This document shows, piece after piece, positions 1 to 64,000 of a stretch of DNA of 64,000 bases. The position numbers and the translations under genes were made by a program. Source of the DNA: a virus (lineage: Duplodnaviria > Caudoviricetes); IMG/VR virus record IMGVR_UViG_2859564202_000001. The stretch is one strand, 5' to 3'. Each line of letters begins with the position of its first letter. Within the stretch, counting starts at the first letter, position 1. The notes beneath the pieces were generated by a model. It was not told the origin of the DNA and did no database searches. It saw nothing but the letters and a program-made list of their open reading frames with translations.

Positions 1-2190
1 GAGCGACAGCGTGCGTCGAATCGTATTAAACAGCATGGCACCGGCGTAACCGATACCGATCACGATGAAGCTACCCATCAGGGACATTGCAGAGAACCAG
101 TACACAAAGTTCATGGCACCAGAACCGATAAGACTCACTGCGCTATGCGATGCACGGGTGTAGCTTGACGCAGAAGTGGACGTAGAAAAGACACTTGCAT
201 CAGCTGGATGGAATGAGGTGTTGAGGAAGTTGTACATCGTCAAGGGCGACATATTGCAGTCACTTCGGTAGTCCCCGACCACAGCACGAGAACCTGTCAC
301 GACTGAGTTGTTGCATGACGCTGTCGCATCACCAGATTTAAATGACACCGCATTGCGGTCAATAGGTCGTCCCTGCAGACCAGCTGAGTCGCTGACCTCA
401 AGCAATGGATTGTTCGCATCAGCTAATTCAGCAGCAGTGATCTCATTAAGACCAGAGGCTGTGTTGTAACCAGTAACCCAGGCCATTACATCACCACCGG
501 CAACAGCTTCGCCACTTCCCTCTTTCGAGGTCAAAGATTCCATCGCACTTCGAATAGAGGTTTCGAAACTGCCAGAGGAGATACTGTCGTTGTCGATATA
601 ACGACTCAGTAGCGCGATGGTTCCCTGGAAAATAGTCGTCGCCGAACTTGATGAGGTCCCATCGGTGCCAGAATTGGCTGGATCCGCCATCTTTTCCATC
701 CAGTCCATGCTATAGCCTAGATCCATGGAACCTGGATTCTTAAAAGTAGTAAAACTCTCATTTGATTGAGCATTAATTTCCAACGCCGAATTGCGTACCA
801 TCCGCATGGACTGCCCTGTTGGCGCCTGATCCTCCAGACTCCACGCCAGTGTTACTTTGTCAGGAACACGCATACGGGTGTTTTCTGCCCATGATTGGAA
901 ATCCACGTAGGTGGACAACACAATCTTTGTCGCATTTGATCCAGCACTTGTGGAACTACCGCTGTCGAGGAAGGAATCCAGCGCACCGGTATAAGAGACA
1001 CCAAGCAGTGGCAGGCCAACGACACCGTACACGACGCGGATAACAACCTTTTTAAACGCTGATCCCTTGTCCATGCGTCGAAACATCAACGCACCCATCA
1101 TAAACAGACCAATGGAGACAGGAATAACGATGAGCCAGCCCACAGTCACTGACCAGTTATAGATCAACCCGAAGAAATCAGTCATTCCTTCAAACGGTGT
1201 TCCTTCTGTGGTCTGCCCACCAGCCATATTCTCAGTGAATGTCTTGTTAGTATTCTGAGATACTGGTCCAACGAGCAGTCTAAATGGGTTTATGGTGCTC
1301 AAGATATTCAGCACAGTGTTAAAAACCAGATCAATGCCTCCGGAGATGATGTACGCGATCATCATCGCGTACCCCATGCCCTTACGCTGAGCAAAATCAG
1401 TCTGCGAATCCTCCGCCTTTGAGCTATCAAAGCCTAAGCCACTCAGTGTCGCGCCAAATAATGCAAAGTGATAAGGCCCTTGAAAGGCATGATCAGCTAG
1501 AGAATCATAGGAGTACGTTTTCTCGTTGTTGGCAACACCATTACCAAAGAACCAACCAGAGTCCTCGTTGTGTTTCGCGTCAGCATAACCAAGGACATTG
1601 CCTCCGTTGGCGGCCTTACTGAGAATGCCCTCCCACACCTTAAGACCGGCGTCCTCAGAATCGAGGAACTCGTTCGGTCCGCCTTCCTCTACACCGGCAG
1701 TAGCTGCCCGACCATTGCCATAGAACGATGCCATCGCAGAGGCCATACGGTACATGGAGTAATCAGGGGCTTTATCAAGGTTCTGTTCTTTACGTTGCTC
1801 TTCGTTTTTCGCATCGTAGAAGCACTTCAAGACATCTTCTGCTTCGAGACACTTCTCGATAATGTGCATTTCACCTAAGTTCTCGGTGATGCACTTAAGA
1901 AGCATCTCGGTGTCACCATCACTGGGACAAATCGCTTCAAAGGCAACCTCGCCCATAGCACCGACAACCTGGGCAATAATAGCGCTGGCGAAAGCATTAG
2001 CTTCACGTTCCTTGTTACCAAACGCACCAAAGCTCAAACCCACTGAGATCAAGAGCGTCATGACAACAGCCATCGTTCGGCGTCGCCACGTCTTGTGTCG
2101 GTTGTGTTTAAGCTCCATGCGCGCAATCTCAGCATCTACGTCCTGCTCACTAAGCTGTACAGGTTGCGGTTCTAAAACTGTCGCAGTCAC
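1..2190 (-). CDS. Large multi-pass membrane protein, 3'-partial (runs off the left edge); possible conjugation channel component (VirB6/TcpH-like)
   Basis: Not in the ORF track. Hand translation from GTG at 2190: MTATVLEPQPVQLSEQDVDAEIARMELKHNRHKTWRRRTMAVVMTLLISVGLSFGAFG...; frame open where spot-checked (e.g. LADHAFQGPYHFALFGATLSGLG...GMGYAMMIAYIISGGIDLVF). Several hydrophobic segments. Function inferred from context only. Confidence 0.7.
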   Translation of the reverse strand, partial: MTATVLEPQPVQLSEQDVDAEIARMELKHNRHKTWRRRTMAVVMTLLISVGLSFGAFGNKEREANAFASAIIAQVVGAMGEVAFEAICPSDGDTEMLLKCITENLGEMHIIEKCLEAEDVLKCFYDAKNEEQRKEQNLDKAPDYSMYRMASAMASFYGNGRAATAGVEEGGPNEFLDSEDAGLKVWEGILSKAANGGNVLGYADAKHNEDSGWFFGNGVANNEKTYSYDSLADHAFQGPYHFALFGATLSGLGFDSSKAEDSQTDFAQRKGMGYAMMIAYIISGGIDLVFNTVLNILSTINPFRLLVGPVSQNTNKTFTENMAGGQTTEGTPFEGMTDFFGLIYNWSVTVGWLIVIPVSIGLFMMGALMFRRMDKGSAFKKVVIRVVYGVVGLPLLGVSYTGALDSFLDSGSSTSAGSNATKIVLSTYVDFQSWAENTRMRVPDKVTLAWSLEDQAPTGQSMRMVRNSALEINAQSNESFTTFKNPGSMDLGYSMDWMEKMADPANSGTDGTSSSSATTIFQGTIALLSRYIDNDSISSGSFETSIRSAMESLTSKEGSGEAVAGGDVMAWVTGYNTASGLNEITAAELADANNPLLEVSDSAGLQGRPIDRNAVSFKSGDATASCNNSVVTGSRAVVGDYRSDCNMSPLTMYNFLNTSFHPADASVFSTSTSASSYTRASHSAVSLIGSGAMNFVYWFSAMSLMGSFIVIGIGYAGAMLFNTIRRTLSL

Positions 2191-2280
2191 TTGCCCGCCA
2201 CCCCCTCAATATTCGTTTTAAACAATTGCTTAAAAAGTTTCATTAATCCCCAATTCAAAGTTATTTTAGAATGGAATATA

Positions 2281-2315
2281 GAAACTTTAACACATTAAAA
2301 TTGAATATTAAATGT
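2281..2315 (-). promoter_or_regulatory. Putative promoter/operator shared with 28961-28995
   Basis: GAAACTTTAACACA-N11-TATTAAATGT on +; the minus strand contains the extended -10-like TGTTAAAGT about 90 bp upstream of the 2190 start. Confidence 0.5.
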
Positions 2316-2372
2316 TGTTTAAAGTCGAAATTGTGAATCCAGATGGATGGGTATATCCAGCTCAAGACGTAA

Positions 2373-2408
2373 AAACCACCCTGTACACCATCAGGTACAG
2401 GGTGGTTA
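2373..2408. terminator. Intrinsic terminator
   Basis: aaccaccctgtac...gtacagggtggtt inverted repeat just after the stop of 2436-3017. Confidence 0.7.
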
Positions 2409-2435
2409 AAGCGGGGTGCTTTAAGTGAAATAGCT

Positions 2436-3017
2436 TTATTCAGTGGGCTTATACGAGTCAAGCTCCGTACCCATGTCATACAAGTCAGGAGATTCGCCAT
2501 CAAAAAACAACTCACAATACTCAGGGACCCCATCACAGTAATCACCTAATGTAATACGAGATGCCGAGGATTCAGCCTCTAAATCTGTAAATCCCAATTC
2601 AGACAAATGAGCGATGACATCACTACGCACCTCGTCAAGCTTCTCGCTTCGCGCGCCACCAAAGTACCAAGATTCCAAATAGCCAACAGCCTGGTAATCC
2701 GCAGCGAATTGGAAACCATCACCCAAGCGCTCCGCAGCCGCCTGCGCATCAGCTTTATCAAAGCCCTTACCTACAGCGTTGTCCACAGCCACAGCAGCAG
2801 ATGATCCATCAGCCACAGCAGAACGCATAAAGGTGTCTAATTGAGCATCCTTATCAACAGCTGCAGAATCTGTTGTGTCAGCCGATGCAGAAGATGAGCC
2901 AGTACTGCTACTACTAGCACCGCTACTGTCCGGGCCGTCAGCATCACTAGAGCAAGCAGATAAGCCAAACATCAGCGTACTGACAGCCAGCAGCGCAAGA
3001 GTTTTATTCTTCAACAT
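2436..3017 (-). CDS. Putative lipoprotein
   Basis: Basic N-terminus, hydrophobic stretch, lipobox LSAC, Ser-rich linker. Confidence 0.8.
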   Translation of the reverse strand: MLKNKTLALLAVSTLMFGLSACSSDADGPDSSGASSSSTGSSSASADTTDSAAVDKDAQLDTFMRSAVADGSSAAVAVDNAVGKGFDKADAQAAAERLGDGFQFAADYQAVGYLESWYFGGARSEKLDEVRSDVIAHLSELGFTDLEAESSASRITLGDYCDGVPEYCELFFDGESPDLYDMGTELDSYKPTE

Positions 3018-3421
3018 GAGTTACGTCCTTAATATATACAGCAGTCGTGGTGTGGACCATGACTGCTGTAGAAGTCTCCCCCTGCACCCATGGTTAGCGT
3101 ACTTTAATATTTATAACCCAAACCATATTATTTCGCAGAATTATGTGCAAAATGTAGCGACTGCGCTACTACCCCCGGTAGAACATGGGGGGATTTAAAG
3201 AGGAAATAGCGCCGAACATACGTGAAATAGAGACAAGCAAATAGTCTATCAGAGCACATAAAGGTGCCATACCCACTCTTTCAACTGATGACATAGGCAT
3301 TCCACCCGAATGAGTAGTCGCACAACCAAGACAAATCAACGCTGTGTTACCCAACCGGATGGTGTAAGAAGCACTGAAGACTTGATTTAAAGTCATCCCC
3401 CGCTGACGGCCTTGAATTTCT

Positions 3422-4369
3422 CTAGCCACCTGAAACCAGTTGTGGGATGTTTTCGATTATCTGTTTACCTACAAGATTTAACATTGTAGTGAAGGCTTTA
3501 TCGCCGGCTTTTATGCTGAGTTCCTTCAACTTTTCAAAAGCATTCTGGATAAAACCTTTATTCGGAGACTCCTTCTTCAACTCATCCGCGATGGATTGAA
3601 TGCTTTCTTCGGCTTCAGCTCTAGCTTCCCCTAAGTCGAACTTTTCAGGATTAATGGTCTGCATAATCTTCAGTAGGTCATCCACGGACAATCCCTTCTG
3701 CACAGCTTTAGCGCTGTTACCAATGGCTACAGCTCCATTGGCTTGAGTGATTGTAGTTTCGTAGTTATTTTCAATGTGCTTCATGACCGTGGCATTAACC
3801 TTTTCGCTGCTTGGTAGTTCATCCAGAGGAGTTGCGTGTGTGAGGTCGGCAATCATGGAAGTCATTAGAGTTCGGATGCGGTCCACAATTCCCGAAAAAT
3901 AAGAGTTATCTAAGTAAACATTTAAATTCAAAATTTGATTTAATGGCGCGTACTGATCATTATGAAGATCGCGGACCCGAAGTAAATTCGGGGGCGATAA
4001 ATTAATCCCATCCTGCCTAGTCGACCATTCAATTAGCGTTTGAATCGGCTGATCAAAATGCAGCTCTTCAGGGAAATACTTACGAGCTCTTTCAGGAACA
4101 TTATGTGGCCCCAGTACCATATTAGACATTATTGAATTACCAGCTTGAATTTTCGCGAATACAGGAGGTCCTTTCAATTTGCGATATTCCGGAATACCAT
4201 CAATGGAGCCATAACCATTTAATTCATTTTTCGCCCACTCTTGTAAAGAGTCCGAGTTAGTATCACTTCCAAGGAAGATACACGCCCGAAGAAGCTCCGT
4301 TAATGGACGCTCTTCTATTAAGCCTTTTCTGATGGATACAAGCAGAGAATCAGTCATGCTAAATATCAT
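3422..4369 (-). CDS. AbiTii-domain protein (abortive-infection related)
   Basis: N-terminal L..LLRAC..LG......L..WA..ELNGY.....IPEYR pattern typical of AbiTii; helical C-terminus. Confidence 0.7.
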   Translation of the reverse strand: MIFSMTDSLLVSIRKGLIEERPLTELLRACIFLGSDTNSDSLQEWAKNELNGYGSIDGIPEYRKLKGPPVFAKIQAGNSIMSNMVLGPHNVPERARKYFPEELHFDQPIQTLIEWSTRQDGINLSPPNLLRVRDLHNDQYAPLNQILNLNVYLDNSYFSGIVDRIRTLMTSMIADLTHATPLDELPSSEKVNATVMKHIENNYETTITQANGAVAIGNSAKAVQKGLSVDDLLKIMQTINPEKFDLGEARAEAEESIQSIADELKKESPNKGFIQNAFEKLKELSIKAGDKAFTTMLNLVGKQIIENIPQLVSGG

Positions 4370-4426
4370 AATCCATCAAACATTTGATCGGTGTCAATCA
4401 ATGCGTTCTGGACTGAGGTGACCACC

Positions 4427-4564
4427 ATGCAAGACGAGGTGGACCTAGTGATCACCAACCCGCCGTTTTCTCTGTTCCGTGAGTTCCTGAGTTGGCTATT
4501 ACACGGTGACGTGTTGTTTTCTATCATCGGTAACGCGAACGTAATCACATATCTAGGTGCCTGA
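4427..4564 (+). pseudogene. Remnant of an EcoRI-family adenine methyltransferase
   Basis: Hand translation MQDEVDLVITNPPFSLFREFLSWLLHGDVLFSIIGNANVITYLGA*; the TNPPFSLFRE motif is characteristic of M.EcoRI-like enzymes; only 45 codons remain. Confidence 0.75.
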
Positions 4565-4713
4565 ATCTAGATTAAAACTATAAACATTATTTAAAACCAT
4601 TGCCTTATTGGAGCATGCTGCAAGCTTTTCGCGGTGGGCTTGCAACATCTTACATCAGAATGAATGATGTTAAACACCTAATAAGTTCAAGTAGTTAAAA
4701 GGAAATATCAACA

Positions 4714-5091
4714 ATGTTACGAAAAGCATCTATCACGCTAATGATATCCGTTACGCTCTTAACATGTGCCTCTCCAGCACAGGCACTGTCATCACAAGCA
4801 CTCTCGTCAGAAAGCTCCACTTCGCAGAGTGATTCTCCTACGCAATTTGTTGCGAGTATAGCTGCGCCCTTCAATAAGAACTTAACCTATGAGCAGCGCA
4901 AAGCCATTCGTTTCGGACCTACGACAGAACAAGAAGCAGAACAATGCTTGGCAAAGTATGGTCGCGATGGCGAGGGGCCATGGCCTGCTATTGCTATCTA
5001 TCCTGACTGCTCCTTCGATACTATCGAACAAGATTTCTATGATCAAGCAATATCCAAAGCCCTCTCAGTAATCAGTCTGGGAAGCTCCTAG
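4714..5091 (+). CDS. Secreted protein ending in SLGSS
   Basis: AAGGA RBS, signal peptide ending AQA, two mature-region Cys, C-terminal GSS. Confidence 0.75.
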   Translation: MLRKASITLMISVTLLTCASPAQALSSQALSSESSTSQSDSPTQFVASIAAPFNKNLTYEQRKAIRFGPTTEQEAEQCLAKYGRDGEGPWPAIAIYPDCSFDTIEQDFYDQAISKALSVISLGSS

Positions 5092-5208
5092 AAGACTCGT
5101 AACGACCAAAAGCACCGAGAACAGATGCAACTCAAGCCCATTTACATCTGTTCTCGGTGCACTCGTATTTATAGCCTCGCGCATAGCTTCCAAAATCCAG
5201 AATCAGAT
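5042..5208 (+). repeat. Direct repeat copy 1 (about 167 bp; includes a terminator hairpin)
   Basis: Near-identical to 10761-10928; contains gcaccgagaacagatg...catctgttctcggtgc. Confidence 0.9.
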
Positions 5209-5235
5209 GGCGCAATTAAATCAAGATCTCAGAAC

Positions 5236-7059
5236 TCATTTTTCAATCTCTTCTTTTAGGGCACCCGTCATCAATTGAGCTATCGGCCATTCATTAAAAA
5301 CTGCGCGTCGATCAACCGAAAGCTGAGTAAGCAAAAAATTCGCCTCTTCTCTATCGTCAAGAAGCAAAGCGCAACCAATCATAATCTCGCTATAGTTGTC
5401 TGGGTGCATTGTTTGATCAAGATTATGCCTAAAAGATCGAATTTCTGTTCTTTGTGAATCCAGTAATCCAGTTTGGCGATACAAAATTTGCCAACCATTA
5501 AGCCTGTAAATTGGCGACTCTTCTCGATCTCGTTCCACGAGCCAATCATTGAGAGCTTGAGCTGCTATAAGAAATGCAGTTTTCCTGCTCTGCTCAGAAT
5601 CAGCTGCCTTAATTAGGCGAAGCACCATCCATGTGGCGAGATTATCAACATCAACAGTTTCTTCAAGCGCTGAATAGAAATCAACAAGCTTATCCAAATG
5701 CAGATTCAATACTGATGGAAGCCATCGATTATCAATGAGCTCGTACGGCGTCACTCGCTCGATTGAGGAGTCGCTCCGATCCGTTGAAGGTGTCATAGCA
5801 AAATGATGACGCTTGGAAATTACTTCATGATAAGTCCACTCCCCTGCAACATCACCAGGGTGAGCTATCAACGCAAGATTCCAACGACCAAAAGGCTGCA
5901 ATATAAGTCTAGTCTCATCTTTAACCTCTAAATTCTTTACGTATTCTCCCTTAACGGCTGTTCGATACACAATATCCAACTGCCAGAACTGTTTTTCTGT
6001 AATCTCACCAATTCGAATAAGGGACGGATCAATATTGAAATGGTTAGCTATTTCTACCAACTGACGAAGAACACCCGCTTCATCCTTAAGGTCAGCCACA
6101 GTCCGGTTCGAGTTAATCTTCAACACAACAGGTTCTTCATTAATAAAAAACGTATTCGCCTGAAGCACTCCTAGGAAGAACTCAATGTCTTTTAACCGTT
6201 CAGGAAGACTATCTTGAAACTCAACCGTAACGCTCCCCGGAGCATCAATGGCGAGCTTTTGTAGGCGGAGAGTAATCCCCTTTCCGATTTTCAATTCAAT
6301 GTGCTCATCATCAATGTTTCGATGCAAAACATTGTCATAGACGACCCCATTACACGAAACATTATAATTGGCTTGATGAAACTGCATATTCGGGGGTATT
6401 ATTTCTACGGTGGCATTGACGAACTGTTCAATTCCATCCCCAGTACGAATAATGATCGAATGGTCTGGCGAACTACCATCATATACAGCCAGCTTATCCC
6501 TATTAAGGGGTTCAGCCGATTTAACAGTAATTGATTCCATATTTTCATAGAGATAGTTACTGGGGTTCTCGACTATCTTTTCTTGCCTCGATGCGAGCGC
6601 TAATGCGATTATGGCTTCCATTCGATCTTCATCAGATGGTAACCGTTTTAAGCGGACGCTAATTGTCTTTTGGCCCGGCTTCGCTTTACTCAGTAGATCA
6701 TGAATATAAAACGGTTTCAAAAGAACATACTTTGGATATTTCTTATTTGATTTCTTATCAATATCAACCACAAAAAATAAGAGACCAGCCAGTGTCACGA
6801 AGCCTCGTAGATCAACTACTGAGACCGGATAGCTATTTAAGTCGGCAGCCTTGGCATTAACCTTTCGCCCTTTAATCTGAACATTCACCCGACCCCCAAA
6901 GCTACGCTTAGCTCCAGAAGCATCATTACTAATATCTATGTGTCCATCTGTAAAAGTGGTTTTATCATTTTCACTAAAAAACCCCTCTAAATGCGCACAT
7001 GAATCGATCATCTTGCCTATTTTTCGAACCGCAGTTTTCTCTGTTTTCGATGTACTCAT
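5236..7059 (-). CDS. DUF4365-like N-terminal domain protein (PD-(D/E)xK-related), candidate defence protein
   Basis: NDKTTFTDGHID...RVNVQIKG motif at the N-terminus of a 607-aa AT-rich gene. Confidence 0.6.
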   Translation of the reverse strand: MSTSKTEKTAVRKIGKMIDSCAHLEGFFSENDKTTFTDGHIDISNDASGAKRSFGGRVNVQIKGRKVNAKAADLNSYPVSVVDLRGFVTLAGLLFFVVDIDKKSNKKYPKYVLLKPFYIHDLLSKAKPGQKTISVRLKRLPSDEDRMEAIIALALASRQEKIVENPSNYLYENMESITVKSAEPLNRDKLAVYDGSSPDHSIIIRTGDGIEQFVNATVEIIPPNMQFHQANYNVSCNGVVYDNVLHRNIDDEHIELKIGKGITLRLQKLAIDAPGSVTVEFQDSLPERLKDIEFFLGVLQANTFFINEEPVVLKINSNRTVADLKDEAGVLRQLVEIANHFNIDPSLIRIGEITEKQFWQLDIVYRTAVKGEYVKNLEVKDETRLILQPFGRWNLALIAHPGDVAGEWTYHEVISKRHHFAMTPSTDRSDSSIERVTPYELIDNRWLPSVLNLHLDKLVDFYSALEETVDVDNLATWMVLRLIKAADSEQSRKTAFLIAAQALNDWLVERDREESPIYRLNGWQILYRQTGLLDSQRTEIRSFRHNLDQTMHPDNYSEIMIGCALLLDDREEANFLLTQLSVDRRAVFNEWPIAQLMTGALKEEIEK

Positions 7060-7597
7060 TATGTATGAGACTTCCTTTTCTCGACTAACCGTTTCTCTCC
7101 TGATTCTATAATCTGGAACATGAAAGGTTTGACACGCTCACCTGGAATTAAAGGTGTCTCAGTCCATCAACTTGAGATATGAGTGACGAAAGACCCCCTC
7201 ACAGAAAGCATCAATTTCGCTACCGAGTCAAACCACGACGCTGATTTAATTTCGTCAAAGAAAGTCATGCTTAACAACTCTGGTTTTTCAGCCTCAGCGA
7301 CAACCAAACCGATAAAGTCCCCTTGATAAGTAAGCCTCAACGCCATAATTCGGCGGGACTTCATGGACATTGCTGTGGCTGTCTCCTCGGAAAGGCTATA
7401 CAGGTCGACCCCGGAGCAGCAGCCAAAAGAAAGGCACTGAAAGACTTTCCTGAAGACGAGTTTGGTAGGAATGCTAGCCGGGCAGGGTTTAGCGTTGGTC
7501 TACTTTTCTTAGGAATTGTCGTCAGCTACATCGCCAATATCGATTTACTGACAAAACCCACTCTACCTAGTTACGCCTGCAACTATCAGGTAATTCT

Positions 7598-8068
7598 CTA
7601 CCATTCTCGTGAGGCCGTCGATTTACTAAAAACCAAATCACCAGGACCTAACGCAGGCATGAGGATCTGCGTGTGGAATGCACGCTGCCCTAAATCAGAC
7701 ACGGCCTGTCGTGCATATGGCACCAGAGTAAAAATCGCATGGTTGTTAAAATAATCCACCATTGCATCAGATTCCGTTAAATAAACCTTATTCTCAGGAA
7801 TCAAATAGATTGCTTCAGGCTCTACCGTTATCTTTCCGTCGGGAACCTCGATGGACACCCTCAATGAAACCTCAATGATTCGCGGCACACCTTCTTCGTC
7901 TTTACTCTTGTCGTTAACAGTAACTCCAAGTTTAAACTCAGGACGATCTGATGGTTCCTCAATTTTGACCGATAACGCACTGAGCTCCCGATACTTTACA
8001 TCCGCAAGAACTAAGTGCTGCACTAACTCATCATGATGAGAAGGTAGATGCGCTGACATGATGTCCAT
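7598..8068 (-). CDS. SecB-like chaperone (TAC chaperone)
   Basis: C-terminal NHAIFTLVPYARQAVSDLGQRA...LMPAL fits the SecB N.A...L.PY.R..I..L...A....LP pattern; third gene after a toxin and an HTH gene. Confidence 0.75.
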   Translation of the reverse strand: MDIMSAHLPSHHDELVQHLVLADVKYRELSALSVKIEEPSDRPEFKLGVTVNDKSKDEEGVPRIIEVSLRVSIEVPDGKITVEPEAIYLIPENKVYLTESDAMVDYFNNHAIFTLVPYARQAVSDLGQRAFHTQILMPALGPGDLVFSKSTASREW

Positions 8069-8111
8069 CCTTGTCTTGGTATTTCAATCTCAACCTATAA
8101 AACCCGAAACA

Positions 8112-8495
8112 CTACGCCAAAATGGGCTTTTCCCAATCAACGTAGGGCGGGGCAGCTTCCTGGCCGGACACGGATACGTGATTGTTTGTCCTCGACTCAT
8201 ACTCTTGATAGAGGGTGGCAGAAGAGCTAACCCTATAAGATATAGAAGCATCTACCGCTAGCGCATAGCGTCGGATCGTAGACAGAGTGGGATTTGCATC
8301 GTAGTGCTCAAATTGAGAAATAGCACTCTGGGAAACGCCCATCCGATTAGCCACCTCGTCTTGGCTAATGCCAGCTTTCTTTCTCAAAGCTACAAGTGAG
8401 TCAAGGAATTCACGCTGGGAAGCCAGAAGAGCTTTAGCTTTAGCTTTCATCGCTTTCTTACTGTGCGTCATGAGTTTTACCTTATATCCTCTCAT
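8112..8495 (-). CDS. XRE/HTH_3 antitoxin (HigA-like) with C-terminal extension
   Basis: LVALRKKAGISQDEVANRMGVSQSAISQFE....NPTLSTIRRYALAV HTH, then a ~38-aa polar tail ending PPYVDWEKPILA. Confidence 0.85.
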   Translation of the reverse strand: MRGYKVKLMTHSKKAMKAKAKALLASQREFLDSLVALRKKAGISQDEVANRMGVSQSAISQFEHYDANPTLSTIRRYALAVDASISYRVSSSATLYQEYESRTNNHVSVSGQEAAPPYVDWEKPILA

Positions 8496-8549
8496 TCAAT
8501 TTTTTCTAAAAACTCGCCAATGGGGGTAGTTCGTTGATGTTAAGACGAA

Positions 8550-9059
8550 TTAATCTACTGGTGATCCATCAGCACTTAATTCGTCCCACAGTTTCACAGC
8601 AATTTCAATCTCGGTGTTTTGACGGTGTTTGGTGATTGTGTCATCAGTATTGATTTCTTTCTCGTGCGCATGAAGACCCAGAAACCAGTCACAACCTGAT
8701 TTTTCAACATAGTAGAGTCGCATCAATATTGAGTATCCATCACTGTATATCCCAGAAACTGGATCTTGATCTCTTACGAAAATGTCGTTCCATCTAATCT
8801 CAAACATATCCAGCTGCGGTTGACTGGAAATACTCTTAACATGCTCTTCGGGGGTCAATCGCCCCCTCTCCGCTAGCTCCAAACGATCTTCGATAAGAGC
8901 TTCCGCATCCGCTTCGGTCAACATATTGAAGACATACTTTCTCTTCAATATGTCCATTATTTTCTCTACAGTTTCTTCAATATGGTTATCAGAGCAGTTA
9001 TAACGCCAGTGATAATGCACCGGTTTACCACCACTGCAGATGCTTTGCTTAATGACCAT
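8550..9059 (-). CDS. RelE/HigB-like toxin
   Basis: VKSI.....MFEIRW...MRLYY......LGLHAHEK resembles HigB/RelE (l.ElR...RlyY...ll.hf.K); upstream of the antitoxin, as in HigBA. Confidence 0.65.
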   Translation of the reverse strand: MVIKQSICSGGKPVHYHWRYNCSDNHIEETVEKIMDILKRKYVFNMLTEADAEALIEDRLELAERGRLTPEEHVKSISSQPQLDMFEIRWNDIFVRDQDPVSGIYSDGYSILMRLYYVEKSGCDWFLGLHAHEKEINTDDTITKHRQNTEIEIAVKLWDELSADGSPVD

Positions 9060-9697
9060 CTACGCATGGTAGCTAAATTGACATGGCCGTCCCGAGAAAT
9101 AGTCTTTGCGTGACATAACTCATATATCATAAAACTACGGAACCTGAGCCGCAGCAGTTTTACCTGGAACAGTCGATTCGACGTCCTACTGGTGGTCCTA
9201 TCGCACCCCCTCAGGGCACCATCTAGCTGCAGGTTCACCTCGCTTGGGTCCGAGACTACCTAGTGACTGGCAGCAGTGGAGATGGGATAGCTCAGAACCT
9301 CCGTCAGCTGCACCGTGGGAAGATGACCGTTGGATTCCGTATGACGGTAATATATCCACACCAAACTGGACGATTGGCCCTTCCCCTTCGCCTGACTAAC
9401 CCAGCAACGCCAGCTTCAATCTGATACAACTATGGAATGCTACGAAAAATTCTTGAGCAGAAACTAGACGTATCCCTGCCTCAGACATAGCGCTCGGGGG
9501 GGATGGCTACGAGGGCAGGGATACATACATGATCATACCTTCGACGCTGTTCGCGCGCATTTCCTACACTGAAATTGTGAACAGGTTATGCTCCAGCGCT
9601 CTGCTTCTGGAGCATAACTCACCATCTGAGGGAGTTTTTCCTTCCAATGTGTGCAAACACGAGTAAGTAGATTCAAATTTGCTGATAAACCTGTAAT

Positions 9698-10537
9698 TTA
9701 TGAACTCAAGGAAGACCCAAAGAAAGGTACGCTATCGTCCTGGACCGACTTATCTGTCACTTCGAACAAGTAATGCACCTCCGAATACGTGCCATCTGGA
9801 TAAATTAATTCTGCAGCAAACCACATTTGCCCAGTACGATCTTCCGGTGCTGTGAAGGTAAGCTCACCGGTCTTCTCATCAATGACAATAGTTGCCCCCA
9901 TGAGTTCCGCATCTTCAACTGACCCATAACGATCGCGAACCACCTTAGCTCCCTGCGGAACCCCGCCAATCGCTCCATCCCCAGCAATGACCGTCATCGG
10001 AACTTTAATACTCTGACCATTACGAACCCGTTGAGAATCTATGCTCTGAACACTGTAGTAAAAACTATCTGATACCTCGACTACTGAATGAGGTGTCACT
10101 ATGTCAATAGAACTATCAGGGTAGACCACTCTTACAGTTACTCGATCTATATAAGATCGCGTCACTTCCCCAGGGTTGTAACTAATAGTTCCGGCGCCTC
10201 CAAAAGTATGCCGGATCACTCCTGTCTGTGAATCCAGCCGGGAGGTGACTACGCCATCGCTAACGGCGACTGCAAATGTGTCACTGTCAAGGACGAACCG
10301 AGTCCCCTCTGGTAATTCCGCAAAGTTTTCAACGGTCTGTGAGACCGAATTAGGCAAACCTGCATCATTATTTATCGAGCCGAGACGCGTTTCTAACGAC
10401 TCGTAATCCGGCTCGTAAAGAGCCGCCATGGGTACATTTTCCTGTGCAATTGCAACACTCGCGCCATTAACCGTTGTCCCAAATACTAACGAACATGACA
10501 GAATGGCAGTAACCAAAGTGCGTGACTGTACCAACAT
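9698..10537 (-). CDS. Secreted YPDG/Rib-like domain protein, copy A
   Basis: Signal peptide; VTVRVVYPDSS and IDEKTGELTFTAP...YPDG motifs; ends GSSLSS; paralog of 22080-22910. Confidence 0.8.
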   Translation of the reverse strand: MLVQSRTLVTAILSCSLVFGTTVNGASVAIAQENVPMAALYEPDYESLETRLGSINNDAGLPNSVSQTVENFAELPEGTRFVLDSDTFAVAVSDGVVTSRLDSQTGVIRHTFGGAGTISYNPGEVTRSYIDRVTVRVVYPDSSIDIVTPHSVVEVSDSFYYSVQSIDSQRVRNGQSIKVPMTVIAGDGAIGGVPQGAKVVRDRYGSVEDAELMGATIVIDEKTGELTFTAPEDRTGQMWFAAELIYPDGTYSEVHYLFEVTDKSVQDDSVPFFGSSLSS

Positions 10538-10760
10538 CCCTCTACACCACTTTCTGAATTAGAAATCCTCTATTCTCCCTCATACTATAGGGACAGGGTG
10601 TCTCAATATCATTGTGGTATCGAACTGACCTCTTTTCAGAAACGTCTGTTGACCCGTCTTTTTTGTACTGCACAAGAAAGCACCGCCTCGACACTCCAAC
10701 TCGAAGTCAGTGCTTTTCTACCATTAAAAGTGATAAGGCCCTTGAAAGGCATGATCGTCC

Positions 10761-10928
10761 ATCAAGCAATATCCGAAGCCCTCTCAGTAATCAGTCTGGG
10801 AAGCTCCTAGACGACTCGTAACGACCAAAAAGCACCGAGAACAGATGCAACTCAATCTCATTTACATCTGTTCTCGGCGCACTCATTTCCATAGCCCCAC
10901 TCGTAGCTTCCCAAATCCGGAATCAGAT
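10761..10928 (+). repeat. Direct repeat copy 2 (3' end of the 4714-5091 gene plus terminator)
   Basis: Near-identical to 5042-5208; encodes ALSVISLGSS*. Confidence 0.9.
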
Positions 10929-11146
10929 TTCAGCAACCCCACGACGAAGAATAACCGACACACCTGCGTAAACGGTCATCTGGAATACTGCCCTTTAGAG
11001 ATGCCACTGCATGTCACTCCACTACGGCAAGATAGTGGAGTGACATGCAGTGGTTTTTAGCTGAGATTTCCACGTGCGGGATCGAAAGTGCCTTTGGCTC
11101 CACGGAGAAGGCGCCCGGCCACACGGTAGACTATTGCATCACTTAA

Positions 11147-12091
11147 TTAGTTTTCATGCCCCTGCAGAAAAGTGCCACGGTTGTCATGATTGACGACAAA
11201 CTTAATTAATGGTCCTCGTTGCGCAGCAATAACGGACAGGTGGTGAAGAGTAAGAACTAAATCTTGAAGCTTTGGATCGCTCTCAAGTTCTTTGATATTC
11301 AATCCCAGCTCAAGTGCTTTACTGACCGAAATGTGTCGATTATGCGCAAGAGTAACGGAATGATCAGCGAGCTCTTTGATAGCGCGAGTGGCTTTTTCTT
11401 CTTTGTCAGGCTCGTCTAAAAACATACCCTTTTCAAGCCACTGCTTAACCATCGAGTTGGACCACTGAATAGCTTTTTTAGCTTCACCCAACATCGTGGG
11501 GTTGTATTTATTCAAGATCACCTGCCATATATGAGCAGTCTGCGGATTCTCAGAGACCTCTTTCTTCGCTTGCTCAAATTCTTCCAATAACCCGTGTGCC
11601 GGTAGGCCGTTAAACTGAGGATCAATGGGGCCAAGACTAGAATGCTTCCCCATAACAATCTCTTTGGACGAAAGTGCGATCATTGTTCCTGCTGACATTG
11701 CGAGTTGGGGGACAATGACTCTGAAATCTTGACCAAAGAGTGCGTGAATGTAATCTACTAACGACTCTGTCGCAGCAACATCTCCACCCGGAGTGTGGAG
11801 GATAAGATCGAGACCTTTACTCTGATCCAACTTATGGAGCGCAGTCATAAAACTGTTTTTATCAGTATCATTTACCGAAAAATCCGTAGATTGCCCGGAA
11901 AATCGTCGACCATTTTCTAACCACGCTGAATAATAGACGATTACATTTCGACCAGTATGTTCAAACAGTGCTTGTAGCGCTTCTCTACGTTTATCGCTTA
12001 CTGCGTCAACATCATTTATTTGTCTAATCTTGTACTGATTATCTTGGTAAATCTTAGAAATTTCATCAGTAATCTCTGCCCAGTTCCCCAT
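11147..12091 (-). CDS. SDH-family Clp-fold serine protease (S49-like)
   Basis: LDLILHTPGG, AMSAGTMIALS, SLGPIDPQ, H...I....A..LGL motifs. Confidence 0.85.
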   Translation of the reverse strand: MGNWAEITDEISKIYQDNQYKIRQINDVDAVSDKRREALQALFEHTGRNVIVYYSAWLENGRRFSGQSTDFSVNDTDKNSFMTALHKLDQSKGLDLILHTPGGDVAATESLVDYIHALFGQDFRVIVPQLAMSAGTMIALSSKEIVMGKHSSLGPIDPQFNGLPAHGLLEEFEQAKKEVSENPQTAHIWQVILNKYNPTMLGEAKKAIQWSNSMVKQWLEKGMFLDEPDKEEKATRAIKELADHSVTLAHNRHISVSKALELGLNIKELESDPKLQDLVLTLHHLSVIAAQRGPLIKFVVNHDNRGTFLQGHEN

Positions 12092-12095
12092 GTAG

Positions 12096-12248
12096 CTATC
12101 CTCTACTCGACCACACTAACGTGGCTGGTCGCTGTTGCTCAAAAAAATCTAAGAAACTTAAGTCACTGGGTAATACTTCTACCGACTCAGATTCCAAATA
12201 GCGATAAAAGTCCTCTGCCGATTCAACGAATTCAGACGAAGAAGTCAT
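12096..12248 (-). CDS. Small acidic protein (50 aa) directly upstream of the protease
   Basis: AGGGAG RBS before ATG 12248 (MTSSSEFVESAEDFYRYLE...WSSRG); stop 4 nt before the protease start. Confidence 0.55.
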   Translation of the reverse strand: MTSSSEFVESAEDFYRYLESESVEVLPSDLSFLDFFEQQRPATLVWSSRG

Positions 12249-12404
12249 GTTTCTACTCCCTACAGTAAGCATTAAACTATCATAAACCCTAAATTTAAAT
12301 TTAGACTCAAATTCAATATAATCAATGAACCAACTATATAAAGACAAGTCGTACACGGATCATCTTTTATTTCAGTTCAGGAGACTGTCTCTAGAACCCT
12401 ACTG

Positions 12405-13031
12405 TTGCGTGGGAAGCAGCGGGTCACCCTACTCCCACCAACAAAGACCCGGTGTGCTGGAATGGACAGTGTGAAAACGTTCCATGTCTCACCTCTTCAG
12501 TGCACAGTATTGCTTATTGCTCCATTTCTCGCGGTAACACTAACCGCATGCGCCGATAGCGCTGAGCACCCTGTATCCCAAGATCTACCAAGCATCATCA
12601 CAAGCACGGTCACTACGACAGTGTCCCCTGAGCAGAATCTCGACGTCAATAACGACCAAAGCAGTGTCAACGACAATGACAATCAGAACCTACACGTCAC
12701 GTCAGAGGGCGCCGGTGTACTCTTCTTGCGGTTAGACAACAACGTACCTTCCACAGATGCTGCTAACACAACGATTGAGGGAAAACTGATCTCCGGCCCT
12801 GGCGGTTGTCTTTCTGTTCAACCAGGTGGTCGACCAGAACTACTCATTTTTAACACCGACACCCGATTTAGTGACCATCCACCACAGGTAACCTTGGGTG
12901 AGAAAACAATCAAAATCGGAGAGCGATTTTCCTTAAACGCAATCGAAGTATCTTCTACGGACCTTACCGGAATCCCTGATAAATGCTCTAACGGTGCCGC
13001 CGACAGGGCTTGGATTGTCGGTACGAAGTAA
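12405..13031 (+). CDS. Putative lipoprotein (true start probably about 12470)
   Basis: Lipobox LTAC, Thr/Asn-rich linker, IEGKLISGPGGCL domain. Confidence 0.7.
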   Translation: MRGKQRVTLLPPTKTRCAGMDSVKTFHVSPLQCTVLLIAPFLAVTLTACADSAEHPVSQDLPSIITSTVTTTVSPEQNLDVNNDQSSVNDNDNQNLHVTSEGAGVLFLRLDNNVPSTDAANTTIEGKLISGPGGCLSVQPGGRPELLIFNTDTRFSDHPPQVTLGEKTIKIGERFSLNAIEVSSTDLTGIPDKCSNGAADRAWIVGTK

Positions 13032-13380
13032 AACAACAGCGCATTACCACTAATGCCTCAACGCGAAAAGCTCCTTGATGTTTTGTGGGAGAGAATGCCT
13101 GGATGCCTAGAGAAAATCACTCAGCCTCACCTCTCCGGCATTCTTGTGGACAGCTAACCGGGTAGTCCCACATCATCTCTAGAAAAAGTCATCGAACTGC
13201 GTGATGTAGTACACTATCGCTCGTATACACCATTCACCATCACGTAACCAAATTCTTGCAGTACTAAGAAACCACTATTCTTGCTTCGCACTTGAAACAC
13301 GAAAGAATACGTAGTATTAATTAAGTTTTTCAAGAGCTGATAACACTAATCTTCAATGAAAGCACTTAAAGGGGAGAATC

Positions 13381-13593
13381 ATGGGGTACCTGGGAATTGA
13401 TAGAGACAACGAAGAACACAACATCCACATTTGTACCACTGCAGATGCACTCTATGAAGCACAGGTATCGGTTTACGAGATCCATAGAGTTTTAGCAAAA
13501 TTTTGGAATTTGACATGCCATCAAATTGAAGAAATCCTCGACATTGTCGATGAAGCGCGGCGAGATCGTAGAGCGCTAGGAGTCGATATCTAA
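13381..13593 (+). CDS. Small hypothetical protein
   Basis: AGGGGAG RBS; 70 aa, helical. Confidence 0.5.
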   Translation: MGYLGIDRDNEEHNIHICTTADALYEAQVSVYEIHRVLAKFWNLTCHQIEEILDIVDEARRDRRALGVDI

Positions 13594-13661
13594 CTTCGCC
13601 GAAAGTTGATGCATCTTGGTGGCATGACTCACTGAGCTCACGGTGTTAAAGAGCAGGAAAA

Positions 13662-14198
13662 CTAGCCCATTGCATCGTCTGCATCGTCTGCATCGTCTGC
13701 ACCGTCCGGCAAAAAATAGAATTCTGCTTCTAGCTCTTTCCGTAATTCGGACGGATCTTTTCCAGCGATGGCGGTACTACAGAAAACAGATAGATCATCT
13801 GTGTCGTTAGACTCATTAACCTGGGTGCATGTGAAATTGAGATCCACTAAAACACCATCAGCATCGCTGAGGGAAACCCCTCGATCCTGGACAAGGTATC
13901 TGCGCGCTTGAGACATACCTTGACGTATTTCTCCATGTTCAAAGCGCACGCGATATAACTCTTGTTGAGTCAACCCGTAAGCCAACTCGTATAGTGCCAT
14001 TCGTTCTGGGTCTATATCAGGTGACTCACGTAGTGGGCTAGGTGTCAACGTTGTCCATTGCACATCAGATTCGTCGTCGTTCAAGGGTGAAACACTGTTT
14101 GGGGCATCGGAGGAAGCGCAACTCGCAACGCCCCACATTGACACGCTAACGGATAGAACCAACCAGGGCATCATCCTCATATCACTAAGCATTGACAC
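13662..14198 (-). CDS. Putative lipoprotein
   Basis: Hydrophobic stretch then VASC; acidic ADD tail from a 9-bp tandem repeat. Confidence 0.6.
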   Translation of the reverse strand: MSMLSDMRMMPWLVLSVSVSMWGVASCASSDAPNSVSPLNDDESDVQWTTLTPSPLRESPDIDPERMALYELAYGLTQQELYRVRFEHGEIRQGMSQARRYLVQDRGVSLSDADGVLVDLNFTCTQVNESNDTDDLSVFCSTAIAGKDPSELRKELEAEFYFLPDGADDADDADDAMG

Positions 14199-14706
14199 AA
14201 TGCACTGCCCTACCTCTCCTGATTTTTGACTACACCGCGGACAGCTATGAGCGCGTGATCCGCTCTAAAAATAGCCACACAGTTTAAGTTGATGAGCACC
14301 TGAAAATCAGCTCAGTCCACTACTTACATCAGTGAATACTTCTTTGATGTTACGTCACTAAAAAATGCTTGATGCGAATATCAAGAGAATATGACAGGCT
14401 TCATACACGCCCCACTAGTGTTATACCCATGGCTAATTCTGACTGCAGTGACTTATCTACGTTTACCACTCCGCAACACAGATTAAAGCACTCGATATTG
14501 AGAGCTTTTACAGCTGACCATGCGCTGTCGTTCTTTCAGTGGCACAACCCGACCTAAGTTCAATGTTTCATTTTACCGAGACACATGACGTCATTATCTA
14601 ACTCTCAACCACCCTTACTTAGCGGGTATCATGTCTGCGTTGTCCAATCAGGCTATGACTTTTTCTTGGCGCTGCACATCAACAAACCCACCGCCAACCA
14701 CGTCGC

Positions 14707-15243
14707 CTACCGCTTCGCCAGGTGTTTCTTCTCCACCGCAGCAAGACCTTCTTCCACAGTCTGCGGACCCTTCTTCGCAGCTAACTCTTTCGCCTCTACT
14801 GCAGCAAGCTCCTCTTTCTTGCGGGTAGATTTTTCTCCCAACCTTTCTTCCCGGTGCTCTGCCCGCGCCTGCATCGCCACCACATCCAAATCAGCAGTAC
14901 CTGTGGTCACAGTGCCACCGCCGTAATGACTGTCTCGTTTAAAACGCTTCTTACCACGTTGTGCTTCTGTTGCTCGGCGTTTCTTCATATACGGATTCAC
15001 ACCGAGGGCAAGATTCGTTTCAAAAACTACGTTGGTAGCACCGCGGCGAAGATAACTTGCACCGGAATTATGCGTGGTTACAAGACGTGCCAAATCCATG
15101 GGAATCGTGCTGTTCAGTAGCTGTTGGTACACACCGACCGCGTCAGCATCCATAGGGCCAAGAATGGTGTACGACGCACGCGGAAACATATTAAAACCAT
15201 CTGTATTAAGCATCCCATCGGCAGATCCGTACAGATAAGCCAC
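14707..15243 (-). pseudogene. 3' fragment duplicate of the VirB4-like gene 26493-28925
   Basis: YTILGPM...IPMDLARLVTT.NSGASYLRRG.TNVVFETNLALGVNPYM...LAKR closely matches the C-terminus of the 810-aa protein. Confidence 0.9.
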
Positions 15244-15259
15244 TCGCCCACCGCGTTAT

Positions 15260-16317
15260 CTGATGCGGAAAACAATGCTGAACTCACCACTGCACAGATT
15301 CTGCACATTGACCCCGTCACCGGTGTGGCCATCCCACGTCAAAACATTCTGCTGGGTGAGGATTTTCAGACTATGGCCAGCTCTTTTAGTCAAATCCGCC
15401 ATGGATGGGGTATCACCCAGCTCATCGGACAAGACCCCAACAGAAACCAACCAATCCGCTCTGCTGATACGTGGACAGTGACTGGATCGACTGGACTCAC
15501 CGGCTTTAATACTGCTACGCATAATACAGATGACACAGACGCCACTGCCGCATATACCATGCCGGCAAGCGATCCTGCCGTAGGACTATGCGCACTGGAA
15601 TCCAACAAAGACGCACCGGTGGATGAATTTCGCGATCTCAGCCTCAGTGCTTTACGTACCGCTACGGTCATGTCAAGCTCTGGCTCCGCCGTGATTACTA
15701 TGCATGATCCTATGGTCATGAGCACCACTGGCGCATTGGAAGCACGTGCATACGTTGACGGCGAAGTCATCAACCAGCACGATCTTGACTCACTGCGTGA
15801 CCAGCTAGGTATTACTACAGACAGCGCAGATACCACCCCTGCCCTACCTGCTGATCCCTTGGCAGCATTGGGCTTGAGCACACCAACTACATCAGCTCTT
15901 GTCCCAGGTCTTGCCGAGCTGGACTGCCTCAACACTGATCAAGCTCGCACCTGGCATGACCGTGACAACAGCATTGGCACTGGTAAACCAGCTATTCTTG
16001 CCGTGATTAACGCCGAGCTCGCTGATGATTACACCCTGCAGATCCTCAAAAATAGCACTGCGACCCCCACCGACTCCACCGACTCCAGCGATACTGCTGA
16101 ACGCTTCGTAGCGCAGCTACCTGCGGAAACAGCCTTTGTGCTTATTGATCCGGACATCGGCGCTGTGACCGATCTGTTCTTTATCAACAGCATAAATCAG
16201 GATCTCCCCGCACCGACAACCCAGATCAACTCAGTAGCGGTAGATCAACGTGACCCCAACATCATCTACGCGACCTTTGCCAATGATGACCGCGTGTACC
16301 AGCTCATGCTGGGTTAA
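15260..16317 (+). pseudogene. 5'-truncated paralog of lipoprotein 49148-50569
   Basis: From D.ENNAELTTA onward matches the 473-aa protein; signal peptide lost at the junction with the VirB4 fragment. Confidence 0.85.
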
Positions 16318-16435
16318 CCGCGACCCGTTTTTATCTGTGCTGATCCGCGCCGTGCCAACTCGCACTGGGTCGCACTGGGTCGCACAACCGCATACACATA
16401 CACACAATTAATCACCCTCAACACGAAGATTTATC

Positions 16436-17026
16436 ATGACATTTTTGCACCGTTCCGCCAGTTTCCACCCTCGTACCCACGATCACCTCAGCGAGCTCGG
16501 TCTTGATCCTTATAAGCTCTCTCAAGACATCCCCACTGTTATTTATGAAGTCCAGCCGCACAGTGTGTTCATTTTAAAATTCAACACTGCCGATGTTCGG
16601 GTCTATCAGGAACACTCCGATCTCTTTGTGCGACATGCTGTGCTTGTTGATCCAGAACAGCGTAAACATGAGCATGACCAGCTCCTTAAAGAGATTCTCG
16701 ACCTCGATGCCCCTCGTGTCAACGATGATATTAGTGGTCGCACGACAGTGTTTCTCCACGATAAAACAGTTGTTACGCACAGTGGTGGCCCCATTGCGAT
16801 TATTCCGCACAATCCCGATGTCGCCAGCGCCGCTGCGTCAGCTAATAAACACAAACAATCTGTGATGACAACATCCAGGCATCCTTATGCGCAGATGTCT
16901 CTCAGCGACATGCTGAAACAAGGCTTCACGCTCACACCTCTAGAGTTCCCCTACTGCGCTGTTGATGACCCCGACAGCTCACGCCACACAATGCACGTCA
17001 TCAACGTTCGAGATCATACAGTGTGA
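16436..17026 (+). CDS. Hypothetical protein, paralog of 50623-51216
   Basis: Shared MTFLH, DISGR.TVFL.DK, QGFTLTPLEFP.CAVDDP...MHVINVR. Confidence 0.8.
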   Translation: MTFLHRSASFHPRTHDHLSELGLDPYKLSQDIPTVIYEVQPHSVFILKFNTADVRVYQEHSDLFVRHAVLVDPEQRKHEHDQLLKEILDLDAPRVNDDISGRTTVFLHDKTVVTHSGGPIAIIPHNPDVASAAASANKHKQSVMTTSRHPYAQMSLSDMLKQGFTLTPLEFPYCAVDDPDSSRHTMHVINVRDHTV

Positions 17027-17240
17027 ACTACCGCGCCGCTAGAGATGGTGCAGCTGTGTTTATAAATAAAAGCGTAATAGTTGTAAACCAGTGACAAATA
17101 ATTTATGTTTCTCCACTAATCAGTGACAATGGTCCTCCCCGTATTGCTGGCACTGGTTCTTCCACACTGATTGGGGACCTGACCCCCGGATGGTGGACAC
17201 CTTGAAACAAGCATGATGCTGGGAAAGGTAATCTGCCACC

Positions 17241-17537
17241 ATGCCACGCAAGACCTACACAGAGGAGTTCAAGCGCGACGCTGTCGCGCTCTACGAGAAC
17301 TCCGCCGGCACCTCGATCCAGAAGATCGCCAATGATCTCGGAATCAACCGAATGACCCTTAAAAACTGGATTACTAAATACGGGGCCAACTCAACTCCAC
17401 ATGGCGCTAACACGGCCACCGCGCTGTCCGAAGCTGAACGGATCCGCCAACTTGAAAAGGAAAATGCACTCCTCCGCGAAGAGCGTGACATCCTGCGGAA
17501 AGCGGCCAAATATTTCGCGGAAGAGACGAACTGGTGA
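17241..17537 (+). CDS. IS3 transposase OrfA (HTH)
   Basis: MPRKTYTEEFKRDAVALY...LRKAAKYFA. Confidence 0.95.
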   Translation: MPRKTYTEEFKRDAVALYENSAGTSIQKIANDLGINRMTLKNWITKYGANSTPHGANTATALSEAERIRQLEKENALLREERDILRKAAKYFAEETNW

Positions 17538-18430
17538 TCCGCTTCCGATTCGTTGATGACGCTCGAAAGACCTACTCGGTTAAGCGGATATGTGACGTGT
17601 TGAAGCTCAATCGTTCCTCATATTACAAATGGAAAAGCACCGCCTTCACGCGTGAAAAACGCCTGCTCAGCGACGCTATTCTTGGGGTCCAGGTCAAGAC
17701 TGTATTCACCACTCACAGTGGCTGTTATGGGGCCAAACGAATCGCGGCTGAACTCAAAGACCAGATCGGCCATGACCTTGCGAACCACAAGCGGGTTGCC
17801 CGGATCATGCGATCGTTGAAGCTGTTCGGATACACAAAGAAACGCAAGGTCACCACCACCGTGCCGGACAAAACCAAGACAGTGTTCCCTGACCTTGTCG
17901 GCCGGAAGTTCACCGCTGACAAGCCGAACCAGCTCTATGTCGGGGATATCACCTATCTGCCAATTCAGGATGGGTCGAATATGTACCTGGCCACGGTCAT
18001 TGACTGTTACTCCCGCAGGTTGGTGGGCTTTTCTATCGCAGATCACATGCGCACGAGCTTGGTCCAGGACGCGCTGCTCATGGCTAAAGACCAGCGTGGA
18101 AACCTCAAAGGTGCGATTTTTCACTCCGACCACGGCAGCGTTTACACGTCTCATGCGTTTCAGGAGACGTGTAAGAAACTAGGGATCAGGCAGTCGATGG
18201 GATCAATTGGCACCAGTGCTGACAACGCTTTGGCGGAGTCTTTCAATGCCGCGATGAAGCGGGAAGTCCTGCAGGATTCCAAGACCTTTGAAAATCAATT
18301 GTGCTGTCGCCGGGACGTCTTCCGCTGGTGTACCCGTTACAACACGGTTCGCCGGCATTCCTGGTGTAGATATCTGGCTCCGGTCGTGTTTGAGGAGCGC
18401 GGTCCTGCTATCCTGAGATCTGCTTCCTGA
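17534..18430 (+). CDS. IS3 transposase OrfB (DDE/rve)
   Basis: YVGDITY, FHSDHGS.Y, DNALAESF; GTGA overlap with orfA. Confidence 0.95.
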   Translation: MIRFRFVDDARKTYSVKRICDVLKLNRSSYYKWKSTAFTREKRLLSDAILGVQVKTVFTTHSGCYGAKRIAAELKDQIGHDLANHKRVARIMRSLKLFGYTKKRKVTTTVPDKTKTVFPDLVGRKFTADKPNQLYVGDITYLPIQDGSNMYLATVIDCYSRRLVGFSIADHMRTSLVQDALLMAKDQRGNLKGAIFHSDHGSVYTSHAFQETCKKLGIRQSMGSIGTSADNALAESFNAAMKREVLQDSKTFENQLCCRRDVFRWCTRYNTVRRHSWCRYLAPVVFEERGPAILRSAS

Positions 18431-18581
18431 TCAAATCCTCCGTGTCCACCATCCGGGGGTCGGACCCTGGTTTATCGTCAGAAGCCTTATTCTCCTCTTA
18501 ACTACCATGAGGTAACCATCTAAAGTAGATGGTTGCAACAACTTTTCATTACATCAACATGTTTAAAAAAGGACACTGATT

Positions 18582-19028
18582 ATGACTTACTTCGCACTCG
18601 TTGCTCGCAATTACGCTGAGACAGGTGTCTCTGTTGAATTCCATGAGGTCGATGATGACGCAGATAACTCAAATGGCCCCAACAACACAAGCAATTTACC
18701 TCTAAAACTTCTTCGAGATCACTCTTTTGATGCCACTGTTGTCTATGGTGACCTGGTGCTTCACACCTCAGCACATCTCAGAGATACGGCTATCGCCAAC
18801 TCAGACAACCGTCCGCGAGTAGTGACCACAGCTCAAAAATTCTTTGATTACATCCGCTTAGCCACCAGACACGGTGCTATCCACGACATGATCAATAACG
18901 CGCCAGATACCGGCACTGACATCGTTGTTATTACGGCCACTAATGATGCTCTTATTAGTGATGAATCAGAATACTATGACGAGCTTTTTCATATTCTCGA
19001 ATCCGCACAGGGTGTGATTCTTAAATGA
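18582..19028 (+). CDS. Hypothetical protein, paralog of 51285-51683
   Basis: AAAGGA RBS; shared MT.FAL.A, YGD.V, D.SE.YDE...GVILK. Confidence 0.75.
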   Translation: MTYFALVARNYAETGVSVEFHEVDDDADNSNGPNNTSNLPLKLLRDHSFDATVVYGDLVLHTSAHLRDTAIANSDNRPRVVTTAQKFFDYIRLATRHGAIHDMINNAPDTGTDIVVITATNDALISDESEYYDELFHILESAQGVILK

Positions 19029-19203
19029 TTGATTAATTGATATGATTAACACTGAATCCCGAGCTATGCATGTTTACTAAAAAACTCCAAATTTCGGAAT
19101 GAGCGCCAAGAATCACGTCCTTGACCGTTTAAGTCGTTAACCTTGTCCAGCCAACTAGAATGGCTAAACAAGGTTAACAACAGTGTTTCAAACTAAAAAA
19201 CGA

Positions 19204-19959
19204 TTAGTAGTAGACGTTAAGCACCACTGAATTCGGAAATGATCTAGCGACAACGCGGTGAGTTCCTGCAGAAGAACTAATTGGTCCCACCCATGGAATA
19301 TTTGGAAAAGCAACAAGGTTAACATCACCATAGAAGGCCGCAAGACCACCCTCTATACCTCCACGTGGATTGCTTGTCGTCACTGCCAATCCTGGAGCAC
19401 TGTTATACTTTACGTAACTGCGAGGATTGCTGACAGAAGTAGCGATTCCTACATTGGAGTAGTAGGTTCCACCAGTACAAACCTTTAGGACTTCAATTCC
19501 GTAGAGAGTATTCGTTAAACACCCCTCAATATAATCAGAACCCTGCCAGGCTGCTGGAGAAATGACATTTGGATCTTCGTCGCCTACGTTGTCCGTCTGA
19601 ACCACTTCAACATTATCTGGGAGAATTTCTTCTCCAGAGACCGACCTCAGCACTGCATCACTAGCTAAAAGACTCTTGAAGCCCTCTAGTTCGCTCGGAG
19701 TGAAATTGGAAATTTTTTCTGCATTAGCTATAGCCTCTGGCACTCCATTGGCCACGTCCTCTGCAGTTGTACGTTCGAATTCTGCAAATGCGAGATCTAC
19801 TGCTGAGACATCTCCGGATACCTCTTCAGCAGAAGAGACAGAATTCATGAGAGTGGCAGTCGCAATAAGAGCAACAATTCCACCGGTAACTGTTTTTCGT
19901 AACATCGGGATTCCTTTCTGTTTTGCCGATGACCACATCTGACTGTATGATTGACTCAC
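19204..19959 (-). CDS. Secreted protein (likely start MLRKTV)
   Basis: Signal peptide, acidic N-domain, beta-rich Cys-containing C-domain. Confidence 0.75.
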   Translation of the reverse strand: MSQSYSQMWSSAKQKGIPMLRKTVTGGIVALIATATLMNSVSSAEEVSGDVSAVDLAFAEFERTTAEDVANGVPEAIANAEKISNFTPSELEGFKSLLASDAVLRSVSGEEILPDNVEVVQTDNVGDEDPNVISPAAWQGSDYIEGCLTNTLYGIEVLKVCTGGTYYSNVGIATSVSNPRSYVKYNSAPGLAVTTSNPRGGIEGGLAAFYGDVNLVAFPNIPWVGPISSSAGTHRVVARSFPNSVVLNVYY

Positions 19960-19984
19960 CTTTATTTCCAGTCTTGTAATAAGA

Positions 19985-20290
19985 ATGTTACAAATGATCG
20001 AAACGTATGACCACTACATTGTCGAAAAGCAGGGGAGTAAACCACAGGTGAATGTCGCTAACGAAATCAATACGTCAAACAATATCCCCCTTCCGGAAAT
20101 GTATTCAGTTTTCCTTCTTGCTTTCGTGGTTTTAGTCATCGCAACCGCCCTGCTCACCGCGATTTTAGAGTGGCGAAACTCTCATTCTTTACCGTTAGCA
20201 ACCCTATGGGGTCTCATCAGCTGCGCCTTACCTTTTGCGGGGCCACTTTTCTGGATTGTTATAAGCTACTTTAAGAATAGAAAAAAATAA
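19985..20290 (+). CDS. Small two-helix membrane protein (PLDc_N-like)
   Basis: W.LI...LPFAGPL.W followed by a basic tail. Confidence 0.55.
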   Translation: MLQMIETYDHYIVEKQGSKPQVNVANEINTSNNIPLPEMYSVFLLAFVVLVIATALLTAILEWRNSHSLPLATLWGLISCALPFAGPLFWIVISYFKNRKK

Positions 20291-20569
20291 AAGAATCAAA
20301 GCGAAGTGCTATTTACTTGATTCACCCGTTGATAAATATTTATTCATATATTGAAGTTCTCGGCATACATTCCCCATAAAGCTCATAAACTCTGTGTCGT
20401 GACCTCTCAGATTATTATGATGAGTTTTCCCTTTTCCACGTAATTGAATTAGCACGAAGGGCGATTCCCAAATGACCAATGGGTCGGATCGCCTTTTTGC
20501 TCATGCTCAGCTCACTGGCGTACAGCGCACAGTTACATTTCGACCAGATAGCGCACTGGATGCACTGTC

Positions 20570-20788
20570 GTGATTACTTACTTCTCAGCTATAGACATAC
20601 TTTCGCTACTTATTCTCAGCGTCATTATGCTCATCTGCAGTGCGCCAGTCTTATTAGTCATCTTTCGCAGCAACAGTCCTGACGACCTCATCGCAGCACT
20701 CATCCTGACAGCGTTGTTGGGTTTTCTCGCTGTCAATTTTGTACTCCCCACACTCGCAGACATCGGCTGCACGCTGTGCGAGCTTTAA
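20570..20788 (+). CDS. Small membrane protein, paralog of 51743-51982
   Basis: DDL.AALI...LLGF.A..FVLP.L...GCT.C.L shared. Confidence 0.65.
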   Translation: MITYFSAIDILSLLILSVIMLICSAPVLLVIFRSNSPDDLIAALILTALLGFLAVNFVLPTLADIGCTLCEL

Positions 20789-20819
20789 ACCAGTACCCCA
20801 ACCAGAAAGTGACTACGAC

Positions 20820-21131
20820 ATGAGCGCAAAATCCCCTACCCCACAGCCTCCGTACGAAATACCATCATTCCGGAAAAGACGCCTAATCACTACCGGATTA
20901 TTAACAATCACAACATTGTGGTTCATCTACTTTTATGTGGATCTAGTAAGCGCCACTACGCTACTTACGCTGCCGGTGATTATCGCTGCACCATTGATCA
21001 TGGTCTACATCTGGTACCACGAATTCACATACTATGCTCGTGTCCGCAAAAACAATAAGCTTTACAAGGCTCTCTATGGGCACCTCCAAAACCATCAACA
21101 TCCTGAAAATACGGATACTCCACCCATGTAA
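20820..21131 (+). CDS. Two-TM membrane protein
   Basis: AGAAAG RBS before MSAKSP; two hydrophobic segments. Confidence 0.6.
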   Translation: MSAKSPTPQPPYEIPSFRKRRLITTGLLTITTLWFIYFYVDLVSATTLLTLPVIIAAPLIMVYIWYHEFTYYARVRKNNKLYKALYGHLQNHQHPENTDTPPM

Positions 21132-21265
21132 ATAGTCACTAAGATTTAGTCACAGTGACTGTAATGGCTCAAGCCTCTACAACACCTTCAACACAAAAAA
21201 CACCCCGGTTGAAAACTCTTAACCGGGGTGTTGCTCATATCTCAAAAAAGAAAGGACCAACAATC

Positions 21266-22042
21266 ATGCTTTATTATCTCGCTGCTGCTGTGGACACAAC
21301 ACCCCGTGACACCATGACCATGGGTGAAGTCTTCATTATGACCTGCCTAACATTTATTGTGATCATAAGCTTTTTCGGAATGGTATACGCCATAGCACGC
21401 CTAATTGAACATTTAATTTACCAACAATGGCGCTCGTTCATGACGTCTGCGTGTTGGCTCATAATTAGCTCGGTCGTTTCCCTCATCAGTTATGGTATAG
21501 CTTTAAACAAAAGCGATAACAATGAACCGATGGTGTCTACGACAGAACCGACTCCCCCACCCACTAACACCCCACCAGAAAATAACACCTCGACCGAACC
21601 TATGGACTGGTCGATCATTATTAATGTGCTTGCCGTTGCTACTGTCGTGATACTCACCCTTATCATCGCAGCTGCATTATATAGGGGTTTCACACGCAAC
21701 AAAATAAAAAAACTTGAAGCTATACGAGAAGCCCAGCAACACGAACGCGACAATCCCACTATCCGCATTGCTGATCTTCGCGGCATCATGGATACTCACC
21801 ACTACATCTACACCGACGTCATGGTTACACGTGCACATGAACTCATGATTACTGCACCCGCATTCTTTGATGTCACTCTCCCCGAAGCAGTGCTCTACGA
21901 AGATACTAAACGTGCTGCTCATGATGCCCTTAACGGCTATAAAGACACCACTGTCGCTAGTGCAGAGAAGATCATGCTTGTAGATGCAGTCACCGCAGCA
22001 TGGACTCTCTATTCCACAAAAGCAAACACCGGATCCACGTGA
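21266..22042 (+). CDS. Three-TM membrane protein
   Basis: AAAGGA RBS before MLYYL; three hydrophobic helices and a Pro/Thr linker. Confidence 0.65.
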   Translation: MLYYLAAAVDTTPRDTMTMGEVFIMTCLTFIVIISFFGMVYAIARLIEHLIYQQWRSFMTSACWLIISSVVSLISYGIALNKSDNNEPMVSTTEPTPPPTNTPPENNTSTEPMDWSIIINVLAVATVVILTLIIAAALYRGFTRNKIKKLEAIREAQQHERDNPTIRIADLRGIMDTHHYIYTDVMVTRAHELMITAPAFFDVTLPEAVLYEDTKRAAHDALNGYKDTTVASAEKIMLVDAVTAAWTLYSTKANTGST

Positions 22043-22079
22043 TCCGAGAGCCGAGTACCGCTTAAGTCTCAGGCATAAA

Positions 22080-22910
22080 TCAAGAACTCAGAGACGATCC
22101 GGCAGGACGAATGACATCCACAGGTTCAGGCTGATCCGTCACCTCGATCACATATTGAACCTCTGAGTCCGAACCATCCGGGAAAGTCACTTCTGTACGA
22201 AACCACAGTTGACCGGTTCGATCATCAGGCGCCGTGAAGGTGAGATCGCCAGTCTTCTCATCTATGAGAATGATTGCACCCATCAACTCCGCATTCTCAA
22301 TTGAGCCGTAACGATCTCGGACCACCTTCGATCCCTGTGGGACCCCACCAACCGCTCCTGTACCACCATCCGTCACCCTCAATGGGATCTTGACAGTCTG
22401 ACCATTGCGGACTTTAGGATAACCCGTGCTTTCAATGCCGTAGTAAATACTGTCAGCCACATAAACCACTGAATGGGGTGTCACTCTATCAAATGACCCA
22501 TCAGGGTAGACCACCTTGACAGTCACTCGATCTGTATAAGATCGTTTCATTTCACCAGGGGTGTAGCTGATCCCCGAAGCCCCAAGAGTATGTCGAATCT
22601 CCCCTGTATTTGGGTCCAATCGAGAAGCGAGCAGACCATCATCAATAATAATTGAAAACGAATCACCCTCAAGTAAAAATCGAGTCTCCTCTGGTAATTC
22701 AGCAAGGTTTTCAACAGACTGTTCAACCGACTTGGGAAAGACTCCACTAGAACCGAGACGCGTTTCTAAGGATTCATACCGTGGTTCATACTGAGCAGCC
22801 ATAGACACATTTTCATATGCAATCGCAACACCCGTGCCATTTACCGTTGCTCCGAACAACAGTGAACATGACAGTGCAGCGGTAACCAACGTGCGTGAAC
22901 GTACCAACAT
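22080..22910 (-). CDS. Secreted YPDG/Rib-like domain protein, copy B
   Basis: Full-length paralog of 9698-10537; ends GSSLSS. Confidence 0.8.
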   Translation of the reverse strand: MLVRSRTLVTAALSCSLLFGATVNGTGVAIAYENVSMAAQYEPRYESLETRLGSSGVFPKSVEQSVENLAELPEETRFLLEGDSFSIIIDDGLLASRLDPNTGEIRHTLGASGISYTPGEMKRSYTDRVTVKVVYPDGSFDRVTPHSVVYVADSIYYGIESTGYPKVRNGQTVKIPLRVTDGGTGAVGGVPQGSKVVRDRYGSIENAELMGAIILIDEKTGDLTFTAPDDRTGQLWFRTEVTFPDGSDSEVQYVIEVTDQPEPVDVIRPAGSSLSS

Positions 22911-23066
22911 ACTTCTACACCACTTTCTAAATTAGAGATACTCTATGCCACCTCACAGTATAGGTACAGGATGTGTGGCGTTCCCTGCCCTCATGGACGG
23001 GGTTGCTGCGTACCAACTGCCCTACACATTGCGAGAGCCGGATAACGCTTAAGTCTCAAGCAGAGA

Positions 23067-23366
23067 TCAAGAACTCAGAGACGATCCTACGGGGCGAATA
23101 TCATCCACAGGTTCAGGCTGATCCGTCACCTCGATGGAATAAGAGGCCGTCGCATATGTGCCATCTGGATAAATTAATTCTGCAGCAAACCACAGTTGAC
23201 CAGTTCGATCTTCCCGTGCTGTGAAAGTAAGCTCACCGGTTTTCTCATCAATAACGACAATTGCACCCATCAACTCCGCATTGTCAATTGAGCCATAGCG
23301 ATCTCGGACCACCTTCGATCCCTGTGGGACCCCGCCAATCACTCCTGTGCCGTCCATCACCCTCAA
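23067..23366 (-). pseudogene. 3' fragment of a YPDG/Rib-like gene, copy C (mosaic)
   Basis: Only the last ~99 codons; alternates between B-like and A-like sequence. Confidence 0.8.
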
Positions 23367-23423
23367 TGGGTCAGGCCCTTCATACTTCTACCTTTACAGA
23401 ACCAGACTATCTATTGACGAAGC

Positions 23424-23807
23424 TCAGCTACTCAGAAATATGCTGCCAACGGAAATATCAATGTGCAAAGCTAATGGCAGGCCGTCACCTGCTATAATTG
23501 CCCAGCTCGGGTCTAAGTTTTCAGGATCTACTATGAAAGGATCAGTACGACCGTCGGGATCACTCAATTGAAGATACACCGGGTTTGCTTGGGGTGGTTG
23601 ATCCTGTGGCATTGGGCCGGCCATGTCTACTGTATCAATAGGCAACCCACATGGTTGTACACGAACAATGAGATCACCTGCTTCAGATACTGAAAAACCA
23701 GCGCGCCCTTTGACATTAATGTCTCCCAAATAATTGCCGCATCCTGAAACAGTCAGGCCGCAGATTACTAAGGCTGCCAAAGTCTTGATTCGTCGTTCCT
23801 TCATCAT
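23424..23807 (-). CDS. Lipoprotein, possibly 3'-truncated
   Basis: Lipobox VSGC; ends close to the junction with the Rib fragment. Confidence 0.6.
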   Translation of the reverse strand: MMKERRIKTLAALVICGLTVSGCGNYLGDINVKGRAGFSVSEAGDLIVRVQPCGLPIDTVDMAGPMPQDQPPQANPVYLQLSDPDGRTDPFIVDPENLDPSWAIIAGDGLPLALHIDISVGSIFLSS

Positions 23808-24080
23808 AACTCCGTCTTCGTTGCACCCATCAGCAAAAAAAGGTACAGCGTTGTTTGGCTTTCACCCTGGTAGATAAGATCCACTTCTAGCTCAAAATAG
23901 CATCTGATAACTACGAAAGTGCTATCAGGGATGCAGAGAGGTCTAAGCTTTATTAGCTCATACACTATGCACATCGTGAGATGGACTATCGCAACAGGTT
24001 GTAGATCTCTGAATTCAGCATGAATCAATTGTCTTTCGATGCCATTATCGCGTGAGGTTTCCGGCTCAGAAAGCGGTGGT

Positions 24081-24512
24081 TCAAGCTGCCTCGGAATTAC
24101 GCTCCACGAAACCCTCAAGCCCCGGAGCTACCCACCCTACGGGGAGTGACCACAGGTGAGACAGTTCAGGTCTAAATGATGTGCGCTCCTCTTCGAGCAC
24201 AAGCGCAGCAAAGTCTTCTTCGAGTGTTGCACTCATAAGAGATTGACCTGGAAAAACAAAAGAAATTTCACCAGGCGTGGAAAGAGCCGTCACAAACACC
24301 AGATGCACCAATTGCCCTTTATATATTTCTTCACGAGCAACATCAGCCTTGTTAATATCTTCCCATTCAAGAAAATGGTTCTTCAGCTTCCTACCCTTCA
24401 GAAGCTTTTCAATATAATCACGTCCATCTGAGCCATCTAATAAACCTACGCAGCATTCATAGCTTGAATCCTGCTCAGAAAGGAACAAGAGAATCAGCTT
24501 GTCGGAATACAT
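24081..24512 (-). CDS. Acidic cytoplasmic protein; candidate immunity/partner of the upstream LGFP protein
   Basis: AGGAGA RBS; start 29 nt after the LGFP gene stop; no signal peptide. Confidence 0.65.
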   Translation of the reverse strand: MYSDKLILLFLSEQDSSYECCVGLLDGSDGRDYIEKLLKGRKLKNHFLEWEDINKADVAREEIYKGQLVHLVFVTALSTPGEISFVFPGQSLMSATLEEDFAALVLEEERTSFRPELSHLWSLPVGWVAPGLEGFVERNSEAA

Positions 24513-24541
24513 GCCGCAATTCTCCTATTCCATTCCTTATG

Positions 24542-26125
24542 TTAACTACGGTCTATCGTACACGGAAGATAAGCGTAATTAGTTGCTGACTGACCGAAAT
24601 ACGGCTGACCTTCATAAGTCACCTGAAAATATGAAGTACCCCAAAATAATGTATTCTTCTCCCCGCTGCAACCCGCCTCTAAATTGGTTTGCACAACAGA
24701 ATTCCTATTACCGAAGAATTGTTGTGCATATGCTGCTTGAGCCCATCGTCCCCAATAGTCGTAGTAAATCCATCCATACCCCACTACATCTGAGACAGTT
24801 CCAGGAAGGTCGCAATCCATCCTAGCCTTAAACCCAATCTTTGGAACCCTAATCCCGACTCCGTCACTCTTCGTTCTCACATGAATGTTAGCGGATTGCG
24901 ATTGACATTGAATCGAATCTTTCTTGGCGTTAAGTGAATTCGCCTCTACACGAGAATTTGACAATCCGTTCTCAAAATACTCTATTGCTTCCTCAAGATT
25001 AGCAAAGGGTAAAAACTCAATAAAAGCCTCAAGAGGATTGGGGTATAGGTTAGCTGCAAGTTCGCCTTTTTCGAATACCTGATTAGCCATGTTTTCTGTA
25101 TACTTTTCTGGATCGCCGATAGGGTAACCGAATTCCCCACTCTCAGCTCCTTCTTCTCTCCAGATGCTGTATATATCCCCTAATATAGGGTGAGCTCCGT
25201 GTTGCGGATGCCAGTAGACAACTCCGTTCTGGAAAACAGAAAATCTGCCCACACCGTCAGCTGTCACAGCCTCATCCGCAATGGGAAAACCAAGGTCACT
25301 ATCAGGACCACCCAATTCAAGCCATTTATCCAAGATCAGCCCATTAATACTGGCCACCTGGAAACCGTCCAATACCGGACTGCGATACACTCGCCCACCT
25401 TGGAAAGTTTGCACCCACCCACTCAACTCACCATCAATCGGATTGGAACCATTCACAGGGACTTCACCACCAGTGGGATAACCCATCCACCCAGACTCCC
25501 ACCCATTACGCTCCCACACCTGCGCACTGTAATTATTAACAGCATGCGCACCAGTTGTCGGATGCCAATAAACAAACCCATTCATAAACCGCTGACGATA
25601 CCCCTGACCATCAGGATTTAACGTTTGGCCTTCACTCGGAAACAACATCCACCCAAACTGGGCACCCTGCTGAATATAGCGCTCTAAAATAGCACCACAA
25701 ACCTGATGAGGTGACGGCCAAAACGTCTGACACGCCGCAGCCGCAGCAAGGCCTCGCGTCTGTGGCTGAGATTGTTGCTGTGCAATAGCTATCTCTGCCT
25801 CATCAGCGGCTGCTTTATCAATAGTTACTGGCAGCTCCACCTTATCTGACCACATCTCACCCGGAATGAGCTCTTCATTAGGTGCGCCAGATTCTTGGGC
25901 TTGTCGGATAGCCTCGTGGATCTCGGCGATTTCTTGCTCAGTGTAGCCACCCACCCCGTCTACCACAGGTGGGGTATTCCCTTCGTGGTGGAACTGTTGA
26001 ACATACGCATCTTGGTCTTCAGGTGTGACCACCTGACTAGCTTGCCCCTGTGCCACAGGTGCTATACCACCTGCAACAAGAAGTGCTGCAGCAATGACGC
26101 CTGCAGCCTTGGAAAACAGTTTCAT
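24542..26125 (-). CDS. psp3: Secreted LGFP-repeat protein with a distinct C-terminal domain
   Basis: Signal peptide; MGYP/LGFP/FGYP repeats with F..G..YWHP..GAH; gene symbol from memory. Confidence 0.85.
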   Translation of the reverse strand: MKLFSKAAGVIAAALLVAGGIAPVAQGQASQVVTPEDQDAYVQQFHHEGNTPPVVDGVGGYTEQEIAEIHEAIRQAQESGAPNEELIPGEMWSDKVELPVTIDKAAADEAEIAIAQQQSQPQTRGLAAAAACQTFWPSPHQVCGAILERYIQQGAQFGWMLFPSEGQTLNPDGQGYRQRFMNGFVYWHPTTGAHAVNNYSAQVWERNGWESGWMGYPTGGEVPVNGSNPIDGELSGWVQTFQGGRVYRSPVLDGFQVASINGLILDKWLELGGPDSDLGFPIADEAVTADGVGRFSVFQNGVVYWHPQHGAHPILGDIYSIWREEGAESGEFGYPIGDPEKYTENMANQVFEKGELAANLYPNPLEAFIEFLPFANLEEAIEYFENGLSNSRVEANSLNAKKDSIQCQSQSANIHVRTKSDGVGIRVPKIGFKARMDCDLPGTVSDVVGYGWIYYDYWGRWAQAAYAQQFFGNRNSVVQTNLEAGCSGEKNTLFWGTSYFQVTYEGQPYFGQSATNYAYLPCTIDRS

Positions 26126-26492
26126 TCACATGATCCTTTCGTTACTAGTTGATGTGAACAAACTGACCCTAACCCGAAAAAATCATAAGTTCTGTGAATA
26201 AAATTGTTGTGCGCGTATTTCCACCCCCGTTATAGGCAGGGCAAACATCACATAAAAAAGGTAACTTTTGGCTACTGACTTTTATGCCCATTCACGGTAT
26301 TTAAACGACTCCATCCACCAGCGCCAAAAATCGTCCGAAACATGAGGTGATAGCGGTTTTATGCGCCAATTAGTTCGCAGACACAGCCCTTACTCTGGAT
26401 ATTTCAAGGGTGCATACACCCCCAGCACTACACGTGCAAAGCACCATCTCAACACATCGAGATGGTGCTTATTTATTCACCACAGCCAACAA

Positions 26493-28925
26493 CTACCGCT
26501 TCGCCAGGCGCTTCTTCTCCACCTGTGCAAGCGCATCATCAAGATTCTTCGGCCCAGTTTTCAAAGCTAGTTCTTTCGCTTCTACATCATCAAGCTCCTT
26601 CATCTTGCGCGCAGATTTCTCATCAAAGCGCTCTTCGCGGTGCTCGGCCTTCGCCTGAATTGCGACAACATCAAGATCCGCTGTGCCCACCATCGTCGTG
26701 CCACCACCGTAGTGCTTGTCTCGCTTGGATCGTCGCTGACCTCGCTGTGCTTCAATCTTGCGACGCTGCTCCATATAAGGATTAACGCCCAACGCAAGGT
26801 TGGTTTCAAACACCACATTGGTAGATCCTCGGCGCAAATAGCTCGCACCAGAATTCTGCGTTGTCACCAACCGTGCCAAGTCCATCGGGATCTGACTATT
26901 AATCAGAGATTGATAAGTATCCACCGAGTCAACGTTCATCGGGCCCAAAATGGTGTACGCAGCACGTTGGAATTGATTGAAGCCAACAGTGCCAAGCATC
27001 GCGTCCATCGAGCTGTAGAGATACGCCACTCGCCCACCACGCTCAGCCATATATGCGAACTGATTAGCCAAATAATCCTGAACATCAACATCGACAATGC
27101 CATCAGCACCGTGAATGATGACCACATCGCCTTGACCAAGCGTCTCCACAGCAAAACCAATCACGTTAACCAGCTGTGCCATCGCGACACCTGCGCCACG
27201 TCGCAGCACTCCAGAAAAATCATAGATCACGCGGCGTGCAGAGTTCACAGAATCAATGCCATCTGCCGTGTGCTGATTAAACAGATCGCCATGAGTATCG
27301 AGCAAATCCTTATAGGTCAGTCGCAGCACAGAAATGGCACGAAACATTTCAGGGTCTTTGGTTCCCTCATATTTCTGGCGCTCATATTCTTGATCCAAAT
27401 AGGACACGAAGACAGAGAGCAACGGGATCTGCTCATGAGGCACACCAACAAGACGCAGCTTGTCACGGTTTTCACCGGCATTAAGAGCCCACATTTTCAT
27501 ATCCACATAAAAGGCTGTAATAATTTCTTTGAGCTTTCCGCGCAATAGCGCCAGCTCAGAGGTCTTATCGCCCAATGCCTGCTCGGTCATAAACACGATT
27601 TTGTCCATGTGTGTGGAATACAGCGACAGCTCATCTTCTTGCTTACCAAACAGCTCGAACATGTTGAGATCTCCGCTAGTCATATCCACATGAGCGGTCA
27701 TGGATTCTAGCTTTGGTCCCATTTCATCGAGCTTGGCACCATTGAGCACCAGGTGCACTACGCGACGGTTATTCAGTAGCGCTGCCTGAGAAATCTTCGA
27801 CCCCCACATGTCAACGACACGGGGACGCTTAAGTAGTGGTGATGTATTAATCGAGCTATCTGCGCATACGACATGTCCCGACCAGCGATCCACATCAAAA
27901 AGCACAGCGGAGTTGTTGACATCGCCACGCATGACACCGACGTATTCGCCAGCAACATCGTTAAGACCATTGGTGACCAAAGAATAAGAACCGGCAAACT
28001 CAGTCGAGGTGAAGTGGAATCCTTTACCTCGCTTTTTGCTATTTTTGCCAAAAATCTGTGACAGTTCTTGACGTTGCTCACCGTGGTGTGCAGCAATATC
28101 CATTCGCGATAAGTGCTCGATAAAACTGCGTCGAATTTTCTCAACAGTCGAATCCAAGATCTCAAGGTTTGGTCCACGCAGCAGCAGACGGTTGTGCACA
28201 GTCAAATATGATGCACCATCATCAAGCTCGGCGATCACCTCATCAAGATCAAGTCCACGCTTAACAGTCTTGCGGCGGTTGGACTTAGTGGAAGAATCAG
28301 CCAAGTCTGATTCTTCTGTCTTAGCTAGTCGGTCAGTATTTTTCAGATTGTCATCAATCCATGACTGCTTCATCCGCTCCACTTGCTCAAAAAGCACAGC
28401 TGAGACACCCTCAGGCAGATTGCGTGGAATGCGGTTGACGCCCCAGAAAGCACCGAATTCATCCTTGGCATCCTCATTGTGGAAAAACGACAAAATAGTG
28501 CCGATTTCATCATCCACCTCAAAATAATCCGAGTGGAAAACATAGTGCTCCCTCGGCTTAATCACCATGAGGTGACCGTGATTTTCCATGGTGCCCAGCG
28601 CTGCCTGAGCGTCCTTTTTCTGCTGACGAGTCATCGTCTCGTCATCGAGCTCATCACTAATTTCTTCCACGTCATGCGCATCGGTATCGGTGGCACGATC
28701 ATCAAATTCACCAAAACCAAATGATCCACTCAGTGTGCGCGCGGTGCGCGCAGGTACAGGTGGGATCGGGTCTGATTCGGAGGTGCGACCAATGATGCGA
28801 GCTCCTAACGAAGGTGCTGGGAGCGGTGCTTCTACAGCAGTGGTAGTGGTTTCTTCAGCCTCCGTAGTAAGTGATGCAGCAGGTTCTTGTGCCCGTTTGT
28901 TCTTGAGCTTGTTAAAAAGTTTCAT
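26493..28925 (-). CDS. VirB4/ConE-like protein with degenerate ATPase motifs
   Basis: 810 aa; follows a PrgI-like gene; overall layout resembles VirB4 (G...VLFD...H, N.FE, VIYDFS.V, VVII..AD); no GxxGxGK[ST]. Confidence 0.55.
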   Translation of the reverse strand: MKLFNKLKNKRAQEPAASLTTEAEETTTTAVEAPLPAPSLGARIIGRTSESDPIPPVPARTARTLSGSFGFGEFDDRATDTDAHDVEEISDELDDETMTRQQKKDAQAALGTMENHGHLMVIKPREHYVFHSDYFEVDDEIGTILSFFHNEDAKDEFGAFWGVNRIPRNLPEGVSAVLFEQVERMKQSWIDDNLKNTDRLAKTEESDLADSSTKSNRRKTVKRGLDLDEVIAELDDGASYLTVHNRLLLRGPNLEILDSTVEKIRRSFIEHLSRMDIAAHHGEQRQELSQIFGKNSKKRGKGFHFTSTEFAGSYSLVTNGLNDVAGEYVGVMRGDVNNSAVLFDVDRWSGHVVCADSSINTSPLLKRPRVVDMWGSKISQAALLNNRRVVHLVLNGAKLDEMGPKLESMTAHVDMTSGDLNMFELFGKQEDELSLYSTHMDKIVFMTEQALGDKTSELALLRGKLKEIITAFYVDMKMWALNAGENRDKLRLVGVPHEQIPLLSVFVSYLDQEYERQKYEGTKDPEMFRAISVLRLTYKDLLDTHGDLFNQHTADGIDSVNSARRVIYDFSGVLRRGAGVAMAQLVNVIGFAVETLGQGDVVIIHGADGIVDVDVQDYLANQFAYMAERGGRVAYLYSSMDAMLGTVGFNQFQRAAYTILGPMNVDSVDTYQSLINSQIPMDLARLVTTQNSGASYLRRGSTNVVFETNLALGVNPYMEQRRKIEAQRGQRRSKRDKHYGGGTTMVGTADLDVVAIQAKAEHREERFDEKSARKMKELDDVEAKELALKTGPKNLDDALAQVEKKRLAKR

Positions 28926-28960
28926 CTATCCCCAATTCAGTTTAAGAGAAATATATTAAA

Positions 28961-28995
28961 GAAACTTTAACACAAAGAAAGTAGCTATTAAATGT
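28961..28995 (-). promoter_or_regulatory. Putative promoter/operator shared with 2281-2315
   Basis: GAAACTTTAACACA-N11-TATTAAATGT, same spacing. Confidence 0.5.
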
Positions 28996-29090
28996 CATTT
29001 TAATAGCTTATCTGCACCCCAGTTGCTTACCCACAGACATGAAAAAACAGGCTGCTGGATCATCCAACAGCCTGCATCAAACTCCAGGTG

Positions 29091-29960
29091 CTACTTTTTC
29101 TTATGTCCGTAAATGCTGCGCAACAGGTCATTAACCTCAAAACCGTTGAGCTGGCGGCACTGTTTATACATCGCACTTGAGTTTTCTACCTCAGAGAGCA
29201 AAATCTCTTGCGCAGTATGCAGTGCAGCGTCATTGGGTGAATGCAGCGTCAAATACTGGTGAATTGAGCTGAATTTTCCACCTACGTCATAACGCAAAAT
29301 ATCAAGCGATTCCTCCATGAGTTTGGTGAGCTCAGGGTGTCGATACACTAAGTTCTGATTTTTACGCTCGACGTTGGCGACCTGGCTAAATACGGCTTGA
29401 GATTCTTTCGTCGTGATGAAATTCCACTGCGTATCTGTTTCCACCTTTTGCCAAAAAGAATCTACGCGGTCAACGATTTGGCCGCGATCACCAGAAAACA
29501 ACAGTGCTGAGGCCGTGCCTACGACAGAGTAGAAATAACCGACGCTGCCGTCCAAATAACGCACATAGCCATCTTCATCAACACTTTTAATACCGACAAG
29601 CTGCATAAATGGGTATGGTGCGGTATCACGTCGTGTAGAAATTCTACGGTGTTGTTTCTGCAGATAGCCGAACAGAGCCGGCAGCTGCATAAACTTCATT
29701 TCCTTGGTCTTAGTCCACTGTCCGAAATACGCAGCAAAACCAATCACCCACAGCACGATAATGATTTTCAGCCACACCGGTGAGTGCTTGACCGGTGGTG
29801 TCATAATCACAGCTGCAGTGGAAATAAACACTACAAACCAAAACAGCAAGACTTTAACAGGGATAACACCAAGGCTAAACGACTTGGTAGTAATCGGAGT
29901 CTCATAATCCAGCACACTGCGTGCTAGAGACGGTGGAACTTTGTACTCTGCTTTTGCCAT
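29091..29960 (-). CDS. PrgI/TcpE(VirB3)-like two-TM protein with cytoplasmic extension
   Basis: Two N-terminal TMs; GIKSV..DG...Y.DG.....Y.V...S..L region as in Gram-positive conjugation proteins. Confidence 0.55.
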   Translation of the reverse strand: MAKAEYKVPPSLARSVLDYETPITTKSFSLGVIPVKVLLFWFVVFISTAAVIMTPPVKHSPVWLKIIIVLWVIGFAAYFGQWTKTKEMKFMQLPALFGYLQKQHRRISTRRDTAPYPFMQLVGIKSVDEDGYVRYLDGSVGYFYSVVGTASALLFSGDRGQIVDRVDSFWQKVETDTQWNFITTKESQAVFSQVANVERKNQNLVYRHPELTKLMEESLDILRYDVGGKFSSIHQYLTLHSPNDAALHTAQEILLSEVENSSAMYKQCRQLNGFEVNDLLRSIYGHKKK

Positions 29961-30017
29961 CTCACACCTTCTTTCTTCAACAAATGGTTTGTTTCTTCTA
30001 GTGCACGTACTTGTGCG

Positions 30018-32297
30018 TTAATCGCGTGGTGCGAGCTGGAAGCCGACGAACGAATTACCGTTGTACTCGCCGCGCTGCAGCGATCCCCGAGCGGTGTACG
30101 GCTTCTTGGCCTTCGACATGGCATCAAAAGCAATCTCGCGGCCCTCAAGCAGATCGGCGATCTCCTTGTCGGTGAACTTGTGACCACCCCATACGCGCTT
30201 GAAGCGAATCTTTTCACCCTCAACCTTCCACACACCCACCGCGTACACAGCTGGGTCTGCAGAGGCAATGCGATCAACCTGCCCCTTAAACCCAAAGAAC
30301 TTAATGGTCTTGCCGTCTTTGTTAAAGCTTTGATGCGCCAGCTTGCCGGTGACTGTCGTGATCTGTCCACCAATCATGGCATCGGTAATGGTGAGCTCCT
30401 CACCGCGCAGCAACGCCTCGCATTCTGCATCGCTAAATTCATGCCCGCAGTAGACCTTCTTAAAGCTCACCTGCTCACCGTTCCAGGTGCCGGAGTGCTT
30501 GACAGAAGGGGTAAAAGTAGTAGTCATGAGTTTCTTTCCTAGTTCTTGGGGGATGTTTTTTGCGTTACGGGTCATGGTCGCAATATCTTCTTCGACCCAC
30601 TGTTTAACTGGTTCCAGTGCCTGCTCTGCAGTCTTTTCACCAGCAGCAACCGCTGCCATATCGGCATAAACGCGCTCGGTAAGTTTGAGGTCGCCAATGT
30701 GGGTGCCAGGAAGCAGCAGATAATTCAGTTGCCCTGCGTCAGTCATAGTGACTTTGCCACGCGTTTCTTTGAGCAATGCTGACTTGCCGGCTGTGACCTC
30801 GGCATAGGTGCTCGTTCGTGTCGCACCGGTACCGACATCATGCTTATCGAGCTGTTTCATCAACCACGTCATTGACGGATGCGGTGGTCGCTGCGGAAAA
30901 CCCTCAAACACTTCTGGCTCAGCACGAGTACCAATCCCCTGCTGTGCTGCATCACTGCCGGCAGCATCATCATCAGCCTCAGCGTCTACGTCGAAAATAC
31001 CTTTCCAACCCAAGGACTTTGGCACATTTGCTGTACCGAGAAACGCTGGGTAATCCACGACGCGGCCTTTTTGGTGCTCATAGAGGTAATCCTCTGCCAG
31101 CATCGTGAGATAGCTCTTAGCGAGCACTTCATAAATGCGCTGTCCGAGCACACCGTAGGTGGTTTTCACCGCTGCAATACTGGTCGGCACATTCAAACCC
31201 GGACGGTTGGCGCCGTGTGCACCCTTGGGCTTAACATGCGTGGACCGTGGCTGTCGGTGCGTAAGGTCAGCCGGGTTCACACCAACCAGGCCGGCGATCT
31301 TATCGACCAACGGCGCTAGTTCCTTAAACTGCTCAGGGGTAATCGTCTTATCCTCGGTACGCGGATAAGACACGACCTGCGCCTCGTACATCTGCTGATA
31401 AGTCTTAAGCACGTTCTTTGCGCTAAAGCCCTCTTTAGACAGCAGGGCCGACAGGCTCGCCAGGTCAAGTAGACGTGGTGGCGCGGTCTTTTTCATGCTC
31501 TTCTCATAGCATTCGACCGCACTAGCCTTATAAAGCTGTGGTACCTCGTCGCAAGTCTTATAACGCGGTTCCTCGGGGTTGACGTAACTTACACCGTGAT
31601 CATCAATGAAGCGGTTTTGATAAAAAGGAATCTTTTTATAATCGTTGTACGCATCTAAGCCCTGCCCCACAATCGCAACCATGGCAGATTTCAGGCGACC
31701 ATTGCGCAACACTGCACGCCGACCAGTGGTCTCTAGCACTTTGGTGGCACCGCGAGTCCACTGCATCGACAGCAAATCAAAGCGTGATCGGAATTCCGCC
31801 TTAAGATAATTGGGCTCGTCATGCATGGAGGTCACATCGCGGCGGTTGATAAACGCCTGCTGAATCGAGGCCGGCGCCTCATCAACAAATTCCATACGCT
31901 GAATCTTCTTGGTGTCTAACCCCAGCTCAGCGATAATCTCCCACGCCAACAGATCACCTTCGCCCGTGGGATCAATATCTGATCCGATCACAATGGTGGT
32001 GCAGCTGCTCAAGGTTTTCTTAATGCGTGCAATCGTGTTAGCTGCACCGTGCTTTTGCTCGCGTGACCACAAAAACTGCGTCTCATCCCACGGCAGCTTA
32101 GCCAGATCCCAGTAGCCGCCGATCTTATCGGCATAGCTTGGTGGCACCATCTCTTCTGGCTCGACAAATTCATAAAGGTGCCCGCTGGCTGCAGCAATAA
32201 CGTACTTCTCGCCGTTATAAGTGCCAGAGGGTCCACCGAGGGCTTTCGCAAAGTTTTTCGCAGCCGAAGCTTTCTCCGTCAAAATTCCAATTGTCAA
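30018..32297 (-). CDS. Type IA DNA topoisomerase (TopB/TraE-like) with C-terminal repeats
   Basis: TOPRIM ILTEK.SAA and D.D..GD; GRLKS; catalytic SYPRT; VGTGATR; repeated F....GH.F.D.E...LL.G. Confidence 0.92.
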   Translation of the reverse strand: MTIGILTEKASAAKNFAKALGGPSGTYNGEKYVIAAASGHLYEFVEPEEMVPPSYADKIGGYWDLAKLPWDETQFLWSREQKHGAANTIARIKKTLSSCTTIVIGSDIDPTGEGDLLAWEIIAELGLDTKKIQRMEFVDEAPASIQQAFINRRDVTSMHDEPNYLKAEFRSRFDLLSMQWTRGATKVLETTGRRAVLRNGRLKSAMVAIVGQGLDAYNDYKKIPFYQNRFIDDHGVSYVNPEEPRYKTCDEVPQLYKASAVECYEKSMKKTAPPRLLDLASLSALLSKEGFSAKNVLKTYQQMYEAQVVSYPRTEDKTITPEQFKELAPLVDKIAGLVGVNPADLTHRQPRSTHVKPKGAHGANRPGLNVPTSIAAVKTTYGVLGQRIYEVLAKSYLTMLAEDYLYEHQKGRVVDYPAFLGTANVPKSLGWKGIFDVDAEADDDAAGSDAAQQGIGTRAEPEVFEGFPQRPPHPSMTWLMKQLDKHDVGTGATRTSTYAEVTAGKSALLKETRGKVTMTDAGQLNYLLLPGTHIGDLKLTERVYADMAAVAAGEKTAEQALEPVKQWVEEDIATMTRNAKNIPQELGKKLMTTTFTPSVKHSGTWNGEQVSFKKVYCGHEFSDAECEALLRGEELTITDAMIGGQITTVTGKLAHQSFNKDGKTIKFFGFKGQVDRIASADPAVYAVGVWKVEGEKIRFKRVWGGHKFTDKEIADLLEGREIAFDAMSKAKKPYTARGSLQRGEYNGNSFVGFQLAPRD

Positions 32298-32554
32298 AGT
32301 ATTAACCTTTCTTACTTTTTTAATACTTTAACACGGTCAAGAAACTAATTGAATTAGTTATTTGAGTTATTCAACCGACCCAGCAATGCGGGTCGCACAG
32401 CCAACTCACCACATGAGTCACCACGACCGAAGATTCTGCTGTCGCAGAACGGACTTATTTATAGGATTTACACATAACTAGCACCTCTGCCAGTGCCCAC
32501 AGGGTGAAACCTCACTCCCACACAGTGAGATAAACACTGAAAAACTGAACAAAC

Positions 32555-33165
32555 GTGAATTTAATTCGAGCGTAAAGTTACGTATCGTTACACTCCGCTA
32601 CACAGCGTTACAGCACCAAAGATGCACGTCAAAGAGCCTTTTATTATATTAAAGTGAATTATTAAAATAATATAAGCGTTACATCAAAGTTACATAAAAA
32701 ACACGTTGTGACCTGCATGAATGCAAAAGTGTAACGTTGTAACGATACTTTGCATGTTTTACGTATACGCGAGGGGTCGTAATAATCCTTTATGGCCTTT
32801 ACCTATCATCACGACTGTGCAGAGCCGTAGCGTTCACATGCTCGCTGATATGGCTGCAGGTAGTAAAACGACATAGCATCACGCTCATATGTGCCTTTAG
32901 GTACTTATGTGTCCTATTTCACGTTTATGAGTTTTTACTTTTACTCTTCCGTCTATATTAAAGTTGCAAAAGTATCGTTACAACGTTACAAACCACAACA
33001 TTAAGTTTATAGTTGCTGGTTAAACGGTACTTTTGGGTGTAACTTTAGCTTTTTCGTATCGTTACACCGTAGCGCTACAAAACTACCGTTACAGCAGCTC
33101 AGAGCATGTTTTTGGGGTGTAACGATACGTAACGTTTGTAACGTTACGTTCATAATTAAATTCAT
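32555..33165. repeat. AT-rich origin-like region with nested inverted repeats and GTATCGTTACA motifs
   Basis: 17-bp IR 32577-32593/33117-33133; 22-bp IR 32730-32751/32969-32990; 11-bp IR 32556-32566/33154-33164; many GTTAC/GTAAC. Confidence 0.85.
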
Positions 33166-33674
33166 ATATGTGACTGTTATGCGTACTTCCGTTCTATTTC
33201 AATAGCCAAGTAGTTACTGTGTTGATAATTAAAAACTTATGGGAATTTTTAGTTTCTGCACAGCGTCACTTTTTCCGGTATGTTGGAAATCGTTGAAACT
33301 GTAGTCATACCGCTGTTATGAGAATGTCAAGAGTGCAATAACGGCCCCAGGGCATACACCAACCACTCCCCTACATCGTGCACAGCAGTATATTCTTGTG
33401 CGCTCAGAGGCAGCCTGCGACGCTTTTTTATGCCTCTGTGCTTGTTTAAGCGCCTCAACAATTGTGCACGAACACAAACCAGCACAGCACCACTCAAGCC
33501 GTTAAACAAGCGCGAAAATGCAGCAACACCCTCTTTATTTAGGCATGCAAAAAGCAGCTCGCTCCGGGGTACGAACACCCTCGAAACAAGCTGCTTTAAT
33601 TCTTAGCGCTAATTACTCAGCGCCACCATCACGGCAGTGGCAACGACCACCACTACCCCACACATCAACACCAT

Positions 33675-35762
33675 TTAGCGCGCACCTCCACCAGTGCTCG
33701 GCAGATCAAAGTTACCGACCCGGTAATCCTGCTTGGAGACACACAACACCACAGCATTAAGAAAACGCTTCGGGTCAGGAACACGCACCTGCCACGCCTC
33801 ATCTGTCCGGGTGTTCCACAAAATACCGTCCTTCATCCCAGACATGACCAAATACATTGCGAGCTGCAAAAACATCGGATGTGTCAACTCAGAGACGAAT
33901 TTCAATTCATAAAGCACACCCTTGTGCACCGCATCTGCGACACCTGCAAAAGACATTGGCGTGCGCACTACTTTGCTCTGTACTGCCTCGCCGTCAAGGA
34001 TCAGTGGAATCTGATTACGTGAATCAGCATTCAGCCTCGTACTCAGCCGTGAGACCAATGCCTTCTCCGCAGCAACCGGGATAGAGCTGCGCACCTGATC
34101 GACATACCGCATCTGCTCTGTGGACGCTGCTGTGACAATAAGGCAGTTACGCCATACGCTATTGTTTTTCTTCACCAAACGTTTAAGATTTTTCGCGAAC
34201 TGACTCGGGTACGCCGATAGTGCTGTATGAACGTTGTAGTCCTTGAAGAACACTGCTTCCTGAAAGTTTCCCACTGTGGGTGAGAGATCAATAAGCCCGT
34301 CACTGCGATTGACCTCAATGGCTGCACCCTTGCCGTTGTCGAGACGCTTGACATCAAGCAGGTCAAAACATGCTTCGACATTCTCTGCGTACTTAAAATC
34401 AAAGGCTTCAGTCACAGAGATCGGTCGCGCATATTCGCTCGGCGCCAACTCAGGTAGTTCTTTAAACACTGAAACAGGGATAAAACCCATCATGCGCTCA
34501 ATCTGTGACTGAACCTCACCCACATCACCCTTACTTTCTTCTGCCGGCGTATGGGCATCTACCTCAGGTGCAACCTCAGTATTGTTGTCCACCACACCCA
34601 CAGCGAGCCCTGCAGCCCAGTCCGCACCAGCCTCATACGCTGCTTGAAGAGAATCGCTACGTACAAAAACAACCTTGTTTTTACCGCGTGATGCTGCCAC
34701 CAAAAACACATTGCGCATGACCACTGGATCAACATTGGGGTAACCAAGACGCATGTCCCAGAATTCTTCGTCATAGTCAAAGACCACGCAGGTATCGCGC
34801 TCTAGACCTTTACTGGAATCAAAGGTGGTAAACACCGCAGCGTCATTAGGGTGTGCAATCTGGGAATCACCATCGCGAATAGAGGCGAACACAGTTTTCT
34901 TATTGAACTTTGCCGGCGACTTCCTCTCCACGACATTAAGCGCATCTGACATCTGCCCATTGCGGCTACCCAAACACAACAGTTTGCTCGGCTCGGTGCT
35001 TTGGATCAACACCACTGCCTCAGCGAAAGACCTATATTCAATCTGCTGTGCGGTATTGGCACCCACAATCGGTTTATTCCAGGCATCAGCCAAACCCGCT
35101 GCCATAGCCTCGCCAATTCGAAACGACTGTGTAAACGGCGCGAAGACTGGATCTTCACACAATTGTGCTGCAAATTCTTGTGGATCTAACGTGGTGTCAG
35201 ACCGGACTTTTTGTTCCAAATCACCCACCATGACAATCTGCATAAGCGGATTCACAGACTTAATGTTGCGCAGCAGTTCTGCATAGTCCTCATTGATGTC
35301 CTGGTACTCATCAATAACCAGCAGGTCGTAACTGGGGAACGTGCGAGAAATGTGTTTGAAGTTCTTGTTAAACTCCCGAATCGACTCGCTAATACCACAC
35401 TTGATGCCGGCCTTGAGTAGATGCGGATAGACAATGCCGTGATAGTTCTGCACCTTGGCGCCACGAACGCGCTGCTGTGCATCGACCTTCAACAACTTCG
35501 AATACGTCAAATACAGCACGTCATGGTCTGCACCCATGATCGAACACAGTCGTTGAATAGCGGTAGTTTTGCCCGAGCCTACGGTGGCATCAACAATGAC
35601 ATCTTTGCCAGCAAGTACATAATCAATCATGGCTTGCTGTTCGCTACTGAGTTGAACTTCTCCAGCACGTGGTCCCAGCTGTGGCTGCGGTGCCACCTGC
35701 GTGCTGGTGTTGTACGCAGCGAGCATTGCTGCTGGATTACCCAACGACATCATATTTATCAT
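33675..35762 (-). CDS. SF1 (UvrD-like) helicase fused to a C-terminal RecB-type PD-(D/E)xK nuclease
   Basis: ATVGSGKT, DEYQD, VGDLEQ, SFR, SKGLE, VAASRGK; C-terminal GVADAV...YELK...QLAMY. Confidence 0.85.
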   Translation of the reverse strand: MINMMSLGNPAAMLAAYNTSTQVAPQPQLGPRAGEVQLSSEQQAMIDYVLAGKDVIVDATVGSGKTTAIQRLCSIMGADHDVLYLTYSKLLKVDAQQRVRGAKVQNYHGIVYPHLLKAGIKCGISESIREFNKNFKHISRTFPSYDLLVIDEYQDINEDYAELLRNIKSVNPLMQIVMVGDLEQKVRSDTTLDPQEFAAQLCEDPVFAPFTQSFRIGEAMAAGLADAWNKPIVGANTAQQIEYRSFAEAVVLIQSTEPSKLLCLGSRNGQMSDALNVVERKSPAKFNKKTVFASIRDGDSQIAHPNDAAVFTTFDSSKGLERDTCVVFDYDEEFWDMRLGYPNVDPVVMRNVFLVAASRGKNKVVFVRSDSLQAAYEAGADWAAGLAVGVVDNNTEVAPEVDAHTPAEESKGDVGEVQSQIERMMGFIPVSVFKELPELAPSEYARPISVTEAFDFKYAENVEACFDLLDVKRLDNGKGAAIEVNRSDGLIDLSPTVGNFQEAVFFKDYNVHTALSAYPSQFAKNLKRLVKKNNSVWRNCLIVTAASTEQMRYVDQVRSSIPVAAEKALVSRLSTRLNADSRNQIPLILDGEAVQSKVVRTPMSFAGVADAVHKGVLYELKFVSELTHPMFLQLAMYLVMSGMKDGILWNTRTDEAWQVRVPDPKRFLNAVVLCVSKQDYRVGNFDLPSTGGGAR

Positions 35763-35846
35763 AAACTTTCTCCGTAAGTTAATAAAATATTAATTAGAGA
35801 AAATTCTAACAATTATATTACAATTACCCCACACACTTAGACACAG

Positions 35847-35887
35847 CAAAACCCTTCCCGGAAGAAAACTTCCCGAGAAGGGTTTTG
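35847..35887. terminator. Intrinsic terminator
   Basis: aaaaccctt...aagggtttt stem. Confidence 0.7.
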
Positions 35888-35921
35888 CACTCAACCAATC
35901 TGCGAAAGACCAGTGGCTTTA

Positions 35922-36815
35922 CTATGGTTGATAGCGATTAGCAACAAATAGCACTTCGCCCCACTTGGTCGAAATATTCTGATAGTCATCGTAATGCTTT
36001 CGCTCGAGTGTGGACCCATCAGGAAACACAGTCTCATAATCTACAACTGCGTCGGACAGATCTATGGCATTATCTGAGCCGTGTAAATCTGCTCCTTTCA
36101 GACTGCACGCATAAAAACTAGCGCCAGTGGCTTTATTGAACACACACCGACTTGCTTGCAAATCGACATTCCCAAAGAATGCATTAGTGATGTCCGCAGA
36201 AATCTCCGCACAACTCATTACCGCTTCACGAAATCGACTATGCGATAAATCGCCCGAAATTACGGTATCGCCCAACTGAGCGCCAATAAAGTTGCAGTAG
36301 GAAAGATCGCAATTCGTTAATCGTGCATAATGCCACGAACACTCACTAAAATTAGCACCCGAAAAACAGCATTCCGACACACTCACCGAATCTGTTTCTA
36401 AGGCATATAGCCGAAGACTGACCTCAACTTCAAACGACGGGGTTTTGTCCAAAGGAGCATGGAAAACATGTGTTGATGGTACCGCCTGTGCCTCAAACCT
36501 TTCGGGGGATTCATCAGACGCGCGCCCTAACCTCCGCCCCAGTTGCTCAAATATTTGCCGTCCTACAGTAATCTCAGACCAACCGTATTTCCGTGGAAAA
36601 TCTGATTCGACAAACATATGCGTAACAACAATGTCACACAGTGACTGAACGATACTCGCTCCATAAGTTGTACCCGTTGCTGCAGCGCGATCCATGGATC
36701 TAAACGCATGTTGAACTGTGGCAGAGCGGATCGCGCTGTTAACGCTACTTAAACCCGCAATCAAGGGAGCAAAAATATCGCCTTCAAGAAGGAAAGCTTC
36801 ATCAGTCTTGTTCAT
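35922..36815 (-). CDS. Pentapeptide-repeat protein
   Basis: CCFSG ANFSE CSWHY ARLTN CDLSY CNFIG AQLGD...ADLHG. Confidence 0.85.
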   Translation of the reverse strand: MNKTDEAFLLEGDIFAPLIAGLSSVNSAIRSATVQHAFRSMDRAAATGTTYGASIVQSLCDIVVTHMFVESDFPRKYGWSEITVGRQIFEQLGRRLGRASDESPERFEAQAVPSTHVFHAPLDKTPSFEVEVSLRLYALETDSVSVSECCFSGANFSECSWHYARLTNCDLSYCNFIGAQLGDTVISGDLSHSRFREAVMSCAEISADITNAFFGNVDLQASRCVFNKATGASFYACSLKGADLHGSDNAIDLSDAVVDYETVFPDGSTLERKHYDDYQNISTKWGEVLFVANRYQP

Positions 36816-37236
36816 CCCAGTCCATGCCTTTCTTCTGGTTCATGTGGGGAAGTGCTTTCCTCATACCTGCTTTCTAAAAGCCCTCAAGCTTCAAGCCTTA
36901 AGCCCTAAGAAAGAACTATTCTCAGGAGCTTTCCGTGTACTAACTCGCGTTGTTCATACCGCAGGAGCTTTCACAACAATACCGTGCCCAAAAACGCTAA
37001 AGTGTGTGACCAAAATTTTTGGAGTTCCTGCACTAAACGCTCATGTGCATGCAGTGAGACGTGATCGCCAATGAAATCTGGGCTGCGCTCAGCGCGTTGT
37101 TTCCTGCTATATAAACCTCAGATAGCCCACCGGCAGAACAGACCTAGGTTTACTAACGATGTCAGCAGTTCTTGCAGAAAACTTCCGGGGTCACAACATC
37201 GTCGCCACCCTACACTGGGGTGAGCACGACGTGATC

Positions 37237-37671
37237 TCAATACTCCTCGAATGCACTCGATTGTGCTCGCTGCATGGCCCTGGCCTGCGAATTGAGCCCT
37301 TCGCACCAGGAGGGGTAAACACGAAATCCACGTTTACCCGGCTGTCCGTCTGCTGCGGTAATCCCCAATTCTGCAAGATGACCAGCGGAAAACCTAAACA
37401 CTCCGCGCCGAACATCGTTCCTCACAAAGACAAGAAGACCAGCATTCATCCCGTCGTCACTAAACGGCTGGGTCTGCCCTCCCACGCCTCGCTGCCAAAA
37501 GGCAACAAAGGCACCCGGCTTCGACGGCGTGTTCCGGCCAGTCCGGACATGCCACTCATGACCTTCAACCTGTGCTAATCCTGATTCATAATCACTGTTC
37601 TGTGGCTCAGGGGCGACCGAAACAGTTATGCCCAGCTCGGTCGACCACATCTCCAACGCGCTAAATCCCAT
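37237..37671 (-). CDS. MepB-family protein
   Basis: R....TP.KPG.FVAFW.R and GKRGFRVYP.W signature. Confidence 0.85.
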   Translation of the reverse strand: MGFSALEMWSTELGITVSVAPEPQNSDYESGLAQVEGHEWHVRTGRNTPSKPGAFVAFWQRGVGGQTQPFSDDGMNAGLLVFVRNDVRRGVFRFSAGHLAELGITAADGQPGKRGFRVYPSWCEGLNSQARAMQRAQSSAFEEY

Positions 37672-37842
37672 GAGCTCAACTTATCAACTTCAGCCGCAGG
37701 AAGCCTACTGCCTCCTCTCGCCTCCTTCCGCAATACTCCCTAGATCTTGTTTAACCGTCAGGAGTTGGAGGGTATATCCGGCTACTGAACGACAACACTT
37801 TTAAACGACGGCGCTTGCGACTATTACCTTTGACCCGGCGCA

Positions 37843-38589
37843 CTAATCAATTTTGAAAACGCGCACCATTAGGTAATCTCTCGATAAATAGTGTTTGGCC
37901 AGTAACAGACTCAAAAGCTTCTGCAAACTTGTTAAATCGTCAAAACAGCCGTTGACAAAGCTCTCCCACCACCGCAACTCTGCATCATGACTCCAATAAA
38001 ATTCCTCAACCGGCATTTGATAGGCATAACGTTCAGCTGTAGAAGGCCCCAGCATCATCCAACTCGTCGCTAATGCTGACTCCCACAATTCAAGATCTGT
38101 CTTTTCGAAAACCGAGCTAATAGGACTAGGCGAACCAGGACTCAGTGCACAATATCCCACAAGCTCACAACGTCCAGCCGACTGCGCCCACTCCTGATCA
38201 GGATCAACAATCAGCGCACGCCCAACCTTGACATCAATTCCGGTGTGCTGCACAAAGAACTCTAACCATTCCTGTAACTCAGATACAGTGAGCACATCCG
38301 GTAGATCAGCTACTAAGGATCTTATATTGGACGAGAAAAGTGACCACTTTTCAGCAACGATCGCTTGAAAAAGACACTGCCGAACAGCTCCGGCTATGCG
38401 CTGATTAGTAAATACATTACCTGGGAATGGTAGTGAACTACCGTCCCTTTTTGTCACTCTAGAAAATGCATTCCACTTTCCCATGATGTTGATGAGTAGA
38501 AAATCTAGACTTAGCGATGGCCCGATAAAGCGAAATCCGGAAGTTTTATAGCCTCTAGTGTAGATGCACAGTTGATGGGGTTCTGTCAT
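37843..38589 (-). CDS. Cytoplasmic protein coupled to the LGFP gene; candidate immunity protein
   Basis: ATGA overlap with the upstream stop; no signal peptide; the start could be further downstream. Confidence 0.6.
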   Translation of the reverse strand: MTEPHQLCIYTRGYKTSGFRFIGPSLSLDFLLINIMGKWNAFSRVTKRDGSSLPFPGNVFTNQRIAGAVRQCLFQAIVAEKWSLFSSNIRSLVADLPDVLTVSELQEWLEFFVQHTGIDVKVGRALIVDPDQEWAQSAGRCELVGYCALSPGSPSPISSVFEKTDLELWESALATSWMMLGPSTAERYAYQMPVEEFYWSHDAELRWWESFVNGCFDDLTSLQKLLSLLLAKHYLSRDYLMVRVFKID

Positions 38590-40475
38590 ATGCGAAGCTT
38601 ATTATAAAGATTCACATGATCAGGACATTGGGAAATTTCAGGCTCGTGTTCGATTCCACCAGGTGGGGTTGAATTACACCATGCTGAAATTACCCCCTTG
38701 GGTCTGTTCGAATTTGCTCCAGTGAAAGTATGAGGATTGTAAATAATAGTCACCCATTGCGGAGCGTGCATTTCTTTACATCCTGAGTTCTTATTGAATG
38801 TATAAGTTCTGCAATCTAGAAAGTACACCGTTTTCTCGAACTTGTAATAGCTGGTTCCTGGCGATGAGCCATAATCAATCACCGCTTTATCTACTACGGC
38901 CTCAGCCATAGCGTGGTTGGCGAAGTTGTGTTTGCAATAGTTTTTTAAATATCCCCAGCCTTCATTCCTGTAACGGTCATAATGCCCTTTTCTCACGACA
39001 AATCTGAACTCGGTGGGGAAACCTCGCGAACTATACTCTTTTTTGATCGGGCCACCATTCTTTTCAATGTTGTTTTCAGTTTTTCTCTGCTCATCTAAAT
39101 CGGGAAGATTCTTGCAATCCACGTATTGTGCACGCTGGGAAAACAGGGTCATCTCTTGGCTCGATGAGGATGAGCCGCTACTTCCAATTGGGAGGAAATC
39201 CTCCAAACTTCTTTCTTCATCGTCAGGAATCCATGTCAGTGCATCACCTGAGCCTAAAACAACACCTCTGGTGAATTCTTGTTCGAGTGACTCATTTAAT
39301 GATGTCAATGATGGTATCGGCCACCCTAAAGGAGTATCGGTATTTTGGTATTGCAGCCACAGGGAGTAAACATCACCATACAGCTCTCTGGCGCCTAGGA
39401 TTCCATTCCACGCAATCACCCCGCGCTCCGCAAAATTCACCACATGGAATAGACCAGAAACCTCAGGTGTTTCATCTGCTTCAGGAAAACCTAAACGACC
39501 CGTCTCCCGACCCAACGCATCCCACACCCGCTGCGTAGCCAAATACATAAACCGTGTCTGACGATCATTTCGCCACGAAATTGTTCCATTGGAGAAATTA
39601 TTGTAAAAATACTCAGTACCGCTAGGTAGCTCATTAGTGATCGGGATGCCAATGGCATGATTCGAGCCGCCAAGTTCTTCGTAGCGCTGTTTAATATCGC
39701 CCCACACAGCACCGCCAGTCAATGGGTTGTAATAGTTGTCACCACCTTGAAAAGTCTGTCGCTGAGTAAGGGGATAGTTTGTATCCATCGGACCAGAGGT
39801 TGGGTACCCCAATGGCCCTGATTCCCAGTTCAAGGTCCCCCACTGCCTCAAACCGTCCAGGGTCACTGCATAAGCGCCTGTGTCTGGATGCCAATAGATG
39901 GCACCCCCAACAAATTCACTTCTTTTGCCAACACCGTCGGGATTGGTCAACTCGTTTGACTTTGGTGGCCCAAGCCATGACAACTGACCTCCAACCTGCC
40001 GATAAGCGTCAAGAATCCGGCCACAAACTGAGAAACCTGTTGGCCACATAGCCTCACACCCAGTTGCAGCCATCAATCGTGCGCCCTCATTAAGTCGCGC
40101 TTCCGCAACCTCCACCTGATCAGCTTCGTCCTTGCTCACCCCCTCCGGTAACTCGATGACATCTGAGCGCATTTCCCCTGCAACGATGTCCCGCTTAGGT
40201 AGCGGAAGTTCCTCAACATTGTCTTTACTATCGTTGACGTGCTCGTGATACTCAATGACTACTTCTGGATGTGCTGATTCGAAATCCTCAAGTTGTTCCT
40301 TAACAGTCGGAGCATTCCTATTGGGAACATAGTCAACACCATCATCAGCAAACTGCTCATCACTGATTTCTTTTACAAGCTCAAATTGATCTTCCACTTG
40401 TGCTTGAGCTACCGGAGATGCAACCCCGATGGCCAGCAACATGACAGCAGAAACACCCACTAGTCTTCGTACCAA
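38586..40475 (-). CDS. psp1: Secreted LGFP-repeat protein with a distinct C-terminal domain
   Basis: Signal peptide AQA; LGPP/LGYP/IGIP/LGFP/LGWP repeats; Ser linker; Cys-containing C-domain; gene symbol from memory. Confidence 0.85.
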   Translation of the reverse strand: MVRRLVGVSAVMLLAIGVASPVAQAQVEDQFELVKEISDEQFADDGVDYVPNRNAPTVKEQLEDFESAHPEVVIEYHEHVNDSKDNVEELPLPKRDIVAGEMRSDVIELPEGVSKDEADQVEVAEARLNEGARLMAATGCEAMWPTGFSVCGRILDAYRQVGGQLSWLGPPKSNELTNPDGVGKRSEFVGGAIYWHPDTGAYAVTLDGLRQWGTLNWESGPLGYPTSGPMDTNYPLTQRQTFQGGDNYYNPLTGGAVWGDIKQRYEELGGSNHAIGIPITNELPSGTEYFYNNFSNGTISWRNDRQTRFMYLATQRVWDALGRETGRLGFPEADETPEVSGLFHVVNFAERGVIAWNGILGARELYGDVYSLWLQYQNTDTPLGWPIPSLTSLNESLEQEFTRGVVLGSGDALTWIPDDEERSLEDFLPIGSSGSSSSSQEMTLFSQRAQYVDCKNLPDLDEQRKTENNIEKNGGPIKKEYSSRGFPTEFRFVVRKGHYDRYRNEGWGYLKNYCKHNFANHAMAEAVVDKAVIDYGSSPGTSYYKFEKTVYFLDCRTYTFNKNSGCKEMHAPQWVTIIYNPHTFTGANSNRPKGVISAWCNSTPPGGIEHEPEISQCPDHVNLYNKLRI

Positions 40476-40610
40476 CCGCTTATATCAAACCTTTACCTGT
40501 CGGAAAATATGTACAAACTGAGGATAGGTAAAGAATTAGTTAAAAGTTGGATGGGAGAGAAAATACATGCTCTTTACCCGAAAAGAGGGGTGAAAAGACT
40601 GTGTTGTACT

Positions 40611-40904
40611 TTAAGTGGGAATAGGCTCTCCGGTAGACGGATCGACACCATACACGGTCTTAAACATTTCTGGTGCCACCACTGCCTGATAGTTCAATGC
40701 AGCATTGAAGGATGCCTCATCGCCAGATTCACGAAAACGGTCAAGTCCATCTCCTAGTAGTGAAAACATGGCTTCATTAAGCACTCCTAGCTGCTGATCT
40801 CGTGCATCGTCACGCTCACGAAGACGCTTTACCTCAGCTGCCAAGTTATGAATCTGCTTCTGCTGATCTTTGATGATCTCGCCAGCAGTTCTCGTCTGTG
40901 CCAT
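40611..40904 (-). CDS. Small coiled-coil hypothetical protein
   Basis: AGGGGA RBS; heptad pattern. Confidence 0.65.
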   Translation of the reverse strand: MAQTRTAGEIIKDQQKQIHNLAAEVKRLRERDDARDQQLGVLNEAMFSLLGDGLDRFRESGDEASFNAALNYQAVVAPEMFKTVYGVDPSTGEPIPT

Positions 40905-40985
40905 AATCTTTATTCCCCTTTTTAAGTCACTAACTTTATCTGTTTGATTCTTACTATATCTGCATCAGTATTAAGTCGAAAGCCT

Positions 40986-42218
40986 TCAGTCATCATTTCG
41001 CACCGCATGGAACTGTCTCCCGGCTACGTCTTTCCCCCGCTGCCACTCATGCTCCGATGACTTTTTCAATACAGCAAGCACTTTCTCATGCTTTTCACTG
41101 TGTAGATCAATGTCTTCTACTGCTGAACCAGTCGCAATATCACCGATCATGAGGCGTTCTGCGAAAAACGCACTGAGCAAATGCTCAAAAAAGAAATTGT
41201 CGCGTTCGTTTTGTACGCTGCGCTTGTGCAAAAAGCCCAGTGTCTTGTTGATCTGCGCCATCTGCTGCGCCTGTTCATCAAGCGCGTCATTGACACTTTC
41301 CTGCCAACCTACAGATCGGTGTTCATTGAGAATGTCGAGCACAAGCTGGTCATCGTCACTTAAAGACACTAATCCTTGGACATCTTCGTGATTCGCCAGC
41401 AGTGACACAATCCCGAGGTTCACCAAGATCCCGAAAGGAATAGGGCCTCGAAACGTCACACCCTGCTGTGCAAGCTTCTTGTGCACATGATCCTGCAGTA
41501 GATCGGTCAGCCTGGCACTCGTCCTGTGCACAGTACGCAGTTCATCCTCTAGATCCACACCATCGCCATCACGCAACGTAATGCTTGACTTAAAGGCCAC
41601 CACACCTGCACGCGGTGTACACGCTGCTGCATCGGTGGTTGTGCGAGCGCTACGTTGTCGTCGCGGTGCCTGTTTCACAGATTTTTTGCCAGATCGCTTG
41701 GGCTCCTGTGCTAGTTGGTGCTCTTTCGCGGCGTCTAGATCCGCAACTACTTCAACAGCTGGCGCCCCCTGGGTCACCTCTGCAGATTCTGCAACCGCCT
41801 CATGCAACACAGGCGCCTGTGCTACCTCTGTCACAACCTTTATCTCTGATTGCACCCTCTCTCCACCTGACACTGCTGACTGCCCCAACCATGTCTGAGC
41901 ATCAGTGACACCCTGGTAAATATCGCGCAATCCCAGCATCTGCTGAAAAAGCTGCTCCTGCGCTCTTGTCACCGTACCGGCAGCAACACCCTTGTTAATG
42001 CTCTCAGTTAAGGTCACCCATGAGCGCCCATAAGCCGGATGTGTGCTATCACCAAGAAGCAGATTCCTTAACTTATCTGAGCCTAAAGACAGCTTGTCCC
42101 ACAGCTGTGACAGCACACTGTGTAGCCGTGCATTACCAGCGACAAGATCCACCTCATCAAAACGAACACCATCGGTCACCACAATTGGTGTCACGGCCTT
42201 AGTCATGATCACCACCAC
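40986..42218 (-). CDS. Hypothetical protein
   Basis: 410-aa ORF overlapping the upstream gene. Confidence 0.7.
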   Translation of the reverse strand: MVVIMTKAVTPIVVTDGVRFDEVDLVAGNARLHSVLSQLWDKLSLGSDKLRNLLLGDSTHPAYGRSWVTLTESINKGVAAGTVTRAQEQLFQQMLGLRDIYQGVTDAQTWLGQSAVSGGERVQSEIKVVTEVAQAPVLHEAVAESAEVTQGAPAVEVVADLDAAKEHQLAQEPKRSGKKSVKQAPRRQRSARTTTDAAACTPRAGVVAFKSSITLRDGDGVDLEDELRTVHRTSARLTDLLQDHVHKKLAQQGVTFRGPIPFGILVNLGIVSLLANHEDVQGLVSLSDDDQLVLDILNEHRSVGWQESVNDALDEQAQQMAQINKTLGFLHKRSVQNERDNFFFEHLLSAFFAERLMIGDIATGSAVEDIDLHSEKHEKVLAVLKKSSEHEWQRGKDVAGRQFHAVRNDD

Positions 42219-43377
42219 CCTCGCCCATCAACGCAGCACTAAGCTCTGCAGCGAGCGCATCAACTTCTTTTTTAAGCCGTTCATTTTCTGCTTCTAATTC
42301 ATGCTGCTGCTGAGCATGGGATTCACCCTCGGCAAGTGCCTTAGCGTAGACCTCATCAAGTTCCTTATTATGTGCCACCTGAGTCATCAGCCCCAAGCGT
42401 CGCAACACCACGCTGTGCTCAATACCGTTGAGCTGCATAAAAGACCGAATTGCCTGATCAATCGGTGTAATAGTCTCACCCGCTAGATCGACACTCATCT
42501 CTACGTGCTCAACCTTGGGTACCGGCTCTGGCGTTGGTTCTGACGCAACGACCTGTTCAGCAACAACCGCTACGCTGTCAGCGTCATGAGCAGGTGTCAC
42601 CACAACCTGTTCATCAACGTTGTCTACTACAGCTATATCCTGATCCATCTCTACGTTCTCCTTCTCTGTTTCCTCGGTGGTCTTTATCATTTCGGTGACA
42701 TCATCATCATGGGGCTCGTTCTCCGGTGGGCGCTGGTAACGATTTTTAAGTTCTTCCAGCATGATCGCCCCATCAGCACCGACAAAGACGCTGAGATCCT
42801 GGTGTCCATCTCGCATAGCCTGCTCATGCCTTATGTGGCGGTGAACATCAACCTGCCCAAAAGCCAGCTCAAAATGCGTACCAAAAAACACTCCCGCCCC
42901 CACATCTGCGGCAGTCGCGCCAGCTGTATTCTCTTGCCCGCCATCATCTATGTCGGTGTTCACTGCCGGTTGTGTTCGGATGGGTGGTCCTGGTCGCAGT
43001 GCATTGGGTACGGGAAGTCTGGGTCGAAAAGATCGCACCGCTGTCGCAGTGCCGGTGAAATCACGGGGATTGTCTACCGACTCTTCGTGACTGCCCTCTT
43101 GTGCAGACTCTTCTGTACTTGTCCCAGTGTCTTCAGCAACAGCCTCAGAGACATGGTTATCACTGCTCAACTCACCTAGCGGACCAGCGTCACGGGGTTC
43201 ATCCTGAGCAAAAGGGTCCTCATCAAACTCGTCCTCATCATCAAGGTCTGCTGCATAGTCATAAGGCTCGACTGACCCTTGTACGCCAGCTTCAGCCTCT
43301 AATGCAGCTAATTCATCGGCTAAGGCAGCTTCCTCAAGGGCAGCATCCTCTAAGGCTTCTCGTTCCTGCTCGTTCAT
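42199..43377 (-). CDS. Highly acidic low-complexity protein with C-terminal coiled coil
   Basis: Asp/Glu-rich 392-aa ORF in an operon. Confidence 0.7.
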   Translation of the reverse strand: MNEQEREALEDAALEEAALADELAALEAEAGVQGSVEPYDYAADLDDEDEFDEDPFAQDEPRDAGPLGELSSDNHVSEAVAEDTGTSTEESAQEGSHEESVDNPRDFTGTATAVRSFRPRLPVPNALRPGPPIRTQPAVNTDIDDGGQENTAGATAADVGAGVFFGTHFELAFGQVDVHRHIRHEQAMRDGHQDLSVFVGADGAIMLEELKNRYQRPPENEPHDDDVTEMIKTTEETEKENVEMDQDIAVVDNVDEQVVVTPAHDADSVAVVAEQVVASEPTPEPVPKVEHVEMSVDLAGETITPIDQAIRSFMQLNGIEHSVVLRRLGLMTQVAHNKELDEVYAKALAEGESHAQQQHELEAENERLKKEVDALAAELSAALMGEGGGDHD

Positions 43378-43382
43378 CGGGT

Positions 43383-43742
43383 TTAACCCAGGTCATCGAG
43401 ATCATCAGAGAGATACGAGTCGCCACGAGTCATACCGATAATGGTGTTGAAACCACTAGTTACAACTGTCGTGTTGTTCGCCAACTCACGACCAAACGAG
43501 CTGAGCTGATCAATGATTTGGTTCATGCGGTTATCCAACAGTGAATTCGGAATAACGTGCACACCGTTATCACGATCAATCTTCTCTCTGATCGCCTCTT
43601 CTGCATACGCGCTCAGCGAGATACCTTTTCGATCTGCCCAATAAATTGCCCGCTGGTGGGTGTCTGAATCAAAGCGCAGTGTGGCACGTACATGAACCTT
43701 TTTCTCGTCTGCCATGTCTATCCCTATTCTCCGAAAATCCAT
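43383..43742 (-). CDS. Ribbon-helix-helix (CopG/MobC-like) DNA-binding protein
   Basis: VRATLRFDSDTHQRAIYWADRKGISLSAYAEEAIREKI. Confidence 0.7.
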   Translation of the reverse strand: MDFRRIGIDMADEKKVHVRATLRFDSDTHQRAIYWADRKGISLSAYAEEAIREKIDRDNGVHVIPNSLLDNRMNQIIDQLSSFGRELANNTTVVTSGFNTIIGMTRGDSYLSDDLDDLG

Positions 43743-43775
43743 TAATGTTAATGATTAAGTTAGTCTATTTCATAG

Positions 43776-44462
43776 TTGATTAACTTATCCACTACCCAGA
43801 CCTCTACAAGAAAGTTCCCCAGAATGTCACTATCTATTAGTTTTCATAAAATTGCACTCTCTGCCACCACCTTGCTTGGCGCTGTCGCAATCTCTGCCTG
43901 TGCGCTAGTAACTCAAGCACCTCCTATTAACGCAGCCCCGGTTACTGGCAGCAGCTCATTAAGCTCCACCCTCGACCTGGGCACCACCACCCCTACCAGC
44001 ATCGACACAGTAAAACTCACTCAGCAAGCACAAAATCAAGCGGCACCACGCGTTGCAGCGAGCCTGGTGCGCGTGGTTGACGGCGACACCATTGTCGTGA
44101 ACTATCAGGGTGCTCAGAAAACTGTTCGTATGATCGGTATTGATTCCCCCGAAACCAAACACCCCACCAAGCCTGTGGGCTTCTACGGACCAGAATCTTC
44201 ACAGAATCTCACCACCATGCTGCGCGGTGCCACCATCACACTAGAATTTGATTCCACCCAAGCCCGCGAAGATCAATACGGACGCCTGCTTGCTTATGTC
44301 TGGTACACCAAGGGCGATAGCGGTCTTAAGCTTGCCAATTTGGAACAAATTGCCTCAGGCTCTGCTGCTGAATACAGCTTCGACACCCGCTACAACCACC
44401 GCAATATTTTCCTACGTGCACAAACCCTTGCCAAGGCAAGCAGTCTAGGTATGTGGGGTTAA
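43776..44462 (+). CDS. nuc: Secreted thermonuclease (SNase family)
   Basis: RVVDGDTI, VRMIGIDSPE, DQYGRLLAYV, A.....GMW. Confidence 0.92.
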   Translation: MINLSTTQTSTRKFPRMSLSISFHKIALSATTLLGAVAISACALVTQAPPINAAPVTGSSSLSSTLDLGTTTPTSIDTVKLTQQAQNQAAPRVAASLVRVVDGDTIVVNYQGAQKTVRMIGIDSPETKHPTKPVGFYGPESSQNLTTMLRGATITLEFDSTQAREDQYGRLLAYVWYTKGDSGLKLANLEQIASGSAAEYSFDTRYNHRNIFLRAQTLAKASSLGMWG

Positions 44463-44486
44463 AAGAAACCCACCTATACCAACCAC

Positions 44487-44534
44487 AAACCCCCAGCAAC
44501 GTGCACCGAAGTCACGGTGGTTGCTGGGGGTTTT
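44487..44534. terminator. Bidirectional terminator between nuc and the peptide operon
   Basis: aaacccccagcaac...gttgctgggggtttt. Confidence 0.8.
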
Positions 44535-44588
44535 ACCCTGCCGGAGGCAGGGTCGGGTCAACATGCGCGAGAAGTTTAACAGCGCATG

Positions 44589-44708
44589 TTAGCCAATCGC
44601 GTTCATGAGCTTGACAAAAAAGTTGAGCAAGCCATTGGCGTTGTCCAAAAAGGTGCCGAGTCCATCGGAGCTAAGAACACCTTCGAGCTTTGAGCTGAGT
44701 CCATCCAT
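44589..44708 (-). CDS. 39-aa amphipathic peptide, PorA-like
   Basis: AGAAAGG RBS; MDGLSSKLEGVLSSDGLGTFLDNANGLLNFFVKLMNAIG*; below the ORF-track cutoff; no signal peptide. Confidence 0.65.
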   Translation of the reverse strand: MDGLSSKLEGVLSSDGLGTFLDNANGLLNFFVKLMNAIG

Positions 44709-44760
44709 TGTGTAACAACCTTTCTTGAGAATTTTTTAAGAGAGAAAAAGCAACGCCTGA

Positions 44761-44904
44761 CTAGGCGCTAAATGCCTCGCCGTAGCCTTCGACACCAAGT
44801 TCAGTAGAGATCAAACCACCAAGGTCAAGCAGATCCCCAAAACCAAGCACCTGCGAGATCGCACTGGCGCTGAGCAGACCTTCCAGCACTGCACTAAGCA
44901 TCAT
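44761..44904 (-). CDS. 47-aa acidic/hydrophobic peptide, PorH-like
   Basis: MMLSAVLEGLLSASAISQVLGFGDLLDLGGLISTELGVEGYGEAFSA*; GAAAG upstream; AT-rich promoter region at 44930-44990. Confidence 0.55.
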   Translation of the reverse strand: MMLSAVLEGLLSASAISQVLGFGDLLDLGGLISTELGVEGYGEAFSA

Positions 44905-45078
44905 CACCACAAACTTTCACAGTAGTTTTTTCATTAACTTTGTTGATTAAGTTTCAATAAAGTTTACTATATACTAAAGTGGAAACCAAAGACGAGGAAA
45001 GTATGTCTATTTGTTTGTCCCCAGGTTGTCCACATTTGTTTTATTCCCCGAGAATGTCCTAGAAAGGAACTCGACCCC

Positions 45079-45645
45079 ATGTCCTATTCACTCATTATTT
45101 CTAAAGCACCAACCCACTCCATGCCTTTTAATGAGGCTGAACTCCTAGAGCTTGTCGATGAACTGCACTCCGACAACACCGTGAAAAAGCCGGTTATTGT
45201 GCCACTCCCCGATGATTTCTCCTACACCGTAGATAGCGCCGTGCGACTACATGATTTGGGTGTTGACCAGGAACTGACTGACTGGATTACTGCACAAGTT
45301 GCTGCAGCCTATCCAAACCAGATCGTCTCAGAGATTGCTGCTGCCCCTGATCCGCAAGCCAAGACCTTATTCTCCGCCAATGCGTATAACACCAGGTCTT
45401 TTGGTACTTTTTGGACTGAGCACCCTATTACACAGCTCCAATACAAGCGCTGCTACCAAATTGTCATCGAGAACGTTACGGGTGTCTATCATCCGTTACC
45501 TGTTGATAACTACCGCTACGTACCCCCTGTCACGCCCTCATTGCCACAGCCGGTCTACCACGAAGCTATCGCCTTAAATGAGTCTGATGTCGCTGATCAC
45601 GGTACTCGTGCAGCCAAGCACGCAATGATCAACCGCAACGTATAA
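45079..45645 (+). CDS. Hypothetical protein
   Basis: AGAAAGGA RBS; followed by a terminator. Confidence 0.7.
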   Translation: MSYSLIISKAPTHSMPFNEAELLELVDELHSDNTVKKPVIVPLPDDFSYTVDSAVRLHDLGVDQELTDWITAQVAAAYPNQIVSEIAAAPDPQAKTLFSANAYNTRSFGTFWTEHPITQLQYKRCYQIVIENVTGVYHPLPVDNYRYVPPVTPSLPQPVYHEAIALNESDVADHGTRAAKHAMINRNV

Positions 45646-45738
45646 CCACACACGCCACAGATACTCAGCTATCTGTGGCGTGTTGTTTTACATCAACCTC
45701 TCACCCATCCCCCATCACTATTAAAGAAAATCACCATC

Positions 45739-47193
45739 ATGACCCACACTGATACCCCAGCCCCTGCACACGGCGTAACACCGAGTGAATTCGCTGTTAC
45801 CTCACACGAACTCACCACCTCACCAACACCTAGTCCGACACAGGTCGCTATTGCAGCCCAGGAAAAAATTCGCCAGCGCAAGCTCGAAGAGCTTAAAGCA
45901 AAAAAGCGCACAGACACGACAGCTCAACCACTTCTACCTGCACCTGTGCTGCATACACGCCCACTCCCCTCACCGAATCCACCGCGACCATCTCCACCGG
46001 CACCTACCACTGGACACTGGGAACTTCTTATTGTCAGGTCACAGCAGAAGAAAATGACCGCAGCCAATCCCTTTCTCAAATTCCTTCATCTCGGTAAAGC
46101 CTTCAACGTGAAAGACCTAGGGCTCACCTGCGATCGCACCACTGATGTTGACCTCTCACGGCTAGGCAAGCTCAATCCGCCCAGCTCACTTATCCTTGAA
46201 CTAGCAACGGCACTTGACCTGCATCCATTCCTCTCAGTCGCACTCTCTTCGCACAGTGCGGTCAACGCCCGTCGCAACCAACTTGAATTAACCCTGCACA
46301 ACCATGACACTCAGGGCACAGCATTAGGTCACAGCGTTACTATGGTCCAGCTACCCGAGGTCATTAATCGAGCTGCTGTAGAGCCCTATATCAAACCCAA
46401 GGGCTCGGGCAATGACCCGCTTGACCAAAGCCTGAACCACCGCGCACCCACCGTAAGTGACGTGCAAAAAGCCCTTGTGCAGGAAAACACAGGCACGGCA
46501 ACAGACAGCAACAACTACCTGCTTCCTTTTGATCCTGATTCTGGTGCACCAAAAACCACCGCGCTTAATGCGCCTAATAAGGATCTCCTACAGGCCAGGC
46601 ATGAGCTTGCCTATATTCCCGAGATCCCCGCCATTGCATCGTGGCTCGATCACCTTGACCCCATCATGCGTGTGCACCGTAGTCTTGCGCTTTCAATTTT
46701 CCCAGTGCAGCTTCTACGTGCTGCCGTTGAGAATCTCCCTCATAACGTAACCGATCTGCATAATCACCTTGATCCTGAGGATCTGCTCCCTGAGGAACTC
46801 ACCACCTGGCTCGATCACCTCTTCGATGCAGACTTAACCGCTCTCGCTTCATGCCCACAGCTTGCACCACCTATCGTGCGCAGCCACAATCACGCCAAAG
46901 CGATCGCAGCTATCACCGTGACCTCTGTCATGGACGCTCTCATCGCCAAAACTCTTGATGCGCATGACGATCCACTGCCCTCACTACCGGAGTTTGTAGA
47001 ACTACTGCGTGACGCTGTAGCCCAGCTCGCAGCGCATTTTAAGCAGCAGCGCGGCGAGGTACTACCGCAGCCCAATGGCTTGCGATACGCCACCGACTTT
47101 GGCCTGCTCTCTTATATTGCCGATGGCTTACATGAATATGCACTTGCCATCGACTTCGGGCTGATCTACCCGAATGAACTCATCACCGAGTAA
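45739..47193 (+). CDS. Hypothetical protein with a possible degenerate XRE HTH
   Basis: Pro-rich N-terminus; ...LSRLGKLNPPSSLILELATALDL. Confidence 0.65.
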   Translation: MTHTDTPAPAHGVTPSEFAVTSHELTTSPTPSPTQVAIAAQEKIRQRKLEELKAKKRTDTTAQPLLPAPVLHTRPLPSPNPPRPSPPAPTTGHWELLIVRSQQKKMTAANPFLKFLHLGKAFNVKDLGLTCDRTTDVDLSRLGKLNPPSSLILELATALDLHPFLSVALSSHSAVNARRNQLELTLHNHDTQGTALGHSVTMVQLPEVINRAAVEPYIKPKGSGNDPLDQSLNHRAPTVSDVQKALVQENTGTATDSNNYLLPFDPDSGAPKTTALNAPNKDLLQARHELAYIPEIPAIASWLDHLDPIMRVHRSLALSIFPVQLLRAAVENLPHNVTDLHNHLDPEDLLPEELTTWLDHLFDADLTALASCPQLAPPIVRSHNHAKAIAAITVTSVMDALIAKTLDAHDDPLPSLPEFVELLRDAVAQLAAHFKQQRGEVLPQPNGLRYATDFGLLSYIADGLHEYALAIDFGLIYPNELITE

Positions 47194-47219
47194 ACCCACT
47201 CCTAGAAAGGTCTTTACCC

Positions 47220-47681
47220 ATGTCTCGTATCATCACTGCTCCCGTCCACAAGCCTTATATTATTGCTCGTGAAGTCAAGGGGGTCTCCCATGTCCACGAC
47301 ACTGTTGGCGGCAAGTGGCAGGCCACCTTGCACACACTTAAACCGGGGCCCTCCTGGCCGAAACCGTCACAGTTCACTGCGCCTAAATCCACGTCCATCT
47401 GGTTTATTGCGGTAGCAACCCACCCACGTAACCCACGGGCACGCAAAGGTACCCTACTTGGTCGCGGTGGTCTTTACGAACTCAAAGACACTGATCTGAA
47501 CTTTCTCACAGAGCGACAGGATTTGCTCGCCACATCTACCTCTCGTGACCCAGAGGATTGCCGTTTACGCTTTAATTCGCGTCACGATGCAGCAGCATTT
47601 TTACATGCTAACGCCCGCCACATCAACAAGCTTTTTCATCCAGCACTAGGTCATGCTCGCTACGATCTCATAGATGTGTAA
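47220..47681 (+). CDS. Basic hypothetical protein
   Basis: AGAAAGG RBS. Confidence 0.65.
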   Translation: MSRIITAPVHKPYIIAREVKGVSHVHDTVGGKWQATLHTLKPGPSWPKPSQFTAPKSTSIWFIAVATHPRNPRARKGTLLGRGGLYELKDTDLNFLTERQDLLATSTSRDPEDCRLRFNSRHDAAAFLHANARHINKLFHPALGHARYDLIDV

Positions 47682-47809
47682 GCACAACGCTTAGCTTATG
47701 AGCCCAAAATAACTACTACCCCCTCCGGGTGTGGGGTAGCTGTAACAACTACCCCACAATCTCAGCCGGTCTTCCATACATAACTGCGAAATTGGTTAGA
47801 GTCTTTTTC

Positions 47810-48952
47810 ATGATGCTCTACCAACACACCACACGCGGGCTGATCATTAGTGACGCGATCATCGCGAAAATCAGCCAAGTCAACCAACTGCTGCTACTAA
47901 GACCCACGCTGTTGCAAGACAAAGATATGCACCATGCGACATTGAGTAGCGACACCCCATCAATTCGCAGTCGCCGTCGCTCCTATCGCGAGAATAAAGC
48001 CGCCTATGCGACCACGAGCACCATCAGAAACCGTGAGACCTTTTTCAGCACATCTGATATTGATTTCGCCATACTCATGATTCAGGACGTACAAGAATCT
48101 CTCGTATCTTTTGACCCCACCTTGGCTCAAGATATGAAGCCAAGAACCAACGCAGTCATTTCTGCACTCAATGAGCTACGCGAGCCACTGGATACCTTCT
48201 ACCGTGCCCATGAATACGGTGACATCATCAGCGATGGTGCTTATGAGTTCGATCATGCTGCCATTGATGCACAACACAGCCTTAGTGAACTCGTTGCCGG
48301 TCTGCATAATTATGACAACCTCATGTTTCCCCAGGAAACCGCTCCGTTGATGAGTGAATCCAATGGCATTCAGCTGGCTCAGTACTATAAGTCCACCAAA
48401 CTCGATGAGTCACAATTGACGGTGGAACCTAATGAGCCTGGTATCAGCATTATGTGGCACGCCCATGATTTCACCTGGTCTTGCCTAGTGCGCTATGACG
48501 ACATGAACCGTTACCCTGAGCATTTCAGCATTTCTTTTAAAGACATGCTGATCCCTGAACAGATCTATACTTTCCACTTCACCCCACGTGAGGCAATGCA
48601 ACTGCGCAAGGTACTTTTTAATGCCATCGCTGCCTACAAGTCTCAGACATGGGGTGATGAGAACACTGATCTCACCAAGGCTGAACTCGAATTTGGTGGC
48701 ACCTCCATGACCTTCCGCGCCGGCCTCTCACAGCTTAGCGTCACCGGACCTCCTGATCACCGCCAGGTGTTCTGCTTGTCGTCTTCTGGTCGTGAGGATC
48801 ACAACACCCCGCCAAACATGCGAGACGGACATGTCATTGATATTGCGGTTACTCAATTGTCCACCCTGCGTAACCTCATTCGGGTACTGTGCACCACTCA
48901 CCCGGATCATTCACCAGCACTGCTACCTTATGGTCAGCAGTACACCATCTAA
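47810..48952 (+). CDS. Hypothetical protein
   Basis: Long ORF followed by terminator 48974-49010. Confidence 0.7.
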   Translation: MMLYQHTTRGLIISDAIIAKISQVNQLLLLRPTLLQDKDMHHATLSSDTPSIRSRRRSYRENKAAYATTSTIRNRETFFSTSDIDFAILMIQDVQESLVSFDPTLAQDMKPRTNAVISALNELREPLDTFYRAHEYGDIISDGAYEFDHAAIDAQHSLSELVAGLHNYDNLMFPQETAPLMSESNGIQLAQYYKSTKLDESQLTVEPNEPGISIMWHAHDFTWSCLVRYDDMNRYPEHFSISFKDMLIPEQIYTFHFTPREAMQLRKVLFNAIAAYKSQTWGDENTDLTKAELEFGGTSMTFRAGLSQLSVTGPPDHRQVFCLSSSGREDHNTPPNMRDGHVIDIAVTQLSTLRNLIRVLCTTHPDHSPALLPYGQQYTI

Positions 48953-49147
48953 CATGCTCTAACTCGACCCCGAAACACCCTGTCGCCATCATTGCGACAG
49001 GGTGTTTTTGCATGTCCGGGGTCATGTGAAACTCAGACTAATTACTTTAGTATTTAGTCAATTAGCCAACTACGATAAAACTAGTGAATAAACATACTAG
49101 TTCACTTTGTCGCGCTTAAAATACTAGAAAGTAATATAAAAAAACTC

Positions 49148-50569
49148 ATGCGTTATACTCCCCGTACCCACCGCGCACTCGGACTTGCTGCACTTACCGC
49201 TACAGCTCTCCTACTGAGCTCATGCTCGACCACCGCTGACCTTCTCGGCGCCGATTCTGTGGCGCAGGCTGTCACCGATGGTGGCTCTGCCCTTGATCCC
49301 ACTGCAGCTCATGTGCTCACCATCACCAATGCCACTGCAATGACTCTTGCTGAGCTACCAGAAAACACCGACCCTGACGCAGCCAATAACACGGAGCCAA
49401 CAATGGCCCAAAGCGCCCTCAAGCGTATTTACGGTCTCGAAATTGCCGCCGATGGCACTCTGATTGCTGTCGCAGCGCCATTAACCTCGCGAAATAGTGG
49501 TTCTGAGCAGCCTACTGTCGCAGCAATGGCTGATCCAGAAAACAATGCTGAACTCACCACAGCACATATTCTTGAGATCGACCCAGCCACAGGAACTGCC
49601 ACACCACGTCAAGATATTGCTCTGACTGAAGATTTTCAGACCATGGCTAGCTCTTTTAGCCAGATCCGTAATGGCTGGGGTACTACCCAACTCATCGGAC
49701 AACACCCTGATGATCCCAAGCAACCTATTCGTTCAGCTGATACCTGGACTGTCACCGGCTCCACTCAGATCACCGGCTTTAACACCAACACCCCAACGGG
49801 AACCGAAGATGCTGCCTACACCATGCCGGCGACTGAGCCAGCTGTGGGACTGTGCGCTCTAGAATCAGGCTCCGATGCACCACTGGATGAACACCGTGAG
49901 CTCAGCACCAGTGCATTGCGTACCGCATCAGTATTGTCGAGCTCTGGATCTGCCACCCTCAAGCTGCATGATCCTATGGTCATGTCTGCTACTGGCATTG
50001 TCCAAGCACGCGCCTATGTCGATGGCGAAGTCATTAACCAGCACGAGATTGGCGATCTCCGCGAGCAGCTCGGTATCAACATCGAAGAATCTGAGGCTGC
50101 TCAAGCAGAATCGGATGCCCAAGCAGCCACCGATCACCCACTTGCAGCCCTGGGCTTAAGCAACCCCACCAGCTCAGCGTTGGTTCCAGGTCTTGCTGAG
50201 CTTGATTGTCTCAGTGCTGACCAGGCTGCCACCTGGCATAACCGCGACACCAGCATTGGCACCGGTAAGCCCAGCGTGCTTGCTGTCATCAACGCGGAAA
50301 TGGCCGATGACTTTACCCTGCAGCTGTTGAGCTCAGGTGCCACCACTGCCGAAACGCAGCTTGCCCAGCTGCCGGATGAAACCGCGTTCGTGCTCATTGA
50401 CCCATCATCTGGTGCTGTTACTGACCTGTTCTTTATCCAAAGTCTCAACACTGATCTGCCGGCACCAACAACCCAGATTAATTCTATTGCTGTTGATGAG
50501 CGCGACCCCAACATCATCTACGCCACTTTTAGCGGCGATGACCACCTGTACCAAATGATGCTGGGTTAG
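49148..50569 (+). CDS. Lipoprotein (intact copy of the 15260-16317 fragment)
   Basis: Lipobox LSSC; acidic Ala/Thr-rich. Confidence 0.8.
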   Translation: MRYTPRTHRALGLAALTATALLLSSCSTTADLLGADSVAQAVTDGGSALDPTAAHVLTITNATAMTLAELPENTDPDAANNTEPTMAQSALKRIYGLEIAADGTLIAVAAPLTSRNSGSEQPTVAAMADPENNAELTTAHILEIDPATGTATPRQDIALTEDFQTMASSFSQIRNGWGTTQLIGQHPDDPKQPIRSADTWTVTGSTQITGFNTNTPTGTEDAAYTMPATEPAVGLCALESGSDAPLDEHRELSTSALRTASVLSSSGSATLKLHDPMVMSATGIVQARAYVDGEVINQHEIGDLREQLGINIEESEAAQAESDAQAATDHPLAALGLSNPTSSALVPGLAELDCLSADQAATWHNRDTSIGTGKPSVLAVINAEMADDFTLQLLSSGATTAETQLAQLPDETAFVLIDPSSGAVTDLFFIQSLNTDLPAPTTQINSIAVDERDPNIIYATFSGDDHLYQMMLG

Positions 50570-50622
50570 TTACACAACTAACTAACCAGGCACCAACATT
50601 TTCTTAAAGAAACACCCTTATC

Positions 50623-51216
50623 ATGACTTTTCTCCACCCCAAGGCTGCGTTCTACCCTCTCACCATGGATCATCTTACCGATCTCGGTCTTGATCCTGAG
50701 CAACTCATTAATGAGTTGCCGACGATTACCTACGACGTTCAACCACACAATGTCTTTGTTCTACAGTTCAGCACCGCCGATGTGCGCGTCTACCAGGAAG
50801 GTAATACCCTTTTTATCCGCAGTGCTGAATTAATCAACCCTGAACTACGACAACGACAGCGCACACAGCTCAACGACGATCTCAACAACCCTGCTTCACT
50901 TCGCGTCTGTGATGAGATCAGTGGCCGCAGCACCGTGTTCCTCAAAGACAAAAGTGTTGTCACTCACGATCACGGACCAATTGCTGTGATTCCGCATAAT
51001 CCTGATGAAGCCAGCGCCAAGGCTGTCGCTACCAAACATAAGCACACCTTGTCCGGCGCTACCTCTGATCACCCTTATGCCGGCATGACGCTTAAAGACA
51101 TGATTGAACAGGGCTTTACGCTCACACCGCTGGAATTCCCGCTCTGTGCTGTCGATGATCCAACAGATTCTGATCGCACCATGCACGTGATCAATGTTCG
51201 CGAGCACAGTATGTAG
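50623..51216 (+). CDS. Hypothetical protein, paralog of 16436-17026
   Basis: Direct sequence similarity. Confidence 0.8.
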   Translation: MTFLHPKAAFYPLTMDHLTDLGLDPEQLINELPTITYDVQPHNVFVLQFSTADVRVYQEGNTLFIRSAELINPELRQRQRTQLNDDLNNPASLRVCDEISGRSTVFLKDKSVVTHDHGPIAVIPHNPDEASAKAVATKHKHTLSGATSDHPYAGMTLKDMIEQGFTLTPLEFPLCAVDDPTDSDRTMHVINVREHSM

Positions 51217-51284
51217 ATTCTAAAGTGCGGTACAACCTGTACCGCCCACACAATTCCACCCTTTAAGAAAAGGACTTAGCCATC

Positions 51285-51683
51285 ATGACCACCTTCGCCC
51301 TTATTGCTAGCCCCAACAATGTTGATCCCACTGCTGAGTCCCCACTCGCCATTGAAATCCATACCGATGAGGACAGCAGCTATCCACTAGGGCTTATTGA
51401 CTCAGACCACCTGGTTCCTGCTGTGATTTACGGCGATATGGTGATCTACACCAAAACACTGCTCGCACAGACCCCACCAGATGATGTGTCCACTGCTAGC
51501 GCCTTCTTCGACAAACTCACCGCACTTGACGCTCAGGGTCGCACCCGTGATCTGGTCTACAGCGCCACCTACAGCCAACTTGTTATTGCCGGCCACAACC
51601 GCACTGTATTAACTGACGACTCAGAGTTCTACGATGAGTTTTACCAGGTTATTGAGGCTGCTCCTGGGGTGATCTTGAAATGA
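51285..51683 (+). CDS. Hypothetical protein, paralog of 18582-19028
   Basis: Direct similarity; AAAGGA RBS. Confidence 0.75.
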   Translation: MTTFALIASPNNVDPTAESPLAIEIHTDEDSSYPLGLIDSDHLVPAVIYGDMVIYTKTLLAQTPPDDVSTASAFFDKLTALDAQGRTRDLVYSATYSQLVIAGHNRTVLTDDSEFYDEFYQVIEAAPGVILK

Positions 51684-51742
51684 TGTTTATCGGGCAACAC
51701 CTCACACTTAGGCTAGGTCTCTAACATGAAGCAGATAGCGCC

Positions 51743-51982
51743 ATGATCAATCTTTTTGCTGCAGCCCTGCCCGCATTCGAGCCTTTGAGTATTACCTCCA
51801 TACTCGTGCTCGGTGCTGTGGCATTGATCTGTGGCCTCCCTGTTTTTCTCGCACTGGAAAAAAGCGCTGAGCTCGATGATCTCTTCGCAGCACTCATCAT
51901 CGCTGTACTTTTAGGTTTTGCTGCTTATACGTTTGTGCTCCCCAAGCTCGTTGAATTGGGCTGTACTATTTGCCAGCTCTGA
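51743..51982 (+). CDS. Small membrane protein ending CxxC, paralog of 20570-20788
   Basis: Direct similarity. Confidence 0.7.
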   Translation: MINLFAAALPAFEPLSITSILVLGAVALICGLPVFLALEKSAELDDLFAALIIAVLLGFAAYTFVLPKLVELGCTICQL

Positions 51983-52311
51983 CTAGCGACACTTAACTTT
52001 CCCCAGCCTGGCTGACTTCAGCTGACTATGCGTACTTCTACATGAGCTTCGTGACCCCCGCCCTTACAGATGGGGGTTGCTGCGTAACAACCGCTCAACA
52101 AAAGAAAACAACGCATAGCTCGCCGCGAATACTACTATCACCTCGAAATTCTGGGGGGGGTTCCACCCATGTAAAGACCCACGGCAGTTCCGTCACAGTG
52201 ACGGACAATCCCACCCTAACCCCACACCTTGTCGCACTCTGATGTGCCTTCGGTGCGGGTTTTTTCATAAGTACTGCTGTATGCACAGACTAAAAGACAC
52301 AAGCAAAAGAC

Positions 52312-52550
52312 CAATGACAGCGAAGCTGCATTCGGAAAAACAGGCGAAGCCCTAAAAGCTCCAAAAGATGGAAAAAACTCAACGACAGCATAGCTGCGTT
52401 CGGGGACAACCATGAGAGACGACAAAAAAACTCTCAACAATAAGAGCTCGGTCAAATACCTAGTTCTACAGGATCTAAAGAGTCAGAAGACTTCTAAAAG
52501 ATCTAAAAGACTTTAAAAACCAACGACAGCATAGCTGCGTTCGGAAAAAC
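52312..52550 (+). repeat. Three hairpin-forming 24-30 bp direct repeats upstream of ssb
   Basis: caacgacagcatagctgcgttcgg at 52380 and 52521; variant caatgacagcgaagctgcattcgg at 52312. Confidence 0.85.
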
Positions 52551-52646
52551 TCTTGAAAGGCTACACAGCCAACAGCTTAAAAATAAGCACTGTGGGTCTT
52601 AAACACTCAATCCTTCATTCATCCATACCATTAAGGGGTATTTACC

Positions 52647-53273
52647 ATGTCTGCTAATCCTTCCAATAACTTCAACGTCATCGGCCGTCTTGCTGCTGAT
52701 CCAAAGATCTTCACCAACCCAGATGGCTCCCGCAACATCCAGATCGCCGTATACTCCACCAACAACTTTGCTAACCGCAATGGTGTCTATGAGGACTCCA
52801 TCGTTCCGCTCACCCAGTTCTACTCCGCATCCAAGGAAGGTAACGGAATCTACTCCTACCTCAAGGAAGGTGACCAGGTTGCGGTCAACGGCTACATCCA
52901 CCAGGATCAGTTCACTGACAAGTCCACTGGCGCTAAACGCTACGAGTTGAACCTATCTATCGACTCCATCCAGCCGCTTGAAACCAAGTCTGCTGCTGAC
53001 GCTCGCCGTGCTCGCAAGCAGGTCGTTGAGGCAAACAAGGCGCAGGCTGCTGCACAGCAGGCACCTGCACCAGTTCAGCAGTTCGCTGCTCAGGACGCAC
53101 CTCAGTACGCAGGTAACCCTTTCGCTGGTCTCTCTCAGACCCAGGCACCAGTTGCAGCCCAGGTTGCACCACAGCCACAGTACGTAAACGATCCTTACGC
53201 ACAGCCACAGGCAGGTTTTGTTCCACCTGCACCAGTTGCTCCACAGGTTGATATTGACCCACGCTTCATCTAA
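52647..53273 (+). CDS. ssb: Single-stranded DNA-binding protein
   Basis: N...VIGRLAADP, YLKEGDQVAVNG.I....FTDK.TG.KRY OB-fold; Gln/Pro/Ala linker. Confidence 0.9.
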   Translation: MSANPSNNFNVIGRLAADPKIFTNPDGSRNIQIAVYSTNNFANRNGVYEDSIVPLTQFYSASKEGNGIYSYLKEGDQVAVNGYIHQDQFTDKSTGAKRYELNLSIDSIQPLETKSAADARRARKQVVEANKAQAAAQQAPAPVQQFAAQDAPQYAGNPFAGLSQTQAPVAAQVAPQPQYVNDPYAQPQAGFVPPAPVAPQVDIDPRFI

Positions 53274-53291
53274 GAAGCACCACTACTAAAG

Positions 53292-53337
53292 AAACCCCCA
53301 CCACCCAGTATCTGCTGGTGGATGGGGGTTTCTTTTT
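53292..53337 (+). terminator. Intrinsic terminator after ssb
   Basis: aaaccccca...tgggggtttcttttt. Confidence 0.8.
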
Positions 53338-53391
53338 CTCGCCTAACTCTATTCCTCTTTTTACCCACTGTTAATCCAGAAGGATTCCCAC

Positions 53392-53973
53392 ATGTCTACA
53401 ACCACTATCAACATCATCATCACCAATGGCGCTGCACCACACCCAACTAATCTCAATCGCGCAGAAATTCATGATCACCTACCCCTCACTGCCTCTGATT
53501 CGGAGCTAACCCGCCCCTCCCAGGAATCAGTTCTCTATGACCATGAATCCGAAACTGTCTTGCGCACCATGGTCATCCCTGCAGACCTGCACGTCGCTAT
53601 GAAGCATCTAGCTAAAAAACACAACCTCACGGTCACAGAGATCTCGCGCATCCTTCTGCAGCGCTACATCGACCGCAATATTAACCATGTAGAGCAAAAC
53701 CAGGCTGAATCCGACATGGTGGAAGTCTTTGCCAGCCAACCAACCAATGCAACCGCAATGATCCCTGTACCTGGAACCAGCTTCAGGCAAATATTTATCA
53801 AGCACAGCACTGGTTTCTGGAAAAACATTGATCATGATCTTGTCGATCTCGACGCCTCTAAGACCCCGCGTGTACGCGACCGCAGTGTCTTACCACAACC
53901 TCAACTCCACAGAGCGTTGTTATCAGATGCTGATATGGCTCGCCTTGCAGCACAACTGACCGACAAACACTAA
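53392..53973 (+). CDS. Possible RHH DNA-binding protein
   Basis: RTMVIPADLHVAMKHLAKKHNLTVTEISRILLQRYI. Confidence 0.65.
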   Translation: MSTTTINIIITNGAAPHPTNLNRAEIHDHLPLTASDSELTRPSQESVLYDHESETVLRTMVIPADLHVAMKHLAKKHNLTVTEISRILLQRYIDRNINHVEQNQAESDMVEVFASQPTNATAMIPVPGTSFRQIFIKHSTGFWKNIDHDLVDLDASKTPRVRDRSVLPQPQLHRALLSDADMARLAAQLTDKH

Positions 53974-53997
53974 AACCTCCACAACAAGGACATCATC

Positions 53998-54462
53998 ATG
54001 ACTACTCGCACCGTATCTACTTCTGCACCCCATGTCACTGTCAACATCAATACCGCGCACAACAAAACACGCACTGTTACCAATGGCGCCAGAAAAACTA
54101 ATGCAGAGCGTGGCAAGAGCTGCATCTCATTTCGTGTAGGGCCAGAATTGTTTGATGAATTCAAAGCGACCTGCATCGACAACGATATTTCCATGACCAA
54201 GGCGTTTGAGAAAGAGCTTCGCACCTGGGTTGATGAGCACAACGCTGGTGCAACAAAGAAAAGAAACACCCATCGCACCTACGTACAAGCACCCGTTGGT
54301 ACTGTCGCCACCAGCTCTATTCCAGGTCTTGGGTTATTTACTGTGTTCAAGAAGAGCTCTGATCAGATGTGGTACGACCTGGAAAGCAGCCCGCTGATCG
54401 CACAAGAGCCCATGTCGAATATGGACATGCATCGTAACGGCTCTTTTGAGCTGCACCTGTAG
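53998..54462 (+). CDS. Possible RHH (ParG/omega-like) DNA-binding protein
   Basis: ISFRVGPELFDEFKATCIDNDISMTKAFEKELRTWV. Confidence 0.7.
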   Translation: MTTRTVSTSAPHVTVNINTAHNKTRTVTNGARKTNAERGKSCISFRVGPELFDEFKATCIDNDISMTKAFEKELRTWVDEHNAGATKKRNTHRTYVQAPVGTVATSSIPGLGLFTVFKKSSDQMWYDLESSPLIAQEPMSNMDMHRNGSFELHL

Positions 54463-54518
54463 ATCTCTCTCTCGACCACACACAGCTCTCACCACCTCCT
54501 AGAAAGGACGGTTTCACC

Positions 54519-55028
54519 ATGTCTAAAAAACGCGACCACCTCACCGTCATTCCTGACCTTGAGTCACGCACCCATCACAGCCGCAGTACACAACCGCCAA
54601 CTACGCTGCCCGCACCACAGCTGACTATTATCACCGCACCAGACAAGCATCAACCACAGCTTCGGGTTGTTAAAAACACCACCACCCCATCTTCTGTGCA
54701 GCCCTCGCCGATCAACTACAGCTTTACTGATCCTGTACTTCGCGAGGCTCACTATGCATTCCAGCACAGCGAACTTGCCAGGCCAACAGTCCTGGACTCA
54801 CACTGGGTTCGTCGCGCACAAGAAGAATTCGACACTGAGCATAATGCTGCCTATGTCCGTGCCGCTGACCAGCTCTTATCCCCTTTTGATGCCTACATGC
54901 TCGACAACGGCGATGTTTACACCAAGACCCCACGTGCCATCAGTGCTGCTGAACAAGAAGAAATACTTGAGCACTTGCACGAACACCATATCTGCTGGGA
55001 CGAAGAAGCTGAATTCCTGCTGCGCTAA
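54519..55028 (+). CDS. Hypothetical protein
   Basis: AGAAAGGA RBS. Confidence 0.65.
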   Translation: MSKKRDHLTVIPDLESRTHHSRSTQPPTTLPAPQLTIITAPDKHQPQLRVVKNTTTPSSVQPSPINYSFTDPVLREAHYAFQHSELARPTVLDSHWVRRAQEEFDTEHNAAYVRAADQLLSPFDAYMLDNGDVYTKTPRAISAAEQEEILEHLHEHHICWDEEAEFLLR

Positions 55029-55247
55029 AGGTTGCCACTGGTTTCAGGTGTGTGGGTAGGCACAGCCCGCCTGGGCGGGACTTGAGCGGTGCACAACACA
55101 GCAAAGCTGTGTTCGGCTGAATGCTCGAACACAGCTTGTTTGTGTATCCCAACTACTATGCACAGCCCGTAACCATCGAGCCGGCTAAAATCTATCAACA
55201 GAAAAACCACTGCCTATTTGACCATTCTTGTGCAAGAAAGTACACCT

Positions 55248-55808
55248 ATGCCCCACGACGTTTACGATGTCGAACACATCATTTCCAAGCAACCTTTCTG
55301 CTCCATCTTTTTCCAGCTCCCCGCTGCAGCGCTGAAACCTACTATTCAAAAAGCTGCCACCAACCGCGACCTTACTAAGCTCAACACCGAACAGATCGCT
55401 GAGAACCTACAGCGCTACCTCGACACCTACAGTGTCATGTCTCACCAGCGTGTCACCATTGAAGAGGTCACTCATGTGCGCAACCCTCATGAGCCTGATT
55501 ATGAGTTTTCACCACAGTACGGTGCACATATCTCGCTCATCGGTGAGTCTTATGCTGTGAACACGGCCACCAACGAGCCTTATGCCACCGACTCCGAGGG
55601 CCATCCTCTCGCACTGTATTTTGAAATGAGTCTCGCGCCCGAGCTACATGGCGTCATCCATAAGTTCTTCCCTGGCTTTAATCTCGGTGGCGAGTATCTG
55701 CCGGCTGATTCTCGCGACATCTACACCGAGCTCAATGACCTGCTTGATTCTGATGATCTCGTCGGCACAGACATCACGATCCAGATTGATCGTGCCAACA
55801 AAGACTAA
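55248..55808 (+). CDS. Acidic hypothetical protein
   Basis: AGAAAG RBS before MPHDV. Confidence 0.65.
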   Translation: MPHDVYDVEHIISKQPFCSIFFQLPAAALKPTIQKAATNRDLTKLNTEQIAENLQRYLDTYSVMSHQRVTIEEVTHVRNPHEPDYEFSPQYGAHISLIGESYAVNTATNEPYATDSEGHPLALYFEMSLAPELHGVIHKFFPGFNLGGEYLPADSRDIYTELNDLLDSDDLVGTDITIQIDRANKD

Positions 55809-55927
55809 GCCACTCTAGCTAAACCAACTTACCCCACCCCAACACCCCATGAGGCATCTGCTTCATGGGGTGTTTTGCTATGCCGCAACACTTTTCTCAA
55901 GAAAACTACAGAAAGGCCCCCGTCATT

Positions 55928-56200
55928 ATGTCTGCACCGCTCACCATTCATGATCTGCTGTCCACCAATTCGAAGCTTAACCTCAAGTGGCTGACCTGCA
56001 CTGTCTTGAACAGCCCAAATCTCACCGAACCCTGCATCACGGTTTCTGTGAACCACACCGAAGGCATGTCCCTGGTCTCTTTCGAAGGTGGTCACGGGCT
56101 CACCGAGATTGCCAACACCCAGCTAGTGCCTGTGCTTGAGCTACCAAAGTTCAATCCTTTTGAGGCACTTGCTATCCACCTTGAAGCCGCCAACAACTAA
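55928..56200 (+). CDS. Hypothetical protein
   Basis: AGAAAGG RBS before MSAPL. Confidence 0.6.
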   Translation: MSAPLTIHDLLSTNSKLNLKWLTCTVLNSPNLTEPCITVSVNHTEGMSLVSFEGGHGLTEIANTQLVPVLELPKFNPFEALAIHLEAANN

Positions 56201-56213
56201 GAAAGCATCCTTC

Positions 56214-56696
56214 ATGACTGACAACGCTGACAACACCACAGATAACGTAACCAATAACTCAGACACCAATCTCGATTACAGCTTCGACCCGCTCCCTGAC
56301 GAGCCCTATGCCTACGGCTTTGAACTGGTCGCTGCTGATGCACACTCTGACTCAACAACAACCAGCACCGATACCCCAGAGACTGTCGCTGTGGCACTTA
56401 AAACCCGCGAGGACACTATCAACTGGGTCAACACCCAGCGTGCCGAAGGTAAACCCGATGAAATTCGTATCAATAACCCAATTCGATCAGAGCGTATTGC
56501 TGAGTTTGTCCACGAAATGATCATGCATCACGGCCTCGTAGCCTGCATGGAAGATCTCGCAATACTTATCAAGCGCGACAAGCTCACCCAGCTGGAAGCC
56601 GAAAACGCTATCACAGCCTGGCACAACCTCACCAAAGAATCCCTTGGTCAGATCATGGGGCTCTTCTATCAGTACGTCGAAAACAACACAAAATAG
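56214..56696 (+). CDS. Acidic hypothetical protein
   Basis: AGAAAG RBS before MTDN. Confidence 0.65.
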   Translation: MTDNADNTTDNVTNNSDTNLDYSFDPLPDEPYAYGFELVAADAHSDSTTTSTDTPETVAVALKTREDTINWVNTQRAEGKPDEIRINNPIRSERIAEFVHEMIMHHGLVACMEDLAILIKRDKLTQLEAENAITAWHNLTKESLGQIMGLFYQYVENNTK

Positions 56697-56714
56697 GAAA
56701 GAAGAAACACCATC

Positions 56715-57287
56715 ATGTCTGACAACACTCAGGACAACCCTTTCTCCATCCGCTACGCACACCCTGACCACCAGCTCGCTCTTAATGAGCTTGTTGATAC
56801 TGCCGATCTACCTGCACCAACAAGCTATATGAAAAATCCCTGGTCCGGGGACAACACGCCTATCGCCGAGTGGCGACGCGAGCGCATCACCCAGTGGCAG
56901 CGCACCGAGATCATTGTCAATCAACGCGATGATGACGATCTCATTCACGTCAGCTTCCCGAAGCTCGGCCAGCACATTCAGCTCAACACCGACGATATTC
57001 TCGCATTGGTCGCAGCCTGCGTCACACCCACTGCTAACGACATTGAGGCAACTATCGAAGAAAATCTCCACTCATATCCGCACGATACGGTCATCATGTT
57101 TAACGCAGATGATCTAGATGATGCCCTTGGTCTCGTTGTTGCCGTCAAAGACGCGAGCGGGGAACACTCACCGCGCGCTGTCTGGCGCACCAACACCGAT
57201 CATGGAGCTCTTGACGAGACTGAACTCGCGCGGCTCATTCTCAAATTCGGTGGCAGCTTCGATGACTACGGCGTGCTGCAACATTAA
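56715..57287 (+). CDS. Acidic hypothetical protein
   Basis: RBS; followed by terminator 57336-57378. Confidence 0.7.
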   Translation: MSDNTQDNPFSIRYAHPDHQLALNELVDTADLPAPTSYMKNPWSGDNTPIAEWRRERITQWQRTEIIVNQRDDDDLIHVSFPKLGQHIQLNTDDILALVAACVTPTANDIEATIEENLHSYPHDTVIMFNADDLDDALGLVVAVKDASGEHSPRAVWRTNTDHGALDETELARLILKFGGSFDDYGVLQH

Positions 57288-57449
57288 ACCGACTCACTAA
57301 GCACCGCTTTCTCTATCCCCTCTCTCTTCGTACTCAACCCCAGTTCATACAGATTTTCTCTGTGTGAGCTGGGGTTTTCTGCATTTCCCACTTGTTTTTC
57401 TCCAACACTCCACACACACACCTTCAAAGAAGAAAGTTCGAAAGATTCT

Positions 57450-58364
57450 ATGAAAAACCGTAAAAAAATCATGTCTACCCTCACCACTGTCTGCGCCGTA
57501 CTGGGTATAGTTGCAGCTCATCCATTCCACGCCTCTGCTGTCATCGGCGGCTCTGTCCCATCAACTGATTCCGTTGCCAACGCTGTCGCAAAAATCGGAC
57601 CAGGCGCATTGAACTGCAGCGGTGTCATGATCTCACCATCGTGGGCACTCACCGCACGCCACTGTGTCGATGACATCAACATACTCGGCGACATCGACAC
57701 CATCACGCCTATTACTCCAGGTATTCATCGCAATGAAGGTAACTATATGGGTGAGGTTTACCGCGCACCGTCCGGTGATCTAGCGCTCATTAATATCAAC
57801 GGCGTGCACAAGGGCACCATTGCGCAGCTCCCCACACAAGAATATCCACTGGGAACCGCTGCACAGTCAGTCGGTTTTGGTGGCGGTGGTGTCAATATCC
57901 GCACCGCTGAATCGGTCAACATGATTCTCACCGACATATATAGCGTGAGGTCAGGGAAATTCCATCACGGTGTCGGTCGATCACACTATCTCCTCTTTGA
58001 TTATGACAGTGCTGAAACTGGTCGAATCCACAAAGGTGATTCTGGGGGCCCCATCTTCATTGGTGACGAGGTTGTGGGCATTATGTCTCACGGCACAATA
58101 AATAAGAACGACGGGTCTTTTGATGACGAATCCGGCGCTGATGTATTTGCCTCTCTTGAGTGGATTCTCGACACCACCGGCATCACAGTGACAGACACTG
58201 CCGAGGACAACAACGATAACTCTGACAACGACGATGTTGACTCAAAAGAAGGTCCTGCATCAAATACATCACTTGTACTCACTGATAACGGACCGTCACG
58301 CATTGGTAGCAACACTTCTTCAGCACTCATCGGATTATCCTCAGAAGCACTATTTTCTTCTTAA
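57450..58364 (+). CDS. Secreted trypsin-like (S1) serine protease
   Basis: Signal peptide, VIGG, CSG..I...W.LTARHC, DLAL, GDSGGP; ends ALFSS. Confidence 0.92.
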   Translation: MKNRKKIMSTLTTVCAVLGIVAAHPFHASAVIGGSVPSTDSVANAVAKIGPGALNCSGVMISPSWALTARHCVDDINILGDIDTITPITPGIHRNEGNYMGEVYRAPSGDLALININGVHKGTIAQLPTQEYPLGTAAQSVGFGGGGVNIRTAESVNMILTDIYSVRSGKFHHGVGRSHYLLFDYDSAETGRIHKGDSGGPIFIGDEVVGIMSHGTINKNDGSFDDESGADVFASLEWILDTTGITVTDTAEDNNDNSDNDDVDSKEGPASNTSLVLTDNGPSRIGSNTSSALIGLSSEALFSS

Positions 58365-58440
58365 CTCGCACCTCATCTGGTGTGGGTTTTTTTGCATTTT
58401 TTACACACCCCACTCCACACACACTCGCAAAGGATTCATC

Positions 58441-59136
58441 ATGAGCAACAATGCTCTTTTAGTAGCAAACGAAGCCGACATCGGTCTCTACCTCCACTGG
58501 AATGGTGGTCGCGACTCGATTGAGGCGTTTCTCGCCTACGCCGCATACGCGCAGTTACCACCCATCAACGAAAATAACGATTGGTTGCCACCGTTTATTA
58601 CTGTGCTGAAGAACTTCTTCGGCAATGATGGTTCTGGCGTCTACCTCGAACCTGTCAATCAGGATTATCTCGACGGCATCGACTATGACAACGGTGTTTA
58701 CATGCTTGACGATTATGAGATCACTGAGCGTATTAATCCACCCGCTGTTGAGCAAGACTCCCACGATCTCCACGACATGTTGATCAAAATTGATAAAGCT
58801 CAACCACCTGTCGATCAACTCGGGAGTTTTCTCCATGGCCTAGAGACCTCTGTCGCAGATTTGGGGGTTGGTGATCGCGTATTTTTGCCACGTTTTAGCA
58901 CCTTTGATAAGAAACTCGGTCGCTACCGCATCCACACTGTTCTCGGATTCGCTGAGAACGATCCGTTTAACCCTATGACCAGCAGCGAGCGATTTAAAGG
59001 TAAGCCCTATGTCGATATGTTCGACAATCAAGACAACGCCTTTAACCCAAATTCCTATATCACTACAGATACCGTGCGCATCGTTGTCGATCCTGTACCG
59101 GAAACTAATCCCGACGATGAGAAAGCAGGACGCTAG
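58441..59136 (+). CDS. Phage/plasmid-type hypothetical protein
   Basis: AAAGGA RBS; GLYLHWNGGRDS.EAFL...DNG.Y pattern that I recall from MGE proteins. Confidence 0.7.
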   Translation: MSNNALLVANEADIGLYLHWNGGRDSIEAFLAYAAYAQLPPINENNDWLPPFITVLKNFFGNDGSGVYLEPVNQDYLDGIDYDNGVYMLDDYEITERINPPAVEQDSHDLHDMLIKIDKAQPPVDQLGSFLHGLETSVADLGVGDRVFLPRFSTFDKKLGRYRIHTVLGFAENDPFNPMTSSERFKGKPYVDMFDNQDNAFNPNSYITTDTVRIVVDPVPETNPDDEKAGR

Positions 59137-59138
59137 CC

Positions 59139-59507
59139 ATGTCTCGCAGCTACCCCATCTACATCATTTCTTTTGCCCCAGCGGATGATCTCCACGGCGT
59201 TGGAGGATTCGAGTGGGTTCCAGCATCAACACCAGAAAACAAAGCTGCCGCCTTCACGACCTTTGATCGTCAATTCGATGATTCTCGTAACAATGGTGGC
59301 TCGCATATTGTGCGTCTACTCAATATCTCTGATCCCAATATCACAGCGGATATGACCCAAGACGATATTACCGCGTACCTCGACTCAAACATCGACCGCT
59401 GGGAATCCACGGAACATGCGCTCAAGCAGTTTGTCCCACTTAACGCGGGTGCTGATCGCGTACCTACCGGTGGTGCCGACGAGCACATTACCCACGCCTG
59501 CCGCTAA
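59139..59507 (+). CDS. Hypothetical protein
   Basis: Starts 2 nt after the upstream stop; AGGA RBS. Confidence 0.7.
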   Translation: MSRSYPIYIISFAPADDLHGVGGFEWVPASTPENKAAAFTTFDRQFDDSRNNGGSHIVRLLNISDPNITADMTQDDITAYLDSNIDRWESTEHALKQFVPLNAGADRVPTGGADEHITHACR

Positions 59508-59651
59508 TAACTGTGCAGCGTAGCTGCACACGGATTCACCTGCGCTGTGGATGCATCCCAACACCACAACACCGCCCCTAGTGCCATAAATGCTAGGGGT
59601 GTTTTTTTCATACCCACAACACCGTTCTTCTCTAGAAAGAGACTCGATACT

Positions 59652-60296
59652 ATGCCTCATAACCCCATCGAACTTCACACTAATGATGTACTCGATGCTC
59701 TCGACATTGACGCCATCTGCGACGATGTGTTTCTCTACACCGACTTCGAGCACACCCCAGGTCAGCTTGATCGCTTCGAGCAACTCGCCTTCACAAAAAT
59801 CTACGACATGCTGGAAACAGCTGCTGAAAAATTCCCAGATGTAGCAATTAATGACACTTTAAGCACTGGCAACCACGCTGCTGAACAGTACTTTCTTGCC
59901 AATCCCGGCAACATCATCGTGCTGACCAGCTTCGCGCTCAATCAGACCGATCTCCGCGACCTCATAATCTCACCGTGCATTAAGTACACAGCACATGCAC
60001 GAGCACTCATGCGTGCGGTGACACGAACATTGTGCACTGCAAACAACCCTGTAGAACGCGCGACTATCTTCCCTGTGTCTGTCGCTAATGCCTTAAGCAT
60101 CGAAGCGCTGTGTTCCGAATATCATGCGTTCCGCACCAAGCAGGTGCTCAACACTGCTGCACTCATCAATCCTGATAACACTCTTATACCCATGTTGTTG
60201 AGCAAAGCGTATGAGGCATACGCCTGGCACAAGGGTGTCGAATCCGCGCAACGAGGTAGCAACCTAGCTCGTGAGTACTACGCAGGACTTATCTGA
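59652..60296 (+). CDS. Hypothetical protein
   Basis: AGAAAGAG RBS before MPHNP. Confidence 0.65.
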   Translation: MPHNPIELHTNDVLDALDIDAICDDVFLYTDFEHTPGQLDRFEQLAFTKIYDMLETAAEKFPDVAINDTLSTGNHAAEQYFLANPGNIIVLTSFALNQTDLRDLIISPCIKYTAHARALMRAVTRTLCTANNPVERATIFPVSVANALSIEALCSEYHAFRTKQVLNTAALINPDNTLIPMLLSKAYEAYAWHKGVESAQRGSNLAREYYAGLI

Positions 60297-60365
60297 AAAT
60301 TCACTACTCAACTCTGGCCCCAACTAACCCGTTCACACACCTAGCCCAGAAAGGCTCGAACACCC

Positions 60366-60511
60366 ATGATCGTTGAGGTAGCTCCGAGACCGAAGAGATC
60401 AGCCTCATTGATGATGATTCCCCTGATCTCGATGAGGACGATAACACCGTGCTCATCGCCGAAGACATCCGTGATATGGATGACTATGGCGAAGATCATC
60501 CTGATCTTTAA
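60366..60511 (+). pseudogene. Frame-disrupted remnant of a small acidic gene
   Basis: AGAAAGG RBS and ATG at 60366, but the protein-like text (GSSETEEISLIDDDSPDLDEDD...HPDL*) is in another frame. Confidence 0.45.
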
Positions 60512-60661
60512 AGCTCACTGTTAAGCCCGCAGCGAGCTTATCGCTACACCCACCTTTTTAACCGCCTGTGCAACTAACCCTGTTGTGCAGGCGGTTTTCT
60601 CTATCTACACCAACAACTCCACAACACTATCCGGTCCAAATCTAGAAAAGAGACAACCCCC

Positions 60662-61027
60662 ATGACCTCCCCCACCACGTTAAAGCCCTGGTCTATTCGC
60701 GGACCCATCGACGGTGAATACACCATGCTTGAGGCATATCCGTTTCAGTATGTAGCAAATACTCGCCCGGCCATCATGCTCTACGCACTCGATGAAAACG
60801 GTGTACCGGAACAATATGCCGACCTCACCATCAACCTTGCCGATGTGGAGCTCAAGCAACTTAACCACGTCATCATTAACCCAGATCTGCACGCTGATGT
60901 TACCGAACTGTGCATTAGCGCCGGCCTGCTGCGACCTGGTGTTCTGGGCCAGCACCAAGTCGGTAGCACCACCGCCAAGGTCTACCGACTCACTGAGCGT
61001 GCTGATGGCTGGCTACAGCTGTTTTAG
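60662..61027 (+). CDS. DUF4313-like protein
   Basis: Y.....AI.L......E.YADLTINL...GL......VG.....Y.L pattern. Confidence 0.6.
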   Translation: MTSPTTLKPWSIRGPIDGEYTMLEAYPFQYVANTRPAIMLYALDENGVPEQYADLTINLADVELKQLNHVIINPDLHADVTELCISAGLLRPGVLGQHQVGSTTAKVYRLTERADGWLQLF

Positions 61028-61086
61028 CAGCTACCTGCGCCTAATCCCCCCACCCATACTCACTCCAAAACAAGAAAGTAGTCATC

Positions 61087-61362
61087 ATGCCTCAGTACAC
61101 CATCACAATCACCGACGAGCAGAAAGCTGTTCTACACAGCCTCACCAACCCCCATATCGCCACTGCTGAACACGGCGCTATCACCGCAATCGAGATTCAT
61201 GACGACCACGATGTTGTTGTCTATCACGTTCAACCAGACGGCACACTAACTTACGAGCGCCTTGTTGAAGGCTTCCATTACGGCTGGACACGTTTTGACA
61301 GCGAAGGTTTTGAGATCGACTCCGACAATAACCGCGTTGTAGACGGACTCCGCGACGAATAG
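61087..61362 (+). CDS. Small acidic hypothetical protein
   Basis: AGAAAG RBS. Confidence 0.65.
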   Translation: MPQYTITITDEQKAVLHSLTNPHIATAEHGAITAIEIHDDHDVVVYHVQPDGTLTYERLVEGFHYGWTRFDSEGFEIDSDNNRVVDGLRDE

Positions 61363-61393
61363 TTAACAACAACGACCGCACAGAAAGGTAGTC

Positions 61394-61660
61394 ATGTCTA
61401 CAACCAAGACACCTAGATCCACTATCACCGCCCCCATCGACCAGCTCAGCCCCATAATGCGGTGGGTGTTTCAAGCAACAAACTTTCTCGGTTCGCTCAT
61501 CAAGCCACTACTTATTGTCACAGCACTAGTGCTGGTAGTAGCAGCACTTACCCCTGAGCGCTTCCATGAAACGCTGGTACTAAATATCCTCGCCTTCTCT
61601 GCAGGCTACGCAGTGCTGCGCCTAGTTCGCAGCCTGCGCCGACTTTTGCAGCGCCACTAA
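61394..61660 (+). CDS. Small two-TM membrane protein
   Basis: AGAAAGG RBS; two hydrophobic helices. Confidence 0.65.
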   Translation: MSTTKTPRSTITAPIDQLSPIMRWVFQATNFLGSLIKPLLIVTALVLVVAALTPERFHETLVLNILAFSAGYAVLRLVRSLRRLLQRH

Positions 61661-61692
61661 ACACCCAAACACAACAAGAAAGAAACACCACT

Positions 61693-61929
61693 ATGGCACA
61701 ATACCGCGTCAGTTTTATCGCGCTCGCCGAGTCAACCATCGAGGTCGAAGCAGACAGTCCTGAAGAAGCACTCGACCTAGCCAATGCAGAATTTGACTAC
61801 CCGGTCACCTTGGCCGGCGATCCCTATGAGCTGCACGACTGGGAAGCACGCGCTGAAATTGAATGGCTCGATACCAGCTCGACCCCGCAGCAACGCCTTG
61901 GAGAACATGTCGTCAAGATCGAAGATTAA
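61693..61929 (+). CDS. Small acidic protein (DpnD/PcfM-like), tandem paralog 1
   Basis: YRVSF......IEVEADSPEEALDLA. Confidence 0.75.
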   Translation: MAQYRVSFIALAESTIEVEADSPEEALDLANAEFDYPVTLAGDPYELHDWEARAEIEWLDTSSTPQQRLGEHVVKIED

Positions 61930-61970
61930 ACTCGATCATTAAACACACTCTTAAGATAAGGACACTAATT

Positions 61971-62207
61971 ATGGCAACCCACCGCGTTCATTTTGTCGCA
62001 ACCGCATCCGCCTACATCGACGTTGAGGCAGATTCCCCCGAAGATGCTATAGAAAAAGCGTATGATCTCGCCGGTGATCTGCCCGGCCTCATCGCCGACA
62101 ACGAATTTGATCTCGGTGAATGGGAGGTACAGGCCGATGTCCAGTGGCCTGATAACTCTGTACCTCGCGAGCAACGCCTTGAAGAGGGCGTTGACCTGCT
62201 CGATTAA
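61971..62207 (+). CDS. Small acidic protein (DpnD/PcfM-like), tandem paralog 2
   Basis: TAAGGA RBS; HRVHF......IDVEADSPEDAIEKA. Confidence 0.75.
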   Translation: MATHRVHFVATASAYIDVEADSPEDAIEKAYDLAGDLPGLIADNEFDLGEWEVQADVQWPDNSVPREQRLEEGVDLLD

Positions 62208-62220
62208 ACAGAATTAACTC

Positions 62221-62275
62221 AAACCCCCTCGTGCTTCTGCGTTTTTCGCAGCTGCACGAGGGGGTTATTTTTTTA
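62221..62275 (+). terminator. Intrinsic terminator
   Basis: aaccccctcgtgc...gcacgagggggtt followed by a T run. Confidence 0.8.
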
Positions 62276-62567
62276 AGGACCGCACGACTGGTGGTGGTGC
62301 CAGATGAAAAAGAGATGAGTGCACACGCCAGGCGTGCACAAGGTGTCCAGTCCTTGCTGCTGTGTGGGACAGCAGCCGGGGTGGAGTGCGAAGATCAGGG
62401 GTACAGGTTATCTGTTCTGGTTAAGGCTTACAGTTAGCACTAACGTGCTAACACTGCTCAAGGTGCCAACACGTGCATGTCGTGCACCTTTGATACCTTA
62501 AACACAGTTAACAACCACAAGCTCAAGATCTATTAAAAAACACTCAACCACAAAGGAAACAATCACC

Positions 62568-62843
62568 ATGTTCGTCGCATTTATGATCCCTATTGTTATG
62601 GCACTTGGTGCCATGGCTGTTATTACCCTCTTTGGGCAAAACCCATCCCAGCGCCGCAAGCGCGCCCAACAGCAATCCAAAGATCGCTACGAGGGCGCTA
62701 TTCGCTCCGGTCAATTTATTGACCACTGCAACTGCCCACGTTGCCGACGCAACTGCCGTCGCCGGCACAAGAAGCTCAAAGGCTTCAGCGGATACCCCGA
62801 TGAAATTCTGGGGAAGTATCCTGTTAAATACCTTTCCAGTTAA
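62568..62843 (+). CDS. Small membrane-anchored basic protein with a CxCxxC motif
   Basis: AAAGGA RBS; N-terminal TM; HCNCPRCRRNC. Confidence 0.6.
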   Translation: MFVAFMIPIVMALGAMAVITLFGQNPSQRRKRAQQQSKDRYEGAIRSGQFIDHCNCPRCRRNCRRRHKKLKGFSGYPDEILGKYPVKYLSS

Positions 62844-62914
62844 CAACACCCAACAACAGCGCTAGAAAAAATGCCTGTGGTTGGGTGTTTTTTTTGAAAC
62901 TCACTGCCGAGTGT

Positions 62915-64000
62915 TTAGCGCGCCATGCGCTTTGCTAGCTCTTCATCACGCTCGCCTGAGTGCTGATAACGCAGTGCTGCACTAGGTGTTGAGTGCCCCA
63001 GCCGCGCCATCACCTCCTTGAGTGTCGCCCCAACCTGTGCATACTTCGTACCCGAATAATGCCTCATCGAGTGAACGGTCGCTTTACTGTGGACACTTTC
63101 CCGCGCCCTATCCCAGTTGTGCTTAAAGGTGTGATACGGCATGGGTTCATCAGGATCTCTCATCGAGCTCCATAGTCGCAAACCCACATCAATCGTGTCC
63201 ACATGCTTGGCAATTTCTGCTGCATCTTTGCCATAGATATAGAGGCTACGAACACCAGCTTCAGTTTTAGGCGGACCTTCAACTCGGCCATGGTATCTCG
63301 TGTGCCTAATGCTCCGAGAAATCCTTATTCGAACACAATCTACAAATCCGCTGCGATCAAAATAAACATCCACATCAGTGGTACGCAGCGCAACGATTTC
63401 ACCGAATCGAAGTGCACCAGCGGCAGCAACAATAGCCAAACAAAAGTACTTACTCGGCAGTGCACCAATGATCGCCTCAAGCTCGGCATCGGTTGGGACA
63501 TCAACCTTTTTGCCTGTTTTCGTATTACCCCCGCCACGGACTTTGCACGGATTCATCGGGATAATGCCATCCTCCACTGCAGTCTCCATGACAGACTTCA
63601 TCATGCTGTAACTCCGCGCCATTGAGGTCAATTTACCGTCCTGAATAGTATCGCTATACCACTCACGGACATCAGCGACAGTGATTTCACAGAGCGCATA
63701 ATCAGCCCAATAACTTAGTCGATCTGATTTTATATAACGAAAGTAATCATCTTTCACCCCTTGGCTGAGTTTCTTTCCTTGGGCATTTGTCCGGGTTTCT
63801 ATCCACCTCGATGCATAACTGAAGAAGGTCTCCATCATGCGTTCTTCGGCTTCGCGCTGTGCCTGCTCGAACCTCTCCCGCATCTCAAAATCCATCCATG
63901 TGCCATTGATGATGGCCGTGCGTTCAGAGGCCAAGAACTCCTGCGCCTCACCCTTGGTACCGAAGGTATACGGGGCAGAGTATCGCCTACCCTCGTGCAT
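62915..64000 (-). CDS. int: Tyrosine recombinase/integrase (5' end probably outside the window)
   Basis: ALRFGEIVALR, PKT.AG.R, HSMRH, RLGH, RYQH catalytic residues. Confidence 0.95.
   Translation of the reverse strand: MHEGRRYSAPYTFGTKGEAQEFLASERTAIINGTWMDFEMRERFEQAQREAEERMMETFFSYASRWIETRTNAQGKKLSQGVKDDYFRYIKSDRLSYWADYALCEITVADVREWYSDTIQDGKLTSMARSYSMMKSVMETAVEDGIIPMNPCKVRGGGNTKTGKKVDVPTDAELEAIIGALPSKYFCLAIVAAAGALRFGEIVALRTTDVDVYFDRSGFVDCVRIRISRSIRHTRYHGRVEGPPKTEAGVRSLYIYGKDAAEIAKHVDTIDVGLRLWSSMRDPDEPMPYHTFKHNWDRARESVHSKATVHSMRHYSGTKYAQVGATLKEVMARLGHSTPSAALRYQHSGERDEELAKRMAR

Follow-up and report, generated by a model that had tools for sequence, protein, structure and literature searches.

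Two adjacent small genes, pep1 and pep2, lie in the right part of CGP3, an element of Corynebacterium glutamicum ATCC 13032, and the pattern of substitutions among sibling elements indicates that both are real protein genes under purifying selection. Their products look like members of the PorH/PorA/ProtX class in physical terms, with a PorA-type acceptor loop in pep2, and we tentatively propose, at somewhat short of an even chance, that the two are an element-encoded PorH/PorA-like pair of mycomembrane peptides. As far as sequence can tell, membership of either peptide in the PorA or PorH families is not demonstrable, and the porH-porA-like interpretation from which this analysis started, a sequence-only reading of the DNA, is partly supported overall.

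Two small genes, their signals, and their conservation

Throughout, the window is the whole stretch of DNA that was analyzed, 64,000 nucleotides of the viral record IMGVR_UViG_2859564202_000001, and the features discussed here are collected in Table 1. Two consecutive minus-strand ORFs, preceded by sequences resembling ribosome-binding sites and by an AT-rich region and followed by hairpins, had been described at this locus, and each of these elements is present.

Table 1. Positions of the features of the pep1-pep2 locus and its surroundings in the window
Feature	Position	Strand	Basis and remarks
pep1, gene for a 47-aa acidic micro-protein (P0001)	44761..44904	-	ORF; ATG at 44904, stop TAG at 44763-44761
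pep1, alternative starts	ATG 44901, GTG 44910	-	
pep2, gene for a 39-aa acidic amphipathic micro-protein (P0008)	44589..44708	-	ORF; ATG at 44708, stop TAA
Shine-Dalgarno-like GAAAG, 9 nt 5' of the pep1 ATG	44914..44918	-	Sequence; invariant in sibling alignment
Shine-Dalgarno AGAAAGG, 10 nt 5' of the pep2 ATG	44719..44725	-	Sequence; fully conserved
Hairpin over the pep1 stop codon, then T/C-rich run	44741..44770	-	Terminator-like site; -14.3 kcal/mol, z = -1.4
Three-hairpin cluster closing the pep1-pep2 unit	44487..44591	-	-65.2 kcal/mol, z = -6.7
AT-rich divergent promoter/operator region, common to pep1 and the plus-strand 188-aa gene	44905..45078	.	GC 29-35%
11-nt inverted repeat in the upstream region	44936-44946 / 44954-44964		
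Palindrome in the upstream region	44963-44978		
SNase-type nuclease gene, convergent	43776-44462		Neighbor on the pep2 side
LGFP protein gene	38586-40475		Boundary of the ~22-kb stretch
Tyrosine integrase gene	62915-64000		Boundary of the ~22-kb stretch

Among the possible starts of pep1, the GTG codon that serves as the start in one public annotation is unlikely to be the right one since it lies too near the GAAAG. The Shine-Dalgarno consensus of C. glutamicum is AGAAAGGAGG, and the AGAAAGG in front of pep2 matches its first 7 nt. This site is the one conserved part of the spacer between the two genes, which measures 52 nt in the window and 52-61 nt among the siblings and is otherwise variable in sequence. 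The hairpin over the pep1 stop codon, the stem of which is kept in a sibling, is possibly a partial terminator or attenuator between pep1 and pep2. As for the three-hairpin cluster that closes the unit, none of 200 shuffles folds equally well (0/200), its last hairpin doubles as a terminator for the convergent nuclease gene, and in a sibling that is 87% identical this third hairpin has retained its 14-bp stem around a wholly different loop.

On the other side of the pair, the GC content of the 100 nt 5' of pep1 falls to 29%, and the region contains, in addition to the repeats listed in Table 1, the arrangement TTGGTT-17 nt-TAAACT, a possible promoter that was read by eye. The whole upstream region is unusually conserved, with 11% of its columns variable among the siblings as compared with 23-25% in other non-coding stretches. 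CgpS acts as a silencer of CGP3 genes (Kever et al., bioRxiv 10.1101/2021.01.28.428610), and an AT-rich, unusually conserved region of this kind would suit CgpS-type control.

Are ORFs this short genuine genes? We assembled a sibling set of 13 loci with 8 haplotypes, comprising the window, the genome AP017369 (G287), and eleven contigs from public assemblies, the flanks of which are 87-93% identical. Conservation in sibling elements had been put forward as a check, and the two ORFs are kept in the 13 loci with mostly synonymous substitutions: for pep1 and pep2 combined, 17 variable codons are synonymous and 5 are residue-changing (9 synonymous-only and 3 residue-changing in pep1; 8 and 2 in pep2), and codon position 3 accounts for 15 of the 22 variable sites (binomial P = 9e-4), the counts at positions 1/2/3 being 2/3/7 in pep1 and 1/1/8 in pep2. 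Read in the other two frames, the same substitutions yield mostly residue changes and stop codons. We consider pep1 and pep2 to be real coding genes because their own frames are the ones in which the substitutions are mostly silent, and the others gain stops. The share of synonymous relative to changing codons, 17:5, is no lower than in the neighboring genes, 127:65, and the difference is not significant. Between the window and AP017369, which are 87% identical over 12 kb in this region, the two genes show 10 synonymous substitutions and a single replacement (Val to Ala), such that the pep2 proteins are 100% and the pep1 proteins 98% identical, with 89% identity for the 188-aa protein encoded divergently next to them.

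These codon-level data bear directly on the reading that the ORFs are conserved with no peptide function of their own, either because they are translated solely for the regulation of a neighbor or because an RNA or DNA element is what is being conserved. The unusually conserved upstream region could itself be the true functional element, which speaks for this idea; however, the skew among codon positions and the surplus of synonymous changes belong specifically to the frames of pep1 and pep2, both genes have good ribosome-binding sites that are conserved within an otherwise variable spacer, an Rfam search of the locus returned nothing relevant, and all serines of the two peptides, including the candidate acceptors of acylation considered below, are invariant among the siblings. 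We therefore regard an explanation of this type as highly improbable.

The genes had also been called hidden and unannotated. That description applies at best to some records; NCBI nr already contains the exact sequences of pep1 (122 contigs) and pep2 (147 contigs), and gene callers predict both genes in most sibling contigs. In the AP017369 annotation, a 35-aa ORF on the opposite strand occupies the place of pep2.

The element and the distribution of the pair

The assignment of the window to CGP3 follows from the primers used for two genes of CGP3, cg2045 and cg2046 (supplement of Kever et al.); these primers map inside it at positions 13053 and 13381. Given these positions, the possibility that pep1 and pep2 are themselves Cg2045 and Cg2046, an adjacent pair of small proteins from CGP3 that Kever et al. 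screened, was rejected. All sampled 31-mers of the window are present in a near-identical genome (G001), from which the reference porH-porA operon was read; the PorH and PorA sequences and the porH-porA gene order that had been cited earlier agree with these chromosomal genes, and the known PorA sequence matches G001 with 100% identity. In this genome, the pep1-pep2 locus lies at 1,967,085-1,967,485 and PorA is encoded at 2,887,945-2,888,079, such that pep1-pep2 is not at the conserved chromosomal porH-porA locus but in a CGP3-type element (1.967 Mb vs 2.888 Mb).

The pair is located in a ~22-kb stretch bounded by the LGFP protein gene, which is probably psp1 (cg2069), and by the tyrosine integrase gene. 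In the cg numbering, the integrase fragments cg2070/cg2071 follow directly on cg2069, with no gene in between, and NCgl1781 has been assigned to 'prophage region CGP4' in a Jülich paper. From the gene numbering we tentatively infer that the ~22-kb stretch is CGP4 and that it is absent from the BX927147 reference. A search of the stretch for a DtxR box, as a link to CGP4, gave no match with up to 3 mismatches.

At closer range, an 18-kb array of genes that are small and often acidic, with ssb among them, has pep1 and pep2 at its edge, and the two are transcribed opposite to this array as a two-gene unit with terminators of its own. Could they be cytoplasmic micro-effectors, i.e. proteins that bind a host or rival-element protein for takeover or anti-defense in the manner of the gyrase inhibitor Gip? 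Three points would fit: an array of small genes with ssb looks like a leading or early region, small effectors that work in the cytoplasm are already known from CGP3 (Kever et al., bioRxiv 10.1101/2021.01.28.428610), and neither pep1 nor pep2 has an export signal. On the other hand, the hydrophobicity of both peptides is very high for soluble proteins (GRAVY 0.93 and 0.44), the unit runs in the direction opposite to the array and is separately terminated, and the PorA loop motif in pep2, described below, would have to be a coincidence. On balance, we find the idea of micro-effectors rather unlikely, although it deserves to be kept in mind.

The pair is narrowly distributed. In a genus-wide tblastn search of 321 Corynebacterium species genomes, pep1 and pep2 were found in G001 and AP017369 only (2/321), which restricts the pair to C. 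glutamicum-type elements among these genomes, and the 188-aa neighbor was found only in the same two species. A weak tblastn match in a third genome (G058), to an ORF that contains FGDL, was rejected as noise in a high-GC frame. When distant pairs were sought via relatives of the nuclease in GTDB genomes and IMG/VR, the loci were unrelated or absent. Against a set of 5.8 billion protein clusters, pep1 matched only itself, and against 1.84 billion cluster representatives, pep2 matched only its own cluster and three long repeat proteins (cadherin-like, tape-measure-like, and with HhH repeats), which were discarded as homologues since their scores were spurious sums of short matches. No match was obtained by tblastn of pep1, pep2, and PorA against a phage collection, by tblastn of PorA against a plasmid collection, or by blastn of the locus against that plasmid collection, and searches of PHROGs, Pfam, and NCBIfam with pep1 and pep2 gave nothing (E ≤ 10 for Pfam and NCBIfam). 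By these sequence searches, pep1 and pep2 have no homologue outside the sibling elements in the sets covered.

The question of kinship with PorA and PorH

Are pep1 and pep2 relatives of PorH and PorA, or are they look-alikes? The sequence-only reading had called for a profile search against the two families, and neither peptide is recognized significantly, be it by the NCBIfam models or by profiles of our own. The NCBIfam models score the true chromosomal proteins at 83.5 bits (PorA) and 39.5 bits (PorH), and hmmscan of pep1 and pep2 against the PorA and PorH models gave no match at E ≤ 10 (the curated cut-off of NF033925 is 50 bits). Six-frame searches of G001 and AP017369 returned only chromosomal porA or unrelated long ORFs with the PorA model (E ≤ 0.01), and only chromosomal porH or unrelated long ORFs with the PorH model (PorH_2, NF033938; E ≤ 10).

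For a more sensitive comparison, 31 PorA and 29 PorH sequences from 30 species were gathered via the NCBIfam PorA model, HMMs were built from them, and 3000 composition-matched shuffles of each peptide served as controls. Against the PorA HMM, pep2 scores 3.8 bits, which 156 of 3000 shuffles equal, and hhalign aligns it over nearly its full length with P = 0.003 and a probability of 10%; against the PorH HMM, it scores 4.7 bits (33/3000 shuffles; hhalign P = 0.009). The corresponding values for pep1 are 0.2 bits against PorA (1280/3000; P = 0.09) and -0.5 bits against PorH (652/3000; P = 0.19). To put these values on a scale, PorA and PorH themselves give P = 0.014 when aligned with each other, and the hhalign probabilities of the peptides do not exceed 10%. 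Ranked among the 664 ORFs of the window, pep2 comes 1st with the PorH HMM and 3rd with the PorA HMM, which is within the noise range, and pep1 comes 80th and 40th. The C-terminal block of PorA (around WAGAV...LIGLV) is absent from pep2, the second helix of which has no Trp and only loose similarity, and the N-terminal signature of PorH (MDLS..., F.TFG.NIG) is absent from pep1. In terms of sequence profiles, then, the signals are weak, with P = 0.003-0.05 for pep2 and PorA and no significance for pep1; pep2 may conceivably have arisen from a PorA gene, and pep1 would be at most an analogue of PorH.

The loop motif of PorA provides a second line of comparison. From residue 12, pep2 carries LSSDGL, which matches the PorA loop motif LSS[DE]G[LIV], the site of the mycoloylated Ser15 in C. 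glutamicum PorA (PMC13643282). This strict form occurs in 10 of the 31 collected PorA sequences, and a relaxed form, LS[SGN].G[LIV] at ~10-15 residues from the N-terminus, in 21 of the 31; of the 26 PorA sequences with LS[SGN], 19 have the motif Leu at residue 10-14, and pep2 has it at residue 12. Among the 664 ORFs of the window (49,683 aa), pep2 contains the sole occurrence, and a six-frame translation of the fetched loci, 838,000 residues in all, contains the motif in PorA and in copies of pep2 only. In shuffles of pep2, it arises with a frequency of 3.7e-4, a number to be read with the understanding that the argument from the motif is post hoc. By these counts, the resemblance of pep2 to PorA appears specific and to exceed composition. 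Echoes of PorA and PorH motifs had been pointed out in both peptides: LSSDGL in pep2 stands as the PorA-family loop motif at the PorA distance, whereas FGDL in pep1 is an isolated 4-mer.

Structure predictions are in keeping with this placement. AlphaFold2, run on the single pep2 sequence (pLDDT 86), predicts a helix at residues 2-12, a loop at S13-D15, and a second helix at residues 16-38, such that the motif sits in the inter-helix loop. By eye, the long helix bears a narrow polar stripe (D22, N25, N29, K33, N36), and its hydrophobic moment is 0.48. For pep1 (pLDDT 82), helices at residues 2-20 and 22-35 are predicted, followed by an acidic low-confidence tail with a mean pLDDT of 57. The C-terminus of pep1 reads ...AFSA, and its penultimate Ser46 is inside the floppy tail. 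An ending of the form [FL]S. arises in 3.4% of pep1 shuffles, and only 12 of the 29 PorH sequences have Ser among their last two residues, which makes a penultimate Ser weakly defining for PorH. Mycoloylation falls on flexible Ser/Gly-rich stretches (PMC11066868), and the penultimate Ser is mycoloylated in both PorH (S56) and ProtX (S37) (PMC5310785); the predicted placement of the pep2 loop motif and of pep1 Ser46 in its tail would fit both of these patterns.

A possible place in the mycomembrane and likeness to known systems

In what sense do pep1 and pep2 belong with PorA, PorH, and ProtX? Only a handful of mycomembrane proteins are known from Corynebacterium. The traits of leaderless mycomembrane peptides, namely the 40-60 aa size class, an acidic and hydrophobic character, a predicted alpha-helical fold, and the absence of a signal peptide, are all seen in pep1 and pep2, in line with the earlier description of the two as leaderless, acidic, and amphipathic. 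The lengths are 47 aa (pep1) and 39 aa (pep2), with 57 aa for PorH, 45 aa for PorA, and 38 aa for ProtX; the net charges are -6 (pep1) and -2 (pep2), with -8 for PorH and -4 for PorA; and the GRAVY values given above stand beside 0.79 for PorA, 0.97 for ProtX, and -0.04 for PorH. Both peptides are without a basic N-terminus and contain no W, C, H, P, or R, and 79% of their residues are drawn from L/G/S/F/D/E/N/A. PorA, PorH, and ProtX have no mutual sequence similarity (PMC5310785), and ProtX gave no alignment in our comparison either. For this reason, the class is a physical and not a genealogical one, and a missing profile match does not exclude a shared function.

The same physical traits invite another reading, in which pep1 and pep2 are membrane-active, with the cytoplasmic membrane or other cells as their target, and would be a leaderless two-peptide bacteriocin, a surfactant or cytolysin of the PSM-beta type, or a pair of toxins for lysis or abortive infection. 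With two leaderless helical peptides of 39-47 aa encoded side by side, pep1-pep2 has the layout known from leaderless two-peptide bacteriocins and from PSM-beta pairs, and in a language-model search, the PSMbeta (PF05480) cluster came second for pep2 with a score of 0.86, below the 0.9 threshold for a lead. A Pfam search with PF05480, however, gave no match at E ≤ 10, and a six-frame search of G001 gave unrelated long ORFs only. Bacteriocins and type I toxins are typically cationic, unlike pep1 and pep2 with their net negative charges; no immunity, ABC-exporter, or antitoxin gene adjoins the pair; and the LGFP/endolysin-like gene is 4 kb off, beyond the convergent gene and the terminators. With these points weighed, we judge a membrane-active role of this kind to be improbable.

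The reading that we prefer remains that of a PorH/PorA-like pair. By analogy with the known peptides, pep1 and pep2, as signal-less acidic helical micro-proteins, would probably be exported to the mycomembrane and probably anchored there by Cmt1/MytC-dependent serine O-mycoloylation, for which the candidate acceptors are Ser46 of pep1, in its flexible tail, and either Ser13 or Ser14 of pep2, in the loop between its helices, and the two peptides may assemble together, or with host PorA/PorH, as a helical oligomer. In C. glutamicum, surface assembly of PorH requires PorA and the mycoloylation of at least one partner, and an AlphaFold2 model of PorAH is a 5+5 pore (ipTM 0.88) with the acylated serines as a belt (PMC13643282). 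Export, mycoloylation, pairing, channel or decoy activity, and an effect on phage or conjugative entry are all properties that we infer for pep1 and pep2.

Mass spectrometry has something to say about such peptides. In MALDI of solvent extracts from a porHporA deletion strain, ProtX peaks alone were seen in the relevant mass range (PMC5310785), which argues against high amounts of pep1 in uninduced cells, provided that the strain carries the ~22-kb stretch. The masses of pep1 and pep2 are 4703.3 Da and 4059.6 Da, and their predicted M+Na values are 4725.3 and 4081.6, each with +478/504/530 if mycoloylated. With its mass of 4703.3 Da, pep1 is within ~1 Da of the sodium adduct of PorA and could thus be mistaken for PorA in linear MALDI.

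What might an element gain from such a pair? Phage Cog needs PorA (with ProtX), and phage CyranoPS needs PorAH and MytC (PMC9671496; bioRxiv 10.64898/2026.10.29.762952), which bears out the earlier statement that PorA and PorH are implicated in corynephage infection. Both studies were carried out in MB001, a strain without CGP3 (PMC9671496; bioRxiv 10.64898/2026.10.29.762952), and because an element-free strain was used, an element-encoded look-alike could have been missed as a modulator of phage or conjugative entry. A more specific proposal would be that pep1-pep2, when expressed, mixes with or replaces the host PorAH pore, and thereby brings about surface or entry exclusion of phages and rival elements, or altered permeability; we consider this quite improbable as it stands. 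If it were true, pep1-pep2 would have no precedent either as a mobile, accessory mycomembrane protein or as a mycoloylated exclusion factor. More generally, the pair bears on how signal-less peptides reach the mycomembrane and on what Cmt1/MytC recognizes. A second, non-orthologous pair would serve as a naturally occurring test of the acceptor motif and of pore assembly, in which the acceptor loop of PorA has been kept and the rest has diverged.

How, finally, do pep1 and pep2 compare with individual known systems? The PSM-beta peptides of staphylococci are leaderless amphipathic helical peptides of ~44 aa that are near-neutral to acidic and encoded as adjacent pairs, and their cluster was the top one with a Pfam family for pep2 in the language-model search, but they belong to another phylum and another envelope, and pep1 and pep2 have no profile match to them. 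ProtX (cg2875), which was read from G001 and the mass of which matches the published 3874 Da (PMC5310785), is likewise leaderless, acidic, Gly/Ser-rich, and helical, is mycoloylated at its penultimate Ser37, and is homologous to neither PorA nor PorH (PMC5310785). It differs in being the product of a single chromosomal gene, as opposed to a pair on a mobile element, and it gave no alignment with pep1 or pep2 even at E ≤ 1000.

The likeness of pep1 to PorH (NF033938/NF033937; cg3009, 57 aa) lies in its being the first, longer, and most acidic member of its pair, in its predicted helices and flexible acidic C-terminal tail, and in its Phe-Ser-x ending, in which the penultimate Ser is placed like S56 of PorH in ...NFSS; the differences are that pep1 is without the N-terminal signature, that neither the HMM nor the hhalign comparison is significant, and that pep1 is more hydrophobic (GRAVY 0.93 vs -0.04). 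For pep2 and PorA (NF033925; cg3008, 45 aa), the differences are the missing profile match of significance, the missing C-terminal W-A-G-A-V...L-I-G-L-V block, and the location on a mobile element instead of the chromosomal porH-porA locus. As for what pep2 and PorA share, both are signal-less, acidic, ~40 aa in length, and encoded by the second gene of a two-peptide unit; both are predicted to consist of a short N-terminal helix, a Ser-rich loop, and a long C-terminal helix; the loop motif of pep2 is at the position of the loop with the mycoloylated Ser15; and both end in a hydrophobic C-terminus with Gly last. At the level of the operon, the claim of a two-peptide pair on a mobile element has held up, in that pep1 and pep2 are real, co-oriented micro-protein genes with an order, size, charge, and helicity that parallel porH-porA. 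The spacer is 83 nt in porH-porA and 52 nt in pep1-pep2, but in both units, the gene for the longer, more acidic peptide comes first, that for the shorter peptide comes second, and a terminator follows the second gene.

Non-coding sequences flanking pep1 and pep2

At the locus of pep1 and pep2 (minus-strand genes of 47 and 39 aa), non-coding conservation is highest in the intergenic promoter region that separates pep1 from the divergently transcribed 188-aa gene; in the sibling alignment, 11% of its columns are variable vs 23-25% in the remaining non-coding stretches. This region, which holds an inverted repeat and a palindrome, is a candidate operator or nucleation site for CgpS, the silencer of CGP3 genes.

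At the other end of the pair, what has been conserved in the bidirectional terminator shared with the nuclease gene? The G+C-rich, 14-bp stem is identical in the window and in the 87%-identical sibling locus of AP017369, and the loop of ~19 nt has been wholly replaced in the sibling. The terminator is a clear case of divergence with the structure preserved. The nuclease itself has a hydrophobic, signal-like N-terminal region, and gene callers set its start 16 codons downstream in sibling contigs, yielding a protein of 212 aa.

Features in and around the pep1-pep2 locus
Feature	Window position	Orientation	Remarks
LGFP protein	38586-40475		629 aa; four LGFP repeats
SNase-type nuclease	43776-44462	convergent with pep1-pep2	
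Bidirectional terminator, pep2/nuclease gene	44487-44533		counterpart in L066, a locus fetched from AP017369 (G287)
Intergenic promoter region, pep1/188-aa gene	44905-45078	divergent	29-35% GC
Inverted repeat	44936-44946 / 44954-44964		11-nt; inside the promoter region
Palindrome	44963-44978		inside the promoter region
SSB	52647-53273	plus	array right of pep1-pep2
Trypsin-like serine protease	57450-58364	plus	array right of pep1-pep2
Tyrosine integrase	62915-64000	plus	array right of pep1-pep2

Gene numbering and annotation of the surrounding stretch

The ~22 kb that run from the LGFP protein gene to the integrase (window 40500-62900) are without equivalent in the cg gene numbering, in which the int2 fragments cg2070/71 come directly after cg2069. 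The genes of this stretch are thus invisible to any microarray data set that relies on cg numbers. It is probably the 'CGP4' stretch, found in the NCgl-numbered genome only, and the LGFP protein gene is probably psp1 (cg2069). The match of the LGFP protein to an endolysin PHROG is limited to the repeat region (residues 166-310); the protein is likely secreted and anchored to the cell wall, rather than a proven lysin. In the plus-strand array, most of the remaining genes are without a Pfam family. As for the pair itself, pep2 is intact and 100% identical in AP017369, and the gene list of that record, which probably mis-annotates it, places a 35-aa opposite-strand ORF at the site (L105, a fetched locus, 3217-3324).

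Comparison with PorA

How widespread is PorA, the host mycomembrane peptide, in the genus? Of 321 Corynebacterium species genomes searched with the curated PorA model, no more than 78 yield a match at E<=0.01, and 19 have one that exceeds the model's cut-off. In several genomes (G135, G012, G222), two PorA-like ORFs stand in tandem. Most species thus lack the family, or its members diverge much more widely than the profile can capture. With an average mass of 4703.3 Da, pep1 lies within ~1 Da of the sodium adduct of PorA (4680.3+22; encoded at 1498-1635 of the chromosomal locus L004), and its predicted mycoloylated forms would lie within ~4 to 26 Da of the PorA triplet. Because these masses nearly coincide, pep1 and PorA could possibly be mistaken for one another when wild-type extracts are analysed by MALDI in linear mode.
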